60,898 bases of DNA from an uncultured Flavobacteriales bacterium (GTDB lineage: Bacteria > Bacteroidota > Bacteroidia > Flavobacteriales_C > GCA-002722245). Location: assembly GCA_963933885.1 (NCBI GenBank), contig CAWVWF010000003.1:1-60898 (forward strand), read 5' to 3'. Shown in pieces: positions 1-60,898 of the stretch; the stretch's first letter is position 1; each line of letters starts with the position of its first letter. Both the position numbers and the translations under genes were made by a program. The notes below the pieces were generated by a model, which saw only the letters and a program-made list of their open reading frames with translations, ran no database searches and had not been told where the DNA came from.

Positions 1-1444
1 GTTGTGTAATACTTCTTGAAGATTTTGAACCGTTCACACCATCATTGTCAAATGTTTCGAAGAAGTAAGACAGTTCATTTCCATTTTCAATCAAAAGAGA
101 TTTGAGGTTAATAGAATGGTTAAAGCTCTGTTGTAGTGCTAATTTTTTTATTGGGATAGAAATTCTTCCTGTTGTGTCTTTACTTTTGAAATGGAAGTAT
201 AAACTTCGAACACCATAATCATCTGAAACTAAACCTGAGTGGTATAACATCATTGGATTTATTGAATCATGAAAACTCTTTATTTTGATTTCTGGAAAAG
301 CATCCTTAATCACAGAAATTGAATAAGTAAGAGGTGCTTCGTTTAATTGATGTTGATTCTTAGCACTCAACGAATATTTAGTAGAATTAAGCACTTGTTT
401 TTTGAATGAAGTAAAGTCATTTTTAGGCTTAAGTAAAAAGGTAGTATCTGAAAAAGAAACTTGTAGATCACTTGTTTCTTTTGTTCTAATTTTCCATTCT
501 AATTTTGTCCCTTCTGGAACAACTAGATCTCCTGTTTTTGTAATTGTTTTATTTTCTTTATTAATGTATTTAGGAAAGCTGGCCAGAATAGAAATGTTTG
601 AAAGAACAGGCTTTTCTATTAACTCAAGTTTATAGTTTTTTGATAAAAAATCATCCGTCTTAATATTAAATAATTCTGTTTTCTGAAGGTTTCTAAACTG
701 AAAAACAAAAGTATTTTGTTCTGTTTTTTTAAAACGGAGCAACTGTTTACCTTGGATTATATAAACGTCTTTAGGAATTTGATCGCTAACAAACTTAATT
801 TTTAAATTAAAATTTTGATTTCTAAAAACATTTAAATCTTCATTTACAATTTGAAATTCAAAAGGATTGTCTGGCGCAAACTCTTCGTTATAATTAACAA
901 TTCTGTTTGTACCCGTAGCTATAATATTAGGATTAATTCCACTAATAATAACTACAAAAAGTAATGGGATTAGGGCCCATTTTGAAATCTTAGTAAGGTT
1001 TTGAAAGGATACCGCTTCTTTAAACTTAAAAGGTGCGATTGCATTTATTTTTTGTTCTATACTTGCTAGAACAAGTTCATTATTGTCACTTGTTTCGAGT
1101 TGTAATGTATTTGTTAGTCTATCACCAATTTCAGGAAAGTGTTCACCAATTTTTCTAGCGGCCTCTAAAGGAGTTATACTTTTAGCGATTCCTAATATTT
1201 TGGCTAAAGGAGTGAATACATTTTTAATACTTGATAATATTAGTATCCCAAGAAATGAATAAAATAAAACAGCTCTGAGATTTCCACTAAACCTAAATAC
1301 AAACTCAGAAAGAATGAAAAGTAGAAAAAGAGCTGTTGACCCGCTTAGTGTTATTACTAATCCAGTATATAGATCTCTTTGATAAAACCGTTTTGTGAAC
1401 GATTTTATATTTGAATGAAGTCTATGTAAAGGGTTGTTTTCCAA
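1..1444 (-). CDS. Large membrane-anchored protein, DUF4175-like; 3' part outside the window
   Basis: Not in the ORF track because it runs off the edge. TTG at 1444 gives MENNPLHRLHSNIKSFTKRFYQRDLYTGLVITLSGSTALFLL..., with N-terminal hydrophobic helices. Only both ends were translated by hand. It lies 5 nt after the stop of the 1450-2088 gene. Family call is from recall of this N-terminal pattern. Confidence 0.6.
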   Translation of the reverse strand, partial: MENNPLHRLHSNIKSFTKRFYQRDLYTGLVITLSGSTALFLLFILSEFVFRFSGNLRAVLFYSFLGILILSSIKNVFTPLAKILGIAKSITPLEAARKIGEHFPEIGDRLTNTLQLETSDNNELVLASIEQKINAIAPFKFKEAVSFQNLTKISKWALIPLLFVVIISGINPNIIATGTNRIVNYNEEFAPDNPFEFQIVNEDLNVFRNQNFNLKIKFVSDQIPKDVYIIQGKQLLRFKKTEQNTFVFQFRNLQKTELFNIKTDDFLSKNYKLELIEKPVLSNISILASFPKYINKENKTITKTGDLVVPEGTKLEWKIRTKETSDLQVSFSDTTFLLKPKNDFTSFKKQVLNSTKYSLSAKNQHQLNEAPLTYSISVIKDAFPEIKIKSFHDSINPMMLYHSGLVSDDYGVRSLYFHFKSKDTTGRISIPIKKLALQQSFNHSINLKSLLIENGNELSYFFETFDNDGVNGSKSSRSITQ

Positions 1445-1449
1445 TTTAA

Positions 1450-2088
1450 TTATAATATTCCGTATGTTAAATTCAGAGAAATAAACGAAGGATATAAGTC
1501 TTCATCGTTTACTAAGAAATCATCTTTTTCGAAATTGCTAATTAGTCCCCTTAAATATGCAACTCTAATCCCGCCAGGTCTTCCGTTGTAGCGCCACCTT
1601 AACCCAGCATGTACAACAGGTCCGAATGAATGGGAAACAATTTTTTGATTATTGTATAAAAAATAGGAAAGATTATAATTAATTCCTCCTCCAACAAAAC
1701 CACCAACATAATATTCGTCTTCTGGTGTAGATTGTGAACCAAGGTTAAGATCTACAACAGCAGGCAGGTCACTTGTAAAAGAAATAAATGTACCGCCAGA
1801 ACCAGATAATAAGTCAAAACCCATTTGAACAGGTACTCCAGCTGAAATACTAACCCAATCTTTTGGCGCTACAAAATTATATCTAGGAAAAGCACCCAAT
1901 GTATATATTACTGTATTAAAATTAGCAGGATGAATTCCATATTGGATACCAGCCATTCCATCTATTTTAATACCCTTATATTCATCGTATTTTACTTTAG
2001 AGTCGTCGTCATTGTTTTCATCCTGAACATCTTGAGCAGATGAAAATAAAGCCAGGCCAGATAGAATTGTAAATAGGAAGTATTTCAT
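1450..2088 (-). CDS. Hypothetical outer-membrane beta-barrel protein
   Basis: Track ORF 1450-2121. ATG at 2088 gives the signal peptide MKYFLFTILSGLALFSSAQ. Alternating beta-strand pattern, C-terminal ISLNLTYGIL. Confidence 0.65.
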   Translation of the reverse strand: MKYFLFTILSGLALFSSAQDVQDENNDDDSKVKYDEYKGIKIDGMAGIQYGIHPANFNTVIYTLGAFPRYNFVAPKDWVSISAGVPVQMGFDLLSGSGGTFISFTSDLPAVVDLNLGSQSTPEDEYYVGGFVGGGINYNLSYFLYNNQKIVSHSFGPVVHAGLRWRYNGRPGGIRVAYLRGLISNFEKDDFLVNDEDLYPSFISLNLTYGIL

Positions 2089-2190
2089 TTTTAAAGTTTT
2101 ATTGCACTTAGAACTCTCCAAGTTCCTAATTATTTTTCAAATAATTCAAAAGTGGAGCATAATAAGCATCATTTAAATGTTTCGAATTGT

Positions 2191-2198
2191 TAATTTTG
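2191..2198 (+). promoter_or_regulatory. Bacteroidota sigma70 -7 element for gltX
   Basis: TAATTTTG matches TAnnTTTG, 21 nt before the gltX ATG. Confidence 0.6.
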
Positions 2199-2219
2199 CA
2201 ATAGATAAAATCGAAGAAA

Positions 2220-3755
2220 ATGACGAAAGTTAGAGTTAGATACGCGCCAAGTCCAACAGGACCACAACATGTAGGAGGAATTAGAACTGCACTTTATAAT
2301 TATTTGTTCGCAAAAAAGTTAGGTGGAGATTTAATTTTAAGAATAGAAGATACAGATCAGGGTAGATTTGTAGAAGGAGCAGAGGAGTACATTGTGGAAA
2401 GTGTAAAATGGTGTGGATTTGATTTTGACGAAGGCGTACATAAGGGAGGTAAATTTGGCCCATATCGTCAATCTGACAGAAAGGAGATTTATGTTAAATA
2501 TGCGAATCAGTTAATTGATGAGGGAAAAGCATATTATGCATTTGATTCATCTGATGATTTAAATGCAAAAAGATCCGAAGCTGAAGCAGAGAAAAAAACA
2601 TTTAAGTACGATGCTTTTACGAGAGGTGGAATGAAAAATTCTTTGGTTTTATCTGCCGAAGAAACTAAGGCACTACTTGAAGCAGGAGAAGCTTATACAG
2701 TTCGTTTTAAAATGGAACCAGATCAAAATATTGTTGTAGACGATATGGTTAGAGGGAATGTTAGTTTTAATTCTTCTGAACTTGATGATAAGATAATTTT
2801 TAAAAGTGATGGAATGCCAACTTACCATTTGGCAAATATTGTGGACGACCATTTAATGGAAATCTCTCACGTTATAAGAGGGGAGGAGTGGTTGCCTTCA
2901 GCTCCATTACATGTTGCACTTTATGCTGCATTTGAATGGGATTCTCCAAAATTTGCTCATTTACCTTTACTAATGAAACCAACTGGGAAAGGTAAATTAA
3001 GTAAAAGGGATGGAGACATAGGTGGTTTTCCAGTTTTCCCATTAGAGTGGACAGACAAGGCATCTGGAGAAGTATTTAAAGGATATAAAGAAGAAGGGTA
3101 TTCACCAGAAGCTTTTTTAAATATAATGGCATTTTTAGGATGGAATCCCGGAACTGAACAAGAGTTGTTTTCTTTAGAAGAGCTTGTTGAGGCTTTTGAT
3201 ATAAGTAGAGTTGTTAAGTCTGGTGCTAAATTCGATCCAGACAAAGCAAGATGGTTTAACCAACAGTATTTATGGAAAAAATCTGACGCAGAACTTGCTG
3301 AAGAATTAGCAGAAGAGTTGGCAAAACAAGAAATTGTAAATCAAGTTGACCTGGAAAAAGTAGCTGCTCAAATGAAAGAGAGAGTTGTTTTTACAAAAGA
3401 CATTATTGACGCTGCGCCTTACTTCTTTGTTTCACCATCTGATTTTGATCAAAAGTCTGTAAAAAAGAAATGGAAAGATCATTCTGCTGAATTAGTAAAT
3501 AACTTAACAGCATTGTTTGAAGACGTTGAAGATTTTACTTCATTGGTTTTAGAAACAAAATTTAAAGCTTACCTAGAAGAGAATGAATTAGGTTTTGGAC
3601 CAGCAATGATTGGTTTAAGATTAGCAATTACAGGAATGGGGGGAGGGCCATCTCTTTTTGAAATAGCTGAAATTCTAGGAAAAGAAGAAACGATGGACAG
3701 GTTAAAAACTAATGTTTCTAAAATAGAAGCTTTCAAATTAGAATTGGCTTCATAG
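2220..3755 (+). CDS. gltX: Glutamate--tRNA ligase
   Basis: VRVRYAPSPTG, HIGH-like HVGG, LRIEDTDQ, HVIRGEEWL and KLSKR class I motifs. Confidence 0.97.
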   Translation: MTKVRVRYAPSPTGPQHVGGIRTALYNYLFAKKLGGDLILRIEDTDQGRFVEGAEEYIVESVKWCGFDFDEGVHKGGKFGPYRQSDRKEIYVKYANQLIDEGKAYYAFDSSDDLNAKRSEAEAEKKTFKYDAFTRGGMKNSLVLSAEETKALLEAGEAYTVRFKMEPDQNIVVDDMVRGNVSFNSSELDDKIIFKSDGMPTYHLANIVDDHLMEISHVIRGEEWLPSAPLHVALYAAFEWDSPKFAHLPLLMKPTGKGKLSKRDGDIGGFPVFPLEWTDKASGEVFKGYKEEGYSPEAFLNIMAFLGWNPGTEQELFSLEELVEAFDISRVVKSGAKFDPDKARWFNQQYLWKKSDAELAEELAEELAKQEIVNQVDLEKVAAQMKERVVFTKDIIDAAPYFFVSPSDFDQKSVKKKWKDHSAELVNNLTALFEDVEDFTSLVLETKFKAYLEENELGFGPAMIGLRLAITGMGGGPSLFEIAEILGKEETMDRLKTNVSKIEAFKLELAS

Positions 3756-3884
3756 TCCTCAGAAACGTTAATTAATCTTTAAATAGCTGTTTACTCATCA
3801 GGTTATAGAGTGAATAGCTATTTAACTGAATGTTGGTTCTGTATTGGTGTAAAAAACTATATTTACAGAACACGAACTCATTTT

Positions 3885-4400
3885 ATGAAATCTGTTTGCG
3901 AAGAAAAAAATTTCCAATCACTTTATAATCATCATATTAAAGAGGTAAGAAATTTCCTTTACTATAAGTGTGGTAATTATGATTTGTCAGATGACCTGGC
4001 TCAAGAGTCTTATATTAAAATGTGGGAAAATTGTGCTGAAGTTATCTTTGAATCAGCAAAGGGGTTTTTGTTCACGGTTGCTAATCGTCTATTTCTTAAT
4101 AAGGTTAGAAGAGATAAGGTAGAGTTGAATTTTATTAAGGAAAAACCTGCTTCTAAAAACAATGAAACTCCTGAGTTTTTAATGGAGGAAAACGAGTTTA
4201 AGTCTAAGCTTGAAGCAGCGATTTCGGCCCTTCCAGAGAAACAAAGAACCGTTTTTTTAATGAATAGAATTGATAGCATGCCTTATAAAGAAATAGCGTC
4301 TACTCTAGAAATAAGTGTAAAGGCAGTTGAAAAACGAATGGGTTTATGTTTGAAAACATTAAAGAATAATGTTGAGGAATTAAGAATGAGAAAAATATAA
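3885..4400 (+). CDS. ECF-type RNA polymerase sigma-70 factor
   Basis: Track ORF 3810-4400, ATG at 3885 preferred. Region 2 (DDLAQESYIKMW, FLFTVANRLFLN) and region 4 (LPEKQRTVFLM...YKEIASTLEISVKAVEKRM). Confidence 0.92.
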   Translation: MKSVCEEKNFQSLYNHHIKEVRNFLYYKCGNYDLSDDLAQESYIKMWENCAEVIFESAKGFLFTVANRLFLNKVRRDKVELNFIKEKPASKNNETPEFLMEENEFKSKLEAAISALPEKQRTVFLMNRIDSMPYKEIASTLEISVKAVEKRMGLCLKTLKNNVEELRMRKI

Positions 4401-4438
4401 AGTAGGGGTTTTTCAATCCAAACTGTTTTATCAATACA

Positions 4439-5332
4439 ATGAAAGAAGAAAATTCAAATATTATCTATTCTAAATGGCTTAATAATGAGCTAACCGAAGA
4501 AGAGGTCGTATCACTTAAAGACTCTGGCGATTTAGATACGTTACAAGATATTATTAACGAAGTTGATTCATGGAACACACCGGAAGTTCAATCTGATTTC
4601 GAAAGTTTAAAAAGTAAGATAGCTTCAAGAAAAACGAAAGGTAAGCTTATTTCTTTGTATCAAAAGTTAGCTATAGCGGCTAGTCTTTTACTTTTTGTTG
4701 GATTAGGTATTGGACTATTAAACTCAGAAACGGAGACTGTTTATGCTACTAATTTTGGAGAAGTTAAACAGATTACTTTTCCTGACGGAACAAAAGCTAT
4801 TTTGAACGGAAGTTCAACTTTAAGTTTTGTTGAAGATAATTGGAAAGAAGAAAGACTGGTAAAGTTAGACGGACAGGCGTTTTTTGATATTAATGTGAAA
4901 GGACAATTTGAAGTTGAAATAAACAACGGAACTATCAATGTATTAGGAACGAAATTCGATGTGTTAACCAATGATGAATATAACATCGTTAAATGTTTTG
5001 AAGGAAAAGTAGGTGTGAAAACACTTAAGATCGATGAAATAATTGTGAAGGGACAAGGTGTTGATTCCGAAAATAGAATGTTTAATATAGTTGAAAGAGG
5101 GGCAAATTGGACTAGTGACTATACAAAATTTGTGAATGCAAAATTAGTTGAAGTGTTAGGCGCGTTGTCTTTAAAACATGGGTTTCAAATAGATTATAAA
5201 AGTATAAAAATTGATCAGAAGAAATTTACAGGTCAATTTTCTAACTTAGATGCTGACTTAGCTCTTAAAATGGTGTTCAAGCCACTTGGTATTACTTATT
5301 CGGTTAAGGGTAAAAAGGTGGTTTTAAAGTAG
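4439..5332 (+). CDS. FecR-family anti-sigma factor
   Basis: Single TM helix, then TNFGEVKQITFPDGTKAILNGSSTL, LDGQAFF and VLGTKFDV. Directly follows the ECF sigma gene. Confidence 0.9.
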   Translation: MKEENSNIIYSKWLNNELTEEEVVSLKDSGDLDTLQDIINEVDSWNTPEVQSDFESLKSKIASRKTKGKLISLYQKLAIAASLLLFVGLGIGLLNSETETVYATNFGEVKQITFPDGTKAILNGSSTLSFVEDNWKEERLVKLDGQAFFDINVKGQFEVEINNGTINVLGTKFDVLTNDEYNIVKCFEGKVGVKTLKIDEIIVKGQGVDSENRMFNIVERGANWTSDYTKFVNAKLVEVLGALSLKHGFQIDYKSIKIDQKKFTGQFSNLDADLALKMVFKPLGITYSVKGKKVVLK

Positions 5333-5344
5333 AAGTTGCTATTT

Positions 5345-7918
5345 ATGAGAAACATATTTGTTAGCTTTTTATGTATGTTTTCTCTTGCTACAGTTGGGCA
5401 AAGAACTTCTTTACAATCTCAAATTGATACTATTGAAAAGCAGTTTAAAACTACTTTCTCTTATGATAAGACCTTAACTGAAGGAGTTAATGTTGATTCT
5501 GTTCAATTTAAGAAGCTATCTGAGGCTATTAATTTCCTTAATATTCATTCAGCTTTCGTATTTGAAAAGATAGATTCTTCTAATGTACTTGTTTCTCCAG
5601 TTGAGAATGGCAAGAATTTGTTGATCAAAGGAAAGTTAAAAATCATTGATAAAGGTCCAGCTATTGGAGGAACAGTTATTATTGAAAATCAAAATAGTAG
5701 TGTTGCAGTTGATATAGAAGGTAATTATACGATTAAGGGAGTATTAAATGATACTGATTCGATAGTCTTTCAGTTGATTGGATATGATGATTTAAAATTA
5801 CCAATTAGCATATGGAATAATGGTTCGCTAGATACATTCTTATTGGCAAGCTCTGTTAGTATAGATGATGTTATTATTAATTCTTATTTAACAAACGGTT
5901 TTCAATACAACCATAAAGACCAAAGCATAGATTTGAAGGTGGAGGATTTAGGTTTGTTACCAGGTGAAACTGAAATAGATATTTTAACTTCTATTCAGGC
6001 ATTACCAGGTATTAATAGTCCAACAGGAAAATCAGGAGATTTAGTAACAAGAGGAAGTGATCCAGATAAGACCTTGATTAGCTATGATAACATTCCAATT
6101 TATCACAAAGGACATTATTTTGGTACATTTTCACCTTTTAATACAGAGTTGATTAGTGACATTAAAATTCAAAGAAATGGAGGACAAGGATCAAACCGAG
6201 GCGGAAGAGTAGGCGGAATTATAGAGATTTCAACAAGAAATAAAATAGTAGATTCTGTATCTGCTTCTGCCGGAGTGGGAACATCTTATTATTCTGCTTC
6301 CGCAAATATCCCTATTGTAAAAAAGAAGTTTTCAGCGATAGTTGGGTTTCGAAAGTCTTATCCAGCAGCTTTTAATTCAATTAAAATTGATTCACTCAAT
6401 AGTTTTGTGTTTCAGAACACAAAGCTTGGAGCGGCCTTAATGGGGACACCAGTGATTGATTTAGTAGACTATAGTTTTAATTTTTGGGACGCGAATGCTA
6501 AGTTCATTTATCAGGTTAACAAAAGGCATAAACTAGAACTAACTGGGATAAGTATCTATAATCAGTTAATTGTAAGTCTTGGTGAATTGAACGAAGTTTC
6601 TACTGATACAATTACGTTATCTAATTGGGGTGTAAACCTTCAATTAAAGAGTAAATGGAATAAATCGTTTAGTTCAATTACGAGTTTAACAAACTCTGCT
6701 TATTTGGAAGATATAGGTGGTAATTCGGTAGTTAATAATGCAATAATTTCAACGGATGAATTTAGAAATGGAAGTAATGATTTCACTTTTAAAAATCTGA
6801 ACGAGTTTAACTTTAAAGAGCATCAAAAATTGAGCTTTGGATTTGAGTCTAATTATTACGATGTTACTAATGAGCAACACGCTTATTCTATTCAAAACGG
6901 GAAACAAGAATCTATTAAATCAGCAAAGGCGTTTTTACATTCGACATTTTTAGACTTTAAAAATTATCGAGCATTTAAGGTTTTCACTTTTTCTTTAGGA
7001 GGGCGAGCAAGTTATTTTACGGGAACAAATCATATGTATTTTGAGCCTAGAGTTTTGGCGAACTATCATTTGAATAATCATTTCACATTTAAGCTAAATA
7101 CAGGTAAATATCATCAATATATTAATCATATTTATGGAACAAGGATTAATAACCTTCAAGGTATAAACACTATTAATTGGCAACTTTCAAACGATAGAGA
7201 CAAGCCTGTTGTTGAGAGCACTCAAAGTGGTATAGGCTTTATTTGGGACAAGGACGACTGGGTAGTAGATGTAGAAGGTTATGCAAAGAAAACAAATCAT
7301 ATTAGCGCAGGAAATTATTTCACAGGAGACTCTACTATACGTTTAGTGCATGGTGGTTATAATACAATAGGAGCTGATTTTTTGATTAAAAAGAAGTTTA
7401 AAAACTTGGAGACTTGGCTGGGTTATAGTTATATGAATTCTGAGGCAAAGTTCGGAGATACAGAATTCAAGTACGTTTGGAATCAAACTCATCTTTTTAA
7501 TTTTGTTCTTGGATACAGTGTGAAGAATTTTAAAATTTCTACTGGATGGAAATATGTAAGTGGTTTTCTTAGTGATGATATTAGAATTAAGTTTTTGGAA
7601 GGTGCTTCAAGTTTTTTAATGAGAAATCCAACAAATTCTACCCAGCAAGAAACCTTAGTTGACGGAAGTGTTGAGGAATACGAAGAATCATTTCCAGACA
7701 ATCATCAAATGGATTTATCTGTATCATATTTTATCAAATCAAAGAATCAAAAATGGAAAATTATTTTTGGGGGCGCCATTACTAATGTTTATGATAATCG
7801 AATAATTATTTCTCAACTTACTCATCCAACTCCAGGGCCTCCAGGTAGTGTTATAAGAATAAACAAAACTGGTTTTGGAAGGTTATTTAACGCTACTGTA
7901 AAGGTTGTGTGGAAATAA
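5345..7918 (+). CDS. TonB-dependent receptor-like protein with N-terminal signalling and carboxypeptidase-regulatory-like domains
   Basis: Track ORF 5336-7918. Signal peptide, plug motifs (IQALPGI, LVTRGSDPDKTLISYDNIPIY, GGRVGGII), barrel ending GRLFNATVKVVWK. Third gene of a sigma/anti-sigma/receptor trio. Confidence 0.85.
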   Translation: MRNIFVSFLCMFSLATVGQRTSLQSQIDTIEKQFKTTFSYDKTLTEGVNVDSVQFKKLSEAINFLNIHSAFVFEKIDSSNVLVSPVENGKNLLIKGKLKIIDKGPAIGGTVIIENQNSSVAVDIEGNYTIKGVLNDTDSIVFQLIGYDDLKLPISIWNNGSLDTFLLASSVSIDDVIINSYLTNGFQYNHKDQSIDLKVEDLGLLPGETEIDILTSIQALPGINSPTGKSGDLVTRGSDPDKTLISYDNIPIYHKGHYFGTFSPFNTELISDIKIQRNGGQGSNRGGRVGGIIEISTRNKIVDSVSASAGVGTSYYSASANIPIVKKKFSAIVGFRKSYPAAFNSIKIDSLNSFVFQNTKLGAALMGTPVIDLVDYSFNFWDANAKFIYQVNKRHKLELTGISIYNQLIVSLGELNEVSTDTITLSNWGVNLQLKSKWNKSFSSITSLTNSAYLEDIGGNSVVNNAIISTDEFRNGSNDFTFKNLNEFNFKEHQKLSFGFESNYYDVTNEQHAYSIQNGKQESIKSAKAFLHSTFLDFKNYRAFKVFTFSLGGRASYFTGTNHMYFEPRVLANYHLNNHFTFKLNTGKYHQYINHIYGTRINNLQGINTINWQLSNDRDKPVVESTQSGIGFIWDKDDWVVDVEGYAKKTNHISAGNYFTGDSTIRLVHGGYNTIGADFLIKKKFKNLETWLGYSYMNSEAKFGDTEFKYVWNQTHLFNFVLGYSVKNFKISTGWKYVSGFLSDDIRIKFLEGASSFLMRNPTNSTQQETLVDGSVEEYEESFPDNHQMDLSVSYFIKSKNQKWKIIFGGAITNVYDNRIIISQLTHPTPGPPGSVIRINKTGFGRLFNATVKVVWK

Positions 7919-8058
7919 AATGTTCTAGGCTTTTTACAGGGTAGCAATATCAATCATTAAAGAAATCATATGTTCCTGTTGTCTAAATGCAGGAGTTTAG
8001 GTTGTAAAACGTCTTTTACTAGTGAATTAAATGATAACACAGATTAATATTAAACACA

Positions 8059-8088
8059 AAAAAGGGGAGCCAATTAGCTCCCCTTTTT
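8059..8088. terminator. Bidirectional intrinsic terminator
   Basis: AAAAAGGGGAGC-caatta-GCTCCCCTTTTT, a perfect 12-bp stem between convergent genes. Confidence 0.9.
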
Positions 8089-8106
8089 AATAAGTTATTT
8101 TATATT

Positions 8107-10092
8107 TTACTCTGGACAACCTCCATTTGATTCAGGCCCAGATCTGTAAGGACAGTCATCAAATACATCTGCTGTTCCATCTCTATCGGAATCTTTATCG
8201 GTACAACCTAAATGTTGTATATCTCCTTTGATCTCTGGACATCTATCGTCGTTATCGAAAATACCATCACCATCCGTATCAGGACAGCCTTTATTAGCAG
8301 CATCACCTGGTTTTTCTGGACAAGCATCTTTCCCGTCTGAAACACCATCACCATCACTATCAGGACAACCACCTAGTTTTCCAGGAGTGTTTGGACAAAG
8401 ATCTTTTGAATCAGGAACACTATCACCATCAACATCTGGACAACCGCCAAGTAATCCATAAACATCAGGACACGAATCTTGATAATCAGCAACACCGTCA
8501 TTATCCTTATCAGGACAACCGAATAGTTCAGAATCTCCAATTATATCAGGACACATATCAACGTTGTCACCAACACCATCTCCATCCTTATCAGGACAGC
8601 CGTTTACGAACCCTTCTACATCAGGACATTTGTCTTCATAGTCATTTGTTCCATCTCCATCAGAATCTAACTTAGAAAGCTTCCTTTTAAGCTTAGCGAT
8701 CTTTCTATCTTCTTTAGAAACCTTTGGTTTGTAACCAAACAATAAATTCATTCCAAATTGAACATTAAGGTTTTTAGCATAATCAATTTGAGTCCAACCT
8801 AATACGTTGTCAGAAACAGCATATAATTGAACTGGTCCAACATTAATTGCAGTTCCTAAACCAAAGTTATCATAGCTTCTGTTTAGCATTGAATAGCTAA
8901 CTATTGCTTGGAACCATTTCCCCAAAGCTGTTTGAGTTGTAATTGTTAGAGAGGGGTAGATACCACCATTAAAAACTTTTCCATTGAATAATGCTCCTGC
9001 TGTGAAAGTATTGTTCAATTTGTATTCTACACCAGCGTAAATGTTGGCAATTAGGTTGGTTGTGAATTGTTGATCACGTCTTTCTAGTCCAAATATATCA
9101 TTTATTGAATCCGCCAGTTGATCTGTGTACTCAGTTGAATCCGCCAGGTATTGTGTTAAATCAAGCCCTTCAAATTTAAACTCAGCTTTATTGTTAAAGT
9201 ATCTTCTTGCATCTGTTTTCCAAGTGATAAACCCTACATCGGTTACATTAAGCGTACTTGTAAATCTATCGTTTATTTTGTATTTCGCTCCAAGGTCAAT
9301 AGCAAAACCAATATTTTCGAAATTTGTAGTGTAAGAAGGAATTAATTCTTCTGGAGCTGGAAGTATAGAAGCAATTGCAAAGTCAAGCCCTTTGTCAGAA
9401 ACAAGTCCTGAACCTAAACCTGCTACTCTAACTCCAATTGAAGAAGTTGCTGTAATAGAATAATTAACAGGGTCAGTGTATAAAGTGATATCTGTTTGTT
9501 CATTATCGAAATGTGATAAACCTTGTAAGAATTTAAAACGCCCACCGATAGATAACTTGTCATTTACCTCTCTTGTATATCCTAAGCCATACTCTCTAAA
9601 ATGATTGAATCGAAAACCTGTTCCGTCAATAGAAATTTCATTCCCTAAAAACTCATCGTTTGCCGTACCTTTTGCCAGTAAAGTCATGAAGTTTTTTGAA
9701 TAATCTAATGCAAAGTTTACTCTTTCAGTTACGTTAAAACTGAAGTAATTTTTCTTTTTAACCTTAAATCCAAACGAAATAAAATCAACATTTAGTTGCT
9801 GAGATATAAAGTTGTTTTCACCTAATGCATCTAATAATTTATCCGGAGTAGCATAAGTCGTATCTCCTACTGTTTCGAATATATCAGATAACGTAAATCC
9901 GTTACTAATTGTACTCAAACTAACATTTGGAAGTAAAGGTGTAATAGCAATATGAAAGTTAGCTCTTTGCATTTGAGCTGGATTATTCCTCATACTCTGA
10001 GGAACGTAATCCATATTGTATAATGTTAACCCTTGCGCTATTAAGTTGGTCCCGGTTATAGCGAGGAATAAAGTAAATAAAATCTTTTTCAT
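8107..10092 (-). CDS. DUF5723-family outer-membrane protein with C-terminal thrombospondin type-3-like (DxDxDG...DxCP) repeats
   Basis: Signal peptide, YNMDYVPQSMRNNPA start, barrel ending VQFGMNLLFG, then about 7 DxDGDGVxDxxDxCP repeats. No OmpA domain follows. Confidence 0.8.
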   Translation of the reverse strand: MKKILFTLFLAITGTNLIAQGLTLYNMDYVPQSMRNNPAQMQRANFHIAITPLLPNVSLSTISNGFTLSDIFETVGDTTYATPDKLLDALGENNFISQQLNVDFISFGFKVKKKNYFSFNVTERVNFALDYSKNFMTLLAKGTANDEFLGNEISIDGTGFRFNHFREYGLGYTREVNDKLSIGGRFKFLQGLSHFDNEQTDITLYTDPVNYSITATSSIGVRVAGLGSGLVSDKGLDFAIASILPAPEELIPSYTTNFENIGFAIDLGAKYKINDRFTSTLNVTDVGFITWKTDARRYFNNKAEFKFEGLDLTQYLADSTEYTDQLADSINDIFGLERRDQQFTTNLIANIYAGVEYKLNNTFTAGALFNGKVFNGGIYPSLTITTQTALGKWFQAIVSYSMLNRSYDNFGLGTAINVGPVQLYAVSDNVLGWTQIDYAKNLNVQFGMNLLFGYKPKVSKEDRKIAKLKRKLSKLDSDGDGTNDYEDKCPDVEGFVNGCPDKDGDGVGDNVDMCPDIIGDSELFGCPDKDNDGVADYQDSCPDVYGLLGGCPDVDGDSVPDSKDLCPNTPGKLGGCPDSDGDGVSDGKDACPEKPGDAANKGCPDTDGDGIFDNDDRCPEIKGDIQHLGCTDKDSDRDGTADVFDDCPYRSGPESNGGCPE

Positions 10093-10129
10093 GGTCTTGT
10101 TGCTTGTGGTTGGCTAGTATGTTTTAATC

Positions 10130-12232
10130 TTAGTCGTTTGCGTTTAAATCAATCTTAACTTTGGCGTAAACACCAAGTTTTATATCCATTCCAAATTTTG
10201 AGTAAAATTTAGCATTGGCACCTCCTGAGGCAGTTGCCATTTCAGAAACTAAGATGATTTTAGTTGCATTCTTAATGTTATCAACCTTAGCTTCAGTTAA
10301 CTCTATATCCTCATAAAAAGTGGTTGCTAAAACCAGGTCTCCATTTGCTGGGTCAATTACACTTGATTTTAAAACTTGAACTGGAGTACTTTTAAGAGAG
10401 TCTAAAATCATGAAATTAGAGTCTACGAAATACGCTTGAACATTTACATCTAATGGAAACTCATTGGTGATTTCTGTTTTAATATTACCAACTAATACAT
10501 TTTTAAATGCTTCTGTAGGAAAATCTAAAGTATCTATTAACTTAAAACCACTTAGACCACCATACAATGGAATTTGAACATCCATCCCAACTGCAAAATA
10601 ACTAGCATCTGTAATGAAGTTATTAAAAGGTGCTACTCCTGGATTAGTAGAACCATTCATTCCAAATATTAATTTTGAAGGGTTAATAGCTAGAATGTCA
10701 TCGATGTTTGTTGTTGTTGTGTTGATGCTAACTGTTGTTTTAACTGAATCACCGAAGTTTCCATAAGCAGGTGCACCGATTGTTATATTCCCTAAACCAG
10801 TTAAGGCTAATGTTTGCTGATCGTTAATTGCGCTGATGTTTGAAAGGTCAGCTCCTAGCTCCATTCCAAAAGAATTCGTAATTGTTAAATCAATTCTAGG
10901 ATCTGCTAAAGTTATTGTTGCATCGAAATCTAATTCACTAAAATCAAAGTCTACAGTATCAGCGTCAAGATTAAAACTTTGTATTCCAAGGTCTCCATCT
11001 AAAAATTCGATTTCTAAATTTGATAAAGTTAAATCTGCAGAAACACCATCAGTAGAAGAGAATGGAACAGGGGTATTTGAAGAAACAATATCAGCAATAA
11101 TTATTGCTACGATAGCATTAGTATCAGTATTATTTGCTGTTAAATCAAATTCATACCCTGCAAGAGGAAAAGATCCGGTAGCCACCGTTGCGGTAACATT
11201 ATTTGAAGTTATAGGAATTACCTTATTGAAAGGCGCTCCTGATCCTGTTAATGTAAGGTATGGCAATGAAAGCGTAAGGTTTGCAGATTCTTTCATACCG
11301 TAATTGATACTGTAATCTATAGAACCAGATTTTAAACGAAGTGTTTTTAAGATCTCTCCATTTGCTAAAGGCATTTTAACTGTAAGGGTATCGTCAAGGA
11401 CTTGTTGACTTGGAAAAACTGCTGTTCCTCCTGAAACTACTAAGCTAGAAGTAGCAACATTTATATTTATTGCATCAGTAAGGTCAATTGGGACTAAATT
11501 AAATATTCCACCACTACCCGGAGACTCTATATTAGTAATGTTTGCTTTTATAGCATTACTCATTGTTTGTCCAGTTAAATCAATCGCATCTGATTGAGCT
11601 GTTCCAGCTGCAATATTTGGATAGTTAACTGTACCAATTAAAGTATTGTTTACAGTGTTTCTTATTTCGATGTTTAAGTTAACTAAATCGATAGGCCAGT
11701 TGTTCGTAACAGTTAAAGTTAATGTCCCTTGAGAAAAATTAACAGTAGTAAACCCTGAGAAAGTTCCTGCTGGATGTTCACCCCCAGATTGAGCTGGTAT
11801 AGGAGGGAATGGCGCAGTACTACCATCAGCACTTTGAATTTGTGTTTTTTCTGGATCAGCAAAACTTGAAACAACACTTCCCATTGTAACACCTATACTT
11901 TGATTGATGTTAGAAATAGTAAAGGGATCCATCGTGAAAGACTGATTGATGTTTTGATCACTAATAGAAAACATATCCGATAAACCCATTCTAAACAGGT
12001 TACTTGAATAGGTTACCCACAGCAAACTATCAGCATCTATAGATAAAATTGAAGAATCGCTTTCTAGGTAATCCTTTACAAGATCATGTAAGGTTAACCT
12101 AGTATTTACAATTGGTGCGGCTACTGCTGGATTGTAGTTTTCTAAACTAATATTGTCCCATTTATAATCATCCTTTAAACAAGATGATACAATTAGAACT
12201 AACGAGGATAAGGCAATTGTAAATTTTTTCAT
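10130..12232 (-). CDS. Hypothetical beta-rich lipoprotein, probable partner of the DUF5723 protein
   Basis: Lipobox LIVSSC, AAPIVNTRLTL motif, two internally similar beta-rich halves, co-oriented directly upstream of the DUF5723 gene. Confidence 0.65.
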   Translation of the reverse strand: MKKFTIALSSLVLIVSSCLKDDYKWDNISLENYNPAVAAPIVNTRLTLHDLVKDYLESDSSILSIDADSLLWVTYSSNLFRMGLSDMFSISDQNINQSFTMDPFTISNINQSIGVTMGSVVSSFADPEKTQIQSADGSTAPFPPIPAQSGGEHPAGTFSGFTTVNFSQGTLTLTVTNNWPIDLVNLNIEIRNTVNNTLIGTVNYPNIAAGTAQSDAIDLTGQTMSNAIKANITNIESPGSGGIFNLVPIDLTDAININVATSSLVVSGGTAVFPSQQVLDDTLTVKMPLANGEILKTLRLKSGSIDYSINYGMKESANLTLSLPYLTLTGSGAPFNKVIPITSNNVTATVATGSFPLAGYEFDLTANNTDTNAIVAIIIADIVSSNTPVPFSSTDGVSADLTLSNLEIEFLDGDLGIQSFNLDADTVDFDFSELDFDATITLADPRIDLTITNSFGMELGADLSNISAINDQQTLALTGLGNITIGAPAYGNFGDSVKTTVSINTTTTNIDDILAINPSKLIFGMNGSTNPGVAPFNNFITDASYFAVGMDVQIPLYGGLSGFKLIDTLDFPTEAFKNVLVGNIKTEITNEFPLDVNVQAYFVDSNFMILDSLKSTPVQVLKSSVIDPANGDLVLATTFYEDIELTEAKVDNIKNATKIILVSEMATASGGANAKFYSKFGMDIKLGVYAKVKIDLNAND

Positions 12233-12344
12233 TTCGATTTCGTTTATGCTTGGCTAATTTTGATCGTACGGATTTGAGTGGCTTAAAGTTATGATGAAAA
12301 AATTCAAACAAAACGTGACACTTCAAATTTATATTTTGACCTAT

Positions 12345-15059
12345 TTATTTAACAATGGAATAGATGTAAACACTTCCCAGTTTATCACCTATTATTAGCT
12401 TTTTGTTCCCATCATTATTCAAATCAGCTACACAAACGGGAGTTACTCCTTCTATGGGAAAATCATTTATTAATACTCCTTTTTCATTAAAAGCAAAACA
12501 CTTTGCTTCTAGTTTATTGGTAATAAATGTCATGCTTTTATTCTCACCTACATTGAAAGATTGAACTCCATAACTTGGCTTAAAGTCAATGTCTGGTATA
12601 TTCGCAATAGGTTGCTTATTCGTTTGAAATGCTTGAATTTTATAATCATCGTGGACAACAAAATCTAATACATTGTCACCATTGAAGTCATTAAAAAAAA
12701 TGTCGTAGTCTTTTGATAAAGATTTGATTGTGAATGTTTCCAACTCATCAGATAATTTTACAAAATGTATTGTTCCAACACTATCTGTCGCTAGAACTCC
12801 TGAGTTAGACAATACATTGTTTTTCCAGATATGGAAATTATTGGCGTTTTTGGGTAATGTTACATTAAGCTGAATCCTATCCTCTCCTTTTCTATTTAGT
12901 ACTCTAATTTTTCCAGATTGATCAGCAGTTATTATGTAATCCTTATTAGCAACCTGTAAAAGTTGAGGTTGAACAGTAATTTCAGCATTCGTTTTAAATT
13001 TCCAACCTTTAATTAGCTTACCGTTCACGTCAAAATTATGAAGGTTTTTACCTTGTGTGAGGAGTATTCTGTAGTTTCTGTTTTTATCATAATCCAAAAC
13101 AGTTAAACCTTGTGTAACTGGAGCTTTTAAAACTACAGGATATCCTTTTACATTTTTTCCATTTCGATCAATTTGATGGAACTTATTTGTTGTTACAAAA
13201 GTGTATTGAAGCTTGTCGTTTTTATATCTATCAACTTGTTTAATATCTCCGATGACTTTTTCATCTAATTGCTTTTCCCAAATTATTTTTCCAATGTTAT
13301 TAATGAGGTAAAGTTTGTTAGCGTTGTCTTGAATAATTATTTCTTTCTCTTTAGTATAGTGATTAGATACAATCCAAGGTTGCAAAGTATAGGATGTGTC
13401 CAATTTACATTCGGTAAGAGATAAGTTTTGTGATTCCTTTTCAGCATTATAGTTTAGGAAAACGTTTGTGTAAAACATTTTTTTCTGATTATTTATCTGA
13501 AGTCCAATTGCACCAAGTTGTTCAATACTGTCTTTCTGAGCTTCGAAAACACCAGCTAATTCTTCATTTAAGAAACCATTCCACAAGTGGCTTCCTTTTT
13601 TGAAATTGTTATAGAAGAAGAAGTTTGACTTATTGTTGAATTGGTTGTAGAAGCCATTGAATTGTACATTTTTCACTAATGTTTTCCCTCTTAAGTAAGA
13701 GTTAATGATGTGTTTTAAATTACTTTCTGAATTGGCAAAAACAACATAATCTTCAAGAATAATATAGTAGGAATTAGTAACCCATTTAAATTGTTGTCCT
13801 AGTGTTAAATCAAAAAAGTTAGTCAAGCCTAAGTTTTTGATTTTGAAATTTTGATAGTCCGTTTCACTTGTGTTTTTTGTGCTGTTATGAATTGATTTTA
13901 AGCTTTCTTTAGTTTTTTGAATGTCTGAAGAACGAATAGCCAAACCGAAACTTTCCTTGTAGTTCTCAGGACTTCCTTCCGTAGAAAACAAACATATTTC
14001 ATTTCCGATCCAACTAAAGAAATCACCTTCAACAGTGAAATTATATTTTTTATTGATGTTTAAAATGTTTTTTTGGTGCTTGTATAAGATTTGCTTTTGG
14101 GCTAAATGTTTTTCAAATTTCGGATAGTAAGAACGAAATGATTGAAAGCTTAAATACAACATCATCCCTGTATTTTCAGGTAAGATAGATGATGCGGACA
14201 ATGGTTGCGCTTCTTCACCAACAAAGGTGTTTAAATAGCTATTAATAGAATCGTTAACCATTGAAAAGCCATTAAGCATCAAACCTTGATTTTTGATGTT
14301 TAAGTCAACTTCTGCCCAAGAACCGAAATTATTAAAGAACTTAATTGGAGAAAAGTTTTTACTTGAGAAGTTTGATATTGACTTTCCAAATTCTGAATAG
14401 TTTACGAAGATGTTTGCGTCTAAACCTTTATCAGAGGTCTTTAGTAGTTTTTTAAACCCAGCACCAGCAGATAAGGATTTACCAGAATTTAATTGTCTAA
14501 CAGATTTTTCAATTAAAATTGAGGAGTTGGTAATCATTAAAACATTTTTGAGAACTGCAAAGCAGACAACTTCTGTTCCTTTTGAATAGCTAGTTATTGT
14601 TGTCTCTTCATATGTTTTGTCTGAAGATTCGTAATTGCCAAATACCTTTTTGAATAATGTATTTGTTTTTTGATAATTAATTTCTTCGTGTGTAATTGTG
14701 AAAAGTAGACTTGTTGTATTTACACCAGAAACATGTCCGGATATAAAGCTGTTTGCGTTGTTTAAGACTGAGGTTATACTTGTTTCAATTTTAGATATTG
14801 AATCAAGTTGATTCATAAATCCAGTAATTGATTTTATGCTTTCAAAACCAGCTAAAGATTGTCCTAATTGAGTGTTGTTCAGATTAGTCCATTTGTTTTT
14901 TGGGTTGTTTACTTTAATAATAAAAGCAGCATTATTAGGAATAGCATCAATTGCAACTGAATAACTTGACGCGTTATTTGTTGTTTCAACCGGTATTAGT
15001 AAATAACCTACTACACCAGTAATAGCTAGTAATATAATAGCAATAATTGCTTTACGCAT
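12345..15059 (-). CDS. DUF3352-domain membrane-anchored protein with C-terminal beta-propeller-like region
   Basis: N-terminal TM, AIDAIPNNAAFII, SWIGNEI and EDYVVFANS motifs. C-terminal propeller blades (QVDRYKNDKLQY, GFP/DFPI, DLNNDGNK). Confidence 0.7.
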   Translation of the reverse strand: MRKAIIAIILLAITGVVGYLLIPVETTNNASSYSVAIDAIPNNAAFIIKVNNPKNKWTNLNNTQLGQSLAGFESIKSITGFMNQLDSISKIETSITSVLNNANSFISGHVSGVNTTSLLFTITHEEINYQKTNTLFKKVFGNYESSDKTYEETTITSYSKGTEVVCFAVLKNVLMITNSSILIEKSVRQLNSGKSLSAGAGFKKLLKTSDKGLDANIFVNYSEFGKSISNFSSKNFSPIKFFNNFGSWAEVDLNIKNQGLMLNGFSMVNDSINSYLNTFVGEEAQPLSASSILPENTGMMLYLSFQSFRSYYPKFEKHLAQKQILYKHQKNILNINKKYNFTVEGDFFSWIGNEICLFSTEGSPENYKESFGLAIRSSDIQKTKESLKSIHNSTKNTSETDYQNFKIKNLGLTNFFDLTLGQQFKWVTNSYYIILEDYVVFANSESNLKHIINSYLRGKTLVKNVQFNGFYNQFNNKSNFFFYNNFKKGSHLWNGFLNEELAGVFEAQKDSIEQLGAIGLQINNQKKMFYTNVFLNYNAEKESQNLSLTECKLDTSYTLQPWIVSNHYTKEKEIIIQDNANKLYLINNIGKIIWEKQLDEKVIGDIKQVDRYKNDKLQYTFVTTNKFHQIDRNGKNVKGYPVVLKAPVTQGLTVLDYDKNRNYRILLTQGKNLHNFDVNGKLIKGWKFKTNAEITVQPQLLQVANKDYIITADQSGKIRVLNRKGEDRIQLNVTLPKNANNFHIWKNNVLSNSGVLATDSVGTIHFVKLSDELETFTIKSLSKDYDIFFNDFNGDNVLDFVVHDDYKIQAFQTNKQPIANIPDIDFKPSYGVQSFNVGENKSMTFITNKLEAKCFAFNEKGVLINDFPIEGVTPVCVADLNNDGNKKLIIGDKLGSVYIYSIVK

Positions 15060-15223
15060 TATAAATCAAATTCGAATTTTACTAATGTATGCTGTAATTG
15101 CGGATTGGTTATATAGAGGTAATGATAGTTTTAAACAAAACTATTGGTATAACTCAAGTTTAGTGTTTGTGCTTAATGTGAATTATTATCAAACGTCTTA
15201 TTGATTTAAAAATTGAAATAAAG

Positions 15224-15231
15224 TAATTTTG
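15224..15231 (+). promoter_or_regulatory. -7 promoter element for idi
   Basis: TAATTTTG about 20 nt upstream of the idi start. Confidence 0.55.
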
Positions 15232-15250
15232 TAGTAACTTTCCATTAGTA

Positions 15251-15769
15251 ATGATGGAAATGGAGTTAATAAAAGTATCAGAATTGGATGAGGTTTTGGG
15301 TGTTGTTTCAAAAGAAGAAGCACACAGAACGGGATGTTTACATCGTGCTATTTCAGTATTAATTTTTAATGAAAATGGAGAATGGTTAATTCAAAAAAGA
15401 GCATCTCAAAAATACCATTCAGCTGAGTTGTGGGCGAACACTTGCTGTAGTCATCCTTTTCCAAATGAAACCAATGTTGATGCGTCAAACAGAAGACTAG
15501 AAGAGGAGGTTGGTATGGTGGCACTTCTTAAAGAGGTGTTTAGTTTTAAATATTATGTTGTTCTTGATAATGATTTGATCGAGCATGAGTTTGATCATGT
15601 TTTCATTGGAATAACTAACTCAACTCCAGTTTTGAATTTGGATGAAGTTTCTGATTGGAAATATGTAACAACTGATTTCTTAAAAAATGACATTGTAAAT
15701 AACTCCAAGGACTATGCAGAATGGTTTAAGTTGATATTTGATGTTGTTTTAGAGAAAAAGCTAGCTTAG
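15251..15769 (+). CDS. idi: Isopentenyl-diphosphate delta-isomerase, type 1 (Nudix fold)
   Basis: AHRTGCLHRAISV, IQKRASQKYH, WANTCCSHP, RRLEEEVG and EHEFDHVF motifs. Confidence 0.95.
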   Translation: MMEMELIKVSELDEVLGVVSKEEAHRTGCLHRAISVLIFNENGEWLIQKRASQKYHSAELWANTCCSHPFPNETNVDASNRRLEEEVGMVALLKEVFSFKYYVVLDNDLIEHEFDHVFIGITNSTPVLNLDEVSDWKYVTTDFLKNDIVNNSKDYAEWFKLIFDVVLEKKLA

Positions 15770-15806
15770 TTTAAAGGTCTATCATTTTTGGCTCGTTATT
15801 TTTTAT

Positions 15807-15814
15807 TATCTTTG
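15807..15814 (+). promoter_or_regulatory. -7 promoter element for tatA
   Basis: TATCTTTG, 19 nt before the tatA ATG. Confidence 0.55.
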
Positions 15815-15833
15815 ATTCGTAAAATTTCAAGTT

Positions 15834-16037
15834 ATGAACAACGCACATATTTTATTAGGAATCATTGGAGCTCCGCAAATAGTTTTAATTGTTTTAGTAG
15901 TAGTCTTACTTTTTGGAGGGAAGAAAATTCCAGAATTAATGAAAGGTTTAGGTAAAGGAATTAAAGAATTTAAGAGTGCTACTGGTGATGAAGAAGAGAC
16001 TACTTCTAAAGGAGAAGTTTCTGAGAAAAAAGACTAG
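15834..16037 (+). CDS. tatA: Twin-arginine translocase TatA/TatE subunit
   Basis: GAPQIVLIVLVVVLLFGGKKIPELMKGLGKGIKEFK. Confidence 0.95.
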   Translation: MNNAHILLGIIGAPQIVLIVLVVVLLFGGKKIPELMKGLGKGIKEFKSATGDEEETTSKGEVSEKKD

Positions 16038-16059
16038 TTTATATTTATAATATTATACG

Positions 16060-16089
16060 AGCCTTTCCAATTTTGGGAAGGCTTTTTTT
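16060..16089 (+). terminator. Intrinsic terminator after tatA
   Basis: AGCCTTTCC-aatttt-GGGAAGGCT followed by a T run. Confidence 0.8.
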
Positions 16090-16460
16090 GTGGTGAAAAA
16101 TTAAAGAACATCAATTATGATTTCTTATCAAAATTCAATTCAAGTTTAGTACTATATCCTTCAGGAATTCCTTGAATATAAAGGTATAAAATGGAATCAT
16201 TTTTAAATTCGATTGAACCTAGGTATGCTTCTGACAAATCTCCGATTTCTGCTAGTTCATCAGCTGTAAATAAGGGTGGCCTTTGTGACTAACAAAATCA
16301 CATTTATAATATTCATAGTTAGGGTTACCCATTTTCATCACAGATAATTTTATATACTACTTTTTCTCGTGCGCATCTGAAGACACGAAACTCAAGGTAA
16401 ACTATGTCTTTCAGTAGACGAACACGAGGAAATGTTTAATAGAATGAATTTTAGTGCGTA

Positions 16461-16510
16461 GTACTTTCTGATTTTTAATCTGAAAGATAAACTGTCCGAT
16501 TTGTAATCGG
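16461..16510. repeat. Dispersed REP-like palindromic repeat, copy 1
   Basis: Core TAAACTGTCCGATTTGTAATCGG (16488-16510) is 21/23 identical to 39652-39674 and contains the hairpin CCGATT-nnn-AATCGG. Confidence 0.55.
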
Positions 16511-16705
16511 AATTTGTAGAAAAAATCTGTAAATACTGATTATAACCTAATGAAACGAACAGATGATTCCCACTTATAAATACAATGTGATTTAAATGGG
16601 TAATCCTATTAATAGTTTAGGACCTAGCTATTTCTTTTATCACAACTGGTTATTGTAATAACTAGAGCTGGAATAATCAGGTTTTCCAGCGTTATTCTGC
16701 TTTTT

Positions 16706-18946
16706 TTAAAATGTTCCAGAATACTGAAAAACAAAGGTCCTTGGAGATTCAGGTAGAGCTGGACGAATAGTATAAGCGTTGTTTACTAGATTCTTTATAA
16801 TCAACTGGAACTTAGTAGATTTTGAAACACTGTATCCTAGATTAAAATCCCACACCCAATCACCATCTTGGTTATCAGCTCTGTATCTTTTTAGACCAGG
16901 AACTATATCAGTACCCGTTAAAGGGTTTGGTGCTTCAAAGATTTGATCAATATTTTGCATGTAACTGTAGAATCTAATGTTTAATCCTGATGACCATTTT
17001 TTATAATTGGTTTGTGTACTGATTTTTGCAATATGTGGAATTCTGTATTTTAAGTATTCATCCTTTTCTTCGTATAATGTGTCCTGAAGATCAACGGTTC
17101 TATCTTCAGGATATATATAGGTATAACCAAAGCTCAGGTTTGTTTGTACTCTACCAATATTCCCGCTTACATTATTGGTGATTTCCACACCTCTAATTCT
17201 TGCGAGTTTTGCATTGATTGATTTAAACCCTAATCCTAGAAACGAATCTGTAAATGGGTCTCCCCATAATCCAAAACTGAACTCCATCATATCTCGATAT
17301 TGCATCCAAAATGTAGCTACATCTACAAATCCGCTTACCTTTTTGTATTTATATGTTTGCCTTATTCCTATTTCAGCAGATTCACCATACTCTGGAAGTA
17401 GTTCTTCATTTGGATAAACCTCTAAAGGAGCTGCGCTAAATCTAATGAACTTTTCAGCCATAGATGGATACCTAAATCCTTGTCCATAGCTTGATCTTAA
17501 ATTTGTTGATTTAGTGATTCTATAATTCAAACCGGCCCTATACACGGTACCATCAACTACGTCAGAAGTGTCTAAAGCGTAAGTTTGGCGTCGAACCCCA
17601 ATAGATAATTTTAAACGATCTAAATCTACATCGGCTTGCAAGTACCCAGCAACTTCATTGCTTTTGTGATTACCAAGTTCGGATATATAGATGTCAGTAT
17701 AACTGTTTACAAGACCACCAGTTAAGTGTAGGTGGTATTTTTTTCCAAAATGGAAGTTATGTTGATATTGAACTTCTGAATAAATCATAGATGCAGAATC
17801 AACCAAGAAGTACTTTCCGTGATAGGTAAACTTTCCTGCTTTTGTTTGATAGGTTAGAAAAGGATCGATAGTATATTGACGATATGTTAAGCGACCTTTT
17901 CTACCAGCAAGTGGTTGGTAAAATCCTGTTGTGTCATCATTCCAAAGTAAAAACTGACCCGCGTCTGAGTATTGCATGTTCGCATTAATTCCGAATATTA
18001 GAGGCTTGATGTTTTTGGGTCTGAATTTAGATCTGAAAGACAATCTGATTTTTTGTTTGTCTCCTCCATCCATAAACCCCTGATCATTAAGCGCGTTTCC
18101 ACTAAATGAAAAATCGTGTGTTTTTATTCTTCTTAAATGGTAGAAACTCAATCCTGAATACCCAGGGTGATTGTTTGCATCTAGATACCAATCATTTTTC
18201 TTTCCATTTGGGTCATCATACCATCCAGTATATAGTCTAACTTTTGTTATAGGTTTATCTTTAGCTTTTGCAGTTCTTATATTAATAACACCATTTAAAG
18301 CCGAAGAGCCATACAATGCCGAAGACGCACCTTTTAAAATTTCAACCTGTTCAATGTCCTCAGTTGGTAAATAATCCCATAGGACGTCTCCAACTCCTGG
18401 CCTCATTACTGGAACATCATCTATTAAAAGAAGCACTCTAGATCCAGCACCATAAGAAAATCCCCCACCACCTCTTATATTGGCTTGTCCGTTAATAATT
18501 GAAACACCTGAACCTTGCTCTATTAATTTATCTAATGTCGTAACATTATTATTCTCAATTAACTCAGCACGTATTACATCCATTGAAACTGTTACATCAC
18601 TTATTTTTTGCTTCATCCTTGAAGCCGAAATAACAACTTGATCAATGCTTTGATCCGCAATTTTTAAAGAAATGTTAAGTTCTGTGTTTTTTTGAACAGA
18701 AATATTATGAACGGAATCTTGAAAACCGAAGGCTGTGAATTTGATATTATGTTTTCCTTTAGAGGCAGTAAACGTATAACTTCCTGAGACATCAGAAGTT
18801 GTTATAAAAGCACTATCTAAGAAGATATTAGAGAGTGGAATTGTTTCATTTGTTGATTCGTCGAACAACTTACCTTTTACTTCATAGTTTTGGGCGGTTG
18901 CGTTGAGAAAAATCACAGAAAGAACAAGTGCAAGTAGTTTTTTCAT
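16706..18946 (-). CDS. TonB-dependent receptor
   Basis: Signal peptide, carboxypeptidase-regulatory-like N-domain, plug (VVISASR, NIRGGGGFSYGAGSRVLLLID, EILKGASSALYGSSALNGVINI), terminal FQYSGTF. Confidence 0.92.
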   Translation of the reverse strand: MKKLLALVLSVIFLNATAQNYEVKGKLFDESTNETIPLSNIFLDSAFITTSDVSGSYTFTASKGKHNIKFTAFGFQDSVHNISVQKNTELNISLKIADQSIDQVVISASRMKQKISDVTVSMDVIRAELIENNNVTTLDKLIEQGSGVSIINGQANIRGGGGFSYGAGSRVLLLIDDVPVMRPGVGDVLWDYLPTEDIEQVEILKGASSALYGSSALNGVINIRTAKAKDKPITKVRLYTGWYDDPNGKKNDWYLDANNHPGYSGLSFYHLRRIKTHDFSFSGNALNDQGFMDGGDKQKIRLSFRSKFRPKNIKPLIFGINANMQYSDAGQFLLWNDDTTGFYQPLAGRKGRLTYRQYTIDPFLTYQTKAGKFTYHGKYFLVDSASMIYSEVQYQHNFHFGKKYHLHLTGGLVNSYTDIYISELGNHKSNEVAGYLQADVDLDRLKLSIGVRRQTYALDTSDVVDGTVYRAGLNYRITKSTNLRSSYGQGFRYPSMAEKFIRFSAAPLEVYPNEELLPEYGESAEIGIRQTYKYKKVSGFVDVATFWMQYRDMMEFSFGLWGDPFTDSFLGLGFKSINAKLARIRGVEITNNVSGNIGRVQTNLSFGYTYIYPEDRTVDLQDTLYEEKDEYLKYRIPHIAKISTQTNYKKWSSGLNIRFYSYMQNIDQIFEAPNPLTGTDIVPGLKRYRADNQDGDWVWDFNLGYSVSKSTKFQLIIKNLVNNAYTIRPALPESPRTFVFQYSGTF

Positions 18947-18989
18947 AAAAATTAGTGTAGCTCAATAAAAATACTAAAATTAAATTGAG

Positions 18990-20105
18990 ATGGAACAAGA
19001 AATTTTGTGCAGGTTGGCTTTGATTCAAATTCCAGGAATTGGTGATTTGTTTGCAAAGCTTTTAACGGAGTATTTCAAAGGAGCAAAACATTTATTCTCT
19101 AGCTCTAGAAAAGAATTAAGTTTAATTCCTGGAGTTGGAACTTACCTGTTAGGAAATCTAACGAGTAAAAAAATTAGAGATGAGGTTTTCTTAAGGGCTT
19201 CACAAGAGTTGAAATTTACAGAAAAACATAGAATAAAAATTATGTTTTACGATGAAGAAGCATATCCAGAAAAACTGAAAGGGCTTGATGATGCGCCTTT
19301 CATCCTTTTTTATAAAGGAACAGATGTTCTTAAAACAAATAAGATATTATCGATTGTTGGAACTCGAAAAGCAACTGGTTATGGTGAGGACGTTACTAAT
19401 AAGATAATTAATGATTTAAAAACAGAAAACATTTTAATTGTAAGTGGTTTAGCATACGGTATTGACACATTTGCACATAAGTTTTCTGTAGAGAAAAATA
19501 TTCCAACAGTTGCTGTTTTAGCACATGGTTTGGATAGGATTTACCCTCACAAAAATAAAAGATTGGCAGAAAAAATGTTAGAAAACGGTGGCTTACTAAC
19601 CGAGTTTTTTTCAGGTACTAATCCAGATCGAGAAAATTTCCCGAAACGTAATCGGATAGTTGCCGGTATTTCTGACGCAACGCTTGTTGTTGAGGCAACT
19701 GTAAAAGGAGGAGCTTTAATAACTGCAAAAATTGCTAATTCATATAGTAGAGATGTGCTAGCTGTACCAGGAAGATCTATCGATTTTTATTCAGAAGGAT
19801 GTAATTGGGTAATCAAAAATCATCAAGCTGCTTTGGTAGAATCTGGAGAAGACATTTTGAAAGCTTTAAATTGGACTCAAGAAGCCGATGTTTTTGAGAA
19901 GCCTCAATTGGATTTATTTGCAGTCTTATCTAATGAAGAAAAAGCCGTTTTAGATATTTTGAAAAATACAGGAACAGCAAATAAGGAACGTTTGGCTATA
20001 CAGTTAAATCAAAAATTATCTGTGTTATCTGGTACGCTATTTAATATGGAAATGAATGGTGTAATAAAGGCTTTACCAGGGAATAACTATCAAATTAAAG
20101 CTTAA
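18990..20105 (+). CDS. dprA: DNA-processing protein DprA
   Basis: SIVGTRKAT, IVSGLAYGIDTFAH, FPKRNRIVAGIS, VVEATVKGGALITA and AVPG motifs. Confidence 0.95.
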   Translation: MEQEILCRLALIQIPGIGDLFAKLLTEYFKGAKHLFSSSRKELSLIPGVGTYLLGNLTSKKIRDEVFLRASQELKFTEKHRIKIMFYDEEAYPEKLKGLDDAPFILFYKGTDVLKTNKILSIVGTRKATGYGEDVTNKIINDLKTENILIVSGLAYGIDTFAHKFSVEKNIPTVAVLAHGLDRIYPHKNKRLAEKMLENGGLLTEFFSGTNPDRENFPKRNRIVAGISDATLVVEATVKGGALITAKIANSYSRDVLAVPGRSIDFYSEGCNWVIKNHQAALVESGEDILKALNWTQEADVFEKPQLDLFAVLSNEEKAVLDILKNTGTANKERLAIQLNQKLSVLSGTLFNMEMNGVIKALPGNNYQIKA

Positions 20106-20111
20106 ACTATA

Positions 20112-20486
20112 ATGGCATTTCATAATCTACTTGGTGAAGAAGGAGAGAAAATAGCTGTTCGTTATTTAAAAAGTAAAGGCTATATTGTATATCACACTAA
20201 TTGGAGATTTGGAAAGTTAGAAATTGATATTATCGCGGAAGACGGCCAAGAATTGGTGTTTATTGAAGTGAAATCTAGAAGCTCTGAAATTTATGGAAGA
20301 CCTGAAGAGGCTGTAGATGACACAAAAGAATTGGCAATTTTAAATGCTGCGGATATTTACGTTAGAAATTTCAATCTGGAAATCGAAGTACGATTTGACA
20401 TTATTTCAGTGATCATAAATAAAAAACAAATTAAGATTAATCATATAATGGATGCTTTCAGTGGAATTGATCAAGCATATTATTAA
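20112..20486 (+). CDS. yraN: YraN-family (UPF0102) nuclease-like protein
   Basis: LGEEGEKIAVRYL, NWRFGKLEIDIIA, LVFIEVKSR and RFDIISV motifs. Confidence 0.92.
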   Translation: MAFHNLLGEEGEKIAVRYLKSKGYIVYHTNWRFGKLEIDIIAEDGQELVFIEVKSRSSEIYGRPEEAVDDTKELAILNAADIYVRNFNLEIEVRFDIISVIINKKQIKINHIMDAFSGIDQAYY

Positions 20487-22157
20487 TTATTCTTTGGAAA
20501 TTATTTGTCTTATTTTTTGAGACCTATTGTTGAGAAATTCACTGTTTCTATCGAAGAATGGGTATTCGGTAAGAAGATTATTATAATATATTTTTTCTTC
20601 GGTTTGAATACTTTCTTGAAATGAATCAATGAATTTTTTAGAGGAATATTGGATTAGTTTTTCCTTGTAAATGGTGTAAAATTTCTCATTTTCAAATAAA
20701 GTTAGAATTGCTCTTTTGGAGGTTGCTACTTCAGGAGGTACTTGATGTTTTCTGGAACCCCAATAATCTAAATTCGGCCAAACGAAGTTTTTTGAAACAG
20801 TATATGCGTCATGTCCAATAATTTCTAGTCTCTTTGTTTTTAAGTTGAAAAGAAACTTTTGGTTAATCCAGTAATCGCCATGATAAGCATTTGACACATC
20901 AACAAGCGCAAAGTAACTGGCTATTTTTTCGATGTCAAAAGCCAGTTCTACGTTGGGTGTATTGTTCTGATAATCTTGTAATAAAGTAATAGGTAAGGAG
21001 TCAAACTTGTTTGATTTACGATAGACTTTAATTGATGCATCTTTAATAACATCGAGTTTTTTCTCTAAAGCTCTGTTTACCCAAAAGAGTTCATCATCAA
21101 ACCCTAAAATTACAGAGTTAGAATCCGTCATATTTGATAAATGTTCTTGCCATGCAAAATAACCTAGACTTTTCCCGTTAAGAACAACTGGAGTAAATCC
21201 ATACTGAGTTGTGGCTAAATTATTTTGTAGAAGTAACTCATGAAACCTCCATTCTTTTAAGAAGTCTCTCGCAGCTGGTTTATGAATTGAAAACACATGC
21301 ATTCCTTTCCATGGTTTTTTCAATTTAATTTTTAAACTCCATTTTGATCCCTTCAAATGTAAGAGCCTATCTCCTTTGAGTTTAATTTTAGCTTTAACCC
21401 ATTTATTCTCAATTTTCACTTTCCCTTCCACCCATTTACGATCTTCAGATGATAAATACCCATCTTGAAAGGCCTTTAAACGACGTTTTTTGAAAATATT
21501 AACACAACTGTCGCTGAGCTTAATTTGAAGAGCAGGATCTTCATAATTTGGAAATACTTTTCTATTTGCTTTTTTAATTTCAAAATTGTCGAAATATACT
21601 TTTTTCCCTTTTGGATTCTTAACATAAAAACTGATACTATTGCCTTTGAAATTTGGCGGGATATGTACTGTTTTTTTAAGTAGTTGCCATTCGCCTATAG
21701 ATGAATCAGATTTTTCTTGAAAAGAAGTCAAGCTATTGTTTTCTCCTTTAGCCTCAATGAGCGGGCTTTTAAATTCGCTTAATTTCCAAACCTGAATCTC
21801 ATAAATATCATTTGGAAGAACAGAAGAATCAACTGTGTAAAAACCAATTTTACTTTGTTTATCTAGAAGTATTGAGAATTTTCCTTCAAATGCCTGTGTT
21901 GAATCTCTGCTTCCTCTTTTTAATTTCTCAGGAATAGGTTTTCTTTTAATTTCTCCTCCTTCAAACCACTGCTTAATCGTATTGTTATTGTTGGGTTGAG
22001 CAACACAGGAATAGATACTAAGAGTTAAAAATAGAACGGATAAAATCTTATGAATAACTGTTTTTGTTCTACAGAAGCTAAATATTTGAGAACATTTAAG
22101 CAATATTTGCTTTCTGCTTTTTAATAGATTTCTCCATTGTTTTTTTAACAGTTTCAA
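20487..22157 (-). CDS. CotH-kinase-like exported protein with an N-terminal carbohydrate-binding-like beta domain
   Basis: KIKLKGDRLLHL-KWSLKIKL, EWRFHELL, VVLNGKSLGYFAWQE, YFALVDV...HGDYWINQKF...LEIIGHD resemble CotH-family motifs. Lipoprotein-like LSIYSC. The true start is uncertain (TTG at 22103 or later); the track start overlaps dxs by 62 nt. Confidence 0.6.
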   Translation of the reverse strand: MKLLKKQWRNLLKSRKQILLKCSQIFSFCRTKTVIHKILSVLFLTLSIYSCVAQPNNNNTIKQWFEGGEIKRKPIPEKLKRGSRDSTQAFEGKFSILLDKQSKIGFYTVDSSVLPNDIYEIQVWKLSEFKSPLIEAKGENNSLTSFQEKSDSSIGEWQLLKKTVHIPPNFKGNSISFYVKNPKGKKVYFDNFEIKKANRKVFPNYEDPALQIKLSDSCVNIFKKRRLKAFQDGYLSSEDRKWVEGKVKIENKWVKAKIKLKGDRLLHLKGSKWSLKIKLKKPWKGMHVFSIHKPAARDFLKEWRFHELLLQNNLATTQYGFTPVVLNGKSLGYFAWQEHLSNMTDSNSVILGFDDELFWVNRALEKKLDVIKDASIKVYRKSNKFDSLPITLLQDYQNNTPNVELAFDIEKIASYFALVDVSNAYHGDYWINQKFLFNLKTKRLEIIGHDAYTVSKNFVWPNLDYWGSRKHQVPPEVATSKRAILTLFENEKFYTIYKEKLIQYSSKKFIDSFQESIQTEEKIYYNNLLTEYPFFDRNSEFLNNRSQKIRQIISKE

Positions 22158-24033
22158 TTATAGCATTGGTGTCATAATAACAATCTTTATGAAGCTCAGC
22201 TTGAGAACCATGTTCAATATATGAATCAGGAATTCCTAGTCTAGTAATTTTAGAAGAGTAATCATTGTCTATCATGAATTCAGAAATAGCACTTCCCATT
22301 CCTCCCATTAAACATCCATCTTCAACGGTAATAATGTATTTGAATTTTCCGAAAATTTCGTGTAATAATAAATTATCAAGAGGTTTTACAAATCTAATAT
22401 CGTAATGCGCAGCATCAATATTGTCTTTTTCTAATGCCTTACATGCATCGACTGCATAGTTACCAATATGGCCAATTGTTAAAATTGCGATATCCTCCCC
22501 ACTTTTAACTTTTCTTCCTGTTCCAATTTTTATTTCTCTTAATGGAGTTTTCCATTCAGTCATTACACCTTGACCTCTTGGATAACGAATAGAAAAAGGG
22601 CCTTGATCGGGAAGTTGGGCTGTGTACATTAAGTTTCTTAACTCCTCTTCATTCATTGGGGCACTAACAATTAAGTTAGGTATACATCGCATAAATGCAA
22701 TATCATACGCACCATGATGAGTTGGCCCATCAGCACCTGCAATTCCTGCTCTATCTAAACAGAAAACTACATTTAAATTTTGTAAAGCTACATCGTGTAT
22801 CACTTGATCGTAAGCACGTTGCATGAAAGATGAGTATATATTACAAAAAGGAACAAGTCCTTGTGTAGCTAATCCTGCAGAAAAAGTAACCGCGTGTTGT
22901 TCAGCAATTCCTACATCGAAAGATCGATCTGGCATTGCTTTCATCATAATATTCAAAGAACATCCTGATGGCATTGCTGGGGTAATCCCCATTATTTTTT
23001 TATTCTTTTCAGCAAGCTCTACAATCGTATGTCCAAAAACATCTTGATATTTAGGAGCTTGTGGGCTCTTTGGTGTTACTTTTACGATCTCACCAGTTTC
23101 TTTGTTGAAAATTCCAGGAGCATGCCACTGAGTTTGATCTCCAGATTCAGCAGGTTCATATCCTTTTCCTTTTTTGGTTAGAACATGTAATATTTTTGGA
23201 CCAGGAATCTTTTTTAAATCGTCCATCACTTTCACCATGTTTTTTACATCGTGACCGTCGATTGGGCCGAAATATCTGAAATTAAATGATTCAAAAAGGT
23301 TAGATGTTCCAAGTAAAGAAGTTTTTACAGCATTTTCTACTTTAGAAGCTATTGATTGTGCATTTGGACCAAATTTACTAATATGACCAAGTAAATGCCA
23401 AATCTCATCTTTCACTTTATTATAAGCGTTAGATGTTGTGATATCCGTTAAATATTCATTTAATGCAGTAACACTAGGGTCAATAGACATACAGTTGTCG
23501 TTTAAAACAACTAATAAATTACTATTTTCAACACCTCCATGGTTTAAAGCTTCGAAAGCCATTCCAGCTGTCATTGCTCCATCACCAATTACTGCGATAT
23601 GTTGTTTTTCTTCGTGACCTAAATATTTACTGGCAACACTCATTCCTAATGCACTTGATATCGAAGTGCTTGAATGACCAACACCGAAGGCATCATATTC
23701 ACTTTCCTTAATTTTAGGAAAACCACTTAGCCCACCATGAACCCTTTGCGTGTGAAATTTATCACGTCTACCAGTTAGGATTTTATGTCCGTATGCCTGA
23801 TGTCCAACATCCCACACCAATTGATCTTCTGGAGTATTGAATGCATAATGCAAAGCAACGGTTAATTCAACAACCCCTAAACTTGCGCCAAAGTGCCCTC
23901 CCTTTCGGGAAACGACATCAATAATAAATTCTCTAAGTTCATTACAAACTTGAGGAAGTTCCTTGGACTTCAGTTTTCTTAGGTCTGAAGGAATTACAAT
24001 TTTGTCTAAAAGTTCGCCGGCCTTAAATTCCAT
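22096..24033 (-). CDS. dxs: 1-deoxy-D-xylulose-5-phosphate synthase
   Basis: GHFGASLGVVEL, WDVGHQAYGHK, VIGDGAMTAG, LNDN, DVGIAEQHAV and DRAG...DGPTHHG motifs. ATG at 24033 is supported by a -7 element at 24052-24059. Confidence 0.97.
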   Translation of the reverse strand: MEFKAGELLDKIVIPSDLRKLKSKELPQVCNELREFIIDVVSRKGGHFGASLGVVELTVALHYAFNTPEDQLVWDVGHQAYGHKILTGRRDKFHTQRVHGGLSGFPKIKESEYDAFGVGHSSTSISSALGMSVASKYLGHEEKQHIAVIGDGAMTAGMAFEALNHGGVENSNLLVVLNDNCMSIDPSVTALNEYLTDITTSNAYNKVKDEIWHLLGHISKFGPNAQSIASKVENAVKTSLLGTSNLFESFNFRYFGPIDGHDVKNMVKVMDDLKKIPGPKILHVLTKKGKGYEPAESGDQTQWHAPGIFNKETGEIVKVTPKSPQAPKYQDVFGHTIVELAEKNKKIMGITPAMPSGCSLNIMMKAMPDRSFDVGIAEQHAVTFSAGLATQGLVPFCNIYSSFMQRAYDQVIHDVALQNLNVVFCLDRAGIAGADGPTHHGAYDIAFMRCIPNLIVSAPMNEEELRNLMYTAQLPDQGPFSIRYPRGQGVMTEWKTPLREIKIGTGRKVKSGEDIAILTIGHIGNYAVDACKALEKDNIDAAHYDIRFVKPLDNLLLHEIFGKFKYIITVEDGCLMGGMGSAISEFMIDNDYSSKITRLGIPDSYIEHGSQAELHKDCYYDTNAIIETVKKTMEKSIKKQKANIA

Positions 24034-24051
24034 GAGTTTTTTGTGGTATTG

Positions 24052-24059
24052 CAAATTTA
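24052..24059 (-). promoter_or_regulatory. -7 promoter element for dxs
   Basis: Reverse complement reads TAAATTTG, 18 nt before the ATG at 24033. Confidence 0.55.
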
Positions 24060-24151
24060 TTAAAATAATCAACTGTAAAGAAGTAATTAGTCAACGAAAC
24101 TTATCAATTCGTCTTATATAAATTCTTTTAATAAAGGTTAAAAAAGAAAAT

Positions 24152-24544
24152 ATGTAGAGAAAGGAGGGATTAATTGTTAAGGAAGTTAATGAATTCAAGG
24201 GTTTATATGCAGAACAAGTATTTAAGAAAGGTGTTGTTGTTTGTATAATTGAAGGTGAAGAAATATCCATTCCTAATAGATTTTCAGTGCAAATTGGTAT
24301 TGATTTACACATTAATGTTAAAGAACCTGTGATGTTTATTAATCATTCTTGTAATTCAAACATCATGATTGATGGTAATTATTTTATTGCCACAAAAAAC
24401 ATTAAGGCAGGTGAGGAAGTGGTTTTTAACTATTTAGGAAGTGAAGATGTTCTTGCGGAACCTTTTAAATGCTCTAAATGTGGCCTAAAAGTTTTGGGAA
24501 AACTATTTATTGAAGAATACCCTTGTAATTTATCAACAACCTAA
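24152..24544 (+). pseudogene. SET-domain protein with post-SET-like Cys motif; TAG at codon 2 (pseudogene or non-canonical start)
   Basis: The frame is open from 24158 to 24544: RKEGLIVKEVNEFKGLYAEQVFKKG...FINHSCNSN...ATKNIKAGEEVVFNY...FKCSKCG. It is preceded in frame by ATG TAG (24152-24157). The track start at GTG 24287 drops SET motif I. Confidence 0.6.
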
Positions 24545-24603
24545 ACCCCTTATTTTTATAGGTTTTAGTAACCAATTGTTAATTACTTCGTATCTTAGCA
24601 GGG

Positions 24604-27600
24604 GTGTTAAGTCGCACTTTACTGATTACGAAGAATATAAGACTTAAATACTACGAGTTGAGAACTTTTGCAAGGAAAAAAATAGGACTTTTATTAGTCG
24701 CTTTAGGAACGTTATGTACTTCAATTACTGCTCAAAATTATTGGGTAGGAGGTGCGGGTGAATGGAGTGATGCAAACCATTGGGCAACAACTGATGGTGG
24801 GCAAGGAGGTATTGGTGTTCCAAATAAATCAACTGATGCTATTTTCACAGAACTTTCCGGATTAAATAATAATGATACAGTTAAAATTGATTCAATTGCT
24901 TTTGTTAAGCGATTGGATTTTTCTTTTTTAAAAAAATCTATAATACTTTCTGGGTCTTTATCTTCTAATTTATTGGTTACGGGAGATATTGTTTTTCCTG
25001 AGGAATTAATCAATAATTTTTATGGTTATGTAGTGATGGTGGGTTCAAACTCTAGCTATCGAATGAAAGTATTCCAACCTGGGGAATTTAATGGGAAAAA
25101 ATCATTTATTGATATATATAAAAATGCAAGAAATTCTGAACTTCCTTTAGCAATAACTTCAATTACGTCTAATGTTACTGACGCTACATGTGGTTGTAAT
25201 GGTGTTATAAATCTAACTGTTAATGGTGGTACTGGTCCTTTTGCTTATTCATGGTTTCCAAATGTACCTGCTTTAAATGGAGATGGAACAAATACTGTTA
25301 TTGATCTTTGCCCAGGTAAGTACAACGTAATTATAACAGATCTTTCCGATGGAATCCCTTATGTGGAATCAGATATTGTAGTAGATGGTCCATCTCCATT
25401 AACAATTCAGCATCTTTTAACTGACAGTGTAAATTGTATAGGAGGAAGTGATGGTTTTATAGTAACATTAGTTTTTGGAGGAGTAGCACCTTATACAATT
25501 GTTTGGGATGATGCCGGTTTGCAGTCTACACCAACAGCAACAGGATTACCTATAGGAGATTATTCTATTCAAGTTACGGATTTTGTTGGTTGTACAGCTG
25601 TTAGTGGGCCGTATACAGTCGAAGAACCTACCGTTTTAACAAGTTCAATAACGGATACAACTCATGTTTCATGTTTTGAAGTTTGTGACGGTGATGCAAC
25701 AGTTACCGCGGGCGGAGGTTCGCCTAGTTATTCTTATAGTTGGTATGATGCACCAGGTACCCCAACTACAATTCAGGCTACTGGTTTATGTGATGGAACA
25801 TATCACGTTGAAATTACTGATTCTAGAGGATGTTTAGATACTTCAGAAGTGATAATTACGGAACCTATTGTGTTAGCAGCGTCGATTAGTACTTTTACTG
25901 ATGTAGTTTGTTTTGGAGAAGGAAACGGAACTGCTAATACAGGAGTAACAGGCGGAACGACTACATATACTTATGATTGGTATAATGTAGGTGGGGGACC
26001 AACAACGCCCAATGTTTCCAACTTATCTCCTGGAACTTACAATGTAGAGGTAACCGATGCAAATGGATGTTTAGATACTGCGGAAGTAGTAATAATCCAA
26101 CCAACGCTTTTAACTTCATCAATTACAGACACAGTGCATGTTTTATGTAACAGTTTATGTACTGGAGAAATAGAGGTTACTGCTGCGGGAGGTACTACAA
26201 TATATACTTATGATTGGTACGACGCGGCAAATGAATCGACACAACGTGTAATCGGAATGTGTGCTGGTTCATATAATGTGGAAGTAGAGGATTTAAATGG
26301 TTGTAAAGATACATCAACAGTTACGTTACTTCAACCATCAACAGCAATAACAACTAGTATAACTGATACAACTCATAATTTATGTTTTGCCGATTGTGAT
26401 GGTATCGCAATTGTAACTCCTGTAGGAGGTTCACCAATTTATTTGTTTGATTGGTATGATTTACCAGGAGGAGATACTGATTCTACTGCATCAAGTTTAT
26501 GTATTGGAACTTATAATGTAAAAGTAACTGATGCGAATGGATGTAGCGACACATCAACTATTACAATCACGGAACCTACAATATTAGATGGAACAGCTAG
26601 TTTAACAATGGTTGATTGTAAAAGCAATTGTTCTGGAGAAATAGATTTATCACCAATTGGTGGAACAACAACTTATACATTTGACTGGTATGACGCTCCA
26701 GGGACACCTACAACAGAAGATGTAATTGGATTATGTGATGGAACTTATAATGTAGAAATTACAGATGCGAATGGTTGTTTAGATACTGTAACTTCAATAA
26801 TTATCGAACCAGATACATTGGTAGCAAGTATTATTTCTTCAGCAAACCTTACTTGTTTCGAAGAATGTATAGGTAACGCGACAGTTGATCAGATAGGAGG
26901 GACAGGACCATTTGGAATAGATTGGTATGATCACCCAACAGCTTCACCAACAACAGCTACTGTTAATAATTTATGTGCGGGAACATACAATGTAGAAATT
27001 TCTGATGCTTTAGGTTGTTTAGATACTACTTCTATTATTATAACAGAACCAGCAACTGCAGTTTCAAGTTCTATTACTGACACAGTCCATGTTTTATGTA
27101 GAAATGTTTGTTCAGGAGAAGCTGAAGTAACAGCAGCTGGGGGATTAGGAGGATATTTATACGATTGGTATGACGCGCCAAGTTCACCAAGTGTAATAAG
27201 AGCATTAGCATTATGTGCTGGGACTTATCATGTAGAAATAATAGATGCAAGTGGGTGTTTAGATACTTCAGAAGTTATCATAGCAGAGCCAGCAGGATCA
27301 CTAACAATTTCAATTAATGATTCAACAAATGCTACTTGTAATAATCTTTGTGACGGAACTGCTTTTGCAACATATTCAGGAGGAACTTCAGGATATGTAC
27401 TTGATTGGTATACTTCAGGAAATCAAACAACAGATACCTCTTTTAATTTATGTGCAGGAACTCATTTTGTAGAAGTAACCGATGCAAATGGTTGTTTAGA
27501 TACTGCAAATATTACGATTGAAGAACCATCGCCTATGGTAATAACAATTAACTCTGCAACATTACCAACATGTTTTGGTGATTGTGATGGAGTAATGAGT

Positions 27601-30600
27601 ATAACCCCTTCAGGAGGAACAACACCTTATTTATATGAATGGTATGATGTAGTTGGAGCGCCAACAACATCTTCTGCAAGCGGACAATGTGCTGGCGGAT
27701 ATCATGTAGAAGTAGAAGATAACCAAGGATGTATTGATACAGCGTTAGTAATATTATCAGAACCAGATTCATTAGAACATACAATAGATTCACAAACTAA
27801 TTTATTGTGTAAAAACCTTTGTTCTGGAGGAGCTTCATTGACTCCAATTGGTGGAACAGCTGGTTATACAGTTTCATGGTATGATGTAGTTGGAACTCCA
27901 ACTGGAACTTCAGTTAATACACTTTGTGCAGGGACATGGAATTTTGAGTTAGAAGATGCAAACGGATGTTTAGATTCTGGATCAGTAACAGTAACAGAAC
28001 CAGCATTAGAATTAACATCATCTATAACTGACACAACACACAATGGTTGTATTGGAGATTGTAATGGGGATGCAACGGTAACAGCGGTTGGAGGAACAGG
28101 GTTAATTACTTATGACTGGTATAATTCACCCGATAGTGATATTGATGTTCAGGCAGAAAACCTTTGCGCTGGGACGTATAATGTAGAAGTAGCCGATGCA
28201 AATGGATGTTTAGATACTTCAGAAGTAACAATAACAGAGCCAGCAACATCAGTTACAATTTCAATTAATGATTCGACCAATGCTACTTGTAATAATCTTT
28301 GTGACGGAACCGCTTTTGCAACATATTCAGGAGGAACTTCAGGGTATGTTCTTGATTGGTATACTTCAGGAAATCAAACAACAGACACATCCTTTAATTT
28401 ATGTGCCGGAACTCATTTTGTAGAAATCACTGATGCAAATGGTTGTTTAGACACAGCAAATATTACGATTGAAGAACCGTCTCCGATGGTAATAACAATT
28501 AACTCTGCAACATTACCAACATGTTTTGGTGATTGTGATGGAGTAATGAGTATAACCCCTTCTGGTGGAACGACACCTTATTTATATGATTGGTATGATG
28601 TAGTTGGAGCACCAACAACACCTGCTGCAGGTGGACAGTGTGCTGGCGGATATCATGTAGAAGTAGAAGATGGAAAAGGATGTATTGATACGGCTTTAGT
28701 AATATTATCAGAACCAGATTCTTTGGAACATACTATTGATTCACAAACACACTTATTATGTAAAAACCTTTGTGAAGGAGGAGCTTCATTAACTCCAATT
28801 GGTGGAACTGCAGGATATACTGTTACCTGGTATGATGTACCAGCTACACCTACAGGAATTGCAATTAATACATTATGTGCCGGAACATGGAATTTTGAAT
28901 TAGAGGATGCGAACGGTTGTTTGGATTCAGGATCGGTAACATTGACAGAGCCAGCTTTAGAATTAACGTCGACTATAACGGATACTACACATAATATTTG
29001 TTTTGGTGAATGTAATGGAGATGCAACAGTTACTGCTGTTGGAGGAACTGGATTAATTACTTATGACTGGTACAATGCACCAGATAGTGATACCGATGTT
29101 CAAGCAGAAAACCTTTGTGCTGGAACTTATAATGTAGAATTAGAAGATGCGAATGGCTGTTTAGATACAGCTGTTGTAGCTATAATTGAACCTACCGATA
29201 TTACTTATATAACAACAGTATCAAATTTAGTTTGTGGAGGTGTTTCAGATGGAGAAGCAAGTGTTGCCGTTTCAGGTGGAATAGCTCCTTATACATATGA
29301 TTGGTATGATGCAGGAAATCAAACTAATGATACTGCAACTGCTCTTTCTGCTGGAACTTACCATGTGGAAATTACTGATGCAAATGGATGTTTAGATACG
29401 GCAGAGGTAATTATTACCACGCCAACCCCTGTTGTTGCTTCAATAAGAAATGATACACTTCATGTTGACTGTTTTGGAAATTGTAATGGATTTGCGGTAA
29501 TAAATAGAACTGGAGGATCTCCAGGGTATACTTATAATTGGTATGACGCGCCAGGATCTCCTACAATTAGAACTTTATCAAATTTATGCGCAGGTATTTA
29601 TCATGGAGAAGTAACCGATGCGAATGGATGTAAAGATACAGCTGAAGTTGAAATTACTCAACCCACCTTATTAATTTCTTCGGCAGATTCACTTGAAGCT
29701 TCTTGTTCAGGAGTTTGTGATGGTAAGATCTGGACAGATTATTCAGGAGGAGTTTCACCATATGTAGTTGATTGGTACAATGTACCAGCAACACCAGGAA
29801 CTGATACTGTAAGCGCAATGTGTAACGGAAGTTATGCTGTAGAAATAACAGATGCAAATGGATGTTTGGATACTGCTTACGTGGCTGTTACGGCACCAGT
29901 TGTAGTAAGTACAAGTATTACAGATACAACACATAATATTTGTTTTTATAATTGTTCAGGTGAAGCAATAGTAACACCGATAGGAGGATCAATACCATAT
30001 ACATATGATTGGTATGATGTTCCTGGTGGTGATACGGATTCTACCGGATCAAACTTATGTGTTGGTACTTTCCATGTTGAGGTTATAGATTTAAATGGAT
30101 GTTTAGATACTTCCGAGGTAATAATTACTTCAGTATCGCCAGAATTAACAACAACAACAGATTCTATTTTAACTTCTTGTTTAGGTTTATCTGATGGATC
30201 TGCAATTGTAATTGCTTCAGGAGGACAAGCTCCCTACGTAATAGACTGGTTTGAAAACGCAAATCAATTTTCTGATACGATTAATGGTTTACCATCCGGA
30301 TCTTATAAGGTAGAAATAACGGATGCTAATATTTGTGTAGATACTGTTACAGCTATAGTAACTGACCCAGCAGGATTAGTTGCAGCAATAAGTGATACAA
30401 CTCATGTTTTATGTTTTGATGATTCTTCAGGTGAAGCAATTGTAACCCCAATAGGAGGTACAGTAAGCTATACTTATAATTGGTATGATGTTGTAGGAGG
30501 AAGTACAGACTCAACAGCTTCGAACTTACCAGACGGAACATTTCATGTAGAAGTAACCGATGTTAATGGTTGTTTGGATACTGGAATTGTAACAATTACA

Positions 30601-33600
30601 GAAGCACCAATTGTTGTTTTTGGATCTGATTCGATTGAGGCAACTTGTACAGGGATTTGTACAGGATCAGCAATAGTAATTCCTTCAGGTGGAGTTAGCC
30701 CATATGTTTATAACTGGTATGATGCTGGCAACCAAACAAACGATACTGCTTCAGCACTTTGTGCTGCAACTTATAATGTAGAAGTAACTGATGCAAATGG
30801 TTGTATTGATACTGCAGCGATAATAGTAACTGAACCAATTACAATTACTGCTATTGCTGTTGATACAATGCCAACAACTTGTAATAGTGGTTCAGATGGT
30901 TCAGCTGTTATTGATGGAACTGGAGGAACATTACCTTATACATATGCTTGGAATGATCCTTTAACTCAAACTACCGATACAATGAAAAATGTAACGGCTG
31001 GAATATATAAAGGATCAATAACAGACGTTAATGGATGTACAGATACATTAGAATTTTTAGTTATAGAACCATTACCAATTACAGCTGGTGATAGCCTTGT
31101 AAATGTATCATGTAACGGAATTTGTGATGGATATATTAGTCTTAATGTAAGTGGAGGAACGGGACCATATACTCATTCTTGGAGCAATGGAACGACAGAT
31201 ACGTTAATCTCAGGATTATGTGATGGTACATATTCTGATACAATTACTGATGGAGCAGGTTGTGTTGATACATTCACTTTTGTAATTACAGAACCCGATA
31301 CTTTAAAATCACCGATTACAGATACACTTCATGTAACGTGTAGTTACACTTCTAATGGTCAAGCAATCGTAACACCAACAGGAGGAACAGCACCGTATAC
31401 ATATGATTGGTATGATGCTGGCAATGATGCAGATTCTGTAGCTTCTGGTATTTTACCAGGAACATATCATGTTGAAGTAACTGACGCAAATGGATGTTTA
31501 GACACAGGAATCGCAATAATCAATTCAACACCTGAAATTGTAATGGTTACAGATTCTGTTGAAGCAACATGTTCAGGGATTTGTAATGGAATTGCTATAG
31601 TAAATGTTACTGGAGGAACTGCACCGTATACGTATGACTGGTACGATGCTGGAAATATTGATAATGACTCAATAATTAATGTTTGTGCAGATAGTTTTAA
31701 TGTAGCATTAGTAGATGTAAATGGTTGTGTAGATACAGCTTATGTAATTGTAACACAGCCAGTTTCTGTAACAGCAGGATTTAGTGATACTTCTGATGTT
31801 ATTTGTTATGATGATACTACAGGTTGGGCAACAGTAAATGGAGTAGGAGGAACATTACCTTATACGTATTGGTGGAGTAACGGAACCACTAACGATACAG
31901 CAATTGGACTTTCAGCTGGTGTATATAGAGCTGCAATAATTGATGTAAACGGATGTTCTGATACAGCTGATATTACAATAAATCAACCAGCAGATTGGGC
32001 ACACGTTGTTGATTCAACACACGCTTCTTGTTATACTTATTGTGATGGATTGGTAACCGTAACTCCAGCAGGAGGAACAGGGCCGTATACACATTCATGG
32101 AATACAGGTTCAACAAATTCATCAATTATAAATTTATGTGCAGCAACATATTACGATACTATTACAGATAGTAGAGGTTGTATAGACACAATGAATGTTG
32201 TTGTTTCAGAACCAGATTCTTTAGAAGCACAGCCCTTAATTATTAACCATGTATTATGTAATGGAGATTCTACTGCCAGAGTTAGATCTCTTGCGGGTGG
32301 TGGAACAGCACCGTATATATATGATTGGGGAGATGGACAAATAACAAATAATGGTGATACTGCACTTAATATTGGAGCAGGAAATAATCAAGTTGTTTTA
32401 ACAGATAGTAGAGGTTGTATTGACACTAATATTTTCATTATTACTGAACCTACTTCAGTAATATCTTCAATTACAGATACAGTTCATGCGAATTGTGTTT
32501 GTAACGCAAGCGCAGTCGTAACACCGGCAGGAGGAACAAGTCCATATACATATGCATGGAATGATTTAGGACTTACAACAGATTCAACAGCACTTGGACT
32601 TTGTACTGGAGATTATGAAGTTGAAGTTACCGATGTAAATGGTTGTTTAGACACAAGCTTAGTAACAATTAGAGATACATCAGTATTTTCAATATCAATT
32701 ACCGATACGAATCATGCAACATGTTCTAGTATATGTGATGGTTCTGCAATTGTAACACCTTCTTTAGGTACAGCTCCATTTATATATGCTTGGACAGATC
32801 CAGCTGTAACAACAGATTCAAGTGTGACTGGATTATGTGTTGGAAATGTTTCAGTAACAGTAACAGATGGAGAAGGGTGTATACGATTTGCTAATGTTGC
32901 TATCTTAGAGCCAAATGCAATAAGCAGTACTCCAATGAGTATAAGTCCATTATGTTTTGGTGATACAAACGCAATAGCTTGGGTAGATGTAACAGGAGGA
33001 ACTGCTCCATATACTCATTCATGGGATACAACAAGTGTTAATGATTCAGTATATAATATTGGAATCGGAACATATACTGATACCGTATCGGATGCAAATG
33101 GATGTTTAGATACAGTTTCAGTTATCGTAACTCAACCAAACCTATTAGCGACACATATTGATAGTTTAAATGTAAACTGTAACGGAAATGGAGATGGAAT
33201 AGCTTGGAGTATACCGACAGGAGGAACAACTCCTTATACTTATTTATGGAATGATCTTACAGCAGCAATATCAGATACAGTTAATAATTTATCACCAGGA
33301 TTTTTCAAAGTAATAGTAGTTGATAATAATGGGTGTTCTGATACAGATAGTGTAAACATTACAGAGCCATTAATATTAACATCTTCAATAACAGATACTG
33401 CACATGTTAGTTGTTTATGTACAGGAACAGCAACCGTTACGCCATTAGGAGGAACAACACCATATACATATGTCTGGAGTGATCCTTTAGCACAAACAGA
33501 TAGTTTAGCAACGGGGTTATGTGCTGGAAACTATAATGTAGCAGTAACTGATGGAAACGGATGTACGGATACATCTTACGTTATTATTAGAGACACATCA

Positions 33601-36600
33601 AACTTTATAACTTCAATTGTAGATACGAACATGGTTACTTGTAATGCAGTATGTGATGGATCTGCAAAAGCAAATGCTCAAAATGGAGTTCAACCTTATA
33701 CGTTTACTTGGAGTGATCCTTTAGCACAAACAGATAGTTTAGCAACGGGGTTATGTGCCGGACCAGTAACTGTTACAATAGCAGATGCAATTGGATGTAC
33801 ACATAACTTAACGGTTACGATTACAGAGCCAGATGCAATAACAATTTCCTTTATAGATACTTCAGTTTCATGTAATACAATTTGTGATGGATCTGCTGTT
33901 GCAACAATTACCGGAGGAACAACTCCATATTCAGTAATATGGGATGATACAAGAGCAACAGATAGTACTTATGTAGATTCATTGTGTGCAGGAACTTATA
34001 CCATTAGTGTAACAGATTCTAATGCTTGTTTTGATGCATCTGCAGTTATAATTACTGAGCCAGCTGAATTGGTTGCCTTTATAGGAACGTCTAACGATGT
34101 CTCTTGTTTCGGATCAAATGATGGAGCAGCTTCTGCGTTAGGAACAGGAGGAACAACACCATATAACTATTTATGGAGTACAACTGATATTACACAGTCA
34201 ATTTCTAATCTTGGACCTGGGTATATTTCAGTACAAATTACAGATACGAATGGATGTCAAAGTGATACAAATATTACAATCTTAGAACCTGTAATTTTAG
34301 CAACATCAATAACAGATACAACCCACGTATTATGTGGTGGATTCTTAACAGGAGAAGCGATAGTTACTCCAACTGGAGGAACAACACCTTATTCATATGA
34401 TTGGTATGATGCACCAGGATCACAAACAGATTCTACAGCAACAAGTTTACCAGCTGGAACTTATAATGTAGAAGTTGTTGACGCGAATGGTTGTAGAGAT
34501 ACATCAATTGTTACAATAACAGAACCAACAGTATTTACTGCAAGTATTACAAATCAAATAGCAACAAGCTGTTTAGTGTGTGATGGAGAGTTAGCTGTTA
34601 CTCCATTAGGAGGAGTTTTACCATACGCTTATAGCTGGTACGATGCACCAGGAACACCAACGGATTCTTCAGTAACTGGATTATGTGCTTCACTTTACAA
34701 CGTACTTGTAACTGACGGGAATGGATGTACACAGGATATAACAACATTCGTTGTTGGTCCTGGAGGATTAACAGCAGGAATTATTGATTCTTCTATGACA
34801 TCTTGTTTAGGTGTTTGTGATGGGGAAGCTGTAGCAACTGGAGTTGCAGGGACAGCACCATATACTTATACTTGGGATGATCCGGCAGTTACAACAAACG
34901 ACTCTGTAAATAGTCTTTGTGCTGATACATTTAATGTTGTTGTAGAAGATGCTGCAGGGTGTTTAGCATATGCTTCAGTTATTATTACAGAACCAACTTT
35001 ATTAGTCGCTTCAATAACAGACACAAACGCAACTGGATGTGCATCACCTTGTAATGGAGATGCAACTGTAAGCGTTGGAGGAGGAACAGCACCTTACTCA
35101 TATTCTTGGGATGATTGGGCTACTCAAAACACACCAAAAGCAGTTGGACTTTGTGTTGCGCAATATACAGCAACAGTTACCGATGCAAACGGATGTCAGG
35201 ATACAGCAGTTGCTTTTGTAACAGGACCTGGAGGATTAGTAGTTTCAGTAGATTCTACTGTAAATATTACTTGTAATGGAGCTTGTGATGGTAAAACGGC
35301 AATAACTGCTCAAGGTGGGGCAGGAGGATTTACTTACTTATGGACTGATCCAGCTGGAACAACTGACAGTGTCGTAACGGGACTTTGTGCAGGAACATTT
35401 AACGGACAAGTAACTGATGCGAATGGATGTTTAGCATTTGCTAACATTACGATCACTGAACCAGCTGAATTATTAGTAAATATTACAGACAGTTTAGATG
35501 CGGTTTGTAATGGTGGAAATACAGGTTGGGCACTAGTCTCTTACTCAGGAGGAACAGCACCATATACTGTACAATGGAACGATGGAAATAGTCAAACAAC
35601 TGATACAGCAAAAACACTTACAGCAGGAACATATACAGTAACAGTAACCGATGCAAAAGGATGTGTATCTCAAGATGTAATTACGATATCTCAACCATCT
35701 GTTATTTCAGTGAACGTTACTAATTTGGAACATGTAGCTTGTACAGGATTCTGTATTGGAAAAGCAACATTATCTGTGTCAGGTGGAACAGTAGGATCAG
35801 GTTATACATACTTATGGGCACCAAGTGGATTAACTTCTCCAGCGGCAACAGGTTTATGTTCAGGAATGCAAACTTATACTGTTACTGACGGTAATAATTG
35901 TGCTATTGTTGATTCGGTAGAAATCTTAGATTTAAACAACTTCACTTCATTACTTACTGGAACAGATATGAGTTGTAATTCAATATGTGATGGAACAGTA
36001 TTATCAACACCATCTGGAGGAACTTCACCATATACACATTCATGGACTAACGGGGATGCAACACCAGCTCAAAACAGTTTATGTGCAGGAACTTATATCG
36101 ATACAATATACGATGTAAATGGATGTTTTTTTGTAGATAGTATCGAAGTATTAGAACCAACAGTATTTGATGTTGCAATTATTGATAGCTCAAACTTAAA
36201 ATGTTTCAATGTATGTGATGGATTTGCAGTTGCTCAGGGAACAGGGGGAACGTCTCCATATTCATATGGTTGGTATAATGCACCAGTAGTCCAAGTTAAC
36301 GATACTGCAAGTAACTTATGTGCAGCCACTTATTATGTTTTAGCTTCCGATGCAAGAGGGTGTACAGCTGAAGACACAATTTCTTTAATACAACCAGCAG
36401 CAATTACAACATCTATTGATGCACAATCAAATGTGAGTTGTAACGGTGTATGTGACGGTTCAACAACGGTAAGCGCAACTGGAGGTTCAGGAACACTAGA
36501 CTTTAGTTGGGCGGATGGTAGCGCATTAACAACTAGAACAGCTTTATGTGCAAACAACTATGTTATTACAGTTACAGATGATAGTTTGTGTACTGCAGAC

Positions 36601-38271
36601 ATCAATTTAGCTATTACAGAACCTCTAGTATTAAACGCAATCATTACAGATACTTCTCACATAGTTTGTGCAAACATTTGTGATGGAGATGCAACAGTTG
36701 GTCAAACGGGTGGAACAGGACCGTTTACATATGATTGGTATGATGCAGGAAATACTACTTCACCGGCAATCACAGGAAAATGTATTGGAACCTATCATGC
36801 AGAAGTAACGGATGCAAATGGTTGTATCGATACTGCCGAAGTTAAAATTAACAACATAAACGTATTAACTGTATCTATAAACACAACCAATATTAGCTGT
36901 TTTGGATTATGTGATGGTAAATTAGTTGCAGCTCCAACAGGAGGAGTTACTCCATATGTTTACACTTGGAATACAGGAGCAAGCATCGATTCTATCACAG
37001 GACTTTGTCAGGCAAACTATTTCGTAACAATAACAGATAATAACTTGTGTAGTGCAGTAGCTGCAGCAAACATAATTGAACCAGCAAAACTATCCTCTTC
37101 AATAATCGATAGTGCTCACTTAGATTGTAATGGAGTTTGTGATGGGTATGCTCAAGTATCTCCATCAGGAGGAACAAGTCCATATACATATGCATGGAAT
37201 GATCCTTCAGCTCAAACAACAATAACTGCAACAGGATTATGTGCTCAAACATATAAAGTAGTAGTAACGGATGGAAATGGTTGTTTAGATTCTTCTAATG
37301 CATTCTTAACAGAGCCAGCATTAATCTCTTCAAACATTGTAGAAACGCAAGCAAACTGTACAAATACAGCCGATGGATCAGTTGATATCACATCAACAGG
37401 TGGAACAGGATTACATACTTATAGTTGGATAGATGCAGGTGTGTTTAGTTCAACAGATGAAGATCCAACTGGATTAGGAATTGGAAACTATTTTGTAACA
37501 GTTACTGATGCAAATGGATGTACACATCTTGATACAGCATTAATTACAGAAGTGAATATTGTTGTTGCCAATGCAGGAAATGATACTACGATATGTAATC
37601 AAGACTCTGTATTGTTGGTAGGGCAAGGAGGAACAGCATACTCATGGAGTGTAGGAATAAATACAGATTCTATCGTTGTGTCACCAGGAACGACAACAGA
37701 TTATATTTTAACAGTGTTAAACAACGGTTGTTCTGAGAAAGACACAGTAACGGTTAACGTTAATGCGCTTCCAAACCTTACCGCTACAACATCGGATAAT
37801 CTAATTTTAGAAGGTAATTCAGTAATCTTAACAGCATCAGGTGCTGGAGCAGGAGGGATATACGATTGGACACCACCAACAACTTTAAATGATCCAACAA
37901 TTTACAACCCAACATCTACACCTTTAGAAACAACATTGTATACAGTTACTGGAACAGATGCAAATGGATGTATGGATACAGCACAAGTATCAATCACAGT
38001 TGCAACATCAATTGTATTCCCTGATGGTATAACACCAAATGGAGATGGATTGAACGATACTTGGGTAATAGAATTGATAGACGAATTCCCTAACAATGTA
38101 GTACAGATATACAACAGATGGGGTCAATTAGTATTTGAAAACAGAGGATATTTAACACAGTGGAATGGTTTACATAAAGGAAAAGAACTACCAGTTGGTA
38201 CGTACTATTTCTTGATTGATTTAGGAGATAATATGCCTAAATACACTGGACCTATAACCCTAATGAGATAA
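24604..38271 (+). CDS. Giant (4555 aa) SprB-repeat surface protein with a gliding-motility-associated type B T9SS C-terminal domain
   Basis: About 50 repeats of about 78-80 aa (C..CDG.A.V...GGT.PY.Y.W...LCAG.Y.V.VTDANGC). C-terminus FPDGITPNGDGLNDTW...IYNRWGQLVF...LPVGTYYF. N-terminal YWVGGAGEWSD..HW motif. TTG at 24658 is an alternative start. Confidence 0.92.
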   Translation: MLSRTLLITKNIRLKYYELRTFARKKIGLLLVALGTLCTSITAQNYWVGGAGEWSDANHWATTDGGQGGIGVPNKSTDAIFTELSGLNNNDTVKIDSIAFVKRLDFSFLKKSIILSGSLSSNLLVTGDIVFPEELINNFYGYVVMVGSNSSYRMKVFQPGEFNGKKSFIDIYKNARNSELPLAITSITSNVTDATCGCNGVINLTVNGGTGPFAYSWFPNVPALNGDGTNTVIDLCPGKYNVIITDLSDGIPYVESDIVVDGPSPLTIQHLLTDSVNCIGGSDGFIVTLVFGGVAPYTIVWDDAGLQSTPTATGLPIGDYSIQVTDFVGCTAVSGPYTVEEPTVLTSSITDTTHVSCFEVCDGDATVTAGGGSPSYSYSWYDAPGTPTTIQATGLCDGTYHVEITDSRGCLDTSEVIITEPIVLAASISTFTDVVCFGEGNGTANTGVTGGTTTYTYDWYNVGGGPTTPNVSNLSPGTYNVEVTDANGCLDTAEVVIIQPTLLTSSITDTVHVLCNSLCTGEIEVTAAGGTTIYTYDWYDAANESTQRVIGMCAGSYNVEVEDLNGCKDTSTVTLLQPSTAITTSITDTTHNLCFADCDGIAIVTPVGGSPIYLFDWYDLPGGDTDSTASSLCIGTYNVKVTDANGCSDTSTITITEPTILDGTASLTMVDCKSNCSGEIDLSPIGGTTTYTFDWYDAPGTPTTEDVIGLCDGTYNVEITDANGCLDTVTSIIIEPDTLVASIISSANLTCFEECIGNATVDQIGGTGPFGIDWYDHPTASPTTATVNNLCAGTYNVEISDALGCLDTTSIIITEPATAVSSSITDTVHVLCRNVCSGEAEVTAAGGLGGYLYDWYDAPSSPSVIRALALCAGTYHVEIIDASGCLDTSEVIIAEPAGSLTISINDSTNATCNNLCDGTAFATYSGGTSGYVLDWYTSGNQTTDTSFNLCAGTHFVEVTDANGCLDTANITIEEPSPMVITINSATLPTCFGDCDGVMSITPSGGTTPYLYEWYDVVGAPTTSSASGQCAGGYHVEVEDNQGCIDTALVILSEPDSLEHTIDSQTNLLCKNLCSGGASLTPIGGTAGYTVSWYDVVGTPTGTSVNTLCAGTWNFELEDANGCLDSGSVTVTEPALELTSSITDTTHNGCIGDCNGDATVTAVGGTGLITYDWYNSPDSDIDVQAENLCAGTYNVEVADANGCLDTSEVTITEPATSVTISINDSTNATCNNLCDGTAFATYSGGTSGYVLDWYTSGNQTTDTSFNLCAGTHFVEITDANGCLDTANITIEEPSPMVITINSATLPTCFGDCDGVMSITPSGGTTPYLYDWYDVVGAPTTPAAGGQCAGGYHVEVEDGKGCIDTALVILSEPDSLEHTIDSQTHLLCKNLCEGGASLTPIGGTAGYTVTWYDVPATPTGIAINTLCAGTWNFELEDANGCLDSGSVTLTEPALELTSTITDTTHNICFGECNGDATVTAVGGTGLITYDWYNAPDSDTDVQAENLCAGTYNVELEDANGCLDTAVVAIIEPTDITYITTVSNLVCGGVSDGEASVAVSGGIAPYTYDWYDAGNQTNDTATALSAGTYHVEITDANGCLDTAEVIITTPTPVVASIRNDTLHVDCFGNCNGFAVINRTGGSPGYTYNWYDAPGSPTIRTLSNLCAGIYHGEVTDANGCKDTAEVEITQPTLLISSADSLEASCSGVCDGKIWTDYSGGVSPYVVDWYNVPATPGTDTVSAMCNGSYAVEITDANGCLDTAYVAVTAPVVVSTSITDTTHNICFYNCSGEAIVTPIGGSIPYTYDWYDVPGGDTDSTGSNLCVGTFHVEVIDLNGCLDTSEVIITSVSPELTTTTDSILTSCLGLSDGSAIVIASGGQAPYVIDWFENANQFSDTINGLPSGSYKVEITDANICVDTVTAIVTDPAGLVAAISDTTHVLCFDDSSGEAIVTPIGGTVSYTYNWYDVVGGSTDSTASNLPDGTFHVEVTDVNGCLDTGIVTITEAPIVVFGSDSIEATCTGICTGSAIVIPSGGVSPYVYNWYDAGNQTNDTASALCAATYNVEVTDANGCIDTAAIIVTEPITITAIAVDTMPTTCNSGSDGSAVIDGTGGTLPYTYAWNDPLTQTTDTMKNVTAGIYKGSITDVNGCTDTLEFLVIEPLPITAGDSLVNVSCNGICDGYISLNVSGGTGPYTHSWSNGTTDTLISGLCDGTYSDTITDGAGCVDTFTFVITEPDTLKSPITDTLHVTCSYTSNGQAIVTPTGGTAPYTYDWYDAGNDADSVASGILPGTYHVEVTDANGCLDTGIAIINSTPEIVMVTDSVEATCSGICNGIAIVNVTGGTAPYTYDWYDAGNIDNDSIINVCADSFNVALVDVNGCVDTAYVIVTQPVSVTAGFSDTSDVICYDDTTGWATVNGVGGTLPYTYWWSNGTTNDTAIGLSAGVYRAAIIDVNGCSDTADITINQPADWAHVVDSTHASCYTYCDGLVTVTPAGGTGPYTHSWNTGSTNSSIINLCAATYYDTITDSRGCIDTMNVVVSEPDSLEAQPLIINHVLCNGDSTARVRSLAGGGTAPYIYDWGDGQITNNGDTALNIGAGNNQVVLTDSRGCIDTNIFIITEPTSVISSITDTVHANCVCNASAVVTPAGGTSPYTYAWNDLGLTTDSTALGLCTGDYEVEVTDVNGCLDTSLVTIRDTSVFSISITDTNHATCSSICDGSAIVTPSLGTAPFIYAWTDPAVTTDSSVTGLCVGNVSVTVTDGEGCIRFANVAILEPNAISSTPMSISPLCFGDTNAIAWVDVTGGTAPYTHSWDTTSVNDSVYNIGIGTYTDTVSDANGCLDTVSVIVTQPNLLATHIDSLNVNCNGNGDGIAWSIPTGGTTPYTYLWNDLTAAISDTVNNLSPGFFKVIVVDNNGCSDTDSVNITEPLILTSSITDTAHVSCLCTGTATVTPLGGTTPYTYVWSDPLAQTDSLATGLCAGNYNVAVTDGNGCTDTSYVIIRDTSNFITSIVDTNMVTCNAVCDGSAKANAQNGVQPYTFTWSDPLAQTDSLATGLCAGPVTVTIADAIGCTHNLTVTITEPDAITISFIDTSVSCNTICDGSAVATITGGTTPYSVIWDDTRATDSTYVDSLCAGTYTISVTDSNACFDASAVIITEPAELVAFIGTSNDVSCFGSNDGAASALGTGGTTPYNYLWSTTDITQSISNLGPGYISVQITDTNGCQSDTNITILEPVILATSITDTTHVLCGGFLTGEAIVTPTGGTTPYSYDWYDAPGSQTDSTATSLPAGTYNVEVVDANGCRDTSIVTITEPTVFTASITNQIATSCLVCDGELAVTPLGGVLPYAYSWYDAPGTPTDSSVTGLCASLYNVLVTDGNGCTQDITTFVVGPGGLTAGIIDSSMTSCLGVCDGEAVATGVAGTAPYTYTWDDPAVTTNDSVNSLCADTFNVVVEDAAGCLAYASVIITEPTLLVASITDTNATGCASPCNGDATVSVGGGTAPYSYSWDDWATQNTPKAVGLCVAQYTATVTDANGCQDTAVAFVTGPGGLVVSVDSTVNITCNGACDGKTAITAQGGAGGFTYLWTDPAGTTDSVVTGLCAGTFNGQVTDANGCLAFANITITEPAELLVNITDSLDAVCNGGNTGWALVSYSGGTAPYTVQWNDGNSQTTDTAKTLTAGTYTVTVTDAKGCVSQDVITISQPSVISVNVTNLEHVACTGFCIGKATLSVSGGTVGSGYTYLWAPSGLTSPAATGLCSGMQTYTVTDGNNCAIVDSVEILDLNNFTSLLTGTDMSCNSICDGTVLSTPSGGTSPYTHSWTNGDATPAQNSLCAGTYIDTIYDVNGCFFVDSIEVLEPTVFDVAIIDSSNLKCFNVCDGFAVAQGTGGTSPYSYGWYNAPVVQVNDTASNLCAATYYVLASDARGCTAEDTISLIQPAAITTSIDAQSNVSCNGVCDGSTTVSATGGSGTLDFSWADGSALTTRTALCANNYVITVTDDSLCTADINLAITEPLVLNAIITDTSHIVCANICDGDATVGQTGGTGPFTYDWYDAGNTTSPAITGKCIGTYHAEVTDANGCIDTAEVKINNINVLTVSINTTNISCFGLCDGKLVAAPTGGVTPYVYTWNTGASIDSITGLCQANYFVTITDNNLCSAVAAANIIEPAKLSSSIIDSAHLDCNGVCDGYAQVSPSGGTSPYTYAWNDPSAQTTITATGLCAQTYKVVVTDGNGCLDSSNAFLTEPALISSNIVETQANCTNTADGSVDITSTGGTGLHTYSWIDAGVFSSTDEDPTGLGIGNYFVTVTDANGCTHLDTALITEVNIVVANAGNDTTICNQDSVLLVGQGGTAYSWSVGINTDSIVVSPGTTTDYILTVLNNGCSEKDTVTVNVNALPNLTATTSDNLILEGNSVILTASGAGAGGIYDWTPPTTLNDPTIYNPTSTPLETTLYTVTGTDANGCMDTAQVSITVATSIVFPDGITPNGDGLNDTWVIELIDEFPNNVVQIYNRWGQLVFENRGYLTQWNGLHKGKELPVGTYYFLIDLGDNMPKYTGPITLMR
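27255..29165 (+). repeat. Internal tandem duplication with a 951-bp (317-aa, four-repeat) period
   Basis: CAATTAATGATTC at 27311 and 28262; ATGTAGAA at 28181 and 29132. The protein text repeats almost verbatim. End points are approximate. Confidence 0.9.
33475..33758 (+). repeat. Two identical 50-bp segments in adjacent SprB repeats
   Basis: TGGAGTGATCCTTTAGCACAAACAGATAGTTTAGCAACGGGGTTATGTGC at 33475-33524 and 33709-33758, 234 bp apart. Confidence 0.9.
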
Positions 38272-38289
38272 TTAAGTAGAAGAACAGCT

Positions 38290-39606
38290 TTGCAAACGAG
38301 AATAAGAAACATAAAACAACATTTACTCATCCTATTAATTTTAGGATCAGTTGGGGCATATGCTCAGCAAACACCTGTGTTTACACAGTATTTGCTAAAT
38401 AAGTATGTATTTAATCCAGCCGTTACAGGAACCGAAGATCACTTTACTGCAACTGCTAATTATAGATATCAGTGGCAAGGAATTACAGATGCACCTCGAA
38501 CGTATATACTGTCAGTTCATGGTCCACATAAGTTCAAAAATTACGGAATAGGTGGAGCACTATATACAGATGTAACAGGTCCAACAAGTAAAACTGGAGC
38601 ATACTTATCTTATGCATATCATTTAAGAGTAAACATGGATCAAAAGATCTCTCTAGGAATAAGTGGAGGAATCATGCAATACCGAGTTGATGGAACTAAA
38701 ATCACATTAGCAGATCCAGGAGATTTAGTTCTAACAAATTCATTACTTACTAAATTTGTCCCAGATTTTGGATTTGGAGCATATTGGTATAGCGATAAGT
38801 TTTATGTTGGAGTTTCTGTCCCACAATTTATTCAAGCAAGAATCGATTTTTCAGACAATGGAGCACAATCTCTGAGTAAATTAAAATCTCATATTTACAT
38901 GAATGCAGGATACACTTTCAGAATCAATCAAGATTTTGATGTTGAACCTTCCTTTATGTTGAGGTACGCATATCCAGTTATCCCACAATTAGATTTAGGA
39001 GTAAGAGGAATCTACGAAGAACAATTCTATTTAGGACTACTTTACAGAACACAAGATGCACTTTCAATTTTAGCAGGATATCAAACAACTGATGAAAAAT
39101 TCACATTTGGATATTCATACGATATCACAACAAGTAACTTAGATGTCTTCAGTAATGGTTCTCATGAATTCATGATTAAAGCCAAGTTTGGAAACATCAA
39201 GTCTAAATCTAAAAAACGTAAGAAAAAGCTTTCTAAATTGGAACGTTTAGAGCAAAAATTAAGAGAGCTTGAAGAAGCAGAGGAAGAATTAGACGGCGGA
39301 GAATTACAACCTGAAAAAGAAGAAACGGAAGAAGGTGGTATGGAAAACTATGATGACACCAAAGATGACCTTACTGAAGAAAACAAAACAGACGAAAAAC
39401 CACTTCAACAACAATTAATCGAAGTTGAGCAACAAGACCGTGAGCTTCGTTCTAAGGTGAGATCTCTTAGGGACGAAGCAGAATCACAAGGTTACTCTAG
39501 TCCTAACGACCCGGGCTTCCCTAAGCGCCAGGAGTACTTAGATGCATTAGATCAAATCAAAGGTGTTTATAAAAAGAAAAAGGAACTGGATTCTTTGTTA
39601 GATTAA
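38290..39606 (+). CDS. PorP/SprF-family T9SS outer-membrane protein with a long charged C-terminal extension
   Basis: QQTPVFTQYLLNKYVFNPAVTG, YRYQWQGITDAP, FGYSYDITTS.L...SNGSHEFMI. Directly downstream of a type B CTD substrate. Confidence 0.92.
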   Translation: MQTRIRNIKQHLLILLILGSVGAYAQQTPVFTQYLLNKYVFNPAVTGTEDHFTATANYRYQWQGITDAPRTYILSVHGPHKFKNYGIGGALYTDVTGPTSKTGAYLSYAYHLRVNMDQKISLGISGGIMQYRVDGTKITLADPGDLVLTNSLLTKFVPDFGFGAYWYSDKFYVGVSVPQFIQARIDFSDNGAQSLSKLKSHIYMNAGYTFRINQDFDVEPSFMLRYAYPVIPQLDLGVRGIYEEQFYLGLLYRTQDALSILAGYQTTDEKFTFGYSYDITTSNLDVFSNGSHEFMIKAKFGNIKSKSKKRKKKLSKLERLEQKLRELEEAEEELDGGELQPEKEETEEGGMENYDDTKDDLTEENKTDEKPLQQQLIEVEQQDRELRSKVRSLRDEAESQGYSSPNDPGFPKRQEYLDALDQIKGVYKKKKELDSLLD

Positions 39607-39614
39607 TCGTACTC

Positions 39615-39674
39615 GTACTTCTTGATTTGAGTGAAACGGAAATCTAGAAGGTAAACTATCCGATTTATAATCGG
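39615..39674. repeat. Dispersed REP-like palindromic repeat, copy 2
   Basis: TAAACTATCCGATTTATAATCGG (39652-39674), with upstream GTACTTCTTGATTT...AATCTAGAAGG similar to copy 1 at 16461. Confidence 0.55.
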
Positions 39675-39866
39675 TTTTATCACCACCAACTTCAACCCCC
39701 CATCCAAAAAAAAATACCATAATCAAAATTACTGTTCACCTTTAAAAGGGAACCAATTACCATCTCAAATCTGCTCTTTACTCAAAAAAATAATTCTATA
39801 GATCATAAGCTTTATGAAGGCGGTAGTTTTGTATCAACTTAAACAACACAACTAACAATTCAACTT

Positions 39867-40628
39867 ATGAAAAACAGATTTTTAGCAACAGGATTATGCG
39901 CAATAGGACTTTTATTCGGGTCATGTGAAGACAATATTACAGAAGGAAGTACAACCACTACAACTTCAACTCAAGAAAATGAAATAGCAGATGGTAACAT
40001 CAAACACAATCTTGATATTCAAGTAATGAGTACATCCGTTACAGGAAAAACAAACGGTTTACTTGATGCAACTGTAACAATTAGCCAAAACGGAAACGAT
40101 ATAATAGTACAAGTTGGAGCTAGCGGAATTGCAAGTTTTACAAATTTAGCAGAAGGTTATATTTCATATTATGTTGAAGCTACAGGACATGCGTCTTACA
40201 ACGGTTCTACTTATTTAGAATATGATTACGATGTTGATTTGGATGATACTGATGCTCAATTAGTTCAAAGAAGACAATTAGATGTTATGTTACCAAGGCT
40301 TACCGGAGCTGTAAAAGGATCATTTTACCACGAAATAAACAATGTAGATGGTTATTCTACGGGACCAACAACAACAGAAGCCTTTAATTATACAATCACT
40401 TGTAGAGATATTGGATACGAACCAAATGTATTTACAGGAACATGTGATGGAAATGGAAAATTGGATGTAACAGGTTTACCAGAAGGAATTCAGTTAGATA
40501 TTTCGGTTTATACAGTTAAAAATGTAACAGGATACACAGTAGCTTATGATCAAAAGTTTTCTTATCAAGATAATTTCTACATTTTGGCAAGTCAAATAAT
40601 GTACTTAGGATTAGAACGTGTAGATTAA
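39867..40628 (+). CDS. Hypothetical lipoprotein with a prealbumin/carboxypeptidase-regulatory-like beta domain
   Basis: Lipobox LLFGSC. GLLDATVTI...GIASFTNLAEG pattern. Confidence 0.65.
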   Translation: MKNRFLATGLCAIGLLFGSCEDNITEGSTTTTTSTQENEIADGNIKHNLDIQVMSTSVTGKTNGLLDATVTISQNGNDIIVQVGASGIASFTNLAEGYISYYVEATGHASYNGSTYLEYDYDVDLDDTDAQLVQRRQLDVMLPRLTGAVKGSFYHEINNVDGYSTGPTTTEAFNYTITCRDIGYEPNVFTGTCDGNGKLDVTGLPEGIQLDISVYTVKNVTGYTVAYDQKFSYQDNFYILASQIMYLGLERVD

Positions 40629-40629
40629 A

Positions 40630-41322
40630 TTACTCAAACAGGGCGAGTAAACTAGCTTTATTCGCCCTACTTACAGGTAGAGCATTACCATTCTTCAACT
40701 CAATTTCAGAAGATACTTTATTGAAAGAATCAATATGGCTTTTGTTCACCAAAAAGCTTCTGTGAATTCTTAAAAAACCATTTTTAGGAAGTGTATCTTC
40801 TATATGTTTTAAAGTCTTAGAAGTAACAATCTTTTTAGCATCCGTAGTAACAACAGTCGTATAGTTGTTATCTGATTCACAATAAACGATGTCGGAAATA
40901 TTAATCTTATGAATACTATTAGCAGTATTTAATTTGATGAAACCATCAGGAGCAAGAAAAGAACTTTCTGTTCTCTTCGAAAACTTATTTAAAGCAATTT
41001 CCAACTCTTCAGGATCAACAGGTTTCAGTAAATAATCCAACGCTTTATGCTTAATCGCTTTTAAAGCATGTTCTTCCTTTCCGGTTGTAACAATTAACCC
41101 AAAATCAGCATCAGAATGCTGGTCTATGATATCAAAACCGCTTTCATCCCCTAACTCTATATCCAAGAAAATTAAATTGGGTTGAAAGGACTCTAAAATA
41201 GACAATGCAGTTTCAACTGTACTAGCATCCTTAATTTCAATAGGGTGTTTATATACAAGCTTAATTAAATTAATTAATGCATTTTTTGCCTGCACTTCAT
41301 CTTCAATAACTAAGATTTTCAT
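40630..41322 (-). CDS. LytTR-family response regulator
   Basis: Receiver domain (ILVIEDE, IFLDIEL, ALDYLLKP) plus LytTR domain (IVYCESDNNYT, KTLKHIE, FLRIHRSFLVN). Confidence 0.93.
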   Translation of the reverse strand: MKILVIEDEVQAKNALINLIKLVYKHPIEIKDASTVETALSILESFQPNLIFLDIELGDESGFDIIDQHSDADFGLIVTTGKEEHALKAIKHKALDYLLKPVDPEELEIALNKFSKRTESSFLAPDGFIKLNTANSIHKINISDIVYCESDNNYTTVVTTDAKKIVTSKTLKHIEDTLPKNGFLRIHRSFLVNKSHIDSFNKVSSEIELKNGNALPVSRANKASLLALFE

Positions 41323-41331
41323 ATATCACAT

Positions 41332-43323
41332 TTAAACAAGTTTTAAAGGTATAGAAAAAGAAATACAAGTGCCTCCGTTTTCAGAATTACTTATACTAAC
41401 CTGATATGACTTGTCATTGTTTAGCTTTTGTAAACGTTGGTTTGTAATAGAAACAGCCAAGGACTTATGATCAGTGTTTTTCGTTTCAGAAAACCCTTTC
41501 CCATTGTCGTTAATTTCAAAAAATAATTGATTGTCTTTCTCCTGAATAAATACTTCAATGTATCCATTCTCCATACTCTTAATTCCATGCTCAACCGCAT
41601 TCTCGATAAAGGGTTGAAGCAACATCGGTGAAACTTCAATATTATCAATATCAGTGGTAATATCCGTACCAACTTCAAACTCGAAACGGTTGTTCAATCT
41701 AATCTGCTGAACACCCAAATAGTTGTTTATTAACCTTAACTCTTGTTCTAATGAAATGTAATTTTCAACAGACCCTTCTAGAACATCGCGAATCAACTTT
41801 CCAAACTTAGCAACTAAAGAAGACGCCTTTAGTTTTTCACCCTCTAAGATGGAAGCTTGGACAGCCGAAAGCGTATTAAAAATAAAATGCGGATTCATCT
41901 GAGAACGCAAAAGCTTTTGTTTCGATATAAGGTTTTCCGTTTTCTGTTTCTGACTTTTTATAGAGCTATACAAAACCACAAAAACAATCAAAAGAACCAG
42001 CCCTCCAAAAATGGAAAAGAAAAGTACTTTTTCGTTTTGATCTTCAAGTGCTTGAATCTTTAATTTGCTCGAGAGTTCATTCTTGTCTTTTTCCAGTTCA
42101 TTCGTTTTATTAAAAACTTCCAATTGAGCACTTTGTTTAGCCTTCTCAATATCAATTAACGAATCTGATAACAATCTAAATGTCTCTAAGTTTTCAAGGG
42201 CTGTAGCCGTATTATTAAGCTGCTTGTTGACAATATATAATGAATTCGAAATAGAACGCTGTAAGGAAATCTCCTCAGCGTTTATTGCAAATGTATAAGC
42301 AGTATTTAAAGTATCTAAGGCGCTGTCCCAATTTTTTAATTTAATATCATATCGAGCAATCATTGAATACATAACTCCTAGATGTCTCCATCTCATACTA
42401 TCTGCAAATGCTATTTTAAATTCCTTAACATATTTAACCATCGTTGTTTTTGCACCTTCAAAATCTTTTCTTCCATTTTGAATACTAGCCTTATGTATTG
42501 CCTTTACATAAGGATTGTGATGTGCTTTTGCTAAATCTTCAAGAACGGTAATAGAGTCTGTAACCTCTTGAGCTCTATCTAAATTTCCATCATTCACATA
42601 CAATCTAAATGTGGAGTAAAACAATAAGTTAAGTAGATGATATGCACTGTGTTTTCTAATAATAGTCTCCGCTTTGTAATAATAGTATTCACTAGCTTTA
42701 GGATTTCCTTTACTGGAAAGAATACCTCCTAAATTTATATACGCTCTAGCTGTTTGAAGTGGCATATCTAAACTATCGAAAAGTAAGATTGCTTTAGGGA
42801 ATTCTTTAAGTGCTAAATGAGGTTGTGAAATCGATTGATAGGTTACTCCTTTTCTATAATGAATCCATGCCTGGGCAATTAAAGATGTTTGGGTTTTAAC
42901 TAAACTATCAGCAATACTTAAAGACTGGAAGGATCGCTCATAATCACCAGCACTATTATATGTAAATGTTCTGTAGGAATAGTTAATTGCTAAGTCAGCT
43001 AAAAAATTACCAGAGCGTAAAACAGAGTCTGATTGAGATATACTCTTTAGAATACCACTATACCTAAGTGATTGAGATTCGTTTTTAGCAAGCGGTGCAT
43101 TTCTTTTATAAATACAAAATAAATAAAGCCCCTTCCCCAGTGCCCAAGTATTATGCTCAGCCTTCGCTTTTTCAATTAAGGTATTAACGTCCTTAAGGAA
43201 TACTAATCTATCACCTTTCCACCAAGCCTCTTCGAGTCGTTTTACTTCACCTTCGTACTTATTAGCCAAAGCAACTTGAAATAAAAAGAGACATAAACAG
43301 AGTGAAAGTATTCGCTTCAGCAT
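41332..43323 (-). CDS. LytS-type sensor histidine kinase with a TPR-like periplasmic region
   Basis: LRSQMNPHFIFNTL, SLEQEL, PMLLQPFIENAVEHG and INDNGKG motifs. TM helix at about aa 435-455. Confidence 0.92.
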   Translation of the reverse strand: MLKRILSLCLCLFLFQVALANKYEGEVKRLEEAWWKGDRLVFLKDVNTLIEKAKAEHNTWALGKGLYLFCIYKRNAPLAKNESQSLRYSGILKSISQSDSVLRSGNFLADLAINYSYRTFTYNSAGDYERSFQSLSIADSLVKTQTSLIAQAWIHYRKGVTYQSISQPHLALKEFPKAILLFDSLDMPLQTARAYINLGGILSSKGNPKASEYYYYKAETIIRKHSAYHLLNLLFYSTFRLYVNDGNLDRAQEVTDSITVLEDLAKAHHNPYVKAIHKASIQNGRKDFEGAKTTMVKYVKEFKIAFADSMRWRHLGVMYSMIARYDIKLKNWDSALDTLNTAYTFAINAEEISLQRSISNSLYIVNKQLNNTATALENLETFRLLSDSLIDIEKAKQSAQLEVFNKTNELEKDKNELSSKLKIQALEDQNEKVLFFSIFGGLVLLIVFVVLYSSIKSQKQKTENLISKQKLLRSQMNPHFIFNTLSAVQASILEGEKLKASSLVAKFGKLIRDVLEGSVENYISLEQELRLINNYLGVQQIRLNNRFEFEVGTDITTDIDNIEVSPMLLQPFIENAVEHGIKSMENGYIEVFIQEKDNQLFFEINDNGKGFSETKNTDHKSLAVSITNQRLQKLNNDKSYQVSISNSENGGTCISFSIPLKLV

Positions 43324-43445
43324 ATTGATTGTTGAGCTCCAAAAATAAGATATTTCTTCTGAATTTTAAGCACTCCTAAATTACCATCCCATTTTGCTCA
43401 CAAAACTTACCATTCCTGCATAAATTAGGAACCCAGTACATAAAT

Positions 43446-43470
43446 GTAGGGGTGCCTCTTGTAGGTACCC
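43446..43470 (+). repeat. GTAG-type REP-like palindrome
   Basis: GTAG followed by GGGTGCC-tcttgta-GGTACCC (7-bp stem with one G-T pair). Confidence 0.4.
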
Positions 43471-43728
43471 AACACGTAGTTGTGTAAGTGTAAAATACGG
43501 TGTTTAGTATGCACAAAGAGCCCCCCACAATTAAATACATATTTTAAATCATTAGTAATTCTAAGTCATTTTCAAATTAGACGGATCCAAGCAGAACGGG
43601 ACATTAACGGTTCAAATTATAGATCTATCTATTCTTGATGGTAACGTGCGAAGGTGTGAACCTAAACCCCAAGTTAAGCAGACTAATAATCCAACACTTG
43701 AAATTACAATCTATTCAAAAAAAAGAAT

Positions 43729-43736
43729 TAGCTTTG
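43729..43736 (+). promoter_or_regulatory. -7 promoter element for tRNA-Leu
   Basis: TAGCTTTG, 17 nt upstream of the tRNA. Confidence 0.6.
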
Positions 43737-43753
43737 CAACACCAATTCAAAAT

Positions 43754-43838
43754 GCCCGGGTGGCGGAATTGGTAGACGCGCTGGATTCAAAATCCAGTTC
43801 TTTCGAGAGTGCGGGTTCGATTCCCGCCCCGGGTACCA
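43754..43838 (+). tRNA. tRNA-Leu (anticodon CAA)
   Basis: Acceptor stem GCCCGGG/CCCGGGT, D arm GGCGGAATTGGTAGACGC, anticodon arm CTGGA-TTCAAAA-TCCAG, long variable arm, T arm GCGGG-TTCGATT-CCCGC, encoded ACCA end. Confidence 0.97.
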
Positions 43839-43842
43839 CGAT

Positions 43843-43875
43843 AAAACCTTGCAGGTCAACGACTTGCAAGGTTTT
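43843..43875. terminator. Hairpin directly after the tRNA (terminator or attL-associated inverted repeat)
   Basis: AAAACCTTGCAGGTC-aac-GACTTGCAAGGTTTT, a 15-bp stem with one G-T pair. Confidence 0.7.
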
Positions 43876-43896
43876 TCAATTTCAGAAATGTGCGTT

Positions 43897-45117
43897 ATGG
43901 CAGTAAAGGTGGCAGTAGATCCCGCTTTTGTTCCCAAAAAAAAAATGCAAAATACCTTCGATTTTAAGAAAGCTAGAGTGGTTGTACCAACTACAAAAGC
44001 AAGTCCTTATGTCCTGTTTTATGTTTGGGATGTTCAGCGAAATGATTTGATCCGGAAGCGAAAAATTATTCCAGTTGCTTACAAAGCGCTCGCTTCTAAA
44101 TTAGCTCACGCTAAAGAACTTGTTAAAAATATCAACATGCTTCTTAAAAGTGGATATCACATCGATCGAACTCAAGTTAAAATTCCTGTTCCAGAAGAGC
44201 GGAAGGAGCGTTTCTTAACGATTAAAGAATCCATCCCGAGATATATTAATTACTGTTCGAACATCGCAAGGAATGGCGACAAGGAATTATATGGTAAAAC
44301 CAACGACCTGAAAAAATTCAGAAACTGGCTAGCTAAAAACAGATACCACTTCGAATTCATAAGTGAAATAACAACCGGATCTGTACAGTCATATTTCGAT
44401 TATCTAGTAGAGGTAAAAGGCATTGGCCCACAAACATATAACAACACCTTAGGACGCCTAAAAAACTACTACAGCGTAGCCAAGAAGCGGAAGTGGGTAG
44501 AAGGTGAAAACCCTTTCGATTATGTGGATCGTCAAAGAACCAGTTATGGAGAAAAAAACACAGCTTACACACAAGAGCAACTCAATGAAATTATTCCCTA
44601 TGTGAAAGAAACCGATCATTATCTCTTCAATTTTATTGGCTTCATTTACTACGGATTAATGCGTCCTTCAGAAATTAGAAGGATGAGAGTAAGAAACATA
44701 GATTTTGAAAAACGACTAATCAGAATCGAAGCATCTCAGAGTAAAGTAAAAAAATTGGACATTCTCCCAATTGCAGATCCGTTATGGGAATTGATACAAG
44801 GAATGAATCTCCAAAACAGTCCATCAGACTATTTTATCTTCACAAGTAGTGAAAAGCCAGGAACAAAAGAAATGGGGCACAATTGGAGTACCGATTATTA
44901 CAAGAAAATCAAAACCCATTTTGGATTAGATTCTAACTATTCAATATATGGATTCAAACATACTTCTGTTTGTAGGTGGTACGAAGTAGAAAAGGATATA
45001 GTAAGGATTCAAAGAATGTGCAGACATTCTACTATTGAAATGACTGCACGTTATCTTAAATCATTAGGATTACTTACCGATCAATACAAGATTGATACGA
45101 TGCCGAATTTATTTTAA
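43897..45117 (+). CDS. Tyrosine recombinase / phage integrase
   Basis: Track ORF 43849-45117. SAM-like core (TYNNTLGRLKNYY..A.KRKW...NPF), catalytic GLMRPSE, YGFKHTS and CRHS...MTARYL. Confidence 0.92.
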   Translation: MAVKVAVDPAFVPKKKMQNTFDFKKARVVVPTTKASPYVLFYVWDVQRNDLIRKRKIIPVAYKALASKLAHAKELVKNINMLLKSGYHIDRTQVKIPVPEERKERFLTIKESIPRYINYCSNIARNGDKELYGKTNDLKKFRNWLAKNRYHFEFISEITTGSVQSYFDYLVEVKGIGPQTYNNTLGRLKNYYSVAKKRKWVEGENPFDYVDRQRTSYGEKNTAYTQEQLNEIIPYVKETDHYLFNFIGFIYYGLMRPSEIRRMRVRNIDFEKRLIRIEASQSKVKKLDILPIADPLWELIQGMNLQNSPSDYFIFTSSEKPGTKEMGHNWSTDYYKKIKTHFGLDSNYSIYGFKHTSVCRWYEVEKDIVRIQRMCRHSTIEMTARYLKSLGLLTDQYKIDTMPNLF

Positions 45118-45131
45118 GTGAGATTTAAGTG

Positions 45132-45231
45132 TTTACTACAACTACATTACTACATCAATAACTATTGGATTGAAAATGGTTCAATGGTGTAGTTTTGTAG
45201 TACTGTTTACTTGGTGAACGTCCCCGCTTTT
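45132..45231 (+). repeat. Composite module, copy 1: 22-bp ACTAC arm, 34-bp spacer, 44-bp arm ending in the CTTGGTGAACGTCCC motif
   Basis: TTTACTACAACTACATTACTAC (45132-45153) and TGTAGTTTTGTAGTACTGTTTACTTGGTGAACGTCCCCGCTTTT (45188-45231). Both arms are identical to copy 2; the spacers differ. Confidence 0.95.
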
Positions 45232-45304
45232 TTATTTTTTAACCAACATTCAGATTCAATACAAAAGAATCTGATTCACGGCACACGCTGTCCCCGTTAT
45301 TTTT

Positions 45305-45335
45305 TATGTAGTATCGAAACCTTGGTGAACGTCCC
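45305..45335 (+). repeat. Motif copy M2
   Basis: TATGTAGTATCGAAACCTTGGTGAACGTCCC, 29/31 identical to 49395-49425. Confidence 0.9.
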
Positions 45336-45341
45336 TATTAC

Positions 45342-45542
45342 GAACAAAAAGTTGGACTAGAGGTAGGTTTAACTTCTTATGTATCCAGACATACTTGGGC
45401 ATCAATTGCAAAGTTTTCAGGAGTTTCTCTTGCGGTGATAGGGGAGTCTCTAGGTCATTCTGATTTGAAAACTACTCAAACCTATCTTGCGAATTTCGAT
45501 CAAGATGTATTGGATGATGCAAATGATTTAATTGTTGGGTAA
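45342..45542 (+). pseudogene. 3' relic of a second, different tyrosine integrase
   Basis: Manual translation: EQKVGLEVGLTSYVSRHTWASIAKFSGVSLAVIGESLGHSDLKTTQTYLANFDQDVLDDANDLIVG*. Carries RH and LGH...TTQxY. No start codon; in-frame TAG at 45309. Confidence 0.9.
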
Positions 45543-45565
45543 TTGAAATAGTTGAGATAATTGGA

Positions 45566-45664
45566 TTTACTACAACTACATTACTACGCCTGAACTTATT
45601 AAGTAAATACTGTTTTGAGCTGTAGTTTTGTAGTACTGTTTACTTGGTGAACGTCCCCGCTTTT
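45566..45664 (+). repeat. Composite module, copy 2 (33-bp spacer)
   Basis: Arms at 45566-45587 and 45621-45664 are identical to copy 1. Like copy 1, it follows an integrase stop codon. Confidence 0.95.
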
Positions 45665-45678
45665 ATTATTTGACCCAT

Positions 45679-47658
45679 TTATTGCACATGATCCTGAAAA
45701 ATTCTAATAAATAAATTCTTTAATGCATCAATTTTAACAGGCTTAGCCATGTAGTCATCTAGGCCTTTTTCAATAAATAGCTCTCTATCTCCTTCCATTG
45801 CATTAGCCGTTAAAGCAATAACAGGAGGTGATTCTCCAAGTAATTCCTTAATTCTATTTGTAGTTTCAACACCATCCATCTCAGGCATTTGGATATCCAT
45901 TAATATAATGTCATATTGATTGGTTTTACATTTTTCTATAGCTTTTCTCCCTGAATTTACCTTATCTACTGTGCATCCTAAATGCTTTAACATAAGTTCT
46001 GCTGTTAGTAAATTTACTAAGATATCATCCACGATTAAAACTCTTTTATCGAATTTTGCAATATCCTTTTTCAGCTTAACCTCAGATAGACTTGTTTTTT
46101 TATCAGCTTTAGCTTTAAAAGTAAACCAAAAATTACTTCCTTCTCCAGGTGTTGATTCTAAGCCAATTTCGCCTCCCATTAAGTCAATTAGGTTTTTACA
46201 AATGGCCAAGCCCAATCCTGTTCCTTTTACTTTTTTAGAAGAACTTTGATCTAATTGTTGGAAATTTTGAAACAGTTTGGTTTTATTTTCTTCTGATACA
46301 CCTTCCCCTGTATCTATTATTTCAATTTTATATAACTCAAGGTTTACTTTTGAAACAATCATCTTAACGCTTCCTTGCTCTGTAAACTTAATAGCATTAC
46401 CATATAAGTTAGAGAGAACTTGAATTAATTTTCCTTTTGCTCCAATTAAAGCAGGGGGAACATCCTCTTTAACAGAAGAATGAAATGTTAATCCTTTGTT
46501 AGTAGCCAGAGAACTGAATAGATTACTTACCTGAGTAAGAATCTGTTCTATTTCAAAATTTTCATTCACCAGTTCTACTTTTCCTGCTTCTAATTTAGAA
46601 AGGTCAAGAATGTCATTTAGCAAATTTAATAGTTCATTTGATGAAGAATTTATAACTCGAACAATCTTTTTCTGATCAGTATCTAAGTTAGTTGTTGTCT
46701 TTAAAACATCAACCATTCCAATGATGCCATTCATTGGTGTTCTAATTTCATGAGACATATTGGATAAAAATTCTGATCTAAACTGTAAGGATTTCTCGAC
46801 AAGTTTTTTTTCTAATTCTAGTTTTTTTACTTTTTCTATAGCATTGTTTTTTGTCTTCAATAATTCAAAATTACCTGCCAACGACTTACTCATCTCTCTT
46901 ACTGAACTCCCTAACTCGACAAATTCATCATACCCTTTGATGTCTATGCTCACATCAAAATTCCCTAGAGATAATTGTTTAGTTATTTCTTCTAATTGAT
47001 AAATTGGCTTAGTGATTTTAATCAAGCTTTTACCAATAATTATAATAATAAGTATAGCTATGAAAACACCTGAAAACAATGAGCCATAAGTAATCATAGA
47101 TAAATCTTCAGATAATTTATTTTGATATTGGGCCTCTTTTTTTCGTAGATCGTGTTTCAAATGAGAAACGAAAAAGTTAAGAGCACTAAGCTCATTCATT
47201 ATGTTTTTTGAGTAAAATTCTGACAGAGATTTTCTATTAGAATTTAAGTCTTTAATGTTTATTAAATATGTATTAACCTTAGAAACAAGGTGATCTCCTA
47301 TTTGAATAATTTTATTTATTGCTTCATACTCTTGGTTGAGCTCAGAGTCCATCTCTAATAATGAACGTAATTGAATATTTAAACTAGGCACATCAACGTC
47401 AATATATCCTCTAGCCTTATTATAACCACTATAACTAGCCGTTGAATTTAGCTTTTTACCTTTTGGTAGAGTAATTTCAAATTCTCGTTGAATAAAGGCA
47501 TAGTTATTTATTATTATGCTTATGGGAGCTATCTGTTTATTAAACCTTTGATAATCATCTTTTACTCTTTTAACTAAAAAAAAAGAACATAAAGTAATAC
47601 CCAGCAGTATTAATGTTAGAATAGAAGAACTTAATAAGAGGTTTTTTTTTATGGTCAT
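45679..47658 (-). CDS. Hybrid sensor histidine kinase / response regulator (cargo)
   Basis: Two TM helices, HAMP, SNMSHEIRTPMNGIIG, NLYGNAIKFT, DTGEG, GTGLGLAI, receiver ILMDIQMPEMDG. Confidence 0.95.
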   Translation of the reverse strand: MTIKKNLLLSSSILTLILLGITLCSFFLVKRVKDDYQRFNKQIAPISIIINNYAFIQREFEITLPKGKKLNSTASYSGYNKARGYIDVDVPSLNIQLRSLLEMDSELNQEYEAINKIIQIGDHLVSKVNTYLINIKDLNSNRKSLSEFYSKNIMNELSALNFFVSHLKHDLRKKEAQYQNKLSEDLSMITYGSLFSGVFIAILIIIIIGKSLIKITKPIYQLEEITKQLSLGNFDVSIDIKGYDEFVELGSSVREMSKSLAGNFELLKTKNNAIEKVKKLELEKKLVEKSLQFRSEFLSNMSHEIRTPMNGIIGMVDVLKTTTNLDTDQKKIVRVINSSSNELLNLLNDILDLSKLEAGKVELVNENFEIEQILTQVSNLFSSLATNKGLTFHSSVKEDVPPALIGAKGKLIQVLSNLYGNAIKFTEQGSVKMIVSKVNLELYKIEIIDTGEGVSEENKTKLFQNFQQLDQSSSKKVKGTGLGLAICKNLIDLMGGEIGLESTPGEGSNFWFTFKAKADKKTSLSEVKLKKDIAKFDKRVLIVDDILVNLLTAELMLKHLGCTVDKVNSGRKAIEKCKTNQYDIILMDIQMPEMDGVETTNRIKELLGESPPVIALTANAMEGDRELFIEKGLDDYMAKPVKIDALKNLFIRIFQDHVQ

Positions 47659-47720
47659 AAAATATATTGCTTTGTACCTTTGTTCTTTTTAAGAATAAAT
47701 TCTATAATTCCATTTTAATA

Positions 47721-48851
47721 TTACTTAGTAACACTCTCTAACTCACTCTTCCCATTATATCTATACAATGAAAAATAGATCCCTTTTGACGCTCCATCCT
47801 TCCCTATTGAAATATTACCGCAAACACCATTATACAAATTGACACTAAATAATGATTCTCGGAGATAGTTGGTTAATTCTTTTTTCTCGATTTCTTGTTC
47901 ATTTATATTTCCGAGTATATCCATTACTAAGCCGCCAGCATCATAAGCTTGAAATATAGACCAGTATGTTTCAGGTACATTTTGATATTTAGCTTTATAT
48001 TTAACTAGTAATTCTTCAGCTTTAAATTTATTTCCATCCCTGTGAGTGAAAAAAGGAATTTCAATAAATAAGCTATCTTTAGCTGTTCTCTCAATGACAT
48101 CTTTATCAATAAAAAGATTAATTCCAAAAAAATGAGGTTTTACATTACTCTTCATACATTGGTCTAAGAATATTGAAGCCTGATGATATGTGAAATACAC
48201 AAAACAATCTGTTCCATCCTCTTTTCCTTTCTTGATCTCTTTTGTAAAACTTTTTTGATTAGGATCTACTTCCTTTATTTCACAAGTAATATTTCTCAAT
48301 TTAAGGTCATTATAAGTTTCCATTGCGACTCTCTTCATAAAGTCATTTGGATAATAAAATATTTTAACGTTATTCAGTTCTAATTCAGCAATTCTAAGTG
48401 CAACCATTTCTCCTGCATCTTCAGTCTTTTTTCCTATTTTAAAAGTGTTTTTATTTAGAGAAGAGAGTAGTGCATCATTATTTAAAAGATTAACTAAAAT
48501 GATATCATCTTTTATGAGTAGGTCTTGAAGAGCCACTGTTCCATCGGTATTACTCATAAATACCATATCTATATCATGTTTTTCTTTTAACTTTTTGTAA
48601 CATGGGATAGCATTTTCTTTTTTCCATTTGTCATCTTCAATATATAACTCCGCTTCTGGTTGGTCTTTGTCTCTATCTTGATTATACTCTGTTACTAATA
48701 GCTGAAGAGCATTAGATGAACCTATCCCAAAGTCAGTTGCTGTCTCCGTTAATGGACCTATGTAGCCTATTTTTATCTTCTCAATTTTATTTGATTGACA
48801 AGAATAAAAGAATACGGAGGAAAGAATAAATATATATGCCCAATATTTCAT
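47721..48851 (-). CDS. Periplasmic-binding (LivJ/ABC substrate-binding-like) lipoprotein (cargo)
   Basis: Lipobox FFYSC, KIKIGYIGPLT, LYIEDDK, QAYDAG. Co-oriented upstream of the kinase. Confidence 0.8.
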   Translation of the reverse strand: MKYWAYIFILSSVFFYSCQSNKIEKIKIGYIGPLTETATDFGIGSSNALQLLVTEYNQDRDKDQPEAELYIEDDKWKKENAIPCYKKLKEKHDIDMVFMSNTDGTVALQDLLIKDDIILVNLLNNDALLSSLNKNTFKIGKKTEDAGEMVALRIAELELNNVKIFYYPNDFMKRVAMETYNDLKLRNITCEIKEVDPNQKSFTKEIKKGKEDGTDCFVYFTYHQASIFLDQCMKSNVKPHFFGINLFIDKDVIERTAKDSLFIEIPFFTHRDGNKFKAEELLVKYKAKYQNVPETYWSIFQAYDAGGLVMDILGNINEQEIEKKELTNYLRESLFSVNLYNGVCGNISIGKDGASKGIYFSLYRYNGKSELESVTK

Positions 48852-49041
48852 AGTAAATTTTAGGTTCTTTACGGATTTTAATATTTTTAGTTCTTAATAT
48901 CAACGGTTTTCGTTTTCAAATATAATCATTTTAACCATAAAGTTGAATGATTTTGACAGATGCGATAGAGCCAAAACATAGTAATTCCACCTGTTTCCCC
49001 CTCAAAATCCCACCCCCTTTTCCGATCTTCTCTATATAAAA

Positions 49042-49062
49042 GATGGTGGTAGGCCCACCATC
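49042..49062. other. GC-rich hairpin beside motif M4
   Basis: GATGGTGG-taggc-CCACCATC, a perfect 8-bp stem. Confidence 0.5.
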
Positions 49063-49070
49063 ATCATAAT

Positions 49071-49090
49071 GGGGACGTTCACCAAGTAAA
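49071..49090 (-). repeat. Motif copy M4, perfect inverted copy of M1/M3
   Basis: GGGGACGTTCACCAAGTAAA is the reverse complement of TTTACTTGGTGAACGTCCCC at 45206-45225 and 45639-45658. Confidence 0.95.
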
Positions 49091-49106
49091 GAATATGACA
49101 ATATGA

Positions 49107-49328
49107 TTAAAGATTAGATCCTAGATATAATTCACTAACAGCAATTCCTATTCTTTCTAAATTCCTCCAAAGCTTTTTTCTTGATTTTCTTTTTTGCTTA
49201 ATTTCTAGATTCCCTTCATAATCCAATTTTAGAGATTCGAATTCTGGTAATTGATGTTGCTTGATGATGGGAATTCCTTCGGGAGTTATGACATGGATTC
49301 TGGCGATATTCTGATCTATTTCCATTGC
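49107..49328 (-). pseudogene. 5'-truncated paralogous fragment of the 52730-53206 gene
   Basis: 49141-49328 aligns without gaps to 52773-52960 (26 mismatches in 188 nt by hand count, about 86%). It lacks the N-terminal TM half. Confidence 0.9.
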
Positions 49329-49339
49329 AATTATTTATA

Positions 49340-49425
49340 GGGACGCTCACCAAGTAAATAATCGACCACCAAGTAAATAATACGATACTCAAATTATGTA
49401 CTATCGAAACCTTGGTGAGCGTCCC
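49340..49425. repeat. Motif copies M5 (minus strand, 49340-49358) and M6 (plus strand, 49395-49425), plus a partial repeat
   Basis: GGGACGCTCACCAAGTAAATAA, a second CACCAAGTAAATAA at 49367-49380, and TATGTACTATCGAAACCTTGGTGAGCGTCCC. Confidence 0.9.
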
Positions 49426-49702
49426 CCCTATTATCTCACATTATCCTCAGTTCTTGAGTTATTAACCAATAAGCCTTTTAATAAGCTAGGTTTGTCATGT
49501 CGTATACTTGAAACTGTCCCCTTTCCGTTAAGTTACAACTCCATAGTTATTGAAGCTGTCTGAAAACGTTTCTTGATTTAAATCCTTTTAAACTCTCATT
49601 TCATCCTTTAATTAGTGAAAAGTAACCGGTGGTTCATTCGTGAACAGGTTTGGTTTTATTATTAGTTTAATGCCTTATTTTTGCTTGAAAATAAGTATAA
49701 CT

Positions 49703-52690
49703 ATGAAAAAGATATTCCTTTTTGCTTTAATCTCTTGTTACTCTATTTTGAGTGCGAATGTAATTTATGTTTCTCCGGGAGGTACAGGAGATGGGAGTTC
49801 TTGGCAGAACTCAACAGACCTTACTACTTTGCCATGGCTCACGCCTACCGATAGTGTTTGGGTTAAACAAGGTACTTATATACCTCATGCAACTGATCAG
49901 AGTAAAAAATTCTATTTTTTACAATCAAATTTCTATGGTGGTTTCTCAGGAGTTGAAACAATGCTCGATCAAAGAGATTATATAAATAATAAAACATATT
50001 TATCCGGAGACATTAACGCTCCTGGATTTCACGAGGATAATTCTGATTTGGTGCTATTTATGAGTGCTAATACTGTTCTCGATGGTTTTTATTTTGTAGG
50101 TGGTGGAGATGATCAATTTATTGAAATAACAGATGGAAATATAGGAACTATAAAAATTAATAATTGTGATTTTGATGGATCTAGTAATCCTGGGGAATAT
50201 GGTGTAAAAAACACTGGTATTGCTGGAGAATTAGAGCTTGAGAATTGTGTGTTTCATGATTTTAACTTTTCAACTCTTAATTTTGGAACTGCTTTGCATT
50301 CGAATACAATTACAAGAATTACAGCTTGTGAATTCGATAATATTACAAACGCTTCAGGAGTCATTCGTATTCATAAAAATCCGTTTTCGGCTTATAATAC
50401 TTTTATTATTAAAACTAAGATTACTAATTGTGCTATAGCTGCAGGGTATGGTTTAATTGCTCACTTGAATGATACTAGGCACACTATGATGCTTAGCGGT
50501 TGTGAAGTAACAGGGAATTCAGGAGCATCATCAATTTTTGGAGCGGCAAAAGATCAAAATTGGAGTAGTGGAAGTTTATTGATTTATAGTTCTTTAATTT
50601 CTGGAAATTCGTTTTTAAGAGGTTTAGTCGAAAAACATGGTGGATTCGGAAGTTTAAAGATTTCTAAATCTCAAATTATTAATAACATCTATGCTGCGGA
50701 TGTGGACAAGTATGATGCGAATATTGGAAGTTTTATTTATGTTAATCAAATACGTTCTCCTGAAAGCATAACGATCGAATCATCAACTTTTGAAAATAAC
50801 GAGAGATTCAATGGAAGTGTGTTTGCTTCTTTTATTCAATCAAACATAAGTGATAGTTTAATAATTGAAAATTCTACTTTCGAAAGTAATACTGGATCAA
50901 CTAGTTTTATAGAAGGAGACAAAGGAGGGCGTATTGAAAAAAGTAAATTTATTAATAATACAGCGAGGGATCAATTTCTAAAAATGTATTCAATTCATTG
51001 TAATAGAAGTCTTTTTGTGAAAAACACTATTGATAATGGAGGTTTTGGTGCTTTTTATTCTGAATTGAATTACAACTTTGATAAGTCAAGTTTTTATAAT
51101 TGCACATTTGCAGACAACATTTGTACTAAACCAGCATTTTATTTCTATGAAGGAAGATCAAACGCAACTGAATTCAGAAATTGCATTATAACTAATAATA
51201 GTGGTGGGAATATTGATGTAAGGGAACACTTCACTCCAACTTGGAGTATTGCTTATTCAATAACAGATAATTCAGTAATGTTTAAAGATACAAGTGCAAA
51301 TAATTATCAATTAAGTTTAACTTCTCCTGGGATAGACGCAGGTAATTCATACTGGGCAGGAAGTAATGACATTGAAGGTCATTCATGGAAAGATATCAGT
51401 ACTGTTGTAAATACAGGTGCAGGTACTCCTGATTACACAGATATAGGAGCGTTTGAATCGTTAGAGTGTTCAAATTCTGTAAGTACAGCGATTGATGTAG
51501 TTTGTGAAGGGGATACGTTAGTTTTTGGAACTCAAAAACTTTTCGCAGCAGGAGATTATACTGAGGTTTTCGAATCGTATCAAGGATGTGACAGCTCTGT
51601 TACAATAACATTATCATTGAATGATACATTTAACCTTACTTCTTCAGAGACAGTTTGTTTTGGTGAGTCATATGTGTTTGGATTTCAGACATTAAATTCT
51701 TCTGGAGAATACAAAGAGACTTTTCAAACAATTTCAGGATGTGATAGCACTGTTACATTAGACTTTATAGTAAAAGAAGAGAAAAAATCAATTTTAGATG
51801 AAACTATTTGTAGTGGTGAATCTTATGTTTTAGGAACTCAAACGATTAGTACTTCTGGTCAATTTATTGAAATTTTTCAAGTAGGTGATTGTGATAGTGC
51901 TGTTACTTTAAATTTGACTGTTGCGTCTAATTATAATGATCAAGTATCAGTAGATATTTGTACAGGTAGTAACTACGCCTTTGGTAGCCAAACAGTATCT
52001 TCTGCAGGATTCTATCAAGAAACTTTCTCAAGTATTTCAGGGTGTGATAGTATTGTTACATTAACGGTCTCAATGATTAGTCCTAAAACGGGATCAGAAA
52101 CTGCATCAATCTGTAATGGAGAGACTTATACTTTCGGAACTCAAACATTAACTTCAGCAGGACAATTTCATGAGACTTTTGAAGCAACTAACGGTTGCGA
52201 TAGTATTGTTACACTAGATTTGAGTGTAACTACTATTGATAAAACAATAAGTATTAGTAATGACGAAGTAGAACTTACTTCTAACGAAGTAGGAGCTTCT
52301 TATCAATGGATAAACTGTTTTATTGATATGGATGTTCAAGGGGAAACTAGTCAAATGTTTACAGCAAACTTAAATGGTAGTTATGCAGTAGAGGTAACAA
52401 AAGAAAGTTGTATTGATACTTCAGCATGTGAGACTATATTATCGGTAGGAATAGAATCACTTGCTTCAAATGGAGTTAGAATCTATCCAAACCCAAGTTT
52501 TGGACAAATTACTATAGAAGGTGAGTTTTCAAATGGAAAACTAATGAGCTTAAACGGAACTTTGATTTCTGCTTTCAAAAACAGTAATGGTTCAATTGAA
52601 ATTTCAAACCTTGCAAAAGGAATTTATTTTATAAAACTATATAAGAATAATAAATACTTAGGTACTCAAAAACTTGTTGTTAGTAAATAG
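49703..52690 (+). CDS. T9SS type A-secreted surface protein: beta-helix-like N-domain plus Cys-containing repeats (cargo)
   Basis: Track ORF 49640-52690, ATG at 49703. VIYVSPGGTGDGSSW, beta-helix-like Asn-rich repeats, YQLSLTSPGIDAG...DIGAFE, about 5 repeats of type ICxGExYxFGxQxLxxxGxYxExF..GCDSxVTLxL, and a type A CTD (IYPNPS...GIYFIKL...KLVVSK). Confidence 0.9.
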   Translation: MKKIFLFALISCYSILSANVIYVSPGGTGDGSSWQNSTDLTTLPWLTPTDSVWVKQGTYIPHATDQSKKFYFLQSNFYGGFSGVETMLDQRDYINNKTYLSGDINAPGFHEDNSDLVLFMSANTVLDGFYFVGGGDDQFIEITDGNIGTIKINNCDFDGSSNPGEYGVKNTGIAGELELENCVFHDFNFSTLNFGTALHSNTITRITACEFDNITNASGVIRIHKNPFSAYNTFIIKTKITNCAIAAGYGLIAHLNDTRHTMMLSGCEVTGNSGASSIFGAAKDQNWSSGSLLIYSSLISGNSFLRGLVEKHGGFGSLKISKSQIINNIYAADVDKYDANIGSFIYVNQIRSPESITIESSTFENNERFNGSVFASFIQSNISDSLIIENSTFESNTGSTSFIEGDKGGRIEKSKFINNTARDQFLKMYSIHCNRSLFVKNTIDNGGFGAFYSELNYNFDKSSFYNCTFADNICTKPAFYFYEGRSNATEFRNCIITNNSGGNIDVREHFTPTWSIAYSITDNSVMFKDTSANNYQLSLTSPGIDAGNSYWAGSNDIEGHSWKDISTVVNTGAGTPDYTDIGAFESLECSNSVSTAIDVVCEGDTLVFGTQKLFAAGDYTEVFESYQGCDSSVTITLSLNDTFNLTSSETVCFGESYVFGFQTLNSSGEYKETFQTISGCDSTVTLDFIVKEEKKSILDETICSGESYVLGTQTISTSGQFIEIFQVGDCDSAVTLNLTVASNYNDQVSVDICTGSNYAFGSQTVSSAGFYQETFSSISGCDSIVTLTVSMISPKTGSETASICNGETYTFGTQTLTSAGQFHETFEATNGCDSIVTLDLSVTTIDKTISISNDEVELTSNEVGASYQWINCFIDMDVQGETSQMFTANLNGSYAVEVTKESCIDTSACETILSVGIESLASNGVRIYPNPSFGQITIEGEFSNGKLMSLNGTLISAFKNSNGSIEISNLAKGIYFIKLYKNNKYLGTQKLVVSK

Positions 52691-52707
52691 ATAGGTTACT
52701 AGTTTTT

Positions 52708-52739
52708 AAAGCCCTAGGTTCATTTTAACCTAGGGCTTT
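52708..52739. terminator. Bidirectional terminator shared by the cargo gene and the virion-like operon
   Basis: AAAGCCCTAGGTT-catttt-AACCTAGGGCTTT, a perfect 13-bp stem. It contains the TAG stop of the 52730-53206 gene. Confidence 0.9.
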
Positions 52740-53206
52740 TTTATTTTCCATCCAATGTAAAAAGTTGTTATTCCAATTCCAATTCTTTCTAAATTTCTCC
52801 AGAGTTTCTTTCTTGATTTTCTTTTTGGCTTGATTTCTAGATTTCCTTCATGATCTAGTTTTAGATATTGGAATTCTGGTAATTGATGTTGTTTGATCAT
52901 TGGAATTCCTTCTGGTGTTATTATGTGAATTTTGGCGGTATTCTGATCTAATTCCATTGCTAGGAATAAAGTGTCATGAATTAGTTTTTCTCTGATTAGA
53001 GTATCCGTTTTGTGGATGTAGATTTTGTGTGGTTTGATAACCTCTTTGATCACGATTTCCTTGTATGGTTTGTTCACGTTGATCGTATCAGTTTTGATGA
53101 CTTCTACAAATTGATTTGATGTAGTTGCGCTTCTTAGGAAGGACCACCAGATTATTACCATCATAATAGCTCCCAAAGCAAAATATGTGATTCTTTTTTT
53201 CTGCAT
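52730..53206 (-). CDS. Hypothetical membrane protein, last gene of the element operon (possibly lysis-accessory)
   Basis: N-terminal TM helix, TDT repeats, basic and hydrophobic C-terminus. 1-nt TAATG overlap with the upstream gene. Function is inferred only from position. Confidence 0.6.
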   Translation of the reverse strand: MQKKRITYFALGAIMMVIIWWSFLRSATTSNQFVEVIKTDTINVNKPYKEIVIKEVIKPHKIYIHKTDTLIREKLIHDTLFLAMELDQNTAKIHIITPEGIPMIKQHQLPEFQYLKLDHEGNLEIKPKRKSRKKLWRNLERIGIGITTFYIGWKIKKP

Positions 53207-53739
53207 TATAATAAGCCGTCGTCGGCGAATGAGAAGTGAGATTCTTTGGTGATTATGATGTGATCTAGGACTTGAATGTCCATTGTTTTTCCTGATTCCT
53301 TTATTTTTCTGGTGATTGCGATATCTTGTTCGCTTGGTCTTAAACTCCCACTTGGGTGGTTGTGCGCGATGATGATTGAAGTAGCTAAACTTTCTAGCGC
53401 CATTGAGAAAAGCAAACGTAAATCAACTACTGTTGCACTTAATCCGCCTTTGCTTAGTAGTTGGTAGCCAAGTACTCGGTTGTCTCGATCTAGTAACAAG
53501 ACCAAGAACTCTTCGCGGACTTCCATTTGGGAACTCCAGAGTTCTCGAAGTAGTCCAACAACTTCTTGTGCTGAACCAATTTTAGGACGTTCTGAAGCCT
53601 TTAGTTTCTTGCTGTAAACTATTCTAACCTTTGGCGGGCGGTTGGTTAATTTCCCGAGCGAGATGCCTTTGCTTTTTGCGAATCGATAGATTGCGAAAAG
53701 GATGGTTAGGATTGATATGGTAATCACTGTTTTTTTCAT
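53206..53739 (-). CDS. JAB/MPN (RadC-like) domain protein with an N-terminal signal anchor
   Basis: EEFLVLLLDRDNRVLG, SKGG..ATVVD, IIIAHNHPSGSLRPSEQD and VLDHIII motifs. Confidence 0.9.
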   Translation of the reverse strand: MKKTVITISILTILFAIYRFAKSKGISLGKLTNRPPKVRIVYSKKLKASERPKIGSAQEVVGLLRELWSSQMEVREEFLVLLLDRDNRVLGYQLLSKGGLSATVVDLRLLFSMALESLATSIIIAHNHPSGSLRPSEQDIAITRKIKESGKTMDIQVLDHIIITKESHFSFADDGLL

Positions 53740-53740
53740 T

Positions 53741-54292
53741 TTAAACGATGTTCCAAGCTTCTTTAAAGTCGTTTGATGTAATGAACTGTTTTCCGTTTTC
53801 TACTTCGATAATGGCTTTTACAATAGCTTCGATTATTGAAGCTGTTGGTTGGATAATTTCATCTACATCTAAACCAGTTTGTTTAGCGAGTCTTTGGATG
53901 TATCCTGCTGTGTTGTTTTCGTGTGCAGGAGCAAATTCAGAGATCAATTTTGGAAGGGTGTTCTTTCCTTTTTTGATGTCGTTTAGCAAGTCTTTTATGA
54001 GCGCTCTTACGCCATATTTCATTTCGTAGAATTGCTCAAAATGACCATCTGAATTTCTATCCGATTCAACCTTTCCTTGCCACTTGATGTTGGTTTTTAT
54101 TAAGTTGCCAGGATTGTTGTTTCGTTGTCCTCTTGGAGCATTTCTGTTTACCTTAAACTTTCCGTTATTATCTAGTAAGTGAGCGTGTATTGAATTCATA
54201 ATTGTCTTTCGTTTTTTGAAAGCGATAACACCAATTAGAATTACTACAATTCCAATTACTGTATAGCCATATTTGTTAGGTGTAAACTTCAT
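53741..54292 (-). CDS. Virion-associated lytic enzyme candidate (PM2 P5-like lysozyme fold) with an N-terminal TM helix
   Basis: PRGQRNNNPGNL, FEQF...YGVRAL, ISEFAPAHENNTAGYI and IIEVENG motifs. Confidence 0.75.
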   Translation of the reverse strand: MKFTPNKYGYTVIGIVVILIGVIAFKKRKTIMNSIHAHLLDNNGKFKVNRNAPRGQRNNNPGNLIKTNIKWQGKVESDRNSDGHFEQFYEMKYGVRALIKDLLNDIKKGKNTLPKLISEFAPAHENNTAGYIQRLAKQTGLDVDEIIQPTASIIEAIVKAIIEVENGKQFITSNDFKEAWNIV

Positions 54293-54316
54293 GAGTACAA
54301 GTTTTGTAAATGCCTT

Positions 54317-54727
54317 CTAGGTTATGATGTTGTGCCAGTTCTGGAACTCATCAGAATCTAGTTCAGCCCTCATTCTGTCCGTTAATGTTTCGTTGAACTT
54401 TTGGTTGTAAGCCGATGCAACATCAGTGAAATGATCCTTTGTTTGAAAAGCAAGTTTTTCAATTGCATCCTCATCCGTTCCATCCATATCAATCATCCAA
54501 CTTGTTCCAGAAGGGTTAGAAGCTGAGCGATATTGTTGAGCCAATTGATTTACATTGGTCGTCTCGTTTTTATCAAACTGACTTTCATTGAAATTCTGAA
54601 TAACCTTTTTGATTCTTCCCTTCAAAAAGAAGAGGACAATCAAAACAATTATTCCAATAAGGATATACTTATTGGAGAGTATTTTCTTAGCACCTGAAGT
54701 AGCAACGGATATTAATTTAGGATTCAT
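54317..54727 (-). CDS. Membrane-anchored protein with one annexin-like repeat
   Basis: TM helix (YILIGIIVLIVLFFL), then LAQQYRSA...DGTDEDAIEKL...VASAYNQKFNETLTDRMRAELDSD. Confidence 0.6.
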   Translation of the reverse strand: MNPKLISVATSGAKKILSNKYILIGIIVLIVLFFLKGRIKKVIQNFNESQFDKNETTNVNQLAQQYRSASNPSGTSWMIDMDGTDEDAIEKLAFQTKDHFTDVASAYNQKFNETLTDRMRAELDSDEFQNWHNIIT

Positions 54728-54751
54728 GAGTTTTACTTTTTTATATTATTC

Positions 54752-55000
54752 TTAACCAAACTTTTGGAATGCCTTTCTTGCAATCCCAATGTAGTCCACC
54801 ATTCCAAGTTGTTTTCCTTCCTCTGGGGCAACTTCTTTTATAAAATCTACCACTTCGGGATGCTCTACGATTACATCAACCGCTTGGAGTAATTCTTCAT
54901 GCTCCATATGATCTTGTAAGTCTTGAAAAGCCTGTAGTTTTTCTTCCAATTGCTCTTGGTTCTCAGCTTCTATTTTCAGCGAAATGTTAAACGTTTTCAT
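54752..55000 (-). CDS. Hypothetical small acidic helical protein
   Basis: Track ORF 54752-55024. ATG at 55000 gives a 14-nt overlap like its neighbours. Confidence 0.6.
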   Translation of the reverse strand: MKTFNISLKIEAENQEQLEEKLQAFQDLQDHMEHEELLQAVDVIVEHPEVVDFIKEVAPEEGKQLGMVDYIGIARKAFQKFG

Positions 55001-55829
55001 CCTTGTCTGTATTTGTAGGTTCAACTTCAGTTATTGTAGTTTCAGGTTCAATCGAAAAATTCACTTTATTACGTGTTTTTGGCTCCTTTTCACCCTTTTT
55101 GTCCTCTTTTTCGATGTTTCCGATCGTTTTTGAGTCATGTTTAATGAATTCTTTAATTATTCCACCAAGTACACTCGGAACTTGTTTTAAGTAGCCTTTC
55201 AAATCCGATTGGATTTCATTCTGCTTATTCTCCATCAGTGCTTCTTGAGCTGCTAAAGCTTGTTCTCTTTCCAGAATTTTAGCCTCCCTATCCTTTAGCA
55301 TCATGTCTTTAAATGTGAGGGTTTGTTCGAAAAGTTTGTTTTGTAAATCAACCTTCATCTTTTCCTCTTTCAAAGCACTCTCTTGTCGCAAACCATTTAA
55401 CTGCATCTCCATTTCTTGTCGGAAATAATCCACATTAGCGGTTTCTATTTTAGGTTGTTCAGCAGTAGGAGTAGCCAAGTTTATATTTACATTCCCGTTC
55501 TTATCAACTGGGTGTGGAACTCCATTTAGTGTTACCGTATCAGGTTCATCTGTAATAGGATCAACCCATTCAATTTCTTCATTAATTCGAATGAAGAGGG
55601 GAGGATTCTGTCGAGATGATTGTTCGTTGGTTCCATACTTCACTTGAATTTCTGCATCCACATTATCAGCAATGATTCGGTTGAGTAAATCACCAAAACT
55701 TTGTCCTTCACCTTCGTCCTCAGAAGAAACAATGGTTATCCCATTTTCATCTTTGATACTCCAGTATTTATAGCGCGTAATTTTCTTCTTCGCTAAGTCG
55801 GATTGTATGTAGTTTTTAACCTTTTTCAT
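54987..55829 (-). CDS. Hypothetical coiled-coil protein
   Basis: 280 aa with a long heptad/E-K-rich central segment. Overlaps both neighbours by 14 nt. Confidence 0.65.
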   Translation of the reverse strand: MKKVKNYIQSDLAKKKITRYKYWSIKDENGITIVSSEDEGEGQSFGDLLNRIIADNVDAEIQVKYGTNEQSSRQNPPLFIRINEEIEWVDPITDEPDTVTLNGVPHPVDKNGNVNINLATPTAEQPKIETANVDYFRQEMEMQLNGLRQESALKEEKMKVDLQNKLFEQTLTFKDMMLKDREAKILEREQALAAQEALMENKQNEIQSDLKGYLKQVPSVLGGIIKEFIKHDSKTIGNIEKEDKKGEKEPKTRNKVNFSIEPETTITEVEPTNTDKDENV

Positions 55830-56205
55830 GTGGTGTAATATCCAATATTGTTAACCGTACTATTCTGATGTAAAATTTAGGAGATCCAGTATGTGTGATG
55901 TAGATATCTGATCGAAACCGTTTAACTAAACCATTTTCGTAATAATGACTACCAGCATCAACATGAATGAAAACAGGAGTATTATCAACCTTGAACCAAA
56001 AAACTTCCATTCCAGATTCAAATTTGGTATAGAAATTACCTGATTGTCTAGTGTGGAAATAAGCTAGATAAACTAGCTCGTTACCCTTTACTTCAATCCG
56101 CTTAGGAGATACCAAAATTTCATCTTCAATAGTATAATCCTCAATGTTCTTGATCCTTAGATCTTGTTGTATATACTGTTGTAATATGGTGTCGTTAGTC
56201 CTCAT
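55816..56205 (-). CDS. Hypothetical beta-rich protein (minor virion protein candidate)
   Basis: Track ORF 55816-56214. ATG at 56205 gives an 11-nt overlap. Alternating hydrophobic strands. Confidence 0.6.
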   Translation of the reverse strand: MRTNDTILQQYIQQDLRIKNIEDYTIEDEILVSPKRIEVKGNELVYLAYFHTRQSGNFYTKFESGMEVFWFKVDNTPVFIHVDAGSHYYENGLVKRFRSDIYITHTGSPKFYIRIVRLTILDITPHEKG

Positions 56206-56518
56206 CTTGTTCAACTATAAAATAAACGATCCCTCTATTTTCAAAATGGTGGAATGGTTTAATTAATCCATAAATTGGGGTCCCATCTAAAGGAATGTCT
56301 ACTTTCATTTTATACCTGTTTGCTGAATTAAACCCTAACGCCACTCGAACATCCTGAAATATAATTCCCTTCCCATTAGAGAGCGAAAGATCAATTTCGA
56401 AAGCAAACAAAATCTCTTTAATACGTTTCATTCCTTTTTCAGGAATCCAAGTGAACTTGGTGTCAACTTGCATTTCCATGATTTTGTTTGCTCGGATAAT
56501 TCGAGTTTTAGTTGCCAT
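56195..56518 (-). CDS. Hypothetical beta-rich protein (single jelly-roll-sized)
   Basis: 107 aa, strand-like pattern, 11-nt overlap with the upstream gene. Confidence 0.6.
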   Translation of the reverse strand: MATKTRIIRANKIMEMQVDTKFTWIPEKGMKRIKEILFAFEIDLSLSNGKGIIFQDVRVALGFNSANRYKMKVDIPLDGTPIYGLIKPFHHFENRGIVYFIVEQDED

Positions 56519-56876
56519 TTTTGGGTTTGTTTTCTAGTCTTAAAAAGATCTTAATCGTGTAAGGATATTGGGCAACGCCACCATCCTTAAACTCCATGTC
56601 AATTCGTTTTCCTTTGGCTTCAATACCTTCCAATCCAAAGAACCTTTCACTAGGATTTACAAAGTTGTTGGTTTGGATAAATAGGACATCAAAACCTCTT
56701 GGAAACAACTCCTTTCCATCAATGGAAGAGTGCGTGATCTCTGCTTTATATCCATACAAATCAACAACTGAAACCCCAGTTAAATAGCCGTAATCCTTAT
56801 CTAGATTATCAAACATTTTTACTGTTTGTCCTGCTTCCGTTACCACGCCTTGAAGTATTTGATATTTCTGAGCCAT
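56508..56876 (-). CDS. Hypothetical beta-rich protein (penton or minor capsid candidate)
   Basis: 122 aa, LTGVSV...IDGKELFP.GFDV...YTIKIFLRL strand pattern. Confidence 0.62.
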   Translation of the reverse strand: MAQKYQILQGVVTEAGQTVKMFDNLDKDYGYLTGVSVVDLYGYKAEITHSSIDGKELFPRGFDVLFIQTNNFVNPSERFFGLEGIEAKGKRIDMEFKDGGVAQYPYTIKIFLRLENKPKNGN

Positions 56877-56877
56877 T

Positions 56878-57153
56878 TTAGTTTCTTTTCATGCCGTAAA
56901 GAATTGCTGTGTGAACATTAACTCCTTTTTCGGTCGTTTTTAATTGAATTGCTATCTTCTTTGTGTCTTCACCCGACAACTCTAAAATTGTGTCCATCAC
57001 TCCATCTATGGATTTCATGTGTTCAATTTTTTCAATCAGCTGGGCTTTTGTTAATTCTGCCATTTTTAATCTGTATTTAGCTTTAATTGCTTTTTTAAAA
57101 ATTAGAGAGCGCACCTTACGTCGCCCTCTTTTTATAGGGTTTTTAGTAACCAT
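56878..57153 (-). CDS. Small protein with a very basic N-terminus
   Basis: The start overlaps the upstream stop by 11 nt (ATGGTTACTAA), as at other junctions in this operon. ATG at 57063 is an alternative start. Confidence 0.5.
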   Translation of the reverse strand: MVTKNPIKRGRRKVRSLIFKKAIKAKYRLKMAELTKAQLIEKIEHMKSIDGVMDTILELSGEDTKKIAIQLKTTEKGVNVHTAILYGMKRN

Positions 57154-57778
57154 AAATTGTAGTTCCTTCGAAGAACACTTTCAAGAATCCTTGAACTTGC
57201 CCAGGGAAAGTAATATTGAATTCAATAGGTGTTTGTGGGTCGATAATCTTAGGGTTATCCAAGACGTAAGTTCCATAAGGAACATCAGTTTTGTACCCAA
57301 AAAAAGCATCATGAAATTTACGCATAGGCATCTTTTCAAATACCTTTTTACCGTTAATTTCTAACTCCCATTCTCCATTTAAAAAATGCGCGTCACCGCT
57401 CGTTGTAAATCTTCCGTCTATAGCTTCTGAATCCCAAAGGACTTTAATAGCTGACAGCACCAAGAACCTATCTTTTCCAAGCTTACCATTATCAATATTG
57501 GTAATACCAATTTGTTCTGGTTGAGAAGGCTTGATGATTTCACATCTGCTTCCTTGAATCTCTCCAGTTGCATAATAAGGCGCATCAGAAATCTGAGCTC
57601 TACCATTCATTAATGCTTTTTGAATGTTGCGGGGAAACTTATGCACTCTTTCTAAAAAGTGTTTTCTATACTTAGATGCACCAACTTCACCTTTTACTGC
57701 ATTTCTTAAATTCCCTCGTCTTCCTTCAAGACTTCCTAAGCCTGCTAATACTATTTCTTCGTTTGTTAAATCGTCCAT
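57143..57778 (-). CDS. Putative major capsid protein (vertical jelly-roll-like)
   Basis: 211 aa: helical/basic N-terminal arm, then a beta-only region (FLVLSAIKV, GEWELEINGK, YVLDNPKIIDPQTPIEFNI, FLKVFFEG). Central position in the operon. The fold is inferred, not demonstrated. Confidence 0.55.
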   Translation of the reverse strand: MDDLTNEEIVLAGLGSLEGRRGNLRNAVKGEVGASKYRKHFLERVHKFPRNIQKALMNGRAQISDAPYYATGEIQGSRCEIIKPSQPEQIGITNIDNGKLGKDRFLVLSAIKVLWDSEAIDGRFTTSGDAHFLNGEWELEINGKKVFEKMPMRKFHDAFFGYKTDVPYGTYVLDNPKIIDPQTPIEFNITFPGQVQGFLKVFFEGTTIYGY

Positions 57779-57797
57779 TTTATTGATTGTTTTAGAC

Positions 57798-60898: not shown

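Follow-up and report, generated by a model that had tools for sequence, protein, structure and literature searches.

A perfect inverted repeat encloses two genes beside an integrase

In Bacteroidota, tyrosine or serine recombinases drive invertible promoters as well as SusC/SusD and hsdS shufflons, and a perfect inverted repeat beside an integrase is easily taken for a phase-variation switch. Such an arrangement occurs in the window, a 60,898-nt stretch of DNA from an uncultured marine Flavobacteriales bacterium (contig CAWVWF010000003.1 of assembly GCA_963933885.1), and it raises the question of whether the enclosed genes flip or whether the repeats have another origin. Read directly from the sequence, TTTACTTGGTGAACGTCCCC (45639-45658) is the exact reverse complement of GGGGACGTTCACCAAGTAAA (49071-49090), matching at 20/20 positions, and the 3412 bp between them hold two intact genes, as the initial annotation claimed. 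The tyrosine recombinase that it placed about 0.5 kb away is likewise there, as an intact gene ending at 45117, 522 bp to the left of the left repeat. The features of the region are as follows, with "arm" denoting a single copy of the repeat.

43754-43838, plus strand: tRNA-Leu(CAA), attachment-site gene of the island/prophage (ARAGORN; Rfam tRNA, 61 bits)
43897-45117, plus strand: int1, intact tyrosine recombinase (PF00589, 66 bits; weak PF13102; database gene call of 406 aa)
45132-45225, plus strand: two-arm ACTACA/TGTAGT module and A-type arm copy 1, TGTAGTACTGTTTACTTGGTGAACGTCCCC (core 45206-45225; single-stranded DNA fold z = -2.2)
45304-45335, plus strand: B-type arm, TTATGTAGTATCGAAACCTTGGTGAACGTCCC, abutting the broken integrase int2'
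45342-45543, plus strand: int2', relic of another tyrosine recombinase, unrelated to the first, comprising ~66 C-terminal codons (C-terminal part of PF00589, E = 8e-7)
45566-45658, plus strand: second ACTACA/TGTAGT module and A-type arm copy 2, the left inverted repeat (45639-45658)
45679-47658, minus strand: hybrid sensor histidine kinase, 659 aa (HAMP, HisKA, HATPase_c, and Response_reg receiver domains)
47721-48851, minus strand: periplasmic binding protein, 376 aa (Peripla_BP_6)
48917-48924, minus strand: promoter-like TAnnTTTG box, 66 nt upstream of the binding-protein ATG, within the repeat-bounded segment
49042-49062, minus strand: terminator-like hairpin followed by a T-run, within the repeat-bounded segment
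49071-49100, minus strand: A-type arm copy 3, TGTCATATTCTTTACTTGGTGAACGTCCCC on the minus strand, the right inverted repeat (49071-49090)
49107-49325, minus strand: o72', a relic that duplicates the 3' half of the terminal gene of the prophage operon (87% identity to 52774-52960 over 187 nt)
49340-49426, no strand assigned: complete REPIN-like hairpin doublet with a variant core in both arms, GGGACGCTCACC / GGTGAGCGTCCC
49640-52690, plus strand: second cargo gene, a secreted protein of 1016 aa with a T9SS C-terminal sorting domain
52730-53206, minus strand: o158, last gene of the prophage virion/lysis operon and right border of the cargo slot (gene order kept in sister prophages L154, L155, and L160)

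Neither repeat interrupts a coding sequence in the ORF map. With the TAnnTTTG box, which matches the Bacteroidota -7 promoter consensus, and the terminator-like hairpin, which would shield the kinase/binding-protein pair from upstream transcription, the pair reads as an autonomous segment that carries its own promoter-like and terminator-like signals. The segment has a G+C content of 0.30, compared with 0.36 in its flanks. No orthologue of the binding protein was found among 40 relatives, and the search returned paralogues on contigs C44 and C52. Exact-protein look-up gave no match for the kinase and a single ENA contig for the binding protein.

The repeats belong to a dispersed family with a predicted hairpin form

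A 19-mer of the arm matches the window four times with up to 3 mismatches, compared with 0.02 matches expected from shuffles, and the core GTGA[AG]CGTCCC occurs 21 times on 8 contigs of the 3.4-Mb draft genome, compared with 0 to 1 times for 30 permuted 11-mers. These counts rule out chance or low-complexity similarity as the origin of the repeats. Of the 21 cores, 19 fall in no open frame of 120 aa or more, the exact 20-mer recurs on contigs C23, C50, and C105, and most arms in the genome are distant from any integrase. The motif is absent, save for one match with a single mismatch, from a comparison set whose scope was 40 genomes of relatives. An 18-position degenerate-pattern scan of genome contigs was uninformative, its matches being isolated, attributable to chance, and mostly from unrelated organisms with largely GC-rich genomes (e.g., Streptomyces).

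Each arm spans about 30 nt and is headed by GGGGACG; its outer stem pairs over 15 bp, its inner part pairs poorly, and two types, A and B, can be told apart. Full elements are hairpin doublets of 70 to 90 nt, in which a loop of about 9 to 40 nt separates two arms in inverted orientation, and we found them at 49340-49426 in the window, on C105 (n = 4), and on C202 (n = 1). Predicted single-stranded DNA folds of the doublets have z-scores of -6.3 and -4.8, the former belonging to the window copy (-18.4 kcal/mol), in which a T>C change in one arm is paired with a compensatory A>G change in the other. The head of this copy, ATAGGGACGCTCAC, is the same sequence as the repeats around a RAYT-like gene on C87. 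The array on C105 is co-oriented and contains no ORFs of 70 aa or more. An ATTAC flank of the C105 hairpins was considered as a target-site duplication; it is common to all four copies and may therefore belong to the element. The arm tip lacks a GTAG tag, CGTC lies inside GAACGTCCCC and off the tip, and the head forms a weak 13-nt near-dyad. The GGGGACG heads face outward both in complete units and at the transposase genes; around the kinase/binding-protein pair they face inward, which places the pair between two units rather than within one.

The repeats are associated with RAYT-like transposase genes

Three of the approximately nine repeat loci adjoin genes for RAYT-like Y1 transposases. The Y1_Tnp gene on C87 is bracketed on both sides by inverted 21-nt repeats, (T)AAATAGGGACGCTCAC(TTTT). 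On C208, GGGGACGTTCACCAAGG lies 130 bp upstream of the Y1 gene, where the arm truncates a protease-like gene; the arm is one-sided here, and the contig ends 35 bp past the stop codon. The third locus is the C202 doublet, 2.7 kb from a Y1 gene. The best model for the C208 protein is NCBIfam REP_Tyr_transpos (NF047646) at 68.3 bits, below its curated cut-off of 80, with IS200 at 21.5, and the protein passes PF01797 (52.6 bits against a cut-off of 23). The RAYT-like subfamily has five paralogues in this genome, in which Y1_Tnp genes total nine. Of the six homologue copies in genomes of the same family, five likewise sit between inverted repeats whose GGGAC-type heads are related (GGGGGACAGACG, GGTGACAGCGACC, TTAGGGACAGCGCC, and TAATAGGGACAGA), documenting co-variation of repeat heads with the transposase across related genomes. 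The sequence data thus show the repeat family, its hairpin form, and its tie to transposase genes, along with the layout of the cargo slot described below and the self-contained nature of the gene pair.

The repeats crowd a prophage cargo slot

The int1 gene has an alternative start at ATG 43945 that would give 390 aa, and exact-protein look-up from either of the two starts returned no match. Its homologues, 54 to 63% identical, are island/prophage integrases beside tRNA-Leu(CAA) that lack such repeats, and those in two other genomes adjoin the same tRNA. The relic int2' shares 61% identity with the integrase carried by sister prophage L157. Sister prophages have a common operon order and a variable slot between the terminal gene and the convergent integrase, which holds a T9SS M4 protease, a BsoBI restriction-modification system, or nothing. 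Our locus is the corresponding variable cargo slot, bordered by a tRNA-Leu integrase on one side and by the final gene of a tailless-virus-like prophage on the other. The assembly was searched for a directly repeated tRNA-Leu 3' end, which would mark where the island stops, and none was present; scans of viral contigs with o158 and int1 returned no relatives.

The window contains six arms identical or nearly identical to the inverted pair, the further four lying at 45206-45224 (plus), 45322-45335 (plus), 49340-49358 (minus), and 49412-49425 (plus). They are packed within 4.3 kb, in both orientations, beside two integrase genes, one intact and one a relic. Unrelated DNA segments meet between 45.1 and 49.4 kb, and each junction falls at an arm; two of the arms abut broken genes. 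The slot has been colonized by repeats, with each mosaic junction at a repeat. An A-type arm, preceded by the same ACTACA/TGTAGT module, lies 3' of both int1 and int2', and an arm lies beside the relic o72' and not beside full-length o158. Arm copy 3 recurs with the same gene fragment in a related organism (L020/L021), at about 80% identity and in a different context. The arm motif is absent from the slots of sister prophages with int1-type (L158, L160, and L162) or int2-type (L155 and L157) integrases. An ACTAC module without an arm follows the int1-type integrases of L158 and L160, the latter being a cargo-less sister in which the integrase and o158 are only 231 nt apart.

Origin of the inverted pair

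We favor, with a probability of roughly 60%, the explanation that each inverted repeat is one arm from a lineage-specific hairpin family, dispersed through the genome and of the REP/REPIN or RAYT-TIR type, that is tied to Y1 transposases, and that the gene pair is cargo between two arms. Because the repeats are two copies of a genome-wide family that also flanks RAYT-like genes, the pair is most probably ordinary cargo of a prophage island, with a selfish repeat on either side. The arms would be spread by Y1 (HUH) transposases, encoded elsewhere in the genome and acting on single-stranded hairpin DNA, and copies would have piled up in intergenic DNA of the tRNA-Leu prophage/island cargo slot. 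Repeat-associated insertion or deletion would then have produced the mosaic junctions, presumably with no programmed inversion. Some observations sit uneasily with this explanation: six arms crowd into 4.3 kb next to two integrase genes, and two unrelated integrases are each followed by the same module and arm. The latter suggests some connection with tyrosine recombinases, which the explanation has to put down to coincidence or recombination history. The low copy number, the five transposase paralogues, the NCBIfam score below its cut-off, and arms that are long for REPs and lack a terminal GTAG also count against it.

The initial annotation had offered two readings, a shufflon-like cassette flipped by the tyrosine recombinase and a scar of the segment's capture. 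The first fits poorly with 21 cores spread over 8 contigs, most of them far from integrases, and with three of about nine loci adjoining Y1 genes. Nor does a flip suggest itself as an expression switch, since the arms are intergenic and the terminator-like hairpin and promoter-like box lie inside the segment, so that inversion would change little. The right junction has one orientation in three assemblies (this one, L009 of ENA, and L022 of TARA), with the L009 and L022 contigs spanning the right arm at 100% identity, and the L009 variant breaks within the kinase gene, not at an arm. Bacteroidota invertible regions and shufflons likewise have a perfect inverted pair near a tyrosine recombinase, with more copies nearby in both orientations. 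Here, however, the repeat is genome-wide rather than locus-specific, the 3.4 kb enclosed comprise two entire genes along with promoter-like and terminator-like signals that serve them, no promoter or coding sequence is split or swapped, the recombinase is of the tRNA-Leu island/prophage type, and the right junction shows one orientation. Programmed inversion of the segment is therefore unlikely, and recognizing the repeat as the core of a selfish family removes a false lead. The capture reading comes nearer, given the arms at all segment junctions between 45.1 and 49.4 kb and the empty slot of a sister prophage.

A wider role for the integrases would make the arms core sites for int1 or a lost int2, with inverted arms flipping a segment and direct arms excising or swapping cargo in a shufflon- or integron-like slot. 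The crowding of six arms, some facing each way, next to one intact and one relic integrase would suit such an array, as would the same module and arm after both integrases, the arm at each heterologous junction (two of them touching broken genes), and the recurrence of an arm with an o158 fragment elsewhere. We nevertheless regard it as improbable: most arms are far from integrases while three loci adjoin Y1 genes, sisters with either integrase type have arm-free slots, and arms outside coding regions and the promoter would yield no obvious inversion phenotype. The single orientation of the right junction and the breakpoint of the L009 variant speak in the same direction, and the integron-integrase model matches poorly. 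A reading of the locus as an integron cassette array with attC sites was rejected on both integrase type and arm orientation: int1 scores 26.9 bits against TIGR02249 (cut-off, 265) and is not of the IntI type, and the window arms are of mixed orientation and mostly half-sites, the ORF-poor C105 array being the only co-oriented one.

A more specific version of capture can also be drawn. The A-type arms may once have formed a tail-to-tail pair, a REP "TT dimer" or bidirectional terminator, in the interval separating the integrase from the terminal operon gene, until illegitimate or repeat-targeted recombination inserted the segment once and left the inverted repeat as a functionless fossil. The A-type arms after int1, after int2', and after the o158-type fragment here and in L020/L021 are compatible with such a split palindrome, as are the short integrase-o158 gap of L160, the lower G+C content of the segment, and the lack of an orthologue in relatives. 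We hold it to be doubtful, however, since the genome contains no intact tail-to-tail palindrome of the hairpin-repeat family, the empty L160 slot has the ACTAC module and no arm, and full-length o158 also lacks an arm, which is found beside the relic copy instead. More speculatively, the arms could be a currency common to host RAYT-like transposases and tailless-virus-like prophages, so that arm-bounded, gene-sized segments would be cut and pasted or flipped and the slot would act as a hairpin-site cassette exchanger, integron-like in function with REP-type sites. The segments concerned would be the sensor pair, integrase 3' ends, and terminal-gene fragments. We consider this a long shot; if true, it would amount to a new route of cargo exchange in proviruses.

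Comparison with known systems

Under our preferred explanation of dispersed selfish arms, the closest counterparts are REP/REPIN-RAYT systems (Bertels and Rainey 2011, PMC3116915; PMC3337134) and TIR families of moderate abundance found on either side of RAYT genes (Di Nocera et al. 2013, PMC3733652). Shared with these are short repeats over-represented in extragenic DNA, many of them singlets, with an inverted doublet that forms a long hairpin, shows compensatory change in both arms, and looks like the replicative unit. Also shared are a Y1/HUH gene between inverted copies with heads outward and, in relatives, transposases with related but diverged heads. In contrast, there are about 21 copies here rather than the usual hundreds, the arms (~30 nt) are longer than classical REPs and lack a terminal GTAG, five paralogous transposases replace the single-copy classical RAYT, the transposase scores under the NCBIfam equivalog cut-off, and the host is a marine Bacteroidota MAG. 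Our verdict is that the system appears to be a new member of the REP/REPIN-RAYT kind, documenting such a system in a marine Bacteroidota lineage. The locus also resembles prophage moron/cargo slots, in which the stretch from the integrase to the last structural/lysis gene houses variable genes that are transcribed autonomously and sisters carry other cargo or none, but here the slot is split by six host-type hairpin arms and also holds relics of a second integrase and a second terminal gene.

Hairpin-targeting bacterial group II introns exist, and in this genome two group II introns lie at the same position in the left arm of the hairpin element. Their 5' junction was not found in the assembly, in which C50 and C61 both begin at the same base within the reverse transcriptase gene. 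A reverse transcriptase on C101 was rejected as a member of the C50/C61 intron family; its flanks suggest a retron- or Abi-like enzyme, and it is unrelated to the inverted-repeat finding. REPs serve as targets of mobile elements, as those of Pseudomonas putida do for ISPpu9 (PMC8450116). Similarly, three of the five group II intron 3' ends in our genome abut the hairpin element, a group II intron landing repeatedly in the same repeat, although the insertion here lies within the arm rather than downstream of the hairpin.

Inverted repeats flanking the gene pair

The initial annotation was correct that the sequences at 45639-45658 (TTTACTTGGTGAACGTCCCC) and 49071-49090 (GGGGACGTTCACCAAGTAAA) are exact inverted copies, perfect reverse complements 3412 bp apart, and that they enclose two intact co-oriented genes close to a tyrosine recombinase:

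43754-43838: tRNA-Leu(CAA), with int1 directly after it
43897-45117, plus strand: int1, an intact tyrosine recombinase
45342-45543: int2', the C-terminal relic of a second, unrelated tyrosine recombinase
inside the 3412-bp interval, minus strand: hybrid histidine kinase, 659 aa, with HAMP, HisKA, HATPase_c, and receiver domains
inside the 3412-bp interval, minus strand: binding protein, 376 aa, Peripla_BP_6
49640-52690: second cargo gene, encoding a 1016-aa T9SS-sorted protein
52730-53206, minus strand: o158, last gene of the prophage virion/lysis operon
45206 (+), 45322 (+), 45639 (+), 49072 (-), 49340 (-), 49412 (+): six arms, single repeats of ~30 nt with a GGGGACG head

The repeat occurs in the window far beyond chance (4 matches versus 0.02 expected), and the segment holding the pair has a G+C content of 0.30 versus 0.36 in its flanks. 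No orthologue of the pair was found at E <= 1e-20 among 40 relatives; its two paralogues in the same genome are 41% identical, and neither is arm-associated.

A dispersed hairpin repeat family

We assign a probability of about 0.6 to a reading without programmed inversion, in which the two inverted repeats belong, as singlets within a prophage cargo slot, to a RAYT-linked family of REP/REPIN-like hairpins. The whole assembly (3.44 Mb, 271 contigs) contains 21 copies of the core GTGA[AG]CGTCCC, spread over 8 contigs, compared with 0 to 1 occurrences for each of 30 permuted 11-mers. The exact 20-mer of the inverted pair is also present on contigs C23, C50, and C105, indicating that its perfect match stems from a conserved family core, with no special tie between the two copies. 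Arms are of type A (TGTCATATTnTTTACTTGGTGAACGTCCCC) or type B (TGTMGTATCRRAACCTTGGTGAACGTCCC), and a complete unit runs from the reverse complement of B through a short loop to A. As single strands, complete units form hairpins with a 15-bp outer stem, with fold energies of -18.4 kcal/mol for window 49335-49430 (z = -6.3) and -18 kcal/mol for one C105 unit (z = -4.8). The window doublet carries GCTCAC/GTGAGC in its arms versus GTTCAC/GTGAAC in other units, a change that reads as a compensatory pair. A search of 40 related genomes for the motif gave just one match, in G035, with a single mismatch. Heads point outward in complete units and around transposase genes; those around the kinase/binding-protein pair point inward (...CGTCCCC, pair, GGGGACG...), indicating that the pair sits between two units and not within one.

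A 2.3-kb stretch at C105:9240-11530, without ORFs of at least 70 aa, is a repeat-bounded duplication array: it holds four complete hairpins in one orientation, along with a tandem unit of 303 bp and copies of adjacent DNA that have diverged.

Association with Y1 transposases

Of the nine Y1_Tnp proteins encoded in the genome, five (210-220 aa) form one subfamily whose best NCBIfam model is REP-associated tyrosine transposase (68 bits, under the cut-off of 80; IS200 scores just 21 bits). Three of these five genes have arm copies beside or near them. The 21-nt inverted repeat TAAATAGGGACGCTCACTTTT stands on both sides of the C87 gene, and its 14-nt head is identical to window 49337-49350. On C208, GGGGACGTTCACCAAGG is located 130 bp upstream of the gene and truncates a protease-like, T9SS-tailed gene, which marks ...CGTCCCC as an element terminus, and on C202 a doublet is 2.7 kb away. 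Thus 3 of roughly 9 repeat loci fall within 3 kb of one of the five subfamily genes in 3.4 Mb, with a roughly estimated chance of ~1e-4 or less.

Homologues of this RAYT-like transposase were found in same-family genomes only, where 5 of 6 copies lie between inverted repeats whose heads are related (GGGGGACAGACG, GGTGACAGCGACC, TTAGGGACAGCGCC, TAATAGGGACAGA); the related genome G013 has five copies of the head, two of them beside the transposase gene. This arrangement fits the REPtron/REPIN pattern (PMC3116915, PMC3337134) and also matches a class of RAYT genes with long flanking TIRs, whose TIR families are moderately abundant (PMC3733652).

The stop codon (TGA) of the C87 gene lies within GTGAGCGTCCC, and a 129-bp tandem duplication (C87:6225-6365) covers its 3' end and the terminal repeat. 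Members of other Y1 subfamilies (~185 aa; C204, C70, C172, and C139) each lie between long, palindromic inverted repeats of their own. One such repeat family (GTACTTTTTGATTTAGCGAAGCGTAATCTAAAAGGTAAA) gives 23 BLAST matches on 14 contigs, and the genome thus hosts several independent REPtron-like systems.

A mosaic cargo slot

The hairpin family would have colonised the cargo slot, the variable region between the tRNA-Leu integrase and o158. This slot (45.1-52.7 kb) is a mosaic with an arm at every junction but the last: int1 and an ACTAC/TGTAGT module, A arm, 78 nt of unassigned sequence, B arm, int2' and module, A arm, kinase/binding-protein pair, A arm, o72' (a relic copy of the 3' half of o158), hairpin doublet, T9SS gene, and o158. 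The unit of A arm and o158 fragment recurs in another context in a related organism (~80% identity), bounded on its other side by GGTGACAGTCTCC, likewise a head of this type. Repeats of ~50 aa with conserved Cys (period 153 bp) make up the C-terminal third of the T9SS protein.

Sister elements share the operon order, running from the 702-aa protein via the 211-aa capsid-like protein and RadC to o158, as confirmed at four loci distributed over three other genera-level genomes. Their cargo between the terminal gene and the convergent integrase varies, comprising a T9SS M4 protease (L157), a BsoBI-type restriction-modification system (L155), or a DUF7948 protein (L154). The slot is empty in the sister prophage L160 (GCA_002295925.1, DBGO01000001.1, 10001-11887), where an int1-type integrase at tRNA-Leu(CAA) is followed 231 nt past its stop by an o158 homologue. 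None of these slots contains a GGGACG-headed arm. Int2' shares 61% identity with the L157 integrase and is thus a remnant of a sister element's integrase.

The module between int1 and the A arm also follows int1-type integrases in L158 and L160, there without an arm. It has two arms, ACTAC repeat and TGTAGT, around an unrelated spacer (window 45132-45225 and 45566-45658; L158 ~1350-1420; L160 ~11200-11300). Found 3' of int1-type integrase genes in three organisms and, in the window, also 3' of the unrelated int2', it could serve either as a terminator or as a group of arm-type binding sites. In L160 and L162 (GCA_965183885.1), int1-type integrases lie at tRNA-Leu(CAA) beside prs, the ribosomal L25 gene, and pth. 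The cargo is defensive in L162 (a Type ISP restriction-modification system and PycTM) and in L158 (a DNA methylase and a ResIII-family helicase).

Orientation of the pair and alternative explanations

Read on the minus strand, the A arm (49100-49071) is followed by a terminator-like hairpin and T-run (49062-49042), a TAnnTTTG box, the binding protein, the kinase, and the next arm. The box, which is the Bacteroidota -7 consensus, lies 66 nt ahead of the binding-protein ATG, and the next arm begins 20 nt past the kinase stop. The segment thus has terminator-like and promoter-like signals of its own, and no arm cuts a coding sequence, so a flip would neither silence the pair nor create a new fusion, in contrast to invertible promoters and shufflons. 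With arms also dispersed genome-wide, the flipping, shufflon-like cassette proposed in the initial annotation is not supported, and it is improbable that the arms are tyrosine-recombinase sites that flip or exchange cargo, int1 nearby notwithstanding. Two more assemblies agree with this orientation across the right arm, with 100% identity: an ENA contig (L009, window 54421 to 46733) and a TARA contig (L022, window 49436 to 47567), the latter perhaps derived from the data behind the genome itself. An inverted junction was seen on no contig. This orientation evidence is weak and limited to the right side.

Somewhat less doubtful, though still unlikely, is a once-contiguous tail-to-tail palindrome split in one capture event. 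It would be compatible with membership of the repeats in the hairpin family. The arm-targeting group II intron, the mosaic junctions at arms, and the heads co-varying across the transposase subfamily are possibly worth more than the original inversion hypothesis.

L009 (ERZ27292849 k119_418846) equals the window over 7689 bp and then diverges abruptly within the kinase gene, not at an arm. Past 46733 it encodes an unrelated kinase C-terminal half that starts exactly at the conserved SHEIRTP H-box, so that the contig represents either a variant strain whose kinase is recombinant or a chimeric assembly.

Group II intron and other repeats

The genome contains a group II intron (Rfam RF00029, 67-68 bits) with an RT/maturase (TIGR04416) in which no endonuclease domain was seen. 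It is located at C50:894-969, C61:~15750, C23:20317-20473, C23:24814-24890, and C114:~71, and three of its five 3' ends abut the hairpin element; the 5' half is absent from the assembly. The 3' exon on C50 and at C23:20333 starts with the left-arm CACCAAG, placing the insertion point after GGGGACGTT. Window 49354-49385 reads CACCAAGTAAATAA-TCGAC-CACCAAGTAAATAAT and shares the 12-mer TCGACCACCAAG with the C50 intron 3' end/exon junction; the intron is absent here, and its loss may have left this footprint. A conserved ~100-nt element, ATCAGGTGCTATGAGCCTCTTGATCCCTTTCTGCAA.G.GGGGACGTTGTTGGGTGATTATCTATAAT, is present in four copies (C7:16437, C20:10967, C227:1477, and C248:2375).
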